From NCBI RefSeq assembly GCF_001598795.1, contig NZ_BCZP01000038.1:1-32000 (forward strand): 32,000 bases of DNA. Direction: 5' to 3'. The DNA comes from Delftia acidovorans NBRC 14950 (GTDB lineage: Bacteria; Pseudomonadota; Gammaproteobacteria; Burkholderiales; Burkholderiaceae_C). Position 1 is the first letter of the stretch; every line of letters starts with the position of its first letter. The translations under genes were made by a program, and so were the position numbers. The notes beneath the pieces are model-generated. The model ran no database searches. It saw only the letters and a list, made by a program, of their open reading frames with translations, and was not told the DNA's origin. This document shows, in pieces, positions 1 through 32,000 of the stretch.

Positions 1-913
1 GGTTGGCCACGATGGCGCGCATGCCGTCGGCCTCGCGGTACAGCGTTGCGCACGCGCCCGAGGCCTCCATGGCGATGTGCTCGGCCTGCAGGTTGACCAG
101 CGACCCGTCTGGCCGCGCCGAGACGATGCCGCGCGTGCTCATCCAGTGCGCGCCGTCCGTGCCGCCCGTGGCCGCGAGCCGATACCCGGCCTGCTGCTGC
201 AGCGCGCCGTACGGCAACACCGCGCGCGTGGACTGCGCCGGCAGGCCACCGGCCAGGAAATAGGTCTTGTCCGCCATCACGAACACCCCGGCCTCCACGG
301 CCGCGATGCAGGTGATGGGCGCCGGGAAGATCTCGAAGCCCCTCGACTCGTCGCGCAGGCCCGGGGTGAACGGCTCGCTGTAGATCAGTGCCGAGCCCAC
401 GGCCACCAGCAGCCGGCCGCTCTGGTAGGCGATGCTGCTGCCCGCAGGCATCTGGGAGAACTGCACATCGCCCACGACCTGCGGCTGGGCATCGAGCCAG
501 CGCGGCGTTGGGCCGGGCACGGGGTGATAGGACCCGACGCGGATGCCGTCGGTGAAGTACACGGCCTCGTTGACCTCGCAGTACACGACTGGCGTGACCC
601 GGCCGTAACCCGCTGCGACCTGGGTGCGCGTGGTGGTGCCGGCAGCGTTGACGTCAAGACGGAAGATATCGCCGCTGTCGCAGTACAGGCCATACGAGCC
701 ATCGAGCGGCGACCAGCCCGAATGGCAGTCGAGGCCCTGCTCAGCCAACGCATACCCGGCCCGCGTCTTGAGCGAGCCCTGGGCCGTCACATCGACGTTG
801 AGCGCATCACGGAGCAGGTGGCCGGCACCCTCGGGCAGCCCGAGCTTGAAGTCGGGCGCGCGGTTGTCCATTCCGAGGGGGAACGGGCCGATAGGCTTGG
901 GGGTGGATGGCAT
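1..913 (-). CDS. Virion (tail-associated?) protein of unknown function; C-terminus lies beyond the left window edge
   Basis: Manual reverse-strand translation from ATG 913..911 gives MPSTPKPIGPFPLGMDNRAPDFKLGLPEGAGHLLRDALNVDV...READGMRAIVAN. The frame stays open to position 2, so the start-to-stop ORF track does not list it. Codons are GC3-rich like the neighbours. It has the same orientation as the giant virion gene and lies downstream of it. Confidence 0.6.
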   Translation of the reverse strand, partial: MPSTPKPIGPFPLGMDNRAPDFKLGLPEGAGHLLRDALNVDVTAQGSLKTRAGYALAEQGLDCHSGWSPLDGSYGLYCDSGDIFRLDVNAAGTTTRTQVAAGYGRVTPVVYCEVNEAVYFTDGIRVGSYHPVPGPTPRWLDAQPQVVGDVQFSQMPAGSSIAYQSGRLLVAVGSALIYSEPFTPGLRDESRGFEIFPAPITCIAAVEAGVFVMADKTYFLAGGLPAQSTRAVLPYGALQQQAGYRLAATGGTDGAHWMSTRGIVSARPDGSLVNLQAEHIAMEASGACATLYREADGMRAIVAN

Positions 914-1016
914 GGCCCGATGTTCGCGGGCCGGCCCTCATTGGTCGAACCCTCCTGGGGGGTCGTGCCGCGCCGCGTGGATTGCTTTGTCACGGGCGGG
1001 CCCATACGATCCCATC

Positions 1017-1187
1017 ATGCCCGGCATCATCTTCTGGCTGCTGGTGATCGCAGCCATCCTCTTCTTCAAGCTGACCACGTCCGCCGAGCGCCGCTCGATG
1101 ATCGAGACCTACTGGCTGATCATCATCGGGCTCGGCGCCGTGGGCTTCATCTGGCAGTTCCTGCGGCAGGGCACGCTCAGTTCGTGA
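1017..1187 (+). CDS. Small (56 aa) putative two-TM membrane protein, opposite strand to flanking virion genes
   Basis: Distal part of track ORF 624..1187, starting at ATG 1017: MPGIIFWLLVIAAILFFKLTTSAERRSMIETYWLIIIGLGAVGFIWQFLRQGTLSS. It has two clean hydrophobic helices, unlike the Arg/Ala/Pro-rich artefact ORFs. It fills the 263-nt gap between minus-strand genes. No clear SD. Confidence 0.4.
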   Translation: MPGIIFWLLVIAAILFFKLTTSAERRSMIETYWLIIIGLGAVGFIWQFLRQGTLSS

Positions 1188-4100
1188 GCCCGGCCACGCG
1201 CTCGGCAATCGCGTTGCGGCGCTGCTCAATCTCGTTCAGGCGCTCGCGCTTCGCTTCCGCCGACAACAGGCGATCCCCGTCGATCTTCTTCGCGCGCTGA
1301 CCCAGCTCGGCCATCTGTTGCTTGGCGGCGCTGATGGCCATGCGGTTGCGCAGCTTCGGTCCTTCCTCTTCCTGGATGCTGCGCGCCAGCTCCACGTCGC
1401 CGGACTTGATCGCGGCCTGGTAGCTGGCCCAGGCCTGCTCCACGTCCTTGGCCTGCTCGTACATGGTGGTGACGTAGCGGCTGGAGCCTGTGGGCAGCTC
1501 CTCGACGAAGTTGCCAGCCACGAAGGTGTCGCGCAGGCGCATGGCCGGGCGCTCGCCCCGGTCAAGCATGGGGCGCGCGATGGCGTCCGTCGCACTGGTG
1601 CTGACCGTGGCCAACCAGCCGAAGTACCCGCGCAGCAGAAAGTCCACCTGCTTGGGGCTCAACCCGGAATACTCGCCCTTGGCAAGGCGCACCGGGTCCG
1701 GCAAACCCCAGGAGCCCAGCAGGCGCGCCACCTCCGAGGTGCGCTCGTTGTAGCGATCCTGCGGGCGCAGGCGCTCGTCGGCCATGCCCTCGATGGCCCG
1801 GCCGCTGAAGCTGTCCTTGTTGGCATAGACGTCCAGGAAGGGCTTGATGGCCTGGGGCGTGGGGTCCATGGCGAAGGTGTTGAACACCATGTCGCTGATG
1901 CGCTGGCCGAAGCGCTTGCCCGTCATCTCCTCGCTCATCATCAGCTCGGCCGTTCGCTCGGCCACCGTGCCGATGGCGCCCACCTCGAAGGGCTTGGGGA
2001 TGCGGAAGGCCTTGTCGCCGATCTTGAACCACCAGAAGTTGTCCCGGTCGAAGTCCTCGCGCTTCTTCCAGTCGTCGTCATCGGCATAGGCGGCCAGCAG
2101 GCCCAGGCTGGCCATGGACACGGCGCCGGCCATGGCAGCGAAGCGGCGCGGGTCCTCGCCGGCAGCACGGCCCAGCTTGTACAGGCCCTGCAGGCGCGCG
2201 TTCAGGAATGGCACGGTCTGGGCCAGGAAACGCACCGTCTCCCATTTGCCGGACATGCTGAAGTCCATCAGGTCCCGGGCCTGGAAGCTGGCCTCGGCGT
2301 GGCTCAGGCCCTTGGCGCGCAGGCGCTCGTACAGCGCCGTGCGGTTCACGTTCTCGGTGCGGTCGCCGAATTCCTCGTACACCTCCCACAGCGAGCGCAT
2401 CTGGTCCTTGAGCTTGTCGAAGCCCTGCTTGTCCAGCATGGTGCCGCCCAGGCGCTCGATCTGCCCACGCAGCTGGTTGGTGTTCTCCTGCGTGCCGAAC
2501 TTGATGATGCCGCCGCTGGCCAGCATGGAGGCGTAGGTCTGGCTGTCCTTGGCCGTGGCCTTCCAGCCCTTGGCGACGTTCTCCAGCGGGTTGTAGCTCA
2601 GGTCGCTCTGGGCGATGGCCGAGAGGCTGTCGCGGATCAGGTTGCGGATCTTGAAGGTGGGGTTCACCGTCACACCGAAGGTGAGCAGGCGCTTGAACGG
2701 CGCCATGGCCTTGACGATGCCCGGTGGCGTGTAGCTCATGGCCGAGATGGCATCAACAAGGTACGGGTCCTCGACGGCCCAGTGCTCGGCCACGCCTTCG
2801 CGCATCACCTTCACGGCGCCCTTGGTGTCGGCGGGCACTCGGTACGCCACGCCCATTTTCTCGGCCGCGTCCATGGTCGCCTGGGAGGCCCGGTTGCGCG
2901 CGGCGGCGGCATACAGGTGGCTCCAGTTCATGAGCGTGTTCTGCAGCAGATCGGCGTTGAGCTGCTGGCTCCCGCCCTTGAATTTCTTCCAGGCCTGCTG
3001 GTTCACCAGCCCGGAGCTGAAGCGCGGGCCGCGCATGCCGCCGTCCTCCTCCATGAGGCGGTAGAACGGCACATAGGGCTGGTCCTTCATCAGGTCGTAG
3101 GCGGCCTGGTCGATCAGGCCCGAGTCCCGCGCCACCTTGAGGCTGGCCTCGTTGAAGGCATTCAGCTCCCGCAGCGCGGCGGCGTACAGCGGCATGCGCG
3201 CCGTGCCATCGGCCATGCGGCCGGCATCCAGCGAGCGCAGGGCCGTAATGTCGCGGTCGGTCAGCAGGTTTTCCTTGCCTTCGGCCTTCAGGCGCTGGGC
3301 ACGCTGAGCGGCCACCCACTGGAAGAATCGGTCGTGCTCGCCCTTGAGGCTGGCCAGCACCTTGGCGAAGCCGCCGTCCTTGATGTCCACGTCATAGACG
3401 CCATCGCGCAGGTAGATCTTGCCGTAGAGCAGCGTGGCCTCGACGGCGCCGTCCGTGCCTTTGGACATGCGCGCCAGGATGTAGGCCTTCTCGCTGATCT
3501 CCTTGAGGGGGGCAAACTGGTCCACAAGCCCCTGGCGCAGTTTCGTGCCGATGTTGTGGCGCATGGCCTGTGCGCGCTCGGCCCAGGTTTGCTTCACCTG
3601 GACGCCGAAGGCATGCTCTGCGGCGCGGGCCTGCTCGGCGGTGTAGTCGCTGGCCGTGGGCGCGGCCGGCGCGGCGCGGCTGAACTGCACGCCCTGGCGG
3701 GCAGGCGCTGGCGCGGGCGCCAGTGCAGCCGGGGATGCAGCTGGAATAGAAGCCTCCTGGGCTGTGGCAGCGCCGTCCAGCTCGCCAGCGAACGCGGGGT
3801 TCTCCCGCTGCGCGATGCCGAAGGCCAGGTTCACCAGGTCCTGGCTGGCGAAGTCGCTGCGGCTGCCCGCGATCTTGGCCCAGACCTGGCGCAGCACCTT
3901 GCGCACTTGGTCCAGCCAGCGCGCCACGGTGCCAGGCTTGGCCAGGGCATTGGGGCGCACGCCCATCTCCAGCGCGACCTGCACGGCATAGGGGAAGAGC
4001 TCCTGAGTGGACAGCTCCGGGCCGGAGGCCTGCACGCGGGCCGCTGCCTCGTTGTAGACCGTTCGCTCCAGGCTGCCCTCTGGCGCGCTGGCCCAGCCGC

Positions 4101-7100
4101 CGATGGCGCCATGCAGCTGGTTCCAGCCCTCCTCGCCCAACACCGCTGGCCCGTGCTTGTGCATCAGCTCGTGCGCCACCACGCCCAGCTCGTCGCCGGC
4201 CACGATGTGGTCGGAGATGATGAACACGGTCTTGGTGTTGGGATCGTAGAAGCCCTGGGCCTTGCCGCCACCCTCTGCACCCATGGCCACGGGGCCGATC
4301 AGCGGCTCCCAGTTGGCGCGGATGTCGTCCGAGGTCGTGACCACGATGCGGCCCAGGCTGTTGGGCAGCATGCCCATGCCGCCGACCAGCTGGTTCACGG
4401 CCTGGCGCACAGAAGCGTTCGTGGCCGGATAGACCGGCGGGCGCAGTTTGCGGATCTCCCGGGCCAGTTCCTCGGGCATGTTGCGGCTGAATTCCTGGGT
4501 GCCGCTGGAGCCGGAATTGCGACTCTCAACCGACTGCGCTAAACTGAGCACGTCCTCTGCAGAGCGGCCCGGGGTTACACCGCGGGGTTGCGCGAGGGTC
4601 GTTTTAGGGTCGGCATCGCCGGCTATCTCGACGGCCCACTCCCGCTGCAGGGGATTTTTTGCGTCTAGAGCCAGCCCATCCTCACGGGCTGCTGCCTCCA
4701 GCCAGCGCTGCCCTGACGAGCTCTCACTGAGGTCCACCGCCTCCAGCGTGTAGAGCGGATTCGACAATCCCTCCAGAGCCATTTCCTTGACGGTCAGCTT
4801 CACCAGCTTGGAGCGGCCATCCACATCCATGGGCGCGAAGAAACGGTGAATGGCCACGATGTTGGGGTCGCCACTTCGATCTGCCTTGCTCCATCCGTAT
4901 GTAGCTGCGGCGAACAGACGATCAGCATTGGCCACGGCGCGGGCCTGGATCGAAGGTGATTCCGACTTGGAGACGGCCTTCCCGCTCAGCATCTTGTCCA
5001 AGTTCTTGCGCGAAACAACTGCCTGCAGGCCAGTCTGTGCATTGGTCAGCGGCTGGCCCTGAAACGCCTTGGCCGCCAGGCGCGCCTCGGCGAACGTGGT
5101 GGCACGGCGCATTGCCGGCGGCTGCGCTGCAGCGGACGCCGTTCCTTCGCTGTCCGGGCCAGGCCCACGGCTGAATTGCAGGCTGGCCTGCTGCTGGCCG
5201 GCACGCGCCGCATCAGCAGCATCCACCTCAGCCAGGATCTGCGCCAGCCTCTTGCCCTTGGGATCTATTCCCAGACCCCGGGCCACGCGGCCGGCAGGTA
5301 GCGCGCTGGATCGCCAGTTGGCCGGGCGGGCCGCTGCCCCCTGCGCTTGTCCTTGCGGGCCTGGCGCCGCGCCGCCTTGCGCGCCATTGTTGAAAGTCGT
5401 GGTGCTGGCATTCGTCAGACCTTCCTGCGCTGCAGCAGCACCAGCAGCCGGCGCGCCTGGCGCTCCAGTTGCTTGCGGAGGTTGCGCGCCAGCTTGCTGG
5501 GCTTGATCGGCTTGCGGGGCAAAGGTGGCTCCTGTGGTTTGGGTCAGGGGGCCAGGCCCAGCGGCTTCCAGGGCGCCGGGTCCGGTTGGGGAAATGGCTG
5601 CTGGGGCGGCCACGGCGGCAGCCTGTGCCTGGGCACCTTGGGCATTTGCGATCTCCTGAGCCTGCAGGGCGGCCTGCTGGGCTGCATCGAAGCCGGCATC
5701 CACGGCCATGGCAGCGCCGCGCGACAGCGGGCCGTCTGCGGGGTTGATGCCCATGCGCTCGGAAGGACGCTGCAGCGGACGCTGGGGGATCAGCGCCTCC
5801 ATGGCGGCGTTGTCCGCGAAGGGGTCCACGGCTGGTGCACGGTCGGCCGGCAGCGGCGCCGGCTCGCCCACACCCCGGAAACCCATGTAGGCATCCACCA
5901 TGCGGCGCACGCGCTGCGTCTCGGCGGTGTCCAGCGGCTGCTCTTTGATCCGGGCCAGGCCCTCGTTCAGGCCGCCCAGCACCTGGGCCGTGTTGGCAGC
6001 ACCACCGTCCAGCAGGTTCTGCAGCCCAGACAGGACGCGGCCGGTGCGGACACGCGCATCCACGGCGGCGATACCGGCATCCTCGCTGGCCTGCTGGAAC
6101 TGGCCTTGCAGCTGCACGCCCATGGCGTCTGCCGCCTGCAGCCCAGCACCAGGGGCTGGTGCACCAGCAGGATCAGCGCCCACGTTCTGGGCCAGCCACG
6201 CGTCTTCCATGGCATCGCGCACCGTGTCCACCGTCTGCTGGGTGGAGAACTGCGTGCCGTTGCGCACGGCGGCCTGGACTTCGGCCACGTAATCGGGGCT
6301 CTGCGCAGGCTGCTGGCCGTCGCCGTAGTTCTCCCACCAGCGGCGGGCCTGCTGCGCGGCAGGGTCGTTCACCTCGCGGATCGACTGGCCCATGATTTTG
6401 GCCCGCACCTCCTCCCGCTGGTCCTCGGGCAGGTTGGCCAGGTAGCTCTCCACCTCGCCCACGCGGCCGACGCTGCCGTCAGGGAAGGAGATCAGGCGCT
6501 CGGGTGTTTGGTTGCCCAGCAGCAGCGGCGCCTGCGTGGCAGCTTCCTCGGCGGGGGCCTGCTGCTCATCCTGCTGTGGCTGCTGGCCGCGCGAGTGCCC
6601 ACCCGTCAGCAGCGACGTACCGGCACCCGTGACGCCTCCCAGGGCCGCGCCCATGCCGGCCGCAGCCGCCACGCCCTTCGAGGGATCGATGCTCGGGTCG
6701 AACGGCATGGCCGCCCGCTGGCCCTCGTACTGGGTGACGCCTTCCTCGACAGCTTCCTGCGCCGCCTCGCTGGCACCAGTCTTCAGGGCGCGCGCAGCAG
6801 CACCGCCAGCAAAGCCCTTGCCGCCGGCCAGCAGGCGCTCGGCACCGAAGGCACCGCCAGCACCGCCGATCACGGCCGGCAGCACGCTGGCACCGCGCGC
6901 CGCAGAAACAGCCTGGTCCTCCGTGGCGCCGCCCTGCTTCGCCAAGTCGTAGGCCGTGCCAGCAGCATCGCCACCAGCCATCGCAGCACCAGCAGCGACA
7001 CCGCCCGCGCGGCCCGCCATCTCCACCGCCTTGCCACCAAGGCCAGCAGCGCGGCCGACCAGCCCCGCACCCTTCACCGCCAGGCCAGGACCAGCGAACG

Positions 7101-7494
7101 AGCCCGCAGCCTGCGCCGCAGCCAGCAGCGGGTTCTGCGCCACGTACTTGCCCACGGCCGCCAGCTCGCCGCCAACACCATCAGCGTCCTGCACCTCCTG
7201 CCGGAACTGCTGCTTCGAGGCCTTGACCACATCGCTCTGCGCAGCCTCGCCGGCCTGGATGATGTTCTTGTCGATCCAGCCCGAGACATCGTTGCCGGGC
7301 TTCACGAAGTTCGCAGCAGCCGAGACACCGCCGGCCGCCGCGTTCGCAGCCTCGATGGCCGTGTCGTTCAGGACGGCCAGGGGGTTGCGGGACTTGGGCT
7401 TCTCGCCATCCAGGGTGCCGTTGAAAGGCTTGAGTCCAGAAGGGTGTGCTTCAGGTGGATCAAGCTCGCCAGTGAAAGGTTTGAGGGTAGCCAT
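1177..7494 (-). CDS. Giant (2105 aa) multidomain virion-associated polyvalent-type protein with zincin HExxH motif
   Basis: Single uninterrupted ORF with ATG at 7494 preceded by a G-rich SD. N-terminus carries a duplicated LKPF(T/N)G.LD motif, followed by Gly/Ala-rich and A/Q/P low-complexity tracts. QFSR junction-like motifs occur twice. VVAHELMHKH (HELMH at about aa 1108-1112, nt 4159-4173). Large conserved-looking C-terminal half. It sits in the virion module. Confidence 0.85.
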   Translation of the reverse strand: MATLKPFTGELDPPEAHPSGLKPFNGTLDGEKPKSRNPLAVLNDTAIEAANAAAGGVSAAANFVKPGNDVSGWIDKNIIQAGEAAQSDVVKASKQQFRQEVQDADGVGGELAAVGKYVAQNPLLAAAQAAGSFAGPGLAVKGAGLVGRAAGLGGKAVEMAGRAGGVAAGAAMAGGDAAGTAYDLAKQGGATEDQAVSAARGASVLPAVIGGAGGAFGAERLLAGGKGFAGGAAARALKTGASEAAQEAVEEGVTQYEGQRAAMPFDPSIDPSKGVAAAAGMGAALGGVTGAGTSLLTGGHSRGQQPQQDEQQAPAEEAATQAPLLLGNQTPERLISFPDGSVGRVGEVESYLANLPEDQREEVRAKIMGQSIREVNDPAAQQARRWWENYGDGQQPAQSPDYVAEVQAAVRNGTQFSTQQTVDTVRDAMEDAWLAQNVGADPAGAPAPGAGLQAADAMGVQLQGQFQQASEDAGIAAVDARVRTGRVLSGLQNLLDGGAANTAQVLGGLNEGLARIKEQPLDTAETQRVRRMVDAYMGFRGVGEPAPLPADRAPAVDPFADNAAMEALIPQRPLQRPSERMGINPADGPLSRGAAMAVDAGFDAAQQAALQAQEIANAQGAQAQAAAVAAPAAISPTGPGALEAAGPGPLTQTTGATFAPQADQAQQAGAQPPQATGAPGAPAAGAAAAQEGLTNASTTTFNNGAQGGAAPGPQGQAQGAAARPANWRSSALPAGRVARGLGIDPKGKRLAQILAEVDAADAARAGQQQASLQFSRGPGPDSEGTASAAAQPPAMRRATTFAEARLAAKAFQGQPLTNAQTGLQAVVSRKNLDKMLSGKAVSKSESPSIQARAVANADRLFAAATYGWSKADRSGDPNIVAIHRFFAPMDVDGRSKLVKLTVKEMALEGLSNPLYTLEAVDLSESSSGQRWLEAAAREDGLALDAKNPLQREWAVEIAGDADPKTTLAQPRGVTPGRSAEDVLSLAQSVESRNSGSSGTQEFSRNMPEELAREIRKLRPPVYPATNASVRQAVNQLVGGMGMLPNSLGRIVVTTSDDIRANWEPLIGPVAMGAEGGGKAQGFYDPNTKTVFIISDHIVAGDELGVVAHELMHKHGPAVLGEEGWNQLHGAIGGWASAPEGSLERTVYNEAAARVQASGPELSTQELFPYAVQVALEMGVRPNALAKPGTVARWLDQVRKVLRQVWAKIAGSRSDFASQDLVNLAFGIAQRENPAFAGELDGAATAQEASIPAASPAALAPAPAPARQGVQFSRAAPAAPTASDYTAEQARAAEHAFGVQVKQTWAERAQAMRHNIGTKLRQGLVDQFAPLKEISEKAYILARMSKGTDGAVEATLLYGKIYLRDGVYDVDIKDGGFAKVLASLKGEHDRFFQWVAAQRAQRLKAEGKENLLTDRDITALRSLDAGRMADGTARMPLYAAALRELNAFNEASLKVARDSGLIDQAAYDLMKDQPYVPFYRLMEEDGGMRGPRFSSGLVNQQAWKKFKGGSQQLNADLLQNTLMNWSHLYAAAARNRASQATMDAAEKMGVAYRVPADTKGAVKVMREGVAEHWAVEDPYLVDAISAMSYTPPGIVKAMAPFKRLLTFGVTVNPTFKIRNLIRDSLSAIAQSDLSYNPLENVAKGWKATAKDSQTYASMLASGGIIKFGTQENTNQLRGQIERLGGTMLDKQGFDKLKDQMRSLWEVYEEFGDRTENVNRTALYERLRAKGLSHAEASFQARDLMDFSMSGKWETVRFLAQTVPFLNARLQGLYKLGRAAGEDPRRFAAMAGAVSMASLGLLAAYADDDDWKKREDFDRDNFWWFKIGDKAFRIPKPFEVGAIGTVAERTAELMMSEEMTGKRFGQRISDMVFNTFAMDPTPQAIKPFLDVYANKDSFSGRAIEGMADERLRPQDRYNERTSEVARLLGSWGLPDPVRLAKGEYSGLSPKQVDFLLRGYFGWLATVSTSATDAIARPMLDRGERPAMRLRDTFVAGNFVEELPTGSSRYVTTMYEQAKDVEQAWASYQAAIKSGDVELARSIQEEEGPKLRNRMAISAAKQQMAELGQRAKKIDGDRLLSAEAKRERLNEIEQRRNAIAERVAGLTN

Positions 7495-7590
7495 GCCCCC
7501 AGTGTTCCCACGCAGGGGCTGGGGCGCGAACCCTGGGCGGGGGCGTGAAGCCCTACACGGGAAGCGACGGTCAAGGCCTACCTCAGCGCC

Positions 7591-7878
7591 TCAACCCATG
7601 AGATGGGCACCAGCCATTTCAAGCATCTCTCTGTCGATCGCCAAGCCAGAGGCCGATCCAATCACCACGCTTGTCATCCCGCACTTTGGACAGCACGCAG
7701 TGGCACCGTCATCCCACCATTGGGTGATCTGCTCAGGCGGATAGACTTCACCGCAGCCTATGCAGCCGCAAGCTTCACTGCACAGCACGACATCTTTGTG
7801 GTCTTCAGCGGCTCGTTGGTAGGAATAGGGATCAATGCCTGGATCCCAGCTGCGTCCGCTCTTGAGGGTGATGGTCAT
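7591..7878 (-). CDS. Small Cys-rich (zinc-ribbon-like) protein, 95 aa
   Basis: Track ORF 7591..7938 (GTG start); the ATG at 7878 gives MTITLKSGRSWDPGIDPYSYQRAAEDHKDVVLCSEACGCIGCGEVYPPEQITQWWDDGATACCPKCGMTSVVIG... It contains CxC..CxxC and CCPxC cysteine clusters. The start codon choice (7878 vs 7938) is uncertain. Confidence 0.55.
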   Translation of the reverse strand: MTITLKSGRSWDPGIDPYSYQRAAEDHKDVVLCSEACGCIGCGEVYPPEQITQWWDDGATACCPKCGMTSVVIGSASGLAIDREMLEMAGAHLMG

Positions 7879-7934
7879 AGCACTTCGGATTCTGCGCGAT
7901 CCGCCAACGCGTACTGCGCAGTGCACAGGCAACT

Positions 7935-7961
7935 TCACACGGGCCGCGTCCGCACCTCAGC
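7935..7961. repeat. 27-bp direct repeat, copy A (TCACACGGGCCGCGTCCGCACCTCAGC)
   Basis: Identical 27-mer at 9787..9813, with weaker similarity for about 8 more nt. On the minus strand it encodes AEVRTRPV-stop, the 3' end of the 7935..8231 gene. Confidence 0.9.
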
Positions 7962-8231
7962 CGTCCAGGCAGACTGCCCTCTGGGCTGCAACGAGCCCTG
8001 ATCCGTTGCAGCGATGTGGAGGTATTCGCCCTCTCCCAACGCGCGAGCCTGCTGCGACAGCTGCTCGCGCACGTCATTGGATTCAGCGCGGAGCTTGCTG
8101 ATCACCATCTTGTTCACCTTCAGCTCGCGACAACAGCGGCAGGAAAAGTGCATCCACTTTCCATAGTCTTCGAGGAAGGCAGTGCACTGGAGGTTGCATA
8201 GGGGGCACGGGGCTTGGATGGAGTCTGGCAT
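7935..8231 (-). CDS. Small zinc-ribbon-like protein, 98 aa
   Basis: Internal ATG 8231 of track ORF 7935..8369: MPDSIQAPCPLCNLQCTAFLEDYGKWMHFSCRCCRELKV...AWTAEVRTRPV. CPLC and CRCC pairs are spaced like a zinc ribbon. The region upstream of 8231 is AT-richer and looks non-coding. Confidence 0.55.
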   Translation of the reverse strand: MPDSIQAPCPLCNLQCTAFLEDYGKWMHFSCRCCRELKVNKMVISKLRAESNDVREQLSQQARALGEGEYLHIAATDQGSLQPRGQSAWTAEVRTRPV

Positions 8232-8502
8232 GGCTGCACCCTGAAGAAATACTGAGCGAAAGAAACTCTGAACCTGTTGTACCGCACCTGTGCGGTCCAA
8301 AACGAAATGACGAGGTAGGGGTTGGCCTAAGAGCGGCGGGCATGCTGATTGCCGCCTGTACAGCCTCACAGCCTGGAAGAAGATACATATTGGTACAAGA
8401 CCCGAAAGAACGGTAGCATGCGCTCACATTTAACCAATAGAAAGCGTAGTGACATGCGAGTATCAATAACTCCTGCCGTTGCCAATTCGGCAGAGGGTCC
8501 AC

Positions 8503-8757
8503 ATGGATGAGTGCAAGCCGGGCCAGGACAGCGACCAACAACCCCAGTGGTCGCCTACGGGAGCACTGGCCCTGCTTATTTTGGGAGCGCTTGCGATAGC
8601 TGCGGCGATTTGGCTCATGGCAAAGCAGCACCGCACCCTGCCTTGGCAACTGCGAGCCGCAGCCATTGCCGCACCGGCAACAGAAGCTTCGCCGCCAGCC
8701 GCAGCTGCCGAAATGCAATGCCCAAATCAGAACTGGACTGCAGGCCAACGCACGTGA
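8503..8757 (+). CDS. Small single-TM membrane protein, 84 aa
   Basis: ATG 8503 preceded by GAGGG SD (cagagggtccacATG): MDECKPGQDSDQQPQWSPTGALALLILGALAIAAAIWLMAKQH... It has one strong hydrophobic helix. The stop TGA 8755-8757 overlaps an ATG at 8757. Confidence 0.5.
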   Translation: MDECKPGQDSDQQPQWSPTGALALLILGALAIAAAIWLMAKQHRTLPWQLRAAAIAAPATEASPPAAAAEMQCPNQNWTAGQRT

Positions 8758-8843
8758 TGAGCTTCTGGCGCAGGGCTGGGTCCAGAAACGACGAAGCCCG
8801 CGCGAGACACCCCCAGGATGGTGCCGCCCGGGTCCTGAATAGA

Positions 8844-14408: not shown

Positions 14409-14420
14409 GCGAGCGAAAAC

Positions 14421-15080
14421 TCATGCCAGCGGCCCCGGCACACCCACCTCCCGCGACCTCACCCACTCCTCATTGCGACCACTGGCCTTGCGCCCGAACT
14501 CCGCTTCGAACTTGGCCAGGGCCACGGCGGCCTTGGCATCGTTGTGCATGTCGGTGTCTTCGCGACCATAGGCCCGGTACAGCATCCAGTGCACCAGAGC
14601 GAAGTGCAGCTCCGGCCGGATCTCGGGCTTGTCCACGCAGGCGCGCATGGGCTTGAGCGGTAGCCGCTGCACGGTCAGACGCAGTTCACCGTCTGCTGCA
14701 GGCCTGGGCCACAGGTGCAGCTTGCCGGTGGTCATTCCGGCCACCAGGCGCTGCGGCACGTCCTGGCGCTCCTGGAACTGCCAGCCCGGGTGGTAGCAGT
14801 CCATCTCGTCCACAGAGATCTCGCAGACCTCCTGGCCGTTGATGAAGGCGCGCAGGATGCGCACCACCCTGCTGTCCAGGTCCACCGTCTCGGCGCCGGC
14901 CAGGAAGGCGATGCGGCAGATAGGTGAGACCGAATCGCGCAGCAGCTGGCCACGGCGGCAGGCCTCGACCTGGGCCTCGTTGGCGTAGATGGTCAGGAGG
15001 TCGTCCGAGCAGTACGGCTTCTGGTCATCCAGGTCGAAGCAGTCCTGACGGTACTGCTTGATCAGGTCGTCGAGGGTCAT
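14421..15080 (-). CDS. Putative head-tail adaptor / head completion protein, 219 aa
   Basis: MTLDDLIKQYRQDCFDLDDQKPYCSDDLLTIYANEAQVEACRRGQLLRD... This N-terminal pattern is typical of phage adaptor/connector proteins, and the gene lies downstream of the capsid genes. The assignment rests on pattern and synteny only. Confidence 0.55.
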   Translation of the reverse strand: MTLDDLIKQYRQDCFDLDDQKPYCSDDLLTIYANEAQVEACRRGQLLRDSVSPICRIAFLAGAETVDLDSRVVRILRAFINGQEVCEISVDEMDCYHPGWQFQERQDVPQRLVAGMTTGKLHLWPRPAADGELRLTVQRLPLKPMRACVDKPEIRPELHFALVHWMLYRAYGREDTDMHNDAKAAVALAKFEAEFGRKASGRNEEWVRSREVGVPGPLA

Positions 15081-15094
15081 GGCGGGCCTTCAGG

Positions 15095-15550
15095 TCAGGA
15101 GGCGAGGATCGAGCGCAGCCAGGCCTGGCCCAGCCGGTTGTCGTCGCGGTTCACCTGGAACGGGTAGCGCAGGCTGTTGATGGGCTGCACCACGTTCATG
15201 CGCTCGCCCAGGCGGTCGTCCAACTCCTGGTCGTAGCCGGTCTCCTTGGCGCGGGCCAGACGCTCGACGAACTTGCGCTTGACCACGATGGGGCGGTTGC
15301 GGCGGAACATCTGGATGACGCCGTTCACCGAGACCTGCACGAACGGTGCCTCGTTGTCGCGGCCGCCGGACAGCACCGTGACCATCACGGGCTCGTTCAT
15401 GAAGGCTTCCAGCTCAGCGTCCTTGAGCGTCACCGGGGTGTCGATGATCTCAGCCGAGAAGTCGGGCACGATGCCGAACTCCATGGGAGGCGTGGCGCCC
15501 AGGTACTCGTTGGTGGCGTCCGTTTCGTTCTTGCGGGGGGTGGTGGCCAT
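15095..15550 (-). CDS. Head-module protein, 151 aa, unknown function
   Basis: ATG 15550 with AAGGA SD (the track ORF extends to 15604): MATTPRKNETDATNEYLGATPPMEFGIVPDFSAEIIDTPVTLKDAELEAFMNEPVMVTVL... Confidence 0.65.
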   Translation of the reverse strand: MATTPRKNETDATNEYLGATPPMEFGIVPDFSAEIIDTPVTLKDAELEAFMNEPVMVTVLSGGRDNEAPFVQVSVNGVIQMFRRNRPIVVKRKFVERLARAKETGYDQELDDRLGERMNVVQPINSLRYPFQVNRDDNRLGQAWLRSILAS

Positions 15551-15613
15551 GTTGATGTCCTTGCGGGGATGTGAGGTGGCCCGGGGCGGATACCCCAAGG
15601 CCACGGGGGTGCG

Positions 15614-15973
15614 TCAGGTGCGCGCTTCGTAGACGCAGGTCTTGGAAGCCAGGACGGCCGCCAGAGTGGCGTTCTGCGACACGCGGAAGCCGCGTTCATC
15701 GACCGTGATGCCGTTGGCAGCGTCCAGGGTGCGGACGCCATCGGCACCGGTCTTGAGGCACGAGCCAGCGGCCATGCCCTCGAACCACTCGATCTGCACG
15801 CGGTCGGTGACGTTGATCCAGCGGACTTGGCTGGGCTTGAAGCCGGTCTCGACGCGGGTGGTATCCCCTGCGACGATGGCGGTGGCGTCGTAGACCACCT
15901 TGCCCTGGGCGGAACTCTGGGAGTCCTGCTTGTCGGTCTTGGTGCGGGTTTGGCCCGCGGTGTTGTCGGCCAT
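15614..15973 (-). CDS. Small head protein directly downstream of major capsid gene (possible decoration/cement protein), 119 aa
   Basis: ATG 15973 with GGAGAA SD: MADNTAGQTRTKTDKQDSQSSAQGKVVYDATAIVAGDTTRVETGFKPSQVRWINVTDR... The role is inferred from position only. Confidence 0.6.
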   Translation of the reverse strand: MADNTAGQTRTKTDKQDSQSSAQGKVVYDATAIVAGDTTRVETGFKPSQVRWINVTDRVQIEWFEGMAAGSCLKTGADGVRTLDAANGITVDERGFRVSQNATLAAVLASKTCVYEART

Positions 15974-16034
15974 GATGGGTTCTCCGTGGGAGTTGAGGTT
16001 CAGAGTGGAGGGAGGGCCGAAGCCCTCCCCGGCC

Positions 16035-17072
16035 TTACAGCGCGGTCACCCCGGCTTCGGCCACCGCCATCCAGCCCTCGTTGAGCATGGTGCAGGCCAT
16101 GTAGAACTTGGCGCCAACGTAGCCGCGCTGGCCCAGCGGATCGCTCTTGTCCTTCACCCCGGGCGGGATGTAGGTCGGGTCGATGGAGTCCGAACCACGC
16201 AGTGCCAGCTGGCCCCAGGCGTCTTCGCCGACCATGATGAACGGGTAGACGTCCACGTTGGTCGCGCCCGTCAGGCCGGTGCTGCCGATAGCTGCGCCTG
16301 CGCCGGCATAGGGCGCCAGTTCCGCACTGGTGATGAAGCGGAAGTTCTCGCAGGAACCGATTTCCTGGGCGTGCACAGGCTTGCGGTTGCCGTAGGCGCT
16401 GACGTGCACGAAGCCCTGCAGGTCACGGATATCGGCCTCGGCATCCGTGTGCACGAAGACCAGGTAGCTGGCTTCCACGGGCTTTGTGGCGATCATTGCC
16501 GAGGGCGACAGGATGCCTGTGATGCGCTTGGCGTGGTTGGCCTGCAGATTGCGGCTGATCTTGCGCAGCAGGTTCAGGCTGATCTTCGCGTTCACAGCAG
16601 CGCGGCTGGCACCGCCACCGGCATAGAACACGTTGGTACAAGCCTTGAGCACGCCGTAGCGGATCATCTCGCGGACCAGGGCAATGCGCTCGCCGCACTG
16701 CTTCTTCATCTCGGCGGGCACGTCGTCCTCGTACGTGTCCACCGTCTGGTCGGTGAGCTGGTAGAGGCAGCCGTATTGCTTGATGGTGACCTGGATGTCC
16801 TGTGGGACCAGCGTGTCTGCGCCAGGCGTGACGCCTTCGGTCAGCTCGTGGGCCACCGGGTCCGCCTTGGGCCGGTTGCGGGTGTTCCAGTCCGTGTTCG
16901 CCGCACCCCAAGGGAGGTAGCGGCGGTGCACGATGGTCTTGCCCTGGTTCTTGGGAAGCGCGCGCTGCTGGCCGGTGATGCCCAGCACTTCGCTCGCCAC
17001 GGCGTGGGCGAGGATATCGCCCTTGATCTTGCCGATCCGCGGCGCCGGGTTGCCGCTTTCGTATTGAGCCAT
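16035..17072 (-). CDS. Major capsid protein, 345 aa
   Basis: ATG 17072 with a strong AGGAGA SD. Its size and position directly after the scaffold gene fit a major capsid protein. MAQYESGNPAPRIGKIKGDILAHAVASEVLGITGQQRALPKNQGKTIVHRRYLPWGAAN... resembles HK97-fold capsid proteins of podovirus-like prophages. Confidence 0.8.
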   Translation of the reverse strand: MAQYESGNPAPRIGKIKGDILAHAVASEVLGITGQQRALPKNQGKTIVHRRYLPWGAANTDWNTRNRPKADPVAHELTEGVTPGADTLVPQDIQVTIKQYGCLYQLTDQTVDTYEDDVPAEMKKQCGERIALVREMIRYGVLKACTNVFYAGGGASRAAVNAKISLNLLRKISRNLQANHAKRITGILSPSAMIATKPVEASYLVFVHTDAEADIRDLQGFVHVSAYGNRKPVHAQEIGSCENFRFITSAELAPYAGAGAAIGSTGLTGATNVDVYPFIMVGEDAWGQLALRGSDSIDPTYIPPGVKDKSDPLGQRGYVGAKFYMACTMLNEGWMAVAEAGVTAL

Positions 17073-17098
17073 GATGTTCTCCTTCGGGCCTGGCTATC

Positions 17099-18058
17099 TC
17101 AGCGCTGGCCCATGGTGGCCTGGAAGGCGGCCAAAAATTCTTCCTCTTCAGTGGGCGCGGCCTGGGGGCGCGGCGCGTTGCCGCTGGGCGTGACGGCCGC
17201 CTTGAGCCGTGCCTGCCCCTTCGCGGCCTTGTCGGCGGCGGTGGCGCGGGCGGTGGCCCATGCGTCGTATTTACCCAGTACGGAGCCCATGCTGTCGGCC
17301 GTGACCGCGTCAGCAAACTCCTGCTGCACCTGCTCCCCTTGCGCGGTGAGCCACAGGTTGAACTCCTGCGAGCCCACCTTGTCGCGCCAGCCTGTGTGCA
17401 TGCGGTCCATCACGGCCAGCTCCAGCGCCATGGGGTCGTGCCCGGCCTGGACCTGCGGCGCTTCGCCCGTGGCCACGGGTTGCTGCGCTTCGGCTGGTGG
17501 GGCTTCCTGGCGAGGTTGCTGGTTGTGGAGACCGATCAACGCCCGGGCGTACTCGGCAACGTCGGGATAGTCCTGCTCGAACTGCTTGAGTTGAGGTGGC
17601 AGCTCGGGCGTCACTGCGGGCGCCGGGGCTGCTGGGGCCGCAGGAGCTGGCTGTTGCGACTTGCGTAGCAGATCGCCAATGCTCCCGTGTGCTTTGTCCA
17701 ACTGGCGTTTGAGCGTGTCCACCTCGGCAGCGTTGCCCAGCAGGCGGCGCAGCTCACTGCGCTTGAAGCCGGCGAACTCGACAGGATCGTCGTCCTCGGT
17801 CGTGGCCGGCTGCTGCTGGGCGGGCTGCCCTTCAGCACCGGCGGCGGCCGTGGCCTCCTCCTGCTGTTGCTCGCTGGCTTCTTGCGTCACCGCCTCCTTG
17901 CCGCCGTGCTCGGCCGCAGCACTTACCGGCGCTGCAGTGGATACGGGCGGCTCGGTGCCGGACGTCTCAGCGAAGGCGCGATGGAAATCGGCCTCCTCTT
18001 GAGCACGGGCCTCGGCCTGCTGTTGAGCCTGCTGTTCCTGCTGTTGTTGCTCGTCCAT
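17099..18058 (-). CDS. Scaffolding protein, 319 aa
   Basis: Highly acidic, Gln/Ala/Glu-rich helical protein (MDEQQQQEQQAQQQAEARAQEEADF...) lying between the portal and major capsid genes. AGGAG SD. Confidence 0.75.
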   Translation of the reverse strand: MDEQQQQEQQAQQQAEARAQEEADFHRAFAETSGTEPPVSTAAPVSAAAEHGGKEAVTQEASEQQQEEATAAAGAEGQPAQQQPATTEDDDPVEFAGFKRSELRRLLGNAAEVDTLKRQLDKAHGSIGDLLRKSQQPAPAAPAAPAPAVTPELPPQLKQFEQDYPDVAEYARALIGLHNQQPRQEAPPAEAQQPVATGEAPQVQAGHDPMALELAVMDRMHTGWRDKVGSQEFNLWLTAQGEQVQQEFADAVTADSMGSVLGKYDAWATARATAADKAAKGQARLKAAVTPSGNAPRPQAAPTEEEEFLAAFQATMGQR

Positions 18059-18089
18059 GCGTCATGCGCTCCTGTGTGTCGTGCCGAGG

Positions 18090-18311
18090 TCAGTAGCCGG
18101 GGCCACCGATGTCGGCGGTTTGTGCCGGGTCTGGTTTGTCCAGTGCCAGCAGTTCTTTCCAGGCCGCGATGCGCCCACGCAGTTCGGTGGTGCGCAGCGC
18201 GTCCATGGTTAGGCTGTCGTTCTTCTTGCGCAGCGTGTCGATCTGCGCGTTGGCATGGCGCTCAATGGCACGCCATGTCGGTGAGGTGAAGTCCAGGCCT
18301 GGGTTTGTCAT
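18090..18311 (-). CDS. Small hypothetical protein, 73 aa, between portal and scaffold
   Basis: MTNPGLDFTSPTWRAIERHANAQIDTLRKKNDSLTMDALRTTELRGRIAAWKELLALDKPDPAQTADIGGPGY. Plausible composition and tight spacing within the operon. Confidence 0.6.
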   Translation of the reverse strand: MTNPGLDFTSPTWRAIERHANAQIDTLRKKNDSLTMDALRTTELRGRIAAWKELLALDKPDPAQTADIGGPGY

Positions 18312-18360
18312 GGCTGCAGTTTCCAGAGGAACGCCCTCTGGAGCGAACCCTGGCCGGGGG

Positions 18361-20595
18361 TCAGCCCCGCGCGCCGTCAGCGGCCGGCGTCTCGATGCCC
18401 TGGCGCACGCCCAGCAGCGGGCTGTCGGGGCGCAGCGGCGTCAGCGGGTCGGTGTTGTTGGGCACGGCGCCAGGGTCGGGCTGCTGCTGGGGCGTGATCC
18501 AGCCCGAGGGCTGCGGAACGATGGGCGCAGCATCCTGGTCGACATAGCCGCCCGAGCGCAGCAGCCCGTCGGCGACTGGCGCCGCGCCGGGGTTCAAGGC
18601 GAGGACTTGGGCGGCCTGGGTGCCGCTGTACAAGGTGTCCACGTTCACGCCCACGGTCTGTGCACGCGCCCTGCCCGCCTCTGCATCGGTCTTGCCGGCC
18701 TGAGCCTCCAGCAGCTTGGCCTTGGCCTGCAGCGTCGGGTCCTGGCCCTGCTGGGCGCGCTGAGCCTTCTGCTCGTCCGTGTACTGGAAGTTGGTGGGGT
18801 CCAGGCGCTGGCCCTTGCACAGCTCGGCCGCCAGCTTCGCCGGGTCCAGCTCGTAGACGGGATTGGCCGACACCTGCAGCAGCGTCATCAGGAACTGCTG
18901 CTGGGCGTCGCGCTCCACCAGAGCCGAGCTGGCGCGCACGTCGATCTGGAAGTCGCCCTTGATGCTCTCGTCGTCAGAGTAGGTCATCATCCAGTCGAAG
19001 TACCGCTGGATGTGGGGCCGCGTCATGTAGTCGTCGAACCGCTTGGCCAGGCGCCGCAGCACGCTGGTGGCGTTGTTGTTCTGCATCTGCATGCCGCCCA
19101 GGGTGTTGGGCGCATCGCCGCGGATGCCCTGCAGCATGGCCGGCATGCCCGTGGTGTCCTCGGCCATCTTCAGGGCGAACTGAATGGTGTTCATCAGCGT
19201 GACCTGGGCGCTGGGCACTGTGAAGGCGTTGAATGCTCCGCGCACATCCGAAACGTCCGCATTCGCTTCGGCACGCCAGATCTTCCCCGGCCGCAGACTC
19301 CAGACGCCATCTTCCGGTGTCACACCGTTCCCGATCACCACCTGAGGCGCTGCTGACAGGCCGTTGTTGTCCATCATGGCGCGGGCTGCACCATTGAGCA
19401 TGCGCTGTGCCGTGCGGACCTGCCGGCTGATGCCGACACCCCAGGGCATGCCAGGGCGGCGCTGCCAGGCCAGCACGTCATAGGGGAACTCGCCATCGTC
19501 CTGGGGACTGAGCACGACCTTGACCAAGCGGTCGTTGATCATCACCGCCATGGTGGGCACGCGGTCCTCGTCGCCCTCTTCCATCTCCACCCCCAGGCGC
19601 GCCAGGTGCTCGCGTGCGCAGTGGCCGTAGAAGATCCACATCTCAAACTCGTTCTCGCCCGGCCGGTAGACGGCTTCCGTGCCCTCGCGGGTGCGGGCCG
19701 GGCCTTCGCGCAGCACGGCCAGCAGTTCGGCAGTCTCGTAGCTGGGGTCGGCCAGCATCTCCTTGATCTGGCGCGGGCCGATGTTCTCGCGCTCCCACGT
19801 GTAGCTGCCGTTGTGGATGTTCTCCCCGCAGGACGGGTCCGGGAAGAAGTTCCAGGCGTCAATGCGCTTGGAGCCGGGTTTGATCTCATCGAACTTGACG
19901 AACTGAGTGGTCTGCGTCACGGGATCCTTGATGGCCATCCGGCTGGTGCGCATCACGGGATAGGGTCCCTTGAAGACACCGGAGCCGATTCGCGCCGAGT
20001 CCTCGATCAGCTGCCGCATTTCCCCGTGCCAGTTGCTCTCGACCAGCGAATCCTCGATCGCGCGCTGCATACCCTTGGCGGCTTCGGCTGCATTGCGGAT
20101 CTGCTCCTGGACGAATTCCTCCACGGTCTTCTGCTTGTAGATCCCGCCCATGGCGTCCATCAGCCGCTGGCGCAATGCTGGGCTGAGCGTCGGCAAAGGC
20201 GTGGCCTTGATCTCCCAGGCCCGATCATCCGTGGGCAGCAGCATGTCCGCCACGCGGGCGCTGGCCGCATCCGTGTAGGGGCGCGTGATGTTAAGGAACA
20301 CCACCGACCGGGCCGGGCCCTGCTGCCTGGTCTGCCCACCGATGACGGCCGCCTTCCTGCTGCGGTACAGCTGGTTGGCGTTCTGGAAATTGCGGTTGGC
20401 GTCGTCGATGCCCTGGTAGTGCTCCTCGTCCTCGGTCCACTCCTCCTCGATGCCCGAGCCGGCACGGCCGGCAATGGCCTCGCGGCGCTTGGACAGGAGC
20501 GTCAGGACGAACTCGGCGCGCAGGTCGCGCTGGGGCTCGCCGCTGTCGTCGTGCTGCTGGGCCAGCAGGCCCCCATGGTTGGTGGTGGCTTGCAT
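18361..20595 (-). CDS. Portal protein, 744 aa
   Basis: Its ATG lies 1 nt after the terminase large subunit stop. Size and synteny (terL-portal-scaffold-capsid) fit a portal protein. Confidence 0.8.
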   Translation of the reverse strand: MQATTNHGGLLAQQHDDSGEPQRDLRAEFVLTLLSKRREAIAGRAGSGIEEEWTEDEEHYQGIDDANRNFQNANQLYRSRKAAVIGGQTRQQGPARSVVFLNITRPYTDAASARVADMLLPTDDRAWEIKATPLPTLSPALRQRLMDAMGGIYKQKTVEEFVQEQIRNAAEAAKGMQRAIEDSLVESNWHGEMRQLIEDSARIGSGVFKGPYPVMRTSRMAIKDPVTQTTQFVKFDEIKPGSKRIDAWNFFPDPSCGENIHNGSYTWERENIGPRQIKEMLADPSYETAELLAVLREGPARTREGTEAVYRPGENEFEMWIFYGHCAREHLARLGVEMEEGDEDRVPTMAVMINDRLVKVVLSPQDDGEFPYDVLAWQRRPGMPWGVGISRQVRTAQRMLNGAARAMMDNNGLSAAPQVVIGNGVTPEDGVWSLRPGKIWRAEANADVSDVRGAFNAFTVPSAQVTLMNTIQFALKMAEDTTGMPAMLQGIRGDAPNTLGGMQMQNNNATSVLRRLAKRFDDYMTRPHIQRYFDWMMTYSDDESIKGDFQIDVRASSALVERDAQQQFLMTLLQVSANPVYELDPAKLAAELCKGQRLDPTNFQYTDEQKAQRAQQGQDPTLQAKAKLLEAQAGKTDAEAGRARAQTVGVNVDTLYSGTQAAQVLALNPGAAPVADGLLRSGGYVDQDAAPIVPQPSGWITPQQQPDPGAVPNNTDPLTPLRPDSPLLGVRQGIETPAADGARG

Positions 20596-20596
20596 G

Positions 20597-21901
20597 TCAG
20601 TACCCTATCTCGTTGTCCAGTGGCTGCCAGCCGCCGCCCCGAGGAGCGACGGGCCGCTGCTGCTGTGAGCGCAGCATGTGCTCGGCCGATTGAGCGATGT
20701 AGCGGAAGTTGTCGGCGCCGTGGCTGTACTGGTCGTGCAGCGGTCCCATGGCCTCGCCGGTCTTGGTGCTGACGTGGCGCTGATACCGCTTCAGGCATTC
20801 CAGCAGGCGCGCCGTCTTGGCGGCGTCGAAGTAGCAGCGCGGGAACAGCATGCGGGCGGCCTTGATGCCCTCTTCCACATCCAGCGGGGCCAAGCACAAG
20901 ACCTGCCGGCGCCCCAGCTCGCGCAGCAGCATCTCTGCGTTCTTGCCGGTCTGCGGGTTCTTGGTCTTGCCGTCGTGCGGCAGGTAGTCGATGCCCCAGC
21001 GATACGGGCGCTTCTCCAGTTGGGTCACATACCAGTCATAGGTGTGGTGGCTGTCTTCCAGGTAGTCGATGACGCGCACGTCCTGCGGGCCGACCTGGAC
21101 CATGGTGATGGTCATGGCGTCGTTCCAGCCCAGGTCCCAGACCGTGTGCACGGGCAGGCGCGGGTCGTAGGGGACGCGGCAGGCCCGGCCGTCGGCATAA
21201 AGGTGCTCCACCTCGTGGCGGTAGATGGCGCCGGCGGCCACCTTGCGGGCCTTACCCTCCCAGATGTGCTCGTAGTCGTCCTTGAGCATGGAGCGCTTAG
21301 CCTTCTGGCGCTCGTCCTCCAGCACGACTGGAAACCAGGGGTTGTCGCGCCAGTTGATCTGGCAGACCCACGTGTCCGGGCTGGGCGTGGCGATGAACCG
21401 CTGGTAGGTCTCGTCCGTCTCCATGTCCGGGTTCAGGGTCAGCCAGATCTCGGAGCCTTCCTTGCGGATGGTCGGGATCAGCACGTCCCAGGACTTCTTG
21501 CTGACGCCGTGGGCCTCTTCCACCCAGACGATGTCCACGCCCTCGAAGGACTTGATGGTGTCCACCGTGTGGGACTGCAGGCCCGAGAACAGGAACAGCG
21601 AGCCGTTGATGCCCCGGATCTCGGAGTCCAGCACCTCGAAGAAGGCTTCCAGGCCCAGGCGCGAGATGGTGTCCTTCAGCAGGCGATGCACCGAGTCCTT
21701 CATGGACCGCTGGATCTCGCGGGCGCACAGCACGCGCAGCGGCCGGTCGGCGGCCATGGCCAGGAGGACAGCAGCGACAGCCCAGGACTTGCCGCCGCCA
21801 CGGCCACCGTGCATGACCTTGTAGCGCCTGGGCGAGAACAGGGGCTGCAGCTTCTCGGCCAGCTGCAGCTTGGTGAATGGGAGCTCGGCAGGCGCGTTCA
21901 T
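20597..21901 (-). CDS. terL: Terminase large subunit, 434 aa
   Basis: Walker A-like HGGRGGGKSWAV near the N-terminus, typical of PBSX-type terminase large subunits. A C-terminal nuclease-type region is present. ATGA overlap with the small subunit gene. Confidence 0.9.
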   Translation of the reverse strand: MNAPAELPFTKLQLAEKLQPLFSPRRYKVMHGGRGGGKSWAVAAVLLAMAADRPLRVLCAREIQRSMKDSVHRLLKDTISRLGLEAFFEVLDSEIRGINGSLFLFSGLQSHTVDTIKSFEGVDIVWVEEAHGVSKKSWDVLIPTIRKEGSEIWLTLNPDMETDETYQRFIATPSPDTWVCQINWRDNPWFPVVLEDERQKAKRSMLKDDYEHIWEGKARKVAAGAIYRHEVEHLYADGRACRVPYDPRLPVHTVWDLGWNDAMTITMVQVGPQDVRVIDYLEDSHHTYDWYVTQLEKRPYRWGIDYLPHDGKTKNPQTGKNAEMLLRELGRRQVLCLAPLDVEEGIKAARMLFPRCYFDAAKTARLLECLKRYQRHVSTKTGEAMGPLHDQYSHGADNFRYIAQSAEHMLRSQQQRPVAPRGGGWQPLDNEIGY

Positions 21902-22596
21902 GCGTCGTCGTCCTCCCGCGCAGCAGGCCGCACGAACTCGACAGCGATGCGGGCTACGCCGCCCTCCCCTGGCCCTGTGCCCACGGGATCGACCTTGTCC
22001 ATGCCGAAGGCGGTTCGCTCCATGTCCACAACGATGCGCAGGCTCTCGGCCAGCACCTTCAGGGTCTTGGAGCGCTCAGGCAGGCTGATGACGGCCTCCA
22101 GCAGCTCGCCGTAGCGGTCGCGCCCGGGCTTTTCGCCAGGCGTCACCACGGCCGCAGCCAGCTCCTGCAGCTTGGCCAGCGTGGCCGGGTCGGTCTGCTG
22201 CTCCAACTCGTCCATGAGCCTGTTGGTGAGCTCGCGAACACGGCGCGCGTCCTTGCGATGGCCCAGCCGAACGTCAGCCACAGCCTGGGCATTGCCGTCG
22301 ATGACAGCCCGTTCCCGGACTTTGGTATCCGCGGATACCTGGCTGGATACCGCCGCCCTGGATACCAGCGCATCAGCCTTGGCCTGGATCTTCTGGGACA
22401 GGTCGCGCTCCCAGCCATCCCGCTTGGCGCGCTTGTTGATGGCGCCGTGGGTGATGCCGTTCTCGTCGGCGATCTGGCGAAGTGTCTTGATGCCGGCCCG
22501 GTAGTCCAGCTCTATGCGCTCCCAGTCAGGGGAGCGGGGGCCGGGGGCTGCGCCCCCTGCGCTGGGGGCTTGGTCGGGATGCGGTGAAGATGCCAT
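21898..22596 (-). CDS. terS: Terminase small subunit, 232 aa
   Basis: N-terminal HTH-like WERIELDYRAGIKTLRQIADENGITHGAINKRAKRDGWERDL, a recurrent terS signature. It lies immediately upstream of, and is coupled to, terL. Confidence 0.8.
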   Translation of the reverse strand: MASSPHPDQAPSAGGAAPGPRSPDWERIELDYRAGIKTLRQIADENGITHGAINKRAKRDGWERDLSQKIQAKADALVSRAAVSSQVSADTKVRERAVIDGNAQAVADVRLGHRKDARRVRELTNRLMDELEQQTDPATLAKLQELAAAVVTPGEKPGRDRYGELLEAVISLPERSKTLKVLAESLRIVVDMERTAFGMDKVDPVGTGPGEGGVARIAVEFVRPAAREDDDA

Positions 22597-22634
22597 GCCC
22601 GGAGTTTCCCGGGCGCGTGTCTTTTAGGCGAACC

Positions 22635-23696
22635 CTAGCCGGGGGACTTTGGAGTCGGTATTTTCTCTGTCAGCTTAGTAACGACTTCTATCAATCCAAA
22701 ACTCGCGCTATCACAGCCGTGTTGTGTATCGGCAGGGGTAAATAACTTCTGCGCCAACTGCCCCTTAATAGTATTCTTAGACTCTTCAGGCATTGCAGCA
22801 AGATAGGGCGTTATTGCATTTAGATCCATTGCCTTGCGTAGATAGGAGTGCTCTTGGGAACGATGAAGCGCAGATTGCTTGGCCGTGTATGCTGCAATAA
22901 ATGTAAAAAAAGCTGCCACGGCCAAACGAACCAAGACATGTTGAGTCGTCCGAAGATCAAATTCCAATATCACAAACAACAAAACCGAGAAAAATCCAAT
23001 ACCACACATAGTAATTAAAGAAACTCGTCGATAAAAATCCGCAGCCTTCTTTTCTATGGTTGCATTTTTCATATACTCCATCGTCAATCCACTGGAAGCC
23101 ATCTCAGAGATCAAAGCATTTAAATGCTCCGACGATGCAAGGACACCTGCTCTGTATTGTTCTATTTTCTCTAATGCTTCATCATTTTTATTTGATGCAT
23201 TTTTCTCTAGCCTTTTCATTAAAGCGTCGAGACTTTTATCTGCATTATTGCTATATTCTTCGTATTTAGCTCTCCAGCCAGCGGCTTTCGACTCCAGCTC
23301 ATCGATACGACTTAAAAGATTTCTTATTTTACCATCTGCAACAATCGGAAAATTAATTGCCCCCAAGAATGACTCACAAAATTCTCTGAGTTGCTTCGCA
23401 GATTCAAATAGGCCACTTTTTTCAATATCAGCATTCAATTTATTACTTTTGGAAAACAGCCTTTCAATTCCAGAACAAAAATTCATTGTATTGTGGACTA
23501 ATTCTTTCTCCAAAATCCCCCTTGCATCAGAACTATTCCGCTCATGATCTTTCGATAGAGATTTTTTTAGATTCAGACCATAATTAACATTCTCATGAAA
23601 ATCACCAGGCAACCCCCTCAATTTGTCGAGTATTATATCAATTTGACGATGTAAAAATTCCTTTTCAGTATCACTTAGAAATTTATCGTTTGACAT
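22635..23696 (-). CDS. Strongly AT-rich moron: 353-aa protein with helical N-terminal domain and two adjacent TM helices
   Basis: ATG 23696 with a GAGAGG SD in an AT-rich upstream region: MSNDKFLSDTEKEFLHRQIDIILDKL... TM pair RVSLITMCGIGFFSVLLFVILEF / VLVRLAVAAFFTFIAAYTAKQ. Codon usage is completely unlike the neighbours (A/T third positions). Confidence 0.85.
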   Translation of the reverse strand: MSNDKFLSDTEKEFLHRQIDIILDKLRGLPGDFHENVNYGLNLKKSLSKDHERNSSDARGILEKELVHNTMNFCSGIERLFSKSNKLNADIEKSGLFESAKQLREFCESFLGAINFPIVADGKIRNLLSRIDELESKAAGWRAKYEEYSNNADKSLDALMKRLEKNASNKNDEALEKIEQYRAGVLASSEHLNALISEMASSGLTMEYMKNATIEKKAADFYRRVSLITMCGIGFFSVLLFVILEFDLRTTQHVLVRLAVAAFFTFIAAYTAKQSALHRSQEHSYLRKAMDLNAITPYLAAMPEESKNTIKGQLAQKLFTPADTQHGCDSASFGLIEVVTKLTEKIPTPKSPG

Positions 23697-23805
23697 TTAT
23701 CAACCTCTCTTTTTTACGAAAGCATAGCTCCAATACCTCATTGTAAAGAATGAAGCCAAACTGCGCAGCCAAATGATCGCAATGGATGCGACAGCTAGTC
23801 CCCTG

Positions 23806-24393
23806 TTAATTGATCGTACCTGTAGGGACTGTTGAATTTCGTGTCGACTGGATCATTGCACCAGCCAGCAGGTCCATCTGCGGGCTGGGCTCCACCCGGC
23901 GCCCCTCCAGCGCCTTGAGCTTGCCTTCCAGCTCCTTGATGCGCGCGGCCATCTCGCGGCGGGTGGCGGCCTGCTGGAGCTGCAGTTCCTGTGCCAGCAG
24001 GCCGACGTCGTGCTGCAGCTGAAGGTTGCTGTGCTGCATGGCGTTGCCCTGGGTGCGGAGGGCGATGATGCGCAACTCGCGGGGCCAGATCCGCAACTGC
24101 TGGTCGCCAACCTCGATCAGCGTCATGCCGTCATCGAGGTCTGCGAAGTAGACCGGACGCGGCGCCCCGGGACCCTTGACCAGCTCGTACACACCATCGG
24201 TGGTCCGCCGCAGGATGCCCTCGACATCGATCATCCGGGAGACGTGGTCGTCGATGATGTGATAGCTCTTGCCGGTCAGGTCCATGAGCCGCTGTCGTGT
24301 GATGTTCTGGCCGAGATGCGCCATCTCCAGGATGTGATCCCAGATGATTTCGCGTGTGGTGCGTTCGTCGTGCTGTGGCGTGGTGGTGGTCAT
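23806..24393 (-). CDS. 195-aa protein with putative winged-helix N-terminal half and C-terminal coiled coil (possible regulator)
   Basis: ATG 24393 with GGGAGAA SD: ...ITRQRLMDLTGKSYHIIDDHVSRMIDVEGILRRTTDGVYEL...ELQLQQAATRREMAARIKELEGKLKALEG. It is the last GC-rich early gene before the packaging module. Confidence 0.7.
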   Translation of the reverse strand: MTTTTPQHDERTTREIIWDHILEMAHLGQNITRQRLMDLTGKSYHIIDDHVSRMIDVEGILRRTTDGVYELVKGPGAPRPVYFADLDDGMTLIEVGDQQLRIWPRELRIIALRTQGNAMQHSNLQLQHDVGLLAQELQLQQAATRREMAARIKELEGKLKALEGRRVEPSPQMDLLAGAMIQSTRNSTVPTGTIN

Positions 24394-24465
24394 GGCGTTC
24401 TCCCGGTAAACTGTTGCTTGCTCAGGACATCAGTCCGGGATCGCCCGCCTCGCGCGGGCTTTCCT

Positions 24466-24921
24466 TTATCCGGGCCGGATCTGCCGGAACTTCAGCATCT
24501 CCTTCATCGACCAGTGCGCGGCCTCCACGGCGATGCCGTTGCGGTCGATCTCCAGCAACTGGTCGAACACCTGGGTAGCTTGCAGCGCGATTTCCAGCTC
24601 TGGCTGCGTCAGCTGCACCTTCCCCCAGCGTGCCCAGCGGGCGCACACCGGTTCGTACAGTTCCAGCTGCGCATTGACGGTCTGGGCGGCCTCCTCGGTC
24701 AGCGGCTCGCCGTCCTGCTGGAGCAGCCACATCATTCGGCTGTAGGTCGTGCCGGTCTCGATCCAGTCGAGTAGGTGCGCATAGGTGGCGCCTCCCTGGG
24801 CGATAGTCTGCAGCAGGTCGTGGTGCACGAGTTTGGCTTCGACCTTCGTGGACTCGGCCAGCTTGGGTCGCCAGAACTTCGGCAGTGGGGCCGGCGCGCG
24901 GTGTTGGTGATGGCGCTTCAT
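24466..24921 (-). CDS. 151-aa hypothetical early protein
   Basis: ATG 24921 overlaps the ninB stop (ATGA); the track ORF extends to 24981. MKRHHQHRAPAPLPKFWRPKLAESTKVEAKLVHHDLLQTIAQGGATYAHLLDWIETGTTYSRMMWLL... Confidence 0.65.
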   Translation of the reverse strand: MKRHHQHRAPAPLPKFWRPKLAESTKVEAKLVHHDLLQTIAQGGATYAHLLDWIETGTTYSRMMWLLQQDGEPLTEEAAQTVNAQLELYEPVCARWARWGKVQLTQPELEIALQATQVFDQLLEIDRNGIAVEAAHWSMKEMLKFRQIRPG

Positions 24922-25376
24922 GGCCGGTCGTCCCACGGTTTGAACACCACGCCGGCCTCGGTGCCGAAGGCATAGAGCCATTCGACGAAGCCCTTGGCCA
25001 GCTTGTTCGAGAACTTCTTCGTGGGCACGCCCAGCATCACGACCTCACCGCGCAGGCCACGGCCCATCCGCATCTCGCCCAGGCGTACCCACTCGTCGCG
25101 AAACTGCACATCGTCCAGCGTGTCCACGCGGAAGGCGCTGATCAGGATGCGCTTGGCGTCCTCCACGTTGGCGAGGTCGCCACCCAGCTGCTGGCTGATT
25201 TGGCGGATCTGGCTGTGGAAGTGGCGGCTGTGGCGCTCCTCCCTGCACTCGGGCCGGATCTCCAGCACCAGGCGCTTTCCCTCGCGCAGCCAGCCTTTGA
25301 TCTGCCGCCAGGCGCTGAGGATGGCGATATGCCCCTGCTCGGGCGTCTTGAGCAGGACGGTGAGGTGTTCGCTCAT
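24918..25376 (-). CDS. ninB: NinB/Orf-family recombination mediator, 152 aa
   Basis: Colinear with lambda NinB. LEIRPECREERHSRHFHSQIRQISQQL corresponds to IQERNRSLDQNRKLWACLGDVSRQV. GVPTKKFSNKLAKGFVEWLYAFGTEAGVVFKPWD corresponds to GQSTSRMRVGEFAELLELIQAFGTERGVKWSD. Comparison made from memory of lambda NinB. Confidence 0.75.
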   Translation of the reverse strand: MSEHLTVLLKTPEQGHIAILSAWRQIKGWLREGKRLVLEIRPECREERHSRHFHSQIRQISQQLGGDLANVEDAKRILISAFRVDTLDDVQFRDEWVRLGEMRMGRGLRGEVVMLGVPTKKFSNKLAKGFVEWLYAFGTEAGVVFKPWDDRP

Positions 25377-25849
25377 GCCAGCGCTCCCAGCAGGTCACCC
25401 TGCTCCGGCACGGGCGCGGTGGCCACGGCCAGCGATGTGATGGTCACGACCAGCTTGCCGCCCTCCACGGGCTCGCCACGCTGGGCGTTGATGCTGCGCA
25501 CCCAGCGGTCGTCCTCGATGGCCACGCCCTTGAGCGCGTCCAGCAGCACCTTCTGGGCGTTGTCCAGGTCGATGCACTGCACGGTGTCGTCCCATGCCAT
25601 GGGGTCGCGCTTCGCGCGGCGCGCCCAGTCCTGGGGCCGGTGCGGGTGCAGGGTGTAGGCGATGGCCACGCGGCCGGCGATGGGGCTGCGCACGCCCGCG
25701 GCCCTGGCCAGCCAGCCCACCTTTTCCTTGAATTCCTTCGCCTCGGTCGAAACGTAGGTCATGGCCATGCTGGCCGAGCCCTTGCGGATCACGCGGGTCT
25801 GCCAGTAGCGGTTCGCGCTGATGGGGTACGGGAGAGTGAGGGTGATCAT
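25373..25849 (-). CDS. rusA: RusA-family Holliday junction resolvase, 158 aa
   Basis: C-terminal part of the out-of-frame track ORF 25373..26767, starting at ATG 25849: MITLTLPYPISANRYWQTRV...CIDLDNAQKVLLDALKGVAIEDDRWV. It carries RusA hallmarks (P.S.N.Y and D.DN..K...DAL). ATGA overlap with ninB. Confidence 0.85.
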   Translation of the reverse strand: MITLTLPYPISANRYWQTRVIRKGSASMAMTYVSTEAKEFKEKVGWLARAAGVRSPIAGRVAIAYTLHPHRPQDWARRAKRDPMAWDDTVQCIDLDNAQKVLLDALKGVAIEDDRWVRSINAQRGEPVEGGKLVVTITSLAVATAPVPEQGDLLGALA

Positions 25850-25860
25850 GGATGGGGCTT

Positions 25861-27255
25861 TCACTCGAAGTCGGCCGAACGGCCAGGGGTGGTGCTCGGC
25901 TTCTCGCCGTTCCAGTTCTCGAAGCGGACCAGGTGGCCCGTGTACTTGAGGTTCAGATCGCCCGTTGCGCCGCCGCGCTGCTTGGCCACACGCAGGCAGG
26001 CGTAGTACCGCCAGGCGTCGCCCAGGCTGGGCTTCAGGTGGATGGGGCGGTGCGGAAAAATGATGATGTCGGCGTCCTGCTCGACGTCGCCACACTCGCG
26101 CAGGTCGGACATCATTGGCATCTGGTCCACGCGCTTTTCGACCTCGCGGTTCAGCTGGACCAGCAGCAGCACGGTGATGCCCAGCTCCTTGGCCAGCTTC
26201 TTCAGGTTGCGAGAGATCTCCCCGAGTTGCGCCGTCCGGTTGTCCTTCGGGTTCGTGGGCTCCATCAGGCCCAGGTAGTCCACGATCAGCAGCCGCAGGC
26301 CGTGCCTGCGCTTCAGGGCGCGGGCCTTGGTGCGCAGCGTGTTGATGTTCAAGCCGGTGCGATCGTTGACGTAGAACGGCAGCTTTCGAATACGCTCGGC
26401 CGCAGCGGTCACAGCATGGAAGTCGTTGTCCAGCATGCGCCCCTTGGGCCTGCGGATCAGGCTCAGGGAGACCTCGGACTCCATTGCGACCTGGCGCTCG
26501 TACAGCGATGCCCGCGACATTTCCAGCGAGAACATGGCCACGGTCTGCCCCAGCTTGGCTGCGTGCATGCCGATGGTGGCCGCCAGCGCAGTCTTGCCCA
26601 TCGATGGCCGCGCGCCGATCACGACGTAGTCGCCAGGCCGTGTCCCGCCATCGAGGATGTGGTCCAGATCGCGGAGGCCCGTTGGGAGGAACGGCTCCTC
26701 GATGCCGACACAGCGCTCGTCCAGCTCGCTCAGGAACTCGACCATGCCGGCGTCGGAGCTGACCCACTCGTCTCCTGGGCCGTCCTGCACCAGGCCTGCC
26801 AGCTGCGCCGACACCTGCTCGATCCGGTCACCGATGGGCACAGCATGGTCGCGCGCCAGCTCGCGGGCCTTGTCCACCACGCCCAGCAGTTGGCGGCTCA
26901 GCGCACGCTCCCGGACGATTTCGGCGTAGCGTCGGGCCGAGGAGCCCGAGACGGAGCCGGCCTCCGTCAGGTCGTGCAGGTACTTCAGCTCCACCGCGCA
27001 GCGCAGCTGCTCGTGCACGGTCAGCGGGTCCACAGCCTTGGCGGCCACGGCCAGCGCGGAGATGGCGCCGTAGATCGCGCCGTGGGTCTCGTCGGCGAAG
27101 TCCGCAGGCTGCAGGATGTCGCCCACCACGTCGTACAGGGCGCTGCTCAGCAGCAGGGAGCCCAGGACAGCGTGCTCAGCCTCGTAGCTGGCCAGCGGCA
27201 CCGCGACGGCGCCGTCGAAATCTTCGTCCAGGGGGGGCATGGAGCGGGCGTTCAT
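25861..27255 (-). CDS. dnaB: Replicative DNA helicase DnaB, 464 aa
   Basis: ATG 27255 (ATGA overlap with the upstream gene). N-terminal AEHAVLGSLLL, Walker A GARPSMGKTALA, IVDYLGLM, ISRNLKKLAKELGITVLLLVQLNREVEKR. Confidence 0.92.
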   Translation of the reverse strand: MNARSMPPLDEDFDGAVAVPLASYEAEHAVLGSLLLSSALYDVVGDILQPADFADETHGAIYGAISALAVAAKAVDPLTVHEQLRCAVELKYLHDLTEAGSVSGSSARRYAEIVRERALSRQLLGVVDKARELARDHAVPIGDRIEQVSAQLAGLVQDGPGDEWVSSDAGMVEFLSELDERCVGIEEPFLPTGLRDLDHILDGGTRPGDYVVIGARPSMGKTALAATIGMHAAKLGQTVAMFSLEMSRASLYERQVAMESEVSLSLIRRPKGRMLDNDFHAVTAAAERIRKLPFYVNDRTGLNINTLRTKARALKRRHGLRLLIVDYLGLMEPTNPKDNRTAQLGEISRNLKKLAKELGITVLLLVQLNREVEKRVDQMPMMSDLRECGDVEQDADIIIFPHRPIHLKPSLGDAWRYYACLRVAKQRGGATGDLNLKYTGHLVRFENWNGEKPSTTPGRSADFE

Positions 27256-28211
27256 GCTGTGGTCCTCGTTTTTTCGATGACGTGCTTCATGCCCTTTTCG
27301 CTGAGCAGGAAGTCGAGATCGCACTGCCAGCTGGCGTGCTCTCCGCTGCGGTAGCCGCGGCCCATAAGGAAGTCGTTGTCGCGGGCACGGCCGAAGTACT
27401 CGCGGAACCAGGTCACAGCCTGCTCAGCGGTCTCCGCGCGGGGCGTGTTGTCGGATTTCTTGCTTGTCAGGACGAACTTCCAGAGCTTGCCCACGGCCTT
27501 GCGGCGGCCATCGTTGAGCAGGCGAACCTTCGGCAGTTCGGGCAGGACTTCGTGGTAGAGGTCAACCAGGTCCTGAACCGGGCAGTTCGGCAGTCCAGGC
27601 TTGCCAGGTGCGGTTTCGCCGGGCTGGTCGTCGGCGCTGCCGACAGAGCCGTTAGGCTCTTTCTTTTCCTGTTCCTGTTCCTGTTCCTGTTCCTGTTCCT
27701 GTTCCTGATTAGGCATAGCCTTCGGGGAAGCCTTTCCGAAAGTCTCATCGAAAGCCTTCCCGAAAGCCTCTCCGAGCGCATGAACACTGGCTCTCAGGTG
27801 CTCCAGGGCCTCGCGCTTCAGGTCGCATTCGGGGATCAGGTCGAATTCAGCAGCCCAGCTCTTGACCACGTTGGGGGACTCGGGCCGGTTGTGCTTGATG
27901 GCGTTCGGAACCCACATGACGCGGGCTTTGAAGTCGGCTTTCACCATCCCTTGTTGGAAGACTTCCCGGAAGGCTTTGTCAAAGGCTTCCAGATCCCAAT
28001 CCAGTTCCTCGGCCATAGCAGCACGGCCAGCGCGGAACAAACCGGGAATGGGGCCTGTGTGGGGGCCGGTGATCAGAAAGAGCCACAGGCCCTGCCCGCA
28101 GGGCGGCATCGCTGACAGGCGGCGGAATTTCTCGTCGCCCCAGGTGCGCACCTCGACCTTGCGGTAGCGACTTGGCGCGCGGGCGGCTTTGGGGATATCG
28201 GTATCGATCAC
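27252..28211 (-). CDS. Putative replication initiator / replisome organiser (helicase loader partner), 319 aa
   Basis: GTG 28211 overlaps the upstream stop (GTGA). It is directly coupled to dnaB. Two domains are joined by an acidic NQEQEQEQEQEQEQEKKE linker. The C-terminal ...WFREYFGRARDNDFLMGRGYRSGEHASWQCDLDFLLSEKGMKHVIE resembles conserved C-termini of phage replication proteins. Confidence 0.7.
   Translation of the reverse strand: MIDTDIPKAARAPSRYRKVEVRTWGDEKFRRLSAMPPCGQGLWLFLITGPHTGPIPGLFRAGRAAMAEELDWDLEAFDKAFREVFQQGMVKADFKARVMWVPNAIKHNRPESPNVVKSWAAEFDLIPECDLKREALEHLRASVHALGEAFGKAFDETFGKASPKAMPNQEQEQEQEQEQEQEKKEPNGSVGSADDQPGETAPGKPGLPNCPVQDLVDLYHEVLPELPKVRLLNDGRRKAVGKLWKFVLTSKKSDNTPRAETAEQAVTWFREYFGRARDNDFLMGRGYRSGEHASWQCDLDFLLSEKGMKHVIEKTRTTA
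27668..27707. repeat. Hexanucleotide microsatellite (CCTGTT)x6 plus a partial unit, encoding (EQ)n in the replication initiator
   Basis: Direct reading: cctgttcctgttcctgttcctgttcctgttcctgttcctga. Confidence 0.95.
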
Positions 28212-28357
28212 TGCGCGCGCCCTTCATAGGCGGCAGCGAAGGCCTGGCCAGCGGGTGTCGTGGCTGGCCAAGGGCATGCCTGTTCCAGGGGCTGGCCAGC
28301 AGCGCGCGCGGCAGCCGCCAGGGCCTTGATGCGGTCGAGGCTGACGACTTCAGACAT
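28208..28357 (-). CDS. Small hypothetical protein, 49 aa
   Basis: ATG 28357 overlaps the upstream stop (ATGTCTGA): MSEVVSLDRIKALAAAARAAGQPLEQACPWPATTPAGQAFAAAYEGRAQ. Its stop overlaps the GTG of the next gene. It is supported mainly by translational-coupling geometry. Confidence 0.45.
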   Translation of the reverse strand: MSEVVSLDRIKALAAAARAAGQPLEQACPWPATTPAGQAFAAAYEGRAQ

Positions 28358-28883
28358 TGCCGCCCTCCTCGCCCCGGGGAGCCGATGCCGCGCTGAATGG
28401 ATTGCTGGGCACGCGGGCCATCGTGATACTGGACCTATGCCATTGCTCAACAGCCCAGCAGTTCAGGATCTGACGAATCACCGCGCCGCGGCTGGCGTCG
28501 GGGTCCACGCTCTCGTTCAGGTTGCGAACGTAGGCCTCGATCACGTCCAGCGTGAACGTGCGCACCGAAGCCCGCACCTCGACATAGTCGCTCTCGACGT
28601 CCCGGCCCGGGCGCAGGCGGACCTGCACGACTTCGAAGGGGTTCTCGGGCACCAGGCCCACCTTCATCTTCGATTCGTTCCAGCAGCGGTTGGCCCAGTC
28701 GTCCAGGACCTCGGTGATGATCTGGTTGCGGCTGGTGCGCGGGTCGGCATAGCGCAGGCGGCTGTGCAGTTCGGCCTCCAGCATGTTGGCCGTGAAGCTG
28801 TGCAGGTTCACGCGCATGTGCGTGAAGTCCAGCTCTGGATTACGGCTGCGCGCGTACTGCGGCATGGGGTAGTTCTGGTTCAT
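28350..28883 (-). CDS. 177-aa protein made of two tandem ribbon-helix-helix-like modules; first gene of the leftward early operon
   Basis: ATG 28883 with AGGA SD (the track ORF extends to 29048). It has an internal duplication. The first module is MRVNLHSFTANMLEAELHSRLRYADPRTSRNQIITEVLDDWANRCW...VPENPF. The second is VRASVRTFTLDVIEAYVRNLNESVDPDASRGAVIRQILNCWAVEQW...VPSNPF. Each fits the RHH pattern (beta strand, helix, SR..I....L helix). Confidence 0.65.
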   Translation of the reverse strand: MNQNYPMPQYARSRNPELDFTHMRVNLHSFTANMLEAELHSRLRYADPRTSRNQIITEVLDDWANRCWNESKMKVGLVPENPFEVVQVRLRPGRDVESDYVEVRASVRTFTLDVIEAYVRNLNESVDPDASRGAVIRQILNCWAVEQWHRSSITMARVPSNPFSAASAPRGEEGGNV

Positions 28884-29069
28884 GTCTTTGTCCTGGCTGT
28901 GGTGGTCGTGGAGGACGAGGCCCTGGACGACGAATGGGACGTCAGCCGCAGGGAGCTGGATGCGTTGCTGTATGGGCTGGCGCAGCGGCGGGCCGGCAGC
29001 GAAGGGGTGCCCGCCACCTCTCGGGGCAGAATGGAAGTTCTTACACAACCATTCCCGAGAGGGGCGGAC

Positions 29070-29576
29070 ATGAACATTCCAGAGTTACTGGTTGCCGCGA
29101 AAGGCGCATACGAGCTTGTGGCCGTGGGCATCGCAGCACGCGACGATGCGAAGGTCAGCGAAGCAATGTCGGAGCTTCGGCAGAAGCTGTGGGATGCCTC
29201 AGCCATGGGCTTTTCCCAGATGGAGAAGCTGCACGGCCTCGAATTCGAGGCGCAGGCACTCCGAATGAAGTTGGCCAATGCGGAAAGAGGTCTTGAAGAC
29301 CTGAAACGCCAGATCGCTGATGACGCCAAGTACGACTTGGCCGAAATACCAATTGGCAAATGGGTGCAGGTTCGTATAGAGGACGCGGAGAAGCCGGTGG
29401 AGCGCCGCCCCAACTTTTGTAGCTCGTGCCACAGCGCGGGCCGCAAAACGCCACTTCAGTACAAGGAGGCGACGGTAAGTGAGCCGAGCCGCCTCTACTG
29501 CCCTGTGGAGAGCAAGCACTCGATTTACTTTGGAGAACGGCTTCCGCAGGCCTCGACTCAGCCACTTCTCTACTGA
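29070..29576 (+). CDS. 168-aa protein: N-terminal coiled coil plus C-terminal Cys/His cluster; opposite strand, wedged between cro and the early operon
   Basis: Only the distal part of track ORF 28260..29576 looks real. ATG 29070 after gagaGGGGcggac: MNIPELLVAAKGAYELVAVGIAARDDAKVSEAMSELRQKLWD...LEDLKRQIADDAKYDLAEIPIGKWVQVRIEDAEKPVERRPNFCSSCHSAGRKTPLQYKEATVSEPSRLYCPVESKH. GC3 is lower than in the neighbours. Confidence 0.6.
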   Translation: MNIPELLVAAKGAYELVAVGIAARDDAKVSEAMSELRQKLWDASAMGFSQMEKLHGLEFEAQALRMKLANAERGLEDLKRQIADDAKYDLAEIPIGKWVQVRIEDAEKPVERRPNFCSSCHSAGRKTPLQYKEATVSEPSRLYCPVESKHSIYFGERLPQASTQPLLY

Positions 29577-29607
29577 AGCGCAGGCCGTTAGCATCTGGCG
29601 CCACGCG

Positions 29608-29871
29608 TCATGCATGGCCCGCCTCCTGAGTGCCTGGCTGGGGGGCGGGTACTGGCAGGGGCTCTCGCCCGTAGACCTGATCAAGGCTCACCACAAGCCC
29701 GCGACCAAGGGAGAAATCAATCAGCCGAAGCGCGACATGCACGGGCATGGACTGCTGCCCGGATTCGTAGTTGGCGATGTTTCCTTGGCTGCATTCGATG
29801 CCAACGCCAAGCTCTTTTTGGGTCACCCCCAGGAGCGACCGGATGGGTTTGAGTGTCTGCATGACGCTCAT
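29608..29871 (-). CDS. cro: Cro-type XRE-family HTH regulator, 87 aa (84 aa if the second ATG at 29862 is used)
   Basis: Distal part of track ORF 29608..30291: MSVMQTLKPIRSLLGVTQKELGVGIECSQGNIANYESGQQSMPVHVALRLIDF... is a classic HTH_XRE. It is divergent from the repressor gene across a 73-bp operator region. Confidence 0.8.
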   Translation of the reverse strand: MSVMQTLKPIRSLLGVTQKELGVGIECSQGNIANYESGQQSMPVHVALRLIDFSLGRGLVVSLDQVYGREPLPVPAPQPGTQEAGHA

Positions 29872-29938
29872 TATCAGCGCCGCTGGTTTGACAGTCAACC
29901 AGCGGCGCTGATCGATCAAAACCAGCGCGCCTGATACT
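29870..29938. promoter_or_regulatory. Divergent switch region: 40-bp palindromic operator, leftward promoter, and candidate weak rightward (PRM-like) promoter
   Basis: Inverted repeat ATCAGCGCCGCTGGTT (29873-29888) / AACCAGCGGCGCTGAT (29897-29912). On the minus strand, -35 TTGACT (29898-29893), 17 nt, -10 GATAAT (29875-29870); the -10 overlaps the first cro ATG. On the plus strand, GATACT (29933-29938) lies 6 nt before the cI ATG. An extra half-site-like ACCAGCGCGCCTGAT is at 29921-29935. Confidence 0.65.
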
Positions 29939-29944
29939 TGAGCC

Positions 29945-30652
29945 ATGAGTAGCAAGAAAGCCATAGTCACGGACGAGCACCGCGAAGAGGCGCGGGCCCT
30001 GCGTGAAATCTGGAACAGGGTCAAGCCCAGAAACCAGAAGGAGTTCGGCGCAGAGTTCGGGATCGGCGGGCAGACCGCCGTCAGCAACTTCCTGAGCGGC
30101 ACATCGGCCCTCAGCCTGAAAGCGGCGGCGGGCTTCGCTGCTGGCTTGGGCTGCCGCATCGAGGACTTCAGCCCCCGTCTGGCAGCCCCCGCAGCACAGA
30201 TCGCCGAGCTGACGCCTCCCCCACCGCCATCAAGCGACGAATACACGTCAGTTCGATATGCAAACGTGCGCTTCGCAAATGGTTCGGGCAAGGTGGCCTA
30301 CGTCGCTGCCGACAAGCCCGCCCTGGTGTTCCGCACCGACTTCCTGAAGAGAGCGGGTGTCTCCCAGGCAAATGCCGTCGTGGTGGATGCCAAGGGACAC
30401 AGCAACGAGCCGAAGATTCCCGACGGCTCTATCGTCTTGGTGGACCGAGGAGACAAAGAGCGTCTGAACGGAGACTTCTACGCGTTCCGTGCTGACGGCG
30501 AATTGCTAATCAAGCGCCTACAGAACGTTCCCGGGGCAGGCGTCCTTGCGATTGCTGAAAACCCGAGCTTCAAACCCAAGCAGGTCATGTACCAAGAAGG
30601 CGATGATTTCGAGGTAATTGGGCGGGCTGTCTGGGCCGGCATCATGCTCTGA
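29945..30652 (+). CDS. cI: cI-type repressor, N-terminal HTH plus C-terminal S24 (LexA-like) autopeptidase domain, 235 aa
   Basis: HTH: NQKEFGAEFGIGGQTAVSNFLSG. S24 features: GHSNEPKIPDGSIVLVD (Ser motif in place of G.SM.P) and ELLIKRL (Lys). It is divergent from the cro-type gene. Confidence 0.88.
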   Translation: MSSKKAIVTDEHREEARALREIWNRVKPRNQKEFGAEFGIGGQTAVSNFLSGTSALSLKAAAGFAAGLGCRIEDFSPRLAAPAAQIAELTPPPPPSSDEYTSVRYANVRFANGSGKVAYVAADKPALVFRTDFLKRAGVSQANAVVVDAKGHSNEPKIPDGSIVLVDRGDKERLNGDFYAFRADGELLIKRLQNVPGAGVLAIAENPSFKPKQVMYQEGDDFEVIGRAVWAGIML

Positions 30653-30688
30653 ACCTACCGCCCCACTCGTTCCACTCCAGCTCAAAAG

Positions 30689-30712
30689 ACCCGCACCTCG
30701 CGGGTTTTTTTT
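30689..30712 (+). terminator. Rho-independent terminator after the repressor gene
   Basis: ACCCGC-ACCTC-GCGGGT stem-loop followed by a run of T residues extending to 30712. Confidence 0.8.
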
Positions 30713-30751
30713 CGTCCATTCGCAAGAACTACCAGCGCACAGGAAATAAAA

Positions 30752-30794
30752 ATCAGCGGCGCTGGTTGACACACATACCAGCGCCGCTGATAAT
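30752..30794 (+). promoter_or_regulatory. Second operator copy embedded in a near-consensus rightward sigma70 promoter
   Basis: Inverted repeat ATCAGCGGCGCTGGT (30752-30766) / ACCAGCGCCGCTGAT (30777-30791). -35 TTGACA (30766-30771), 17 nt, -10 GATAAT (30789-30794). It has the same architecture as the leftward promoter at 29870-29898. Confidence 0.7.
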
Positions 30795-31220
30795 AAATCC
30801 CAGCAGCCCACACAGCGCATCAGCGCCAGGGCTGTTGGGCACCACGGCATCGACCGGCGCGCTCTGGCTCTTGCAGCAAGCACGGCTGGGTAAAGACAGG
30901 GCACCGCGGGCATGGCGCGGATGGATTCCTAAACCTGCCGGTGCGAAGGCTAGTAGCGCTCTGCCCCTGGATGGGATCAGGCATCGCGAACGAGATATGG
31001 CGCCGCATGTATGCCGGACTTGAGCCGGCAGCAGGCGAGCTACCGCTGCACTGCGAACCGCCTCCTGGGTCAAGAAAACGGGAGTGAGGCATGAACTGGG
31101 ATGCCAAGAAAAGAAAAGCCCAGATCAACGCCCTCCCCGAGCGCATCGGGGCGAAACAAAAGAGGCTTCTCGATGCGGGAGGCCTTTTCTGTTTCCGCCA
31201 CCACCACAGGAGAGACCACC

Positions 31221-31580
31221 GTGACCGTTTCAGCTCCCACAGGCCTGCGCCAAGCACAGGCCGCCCAATCCGCCCTCGCTACAGCAGGCATTGGAGCGCT
31301 CTATGAGGGCACCCAGGCAGCCGCCATTCCAGTCAGTCAGGTCGAAGCCGCGCTCAGCCGGATCGATGCAGGCATGGAGGACTTGCAGAACACTATCAGG
31401 CGCATTTCCGGCCGGTTGGAGCCTGTGCTGTCGGCGGCCGGCGTCTCTGCCGAGGGCAGTGCGCACGAAGCCGAGCCTGCATCCCCCACTCCTCTGGTGC
31501 GCCGACTCAATGACCTGGCCACCGAGTTGCGCGAGGACTGCGCGGCCCTGCAGGACCTGGAGCGGCGCCTGGCGCTGTGA
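31221..31580 (+). CDS. Hypothetical 119-aa acidic helical protein
   Basis: GTG 31221 after an AGGAGA SD (cacAGGAGAgaccaccGTG), within track ORF 31101..31580: VTVSAPTGLRQAQAAQSALATAGIGALYEGTQAAAIPVSQVEAALSRIDAGMEDLQNTIRRISGRLEPVL... The start is uncertain; ATG 31101 or 31173 is possible. Confidence 0.55.
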   Translation: MTVSAPTGLRQAQAAQSALATAGIGALYEGTQAAAIPVSQVEAALSRIDAGMEDLQNTIRRISGRLEPVLSAAGVSAEGSAHEAEPASPTPLVRRLNDLATELREDCAALQDLERRLAL

Positions 31581-31585
31581 TAGGG

Positions 31586-31873
31586 ATGGCCAGGACCACC
31601 ACCGCGCCCACCGGGCAGATTGCCCCGCTCGGCCTGCGCATGCTGCCGAAGATGCGGGAGCGAATTGAACAGGCGGCGCGGGAAAGCGGCCGCAGCCTCA
31701 ACGCCGAGATCGTCCACCGCCTGGCCCAGACCCTGGGCGAGGACTTCGCCGCAGAGCAGCCGGAGGCGCAGCCGGTGCTGGCCGAGATGGCCGGCTACCT
31801 GCGAGAGCTGCGCGACATGGCGCGGGCGCAGGCTGAGCAATCCCGACAGAGCGCATTGACAGCGCTCGATTGA
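31586..31873 (+). CDS. Arc/MetJ-type ribbon-helix-helix DNA-binding protein, 95 aa (98 aa from GTG 31577)
   Basis: MARTTTAPTGQIAPLGLRMLPKMRERIEQAARESGRSLNAEIVHRLAQTL matches the Arc-like pattern (R.p.elre.i...A...gRS.NaEIv.rL). It is coupled to the upstream gene. Confidence 0.75.
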   Translation: MARTTTAPTGQIAPLGLRMLPKMRERIEQAARESGRSLNAEIVHRLAQTLGEDFAAEQPEAQPVLAEMAGYLRELRDMARAQAEQSRQSALTALD

Positions 31874-32000
31874 TACACCCCTCGGCCACGCGCCGAGGCC
31901 CATCACGCAGGCGCCCTGCCCCCAGGACGCCGCCGCGATGGAGCTGGAGCCATTTGGCAAATCAACCTAGGAGTGGGTTCTGACCCGGCTCCATCGACCT

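Follow-up and report, generated by a model that had tools for sequence, protein, structure and literature searches.

A low-GC single-gene cassette before terS

The window, the whole stretch of 32,000 nucleotides of Delftia acidovorans DNA that was analysed, contains a low-GC cargo cassette of about 1.2 kb (22646..23847), delimited by flank alignments and by the GC profile, between a gene matching phrog_8117 and the small terminase subunit gene (terS). Its sole gene, hereafter the target ORF, lies on the minus strand (22635..23696, stop included), starts with ATG and encodes a protein of 353 amino acids; it is the only long ORF of the ORF list inside the low-GC block. Direct reading of the sequence confirmed the previously proposed Shine-Dalgarno-like GAGAGG (23704..23709, minus strand), 7 nt before the ATG. 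The 109 nt upstream of the ORF (23697..23805, minus strand) are borne by the cassette and include a weak TACAAT -10-like hexamer. No promoter was found upstream of the ORF in a consensus scan, whose sole minus-strand match falls inside the ORF itself and whose matches were no commoner than in shuffled sequences.

The upstream gene (23806..24393, minus strand) matches phrog_8117 at 2.3e-36. Comparison of the junctions with those of three related loci (L125, L074 and L132) revealed that its last 13 codons and stop (23806..23847, minus strand) come from the cassette and take the place of the native stop that empty-site relatives have. At the opposite border, a conserved motif, CCCCCGGCTAGGGTTCG (22629..22645, minus strand), identified in the sequence and by its recurrence at related loci, provides the last two codons and the TAG stop of the target ORF. 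The same TAG also ends other co-directional cargo ORFs, and the boundary of the cargo slot reads TAGGGTTCG. Copies of CCCCCGGCTAGGGTTCG with at most 3 substitutions occur in 41 of 83 related loci, 28-107 nt ahead of the estimated start of terS, and persist there though terS identity is only 51-97%.

Downstream, terS (21898..22596, minus strand), which encodes 232 amino acids and matches phrog_1206 'terminase small subunit' at 1.2e-64, is co-directional with the target ORF and separated from it by a 38-nt spacer, in which a promoter/terminator scan found no terminator. Given this co-direction and short spacing, most transcription of the target gene may come from the late operon and not from expression in the lysogen. 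A 7-bp hairpin, GCCCGGG-AAAC-TCCGGGC (22597..22614, minus strand; RNAfold, -13.6 kcal/mol), abuts the terS ATG (22596) and belongs to the conserved flank, outside the cassette. In single-sequence folds, 12 of 15 diverse relatives had a hairpin at the same position, with a folding energy of about -6 kcal/mol or better and with stem sequences that differ; RNAalifold, applied to the terS leader alignment, missed it because of misalignment.

Borders and composition of the cassette

Alignment with related prophages set the cassette borders at 22645/22646 and 23847/23848. In prophages with 89-96% nucleotide identity in the flanks, the alignment was confined to window positions 19000-22645 and from 23847 upward. 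In the empty-site relative L125, the flank blocks abut within 2 nt, with the junction ...GATGATCCAG TAA/CCCCCGGCTAGGGTTCG, an exactly empty site that bears out the proposal of a discrete single-gene insertion in the first-pass annotation. The compositional borders suggested there, near 22635 and 23800, reflect a real drop but are displaced from those set by alignment.

Measured in 300-nt windows, GC drops from 0.64-0.69 outside the cassette to 0.34-0.45 within it and then recovers, confirming an abrupt change at both ends; no other extended stretch of the 32 kb has a GC content below 50%. The target ORF has a GC content of 39% (46, 36 and 35% at the first, second and third codon positions) against 65% for the remaining window, and codon usage changes accordingly, third-position GC being about 90% in the flanks and 92% in terL. 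Elsewhere in the window, short GC dips occur near 11.2 kb and at 13.9-14.3 kb. A repeat search found no att-like direct repeats at the cassette borders, and the cassette with its borders had no match in Rfam.

The cassette is an insertion of foreign composition, and recombination defines the slot that it occupies. The earlier suggestion of a recent horizontal acquisition holds for the cassette, but its GC content cannot be read as a mere date stamp, since GC lies below that of the flanks in all 66 of the 66 family copies compared, by 14 points on average.

The slot before terS is a defence and moron hotspot

About 16 of the relatives for which both flanking genes could be located have an empty slot, with a gap of 14-140 bp. 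Filled slots hold at least 30 unrelated cargo families, mostly low in GC. PADLOC models identified homologues of TIR-TM (L077, 1.8e-56), in a locus whose flanks share 91-92% DNA identity with the window, of PD-Lambda-5_A (L097, 2.6e-67) and of PD-T4-7 (L120, 8.8e-34). Other occupants include a NERD plus SEC-C protein (L109) and a family of small membrane-anchored proteins with one transmembrane (TM) segment, present at seven loci. Since relatives carry either an exactly empty site or unrelated cargo that includes defence homologues, this slot, bounded by the phrog_8117 gene and terS, is a true hotspot for defence genes and morons, as had been supposed from its position.

The target occupies the very same insertion site as the TIR-TM, PD-T4-7 and PD-Lambda-5 cargo and, like hotspot defence cargo in general, its cassette is low in GC, patchily distributed and exchanged cassette-wise. 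Unlike the TIR-TM, PD-Lambda-5_A and PD-T4-7 genes of sister phages, which all lie on the strand opposite to the late operon, it is co-directional with that operon. It also differs from these systems, and from rexAB and sie, in having no sequence relationship to any of them.

The locus is thus a phage cargo slot with nucleotide-exact borders, in which unrelated cargo ORFs share the stop codon of the flank. Owing to these two properties, the slot can serve as a practical bait in the search for further defence genes in prophages of Comamonadaceae and Pseudomonas.

The position of the gene also bears on an alternative in which the protein serves the phage itself, either as a lysis-timing, holin- or antiholin-like regulator or as a lysogenic-conversion factor altering host envelope physiology. 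In lambdoid phages, lysis genes often lie in the region preceding terS. Such a role would fit a gene reading with the late genes, 38 nt from terS and with no intervening terminator, in a window whose 10 other ORFs yielded no recognisable lysis gene in a PHROGs scan. A core lysis function is nevertheless incompatible with a slot that is empty in about 16 relatives and otherwise filled with unrelated genes. A protein of 353 residues with a 220-residue cytoplasmic domain is moreover unlike holins, its sole PHROG match is a family of unknown function rather than one of the lysis category, and members of the family are found alone on chromosomes, outside prophages, or behind cI in other phages. A phage-serving role is accordingly improbable. 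A holin conserved at this position, which the first-pass annotation had raised as a counter-hypothesis, was rejected on the variable occupancy of the slot and the members found outside prophages.

A large family of hypothetical proteins

An identical protein is present in the public collection (P0001), and the exact protein was found on only 3 contigs. A word-indexed protein search returned only two relatives with the target and none with the domain alignment A3; the family was therefore defined by an exhaustive search (E<=1e-3), which retrieved 1473 clusters (50% identity), every one of them named 'hypothetical protein'. The family spans Gamma- and Betaproteobacteria and has no model in Pfam, NCBIfam or PADLOC, in agreement with the earlier statement that the protein could not be assigned to any named family. 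Searched against PADLOC-DB v2.0.0, the target had no significant match, the best being PD-T4-6 (E 0.013) over the coiled-coil region, and the matches of other family members were scattered and of coiled-coil type (LmuB, JetC and ZorA, for example).

Several further resemblances were set aside. The names 'ElaB/YqjD' and 'ZapB', given to two relatives in JGI data, are coiled-coil artefacts, and BrxC_helical, DUF4455 and TIGR04527 showed sub-threshold coiled-coil similarity in the N-terminal half. Comparison of the domain profile with PDB sequences gave only spurious cytochrome c and GET matches. Foldseek searches of PDB and BFVD with the full model, and of PDB with the domain model, returned nothing below E ~3e-3, and the matches were generic helical hairpins or bundles. 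Some SLATT-annotated giant-virus proteins came up at E ~1, which does not constitute evidence.

Regarding genomic context, clustering of neighbours at 65 loci revealed no conserved partner gene beyond genus-level synteny. Members appear as lone genes in Pfam-annotated contexts, including chromosomal ones outside prophages, where their neighbours in small variable islands are TIR_2 and SUKH genes, BrnT/BrnA, or an integrase. In three loci (L014, L020 and L060), a cI-like repressor gene lies 10-36 nt upstream on the same strand. The member in Vibrio phage PQ189333 likewise follows cI, and is itself followed by an OLD-type ATPase-TOPRIM gene and a DUF3427 gene. This arrangement resembles that of the lambda rexAB and P22 sie genes, which also sit behind the repressor. 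The PQ189333 protein was the single, weak match (28% identity over 140 residues) obtained by tblastn of the target against 50,697 GenBank phages, and the consensus domain had no tblastn match in these phages or in 72,556 plasmids.

A variable helical domain fused to a conserved membrane module

An AlphaFold2 model built from a 70-sequence alignment is all-helical, with a mean pLDDT of 86.5. In this model, the N-terminal domain (residues 1-203; 23088..23696, minus strand), predicted to be cytoplasmic, comprises a four-helix-type bundle (residues 9-114) and the first part of a single long helix of 128 residues (117-244) that continues into the first TM segment. It is followed by the conserved module of the family (residues 204-320; 22737..23087, minus strand), delineated from two family alignments (A2 and A3) and the conservation profile, which consists of an amphipathic pre-TM helix, a two-TM hairpin and juxtamembrane helices. 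Modelled alone, the module reached a pLDDT of 84, and the helical hairpin was obtained in both models.

The two TM helices span residues 225-244 (22965..23024, minus strand) and 253-272 (22881..22940, minus strand), with Kyte-Doolittle peaks, in a 19-residue window, of 2.48 and 1.93, respectively. Five K/R residues lie within the 20 residues preceding TM1 and four follow TM2, the intervening loop has about 8 residues and a net charge of -1, and a conserved Arg257 is located close to the outer end of TM2. By the positive-inside rule, this distribution of charges predicts an N-in/C-in topology. A variable helical N-terminal domain preceding two closely spaced TM helices, as described in the first-pass annotation, is thus borne out by the model, the hydropathy and the conservation. 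The C-terminal segment of about 80 residues is also present, but the term 'tail' used for it understates residues 273-320, which are the most conserved of the family.

Mean pairwise identity within the family is 13-16% in the N-terminal domain versus 52% in residues 273-320, and the identity with the closest relative (P0002) is 44% in the N-terminal domain versus 77% in the C-terminal part. These alignments show an N-terminal domain that diversifies fast and a membrane and juxtamembrane module under strong conservation. Glu215 and Arg223 are invariant in the pre-TM amphipathic helix, and the juxtamembrane region harbors the conserved residues Tyr270, Lys/Arg273, Ser275, His278, Arg279, Gln281, Asp291, Pro297, Pro303, Lys311 and Phe319, giving the family motif Y..R.S..HR.Q…DL.AI.PY..LP.

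This conservation weighs on the view that the gene is a selfish or decaying passenger, either a toxic addiction or stabilisation module or a gene without current function in this host. The extreme codon mismatch with the host at third positions, the presence of the exact protein on only 3 contigs and the absence of a recognisable promoter in the scan would all agree with a passenger. However, the ORF is intact, none of the 65 loci showed an antitoxin-like partner, and invariant residues are kept across 70 diverse members and 1473 clusters, which argues for purifying selection on the C-terminal module. We therefore regard the passenger explanation as very improbable.

The predicted topology is also relevant to superinfection exclusion without suicide, in which an inner-membrane hairpin protein would block the entry of an incoming phage genome and the cell would survive. 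P22 SieA, T4 Imm and HK97 gp15 have been described as blocking the genome entry of incoming phages in this way. SieA is an inner-membrane protein sufficient for exclusion (PMC10883804). An inner-membrane protein carried as prophage cargo would match this pattern, as would the small membrane-anchored proteins also found at the slot and the members directly behind cI, a classic place for exclusion genes expressed in the lysogen. On the other hand, the periplasm-facing part would be limited to about 8 residues. The hypervariable part and the bulk of the rest, in total about 85% of the protein, would be cytoplasmic, an arrangement more in keeping with sensing inside the cell than with interference with an injection apparatus. 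The best similarity of the conserved module, although weak, is moreover to a predicted pore-forming effector domain. Taken together, non-suicidal exclusion seems unlikely.

Weak similarity of the membrane module to SLATT_1

SLATT_1 proteins are two-TM predicted effectors of CBASS, RADAR, DRT/UG17 and related conflict systems. SLATT domains are considered predicted pore-forming suicide effectors of conflict systems, and known SLATT proteins act with a partner such as a nucleotide cyclase, a reverse transcriptase, a TIR protein or an adenosine deaminase (PMC7159879, PMC9226505). The target protein itself had no match to SLATT, Abi or other defence models. For the family consensus, SLATT_1 was the top match in two independent libraries, with 21.2 bits (E 3.2e-4) against PF18181, under the gathering score of 26.3, and 26.8 bits (E 4e-6) against NF033634, under the cut-off of 41. 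At E<=0.01, 16 of 70 members matched NF033634 and 3 of 70 matched PF18181, the best member score seen against NF033634 being 26.2 bits, again under the cut-off of 41 bits. The matches share a constant register (model positions 12-104 of 132) spanning the module of residues 204-320; these scores are limited by the fact that similarity among two-TM proteins can be partly compositional. The C-terminal module is thus weakly and distantly SLATT_1-like, and the 'SLATT-like' label proposed earlier applies, below cut-offs, to the family consensus and a minority of members but not to the target itself.

Like SLATT_1, the family combines a TM pair with an amphipathic helix before and a conserved helix after it, and is found in defence contexts. 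Unlike SLATT_1, it remains below both curated thresholds; its members are named 'hypothetical protein' by NCBI, not SLATT proteins; it carries a fused 200-residue hypervariable helical domain; it adds the conserved juxtamembrane segment DL.AI.PY..LP.E...K...A...F; and none of the partner genes of SLATT_1 proteins (SMODS/CD-NTase, SLOG, RT, TIR, RADAR) recurs with it in the 65 loci. Membership in CBASS or Pycsar was rejected, no cyclase being encoded nearby.

The only PHROG match of the target, to phrog_29215 (6e-9 over residues 206-325), shows that the conserved two-TM and juxtamembrane module is shared with this family. phrog_29215 includes the 461-aa protein of Vibrio phage 10N.286.45.F8_PE002 (PQ189333; match at 1.5e-23), which is prophage cargo beside other defence-type genes and which, unlike the target, has a longer and unrelated N-terminal part.

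A candidate stand-alone membrane defence protein

Our best reading of the target is a stand-alone defence protein, combining a sensor and a membrane effector, that acts by abortive infection or exclusion. Protection of the lysogen is the most likely role, given the known anti-phage genes that closely related prophages have at exactly this site. More specifically, we give about an even chance to the cassette being a moron that encodes a self-contained inner-membrane anti-phage protein acting through abortive infection.

Under this abortive-infection mechanism, the variable N-terminal bundle and coiled coil would sense an infection cue or keep the protein inactive. Once triggered, the long helices could drive oligomerisation of the hairpins, and a polar collar at the cytoplasmic face of the membrane (Glu215, Arg223, Tyr270, Lys273, Ser275, His278, Arg279 and Gln281) could gate or stabilise a pore. 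The inner membrane would then be depolarised or permeabilised, and the infection would abort before progeny are made. The low GC content and rare codons probably ensure low basal expression of a potentially toxic protein, or expose the gene to xenogeneic silencing. As an alternative to a pore, the invariant polar residues (E, S, H, R, Q, D) might just as well belong to a site for ligand binding or catalysis.

A broader proposal, which we put forward only tentatively, is that the family represents unrecognised and widespread one-protein immune sensors, whose fast-evolving N-terminal domain would directly recognise a phage component and switch on the fused module, related to SLATT yet distinct from it. 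As a part of this proposal, and with the same reserve, the invariant collar (E215/R223 and Y..R.S..HR.Q) would constitute a new gating or ligand-binding device. Equally tentative is its third element, that recombination between the conserved flanks of phages spreads the family as an AT-rich cassette. Such proteins would be a partner-free counterpart of the SLATT effectors of multi-gene systems.

If the protein is protective, this family, which is invisible to Pfam, NCBIfam and PADLOC v2, would provide a compact (~1 kb) single-gene membrane defence represented by about 1,500 clusters at 50% identity, and a SLATT-like effector could work without a signalling partner. The natural variation of the N-terminal domain would then offer material for mapping what such sensors recognise.

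Composition and borders of the inserted gene

The interval holds one long ORF (22635..23696, minus strand, 353 aa), which starts with ATG and, on inspection of the sequence, is preceded by GAGAGG 7 nt before this codon. Upstream on the same strand lie the genes for DnaB, RusA and NinB, a 171-aa ORF and a 195-aa gene (23806..24393, minus strand; phrog_8117, function unknown). The downstream neighbour is the small terminase gene terS (21898..22596, minus strand; phrog_1206, 1.2e-64), beyond which the large terminase and then the portal are encoded on the same strand. The ORF has a GC content of 39% and a GC3 of 35%, against 65% GC in the remaining window and 92% GC3 in terL, and no other long stretch of the window falls below 50% GC. 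The low-GC foreign gene before the terminase proposed in the first-pass annotation is therefore borne out, far beyond what chance would give.

Seven IMG/VR prophages, whose flanks share 89-96% nucleotide identity with the window, align to positions 19000-22645 and again from 23847 up, and never between 22645 and 23847. In the related locus L125 the two flanks abut and read ...GATGATCCAG TAA|CCCCCGGCTAGGGTTCG..., and the window junctions read ...ATGATCCAG|TCGACACG…(cassette)…CCAAAGT|CCCCCGGCTAGGGTTCG. These alignment breaks and the L125 junction thus define a discrete single-gene insertion, as had been supposed, of 1.2 kb at about 22646-23847. The cassette provides a new 13-codon end to the upstream phrog_8117 gene, while the last two codons and the TAG stop of the target ORF come from the conserved flank. 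Unrelated co-directional cargo ORFs at the slot all read into this flank and end in ...PPG*, ...APG* or ...SPG* through the same TAG in CCCCCGGCTAGGG (L074 4462-4962; L123 4321-4962; L126 228-842; L132 about 2100-2440; window 22635-22645). As they share this one stop codon, the boundary acts as a common 3′ end for exchangeable cassettes.

A conserved non-coding element precedes terS in the window (22597-22645, minus strand) and in the corresponding stretch of loci L073-L145. The motif CCCnGnCTAGGGTTCG(A/C)C comes first, then 10-15 variable nucleotides and a hairpin abutting the terS ATG. The motif occurs in 41 of 83 related loci, whose TerS proteins are only 51-97% identical, and 12 of 15 diverse versions have the hairpin, at about -6 kcal/mol or better. 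Its stems differ (GCCCGGG, CUGCGG, GGCCGG, CCCCG, GCGCC, UCUCC), while the loop resembles AACACU. A search of Rfam gave no match to this leader; its possible roles are those of a translational operator, of a pac or terminase site, or of the boundary at which the cargo slot recombines.

The packaging module itself is mosaic when window 20597-22596 is compared with positions 11095-13238 of the Delftia relative L001. Identity is about 92% for the portal gene and only 51% for TerS, except in the first 230 nt of terS (76% nucleotide identity), where the similarity runs on into the 3′ half of the target gene; TerL is of a different type (434 aa versus 481 aa, no nucleotide similarity).

Two smaller GC dips were also observed in the window. 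An island at 13833-14408 (plus strand, 47-54% GC, probable start near 13923) sits antisense to the structural genes, between a 440-aa gene (12508..13830) and an adaptor-like gene (14421..15080). Its product (about 161-191 aa) has a single TM helix, a C-terminal part that is helical, and no PHROG match, and the island is probably another moron; L001 carries two small antisense genes at this place. The third dip (11141-11524, minus strand, about 49-50% GC) corresponds to a 127-aa ORF without PHROG match, adjoining a 326-aa protein (10168-11148; phrog_5820, function unknown) with a C-terminal TM helix.

The slot before terS as a cargo and defence hotspot

In a survey of 80 viral contigs with terS homologues, the phrog_8117-type gene lies 14-140 bp from terS in about 16 contigs and 0.5-4 kb from it in the others. 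The filled slots hold at least 30 unrelated protein families, on either strand and mostly with a GC below that of the phage. A scan of ten large slot proteins returned a TIR-TM protein (1.8e-56) in L077, a prophage with 91-92% DNA identity to the window in its flanks, one match each to PD-Lambda-5_A (2.6e-67) and PD-T4-7 (8.8e-34), and one NERD plus SEC-C protein. The view of this site as a moron and defence hotspot is borne out by this cargo.

Besides the window, the slot carries a member of the target family in a prophage of Delftia acidovorans (L001/L008/L141, 58% identity) and in L010 (37%). In L025/L114 (30%) and L026 (27%) a member lies directly upstream of terS, and no phrog_8117-type gene was found on its far side. 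Since all these members fall into at least three subfamilies, the slot was filled repeatedly rather than inherited once.

Another recurrent cargo consists of 1-TM proteins of 204-221 aa at seven loci (L076 4318-4962; L123 4321-4962; L126 228-842; L128 4286-4951; L129 4300-4962; L140; L143 3008-3625), in which a single N-terminal TM helix is followed by the conserved motif EKGKN.ATKED…VNDRGWL.QQ.W and then by a helical domain. L076 and L123, the two members scanned, have no PHROG match, and this family is a candidate membrane-anchored defence or exclusion protein. In L073, whose terS is 97% identical to that of the window, the slot (3183-4097) encodes a 304-aa protein (GC 42%) with two N-terminal TM helices, then ...YGFYQSESQRR... 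and a coiled coil. Its only match, a weak one, is phrog_36054; it recalls the TM2-Y..R.S..HR motif of the target, with a different domain order.

Structure and conservation of the target family

A word-indexed protein search with the target gave almost no relatives, and an exhaustive HMMER search retrieved 1473 cluster representatives at E<=1e-3, 321 of them at E<=1e-10. These proteins, typically of 340-390 aa, match over residues of about 125-350, carry no Pfam domain and are named 'hypothetical protein' at NCBI. They were seen in gamma- and betaproteobacterial hosts, among them Vibrio, Pseudomonas, Psychrobacter, Marinomonas, Alcanivorax, Massilia and Delftia.

The AlphaFold2 model of the target is confident and all-helical (pLDDT 86.5), and a domain-only model agrees with it. 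A bundle (9-114) is followed by a 128-residue helix (117-244) ending as TM1, a tight turn, a helix (251-300) starting as TM2, and shorter helices. Hydropathy and the positive-inside rule indicate an N-in/C-in hairpin exposing only about 8 periplasmic residues. The helical N-terminal domain and two closely spaced TM helices, first read from sequence, are thereby confirmed.

Mean pairwise identity across the family is 13-16% for residues 1-203, 39% for the pre-TM helix, 31% for the TM hairpin and 52% for residues 273-320; the target and its closest relative are 44% identical in the N-terminal and 77% in the C-terminal part. Glu215, Arg223, Tyr270, His278, Arg279 and Phe319 are invariant, and Lys/Arg273, Ser275, Gln281, Pro297, Pro303, Lys311 and Ala315 nearly so. 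The invariant polar residues form a collar where the membrane faces the cytoplasm, and possible roles for it are pore gating and the binding of lipid head groups or of a ligand.

Relation to SLATT_1

Against Pfam, NCBIfam and PADLOC the target gave nothing significant; its sole match was phrog_29215 (6e-9), a family of unknown function, and structure searches returned no significant match. At the family level SLATT_1 was the recurrent best match: among 70 members, 16 matched NF033634 and 3 matched PF18181. The family consensus scored 4e-6 (26.8 bits, below the cut-off of 41) and 3.2e-4 (21.2 bits, below the gathering score of 26.3), respectively. The register was constant, model positions of about 12-104 falling on the pre-TM helix, both TM helices and the post-TM helix. 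The SLATT-like character initially suggested is thus seen at family level, at sub-threshold scores throughout, and not for the target taken singly; it points tentatively to a remote common ancestry or at least to a shared design, with SLATT_1 membership at most putative.

Genomic context of the family

Neighbour clustering of 65 loci found no conserved partner gene. In L014, L020 and L060 the family gene follows, by 6-36 nt and on the same strand, a cI-like repressor, a homologue of the L001 protein with HTH_3 plus Peptidase_S24. The P2/186-like Vibrio prophage PQ189333 carries a compact defence island (L072, 3580-9020), where the family member, a 461-aa phrog_29215 protein, likewise comes after the CI gene, and a small ORF, an OLD-type ATPase-TOPRIM gene and a DUF3427 gene complete the operon-like row. 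Chromosomal copies are lone genes within small variable islands, close to an integrase and a DUF2971 gene (Vibrio), BrnT/BrnA (Pseudomonas) or a TIR_2 protein and a SUKH immunity protein (Alcanivorax), or adjoining a LacI-family regulator gene (Acidovorax/Burkholderiales, n=1). The family gene has a GC below its surroundings in 66 of 66 copies, by 14 points on average and even in 40%-GC hosts. The cause may be continual horizontal transfer, selection to keep a toxic protein at low levels, or silencing by H-NS-like proteins.

Proposed function

The foreign cassette, the slot common to defence genes, the post-repressor position elsewhere, the lack of a partner and the hypervariable cytoplasmic domain fused to a conserved 2-TM module with SLATT_1-like features fit best with a putative one-protein defence acting on the inner membrane. 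The protein would sense infection in the cytoplasm, oligomerise and form a pore, the most likely output being permeabilisation, that is, abortive infection; the main rival is non-lethal exclusion. Against a defence role, the SLATT similarity is all sub-threshold, the gene is co-directional with terS, and promoter and terminator scans detected neither element at it; expression in the lysogen is therefore only putative. A holin or lysis regulator, the alternative weighed in the first-pass annotation, is unlikely, since phages can do without the slot's cargo and relatives are also known outside phages; however, no lysis gene of the phage was recognised among ten other window ORFs scanned against PHROGs.

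SLATT domains are predicted to form pores as effectors that act together with partners in CBASS, RADAR and DRT/UG17 systems (PMC7159879, PMC9226505). Membrane defence that is carried by a prophage and uses a SLATT-like effector is of an already known kind. The architecture of the target family, which is partner-free and has a variable domain fused on and an additional conserved segment next to the membrane, would be a new variation on it. The family appears undescribed in the libraries searched, although the literature search was limited and a recent report is possible. Candidate defence genes are themselves often discovered; the interest of this one is somewhat raised by a cargo slot exact to the nucleotide and by the large unannotated family to which it belongs.
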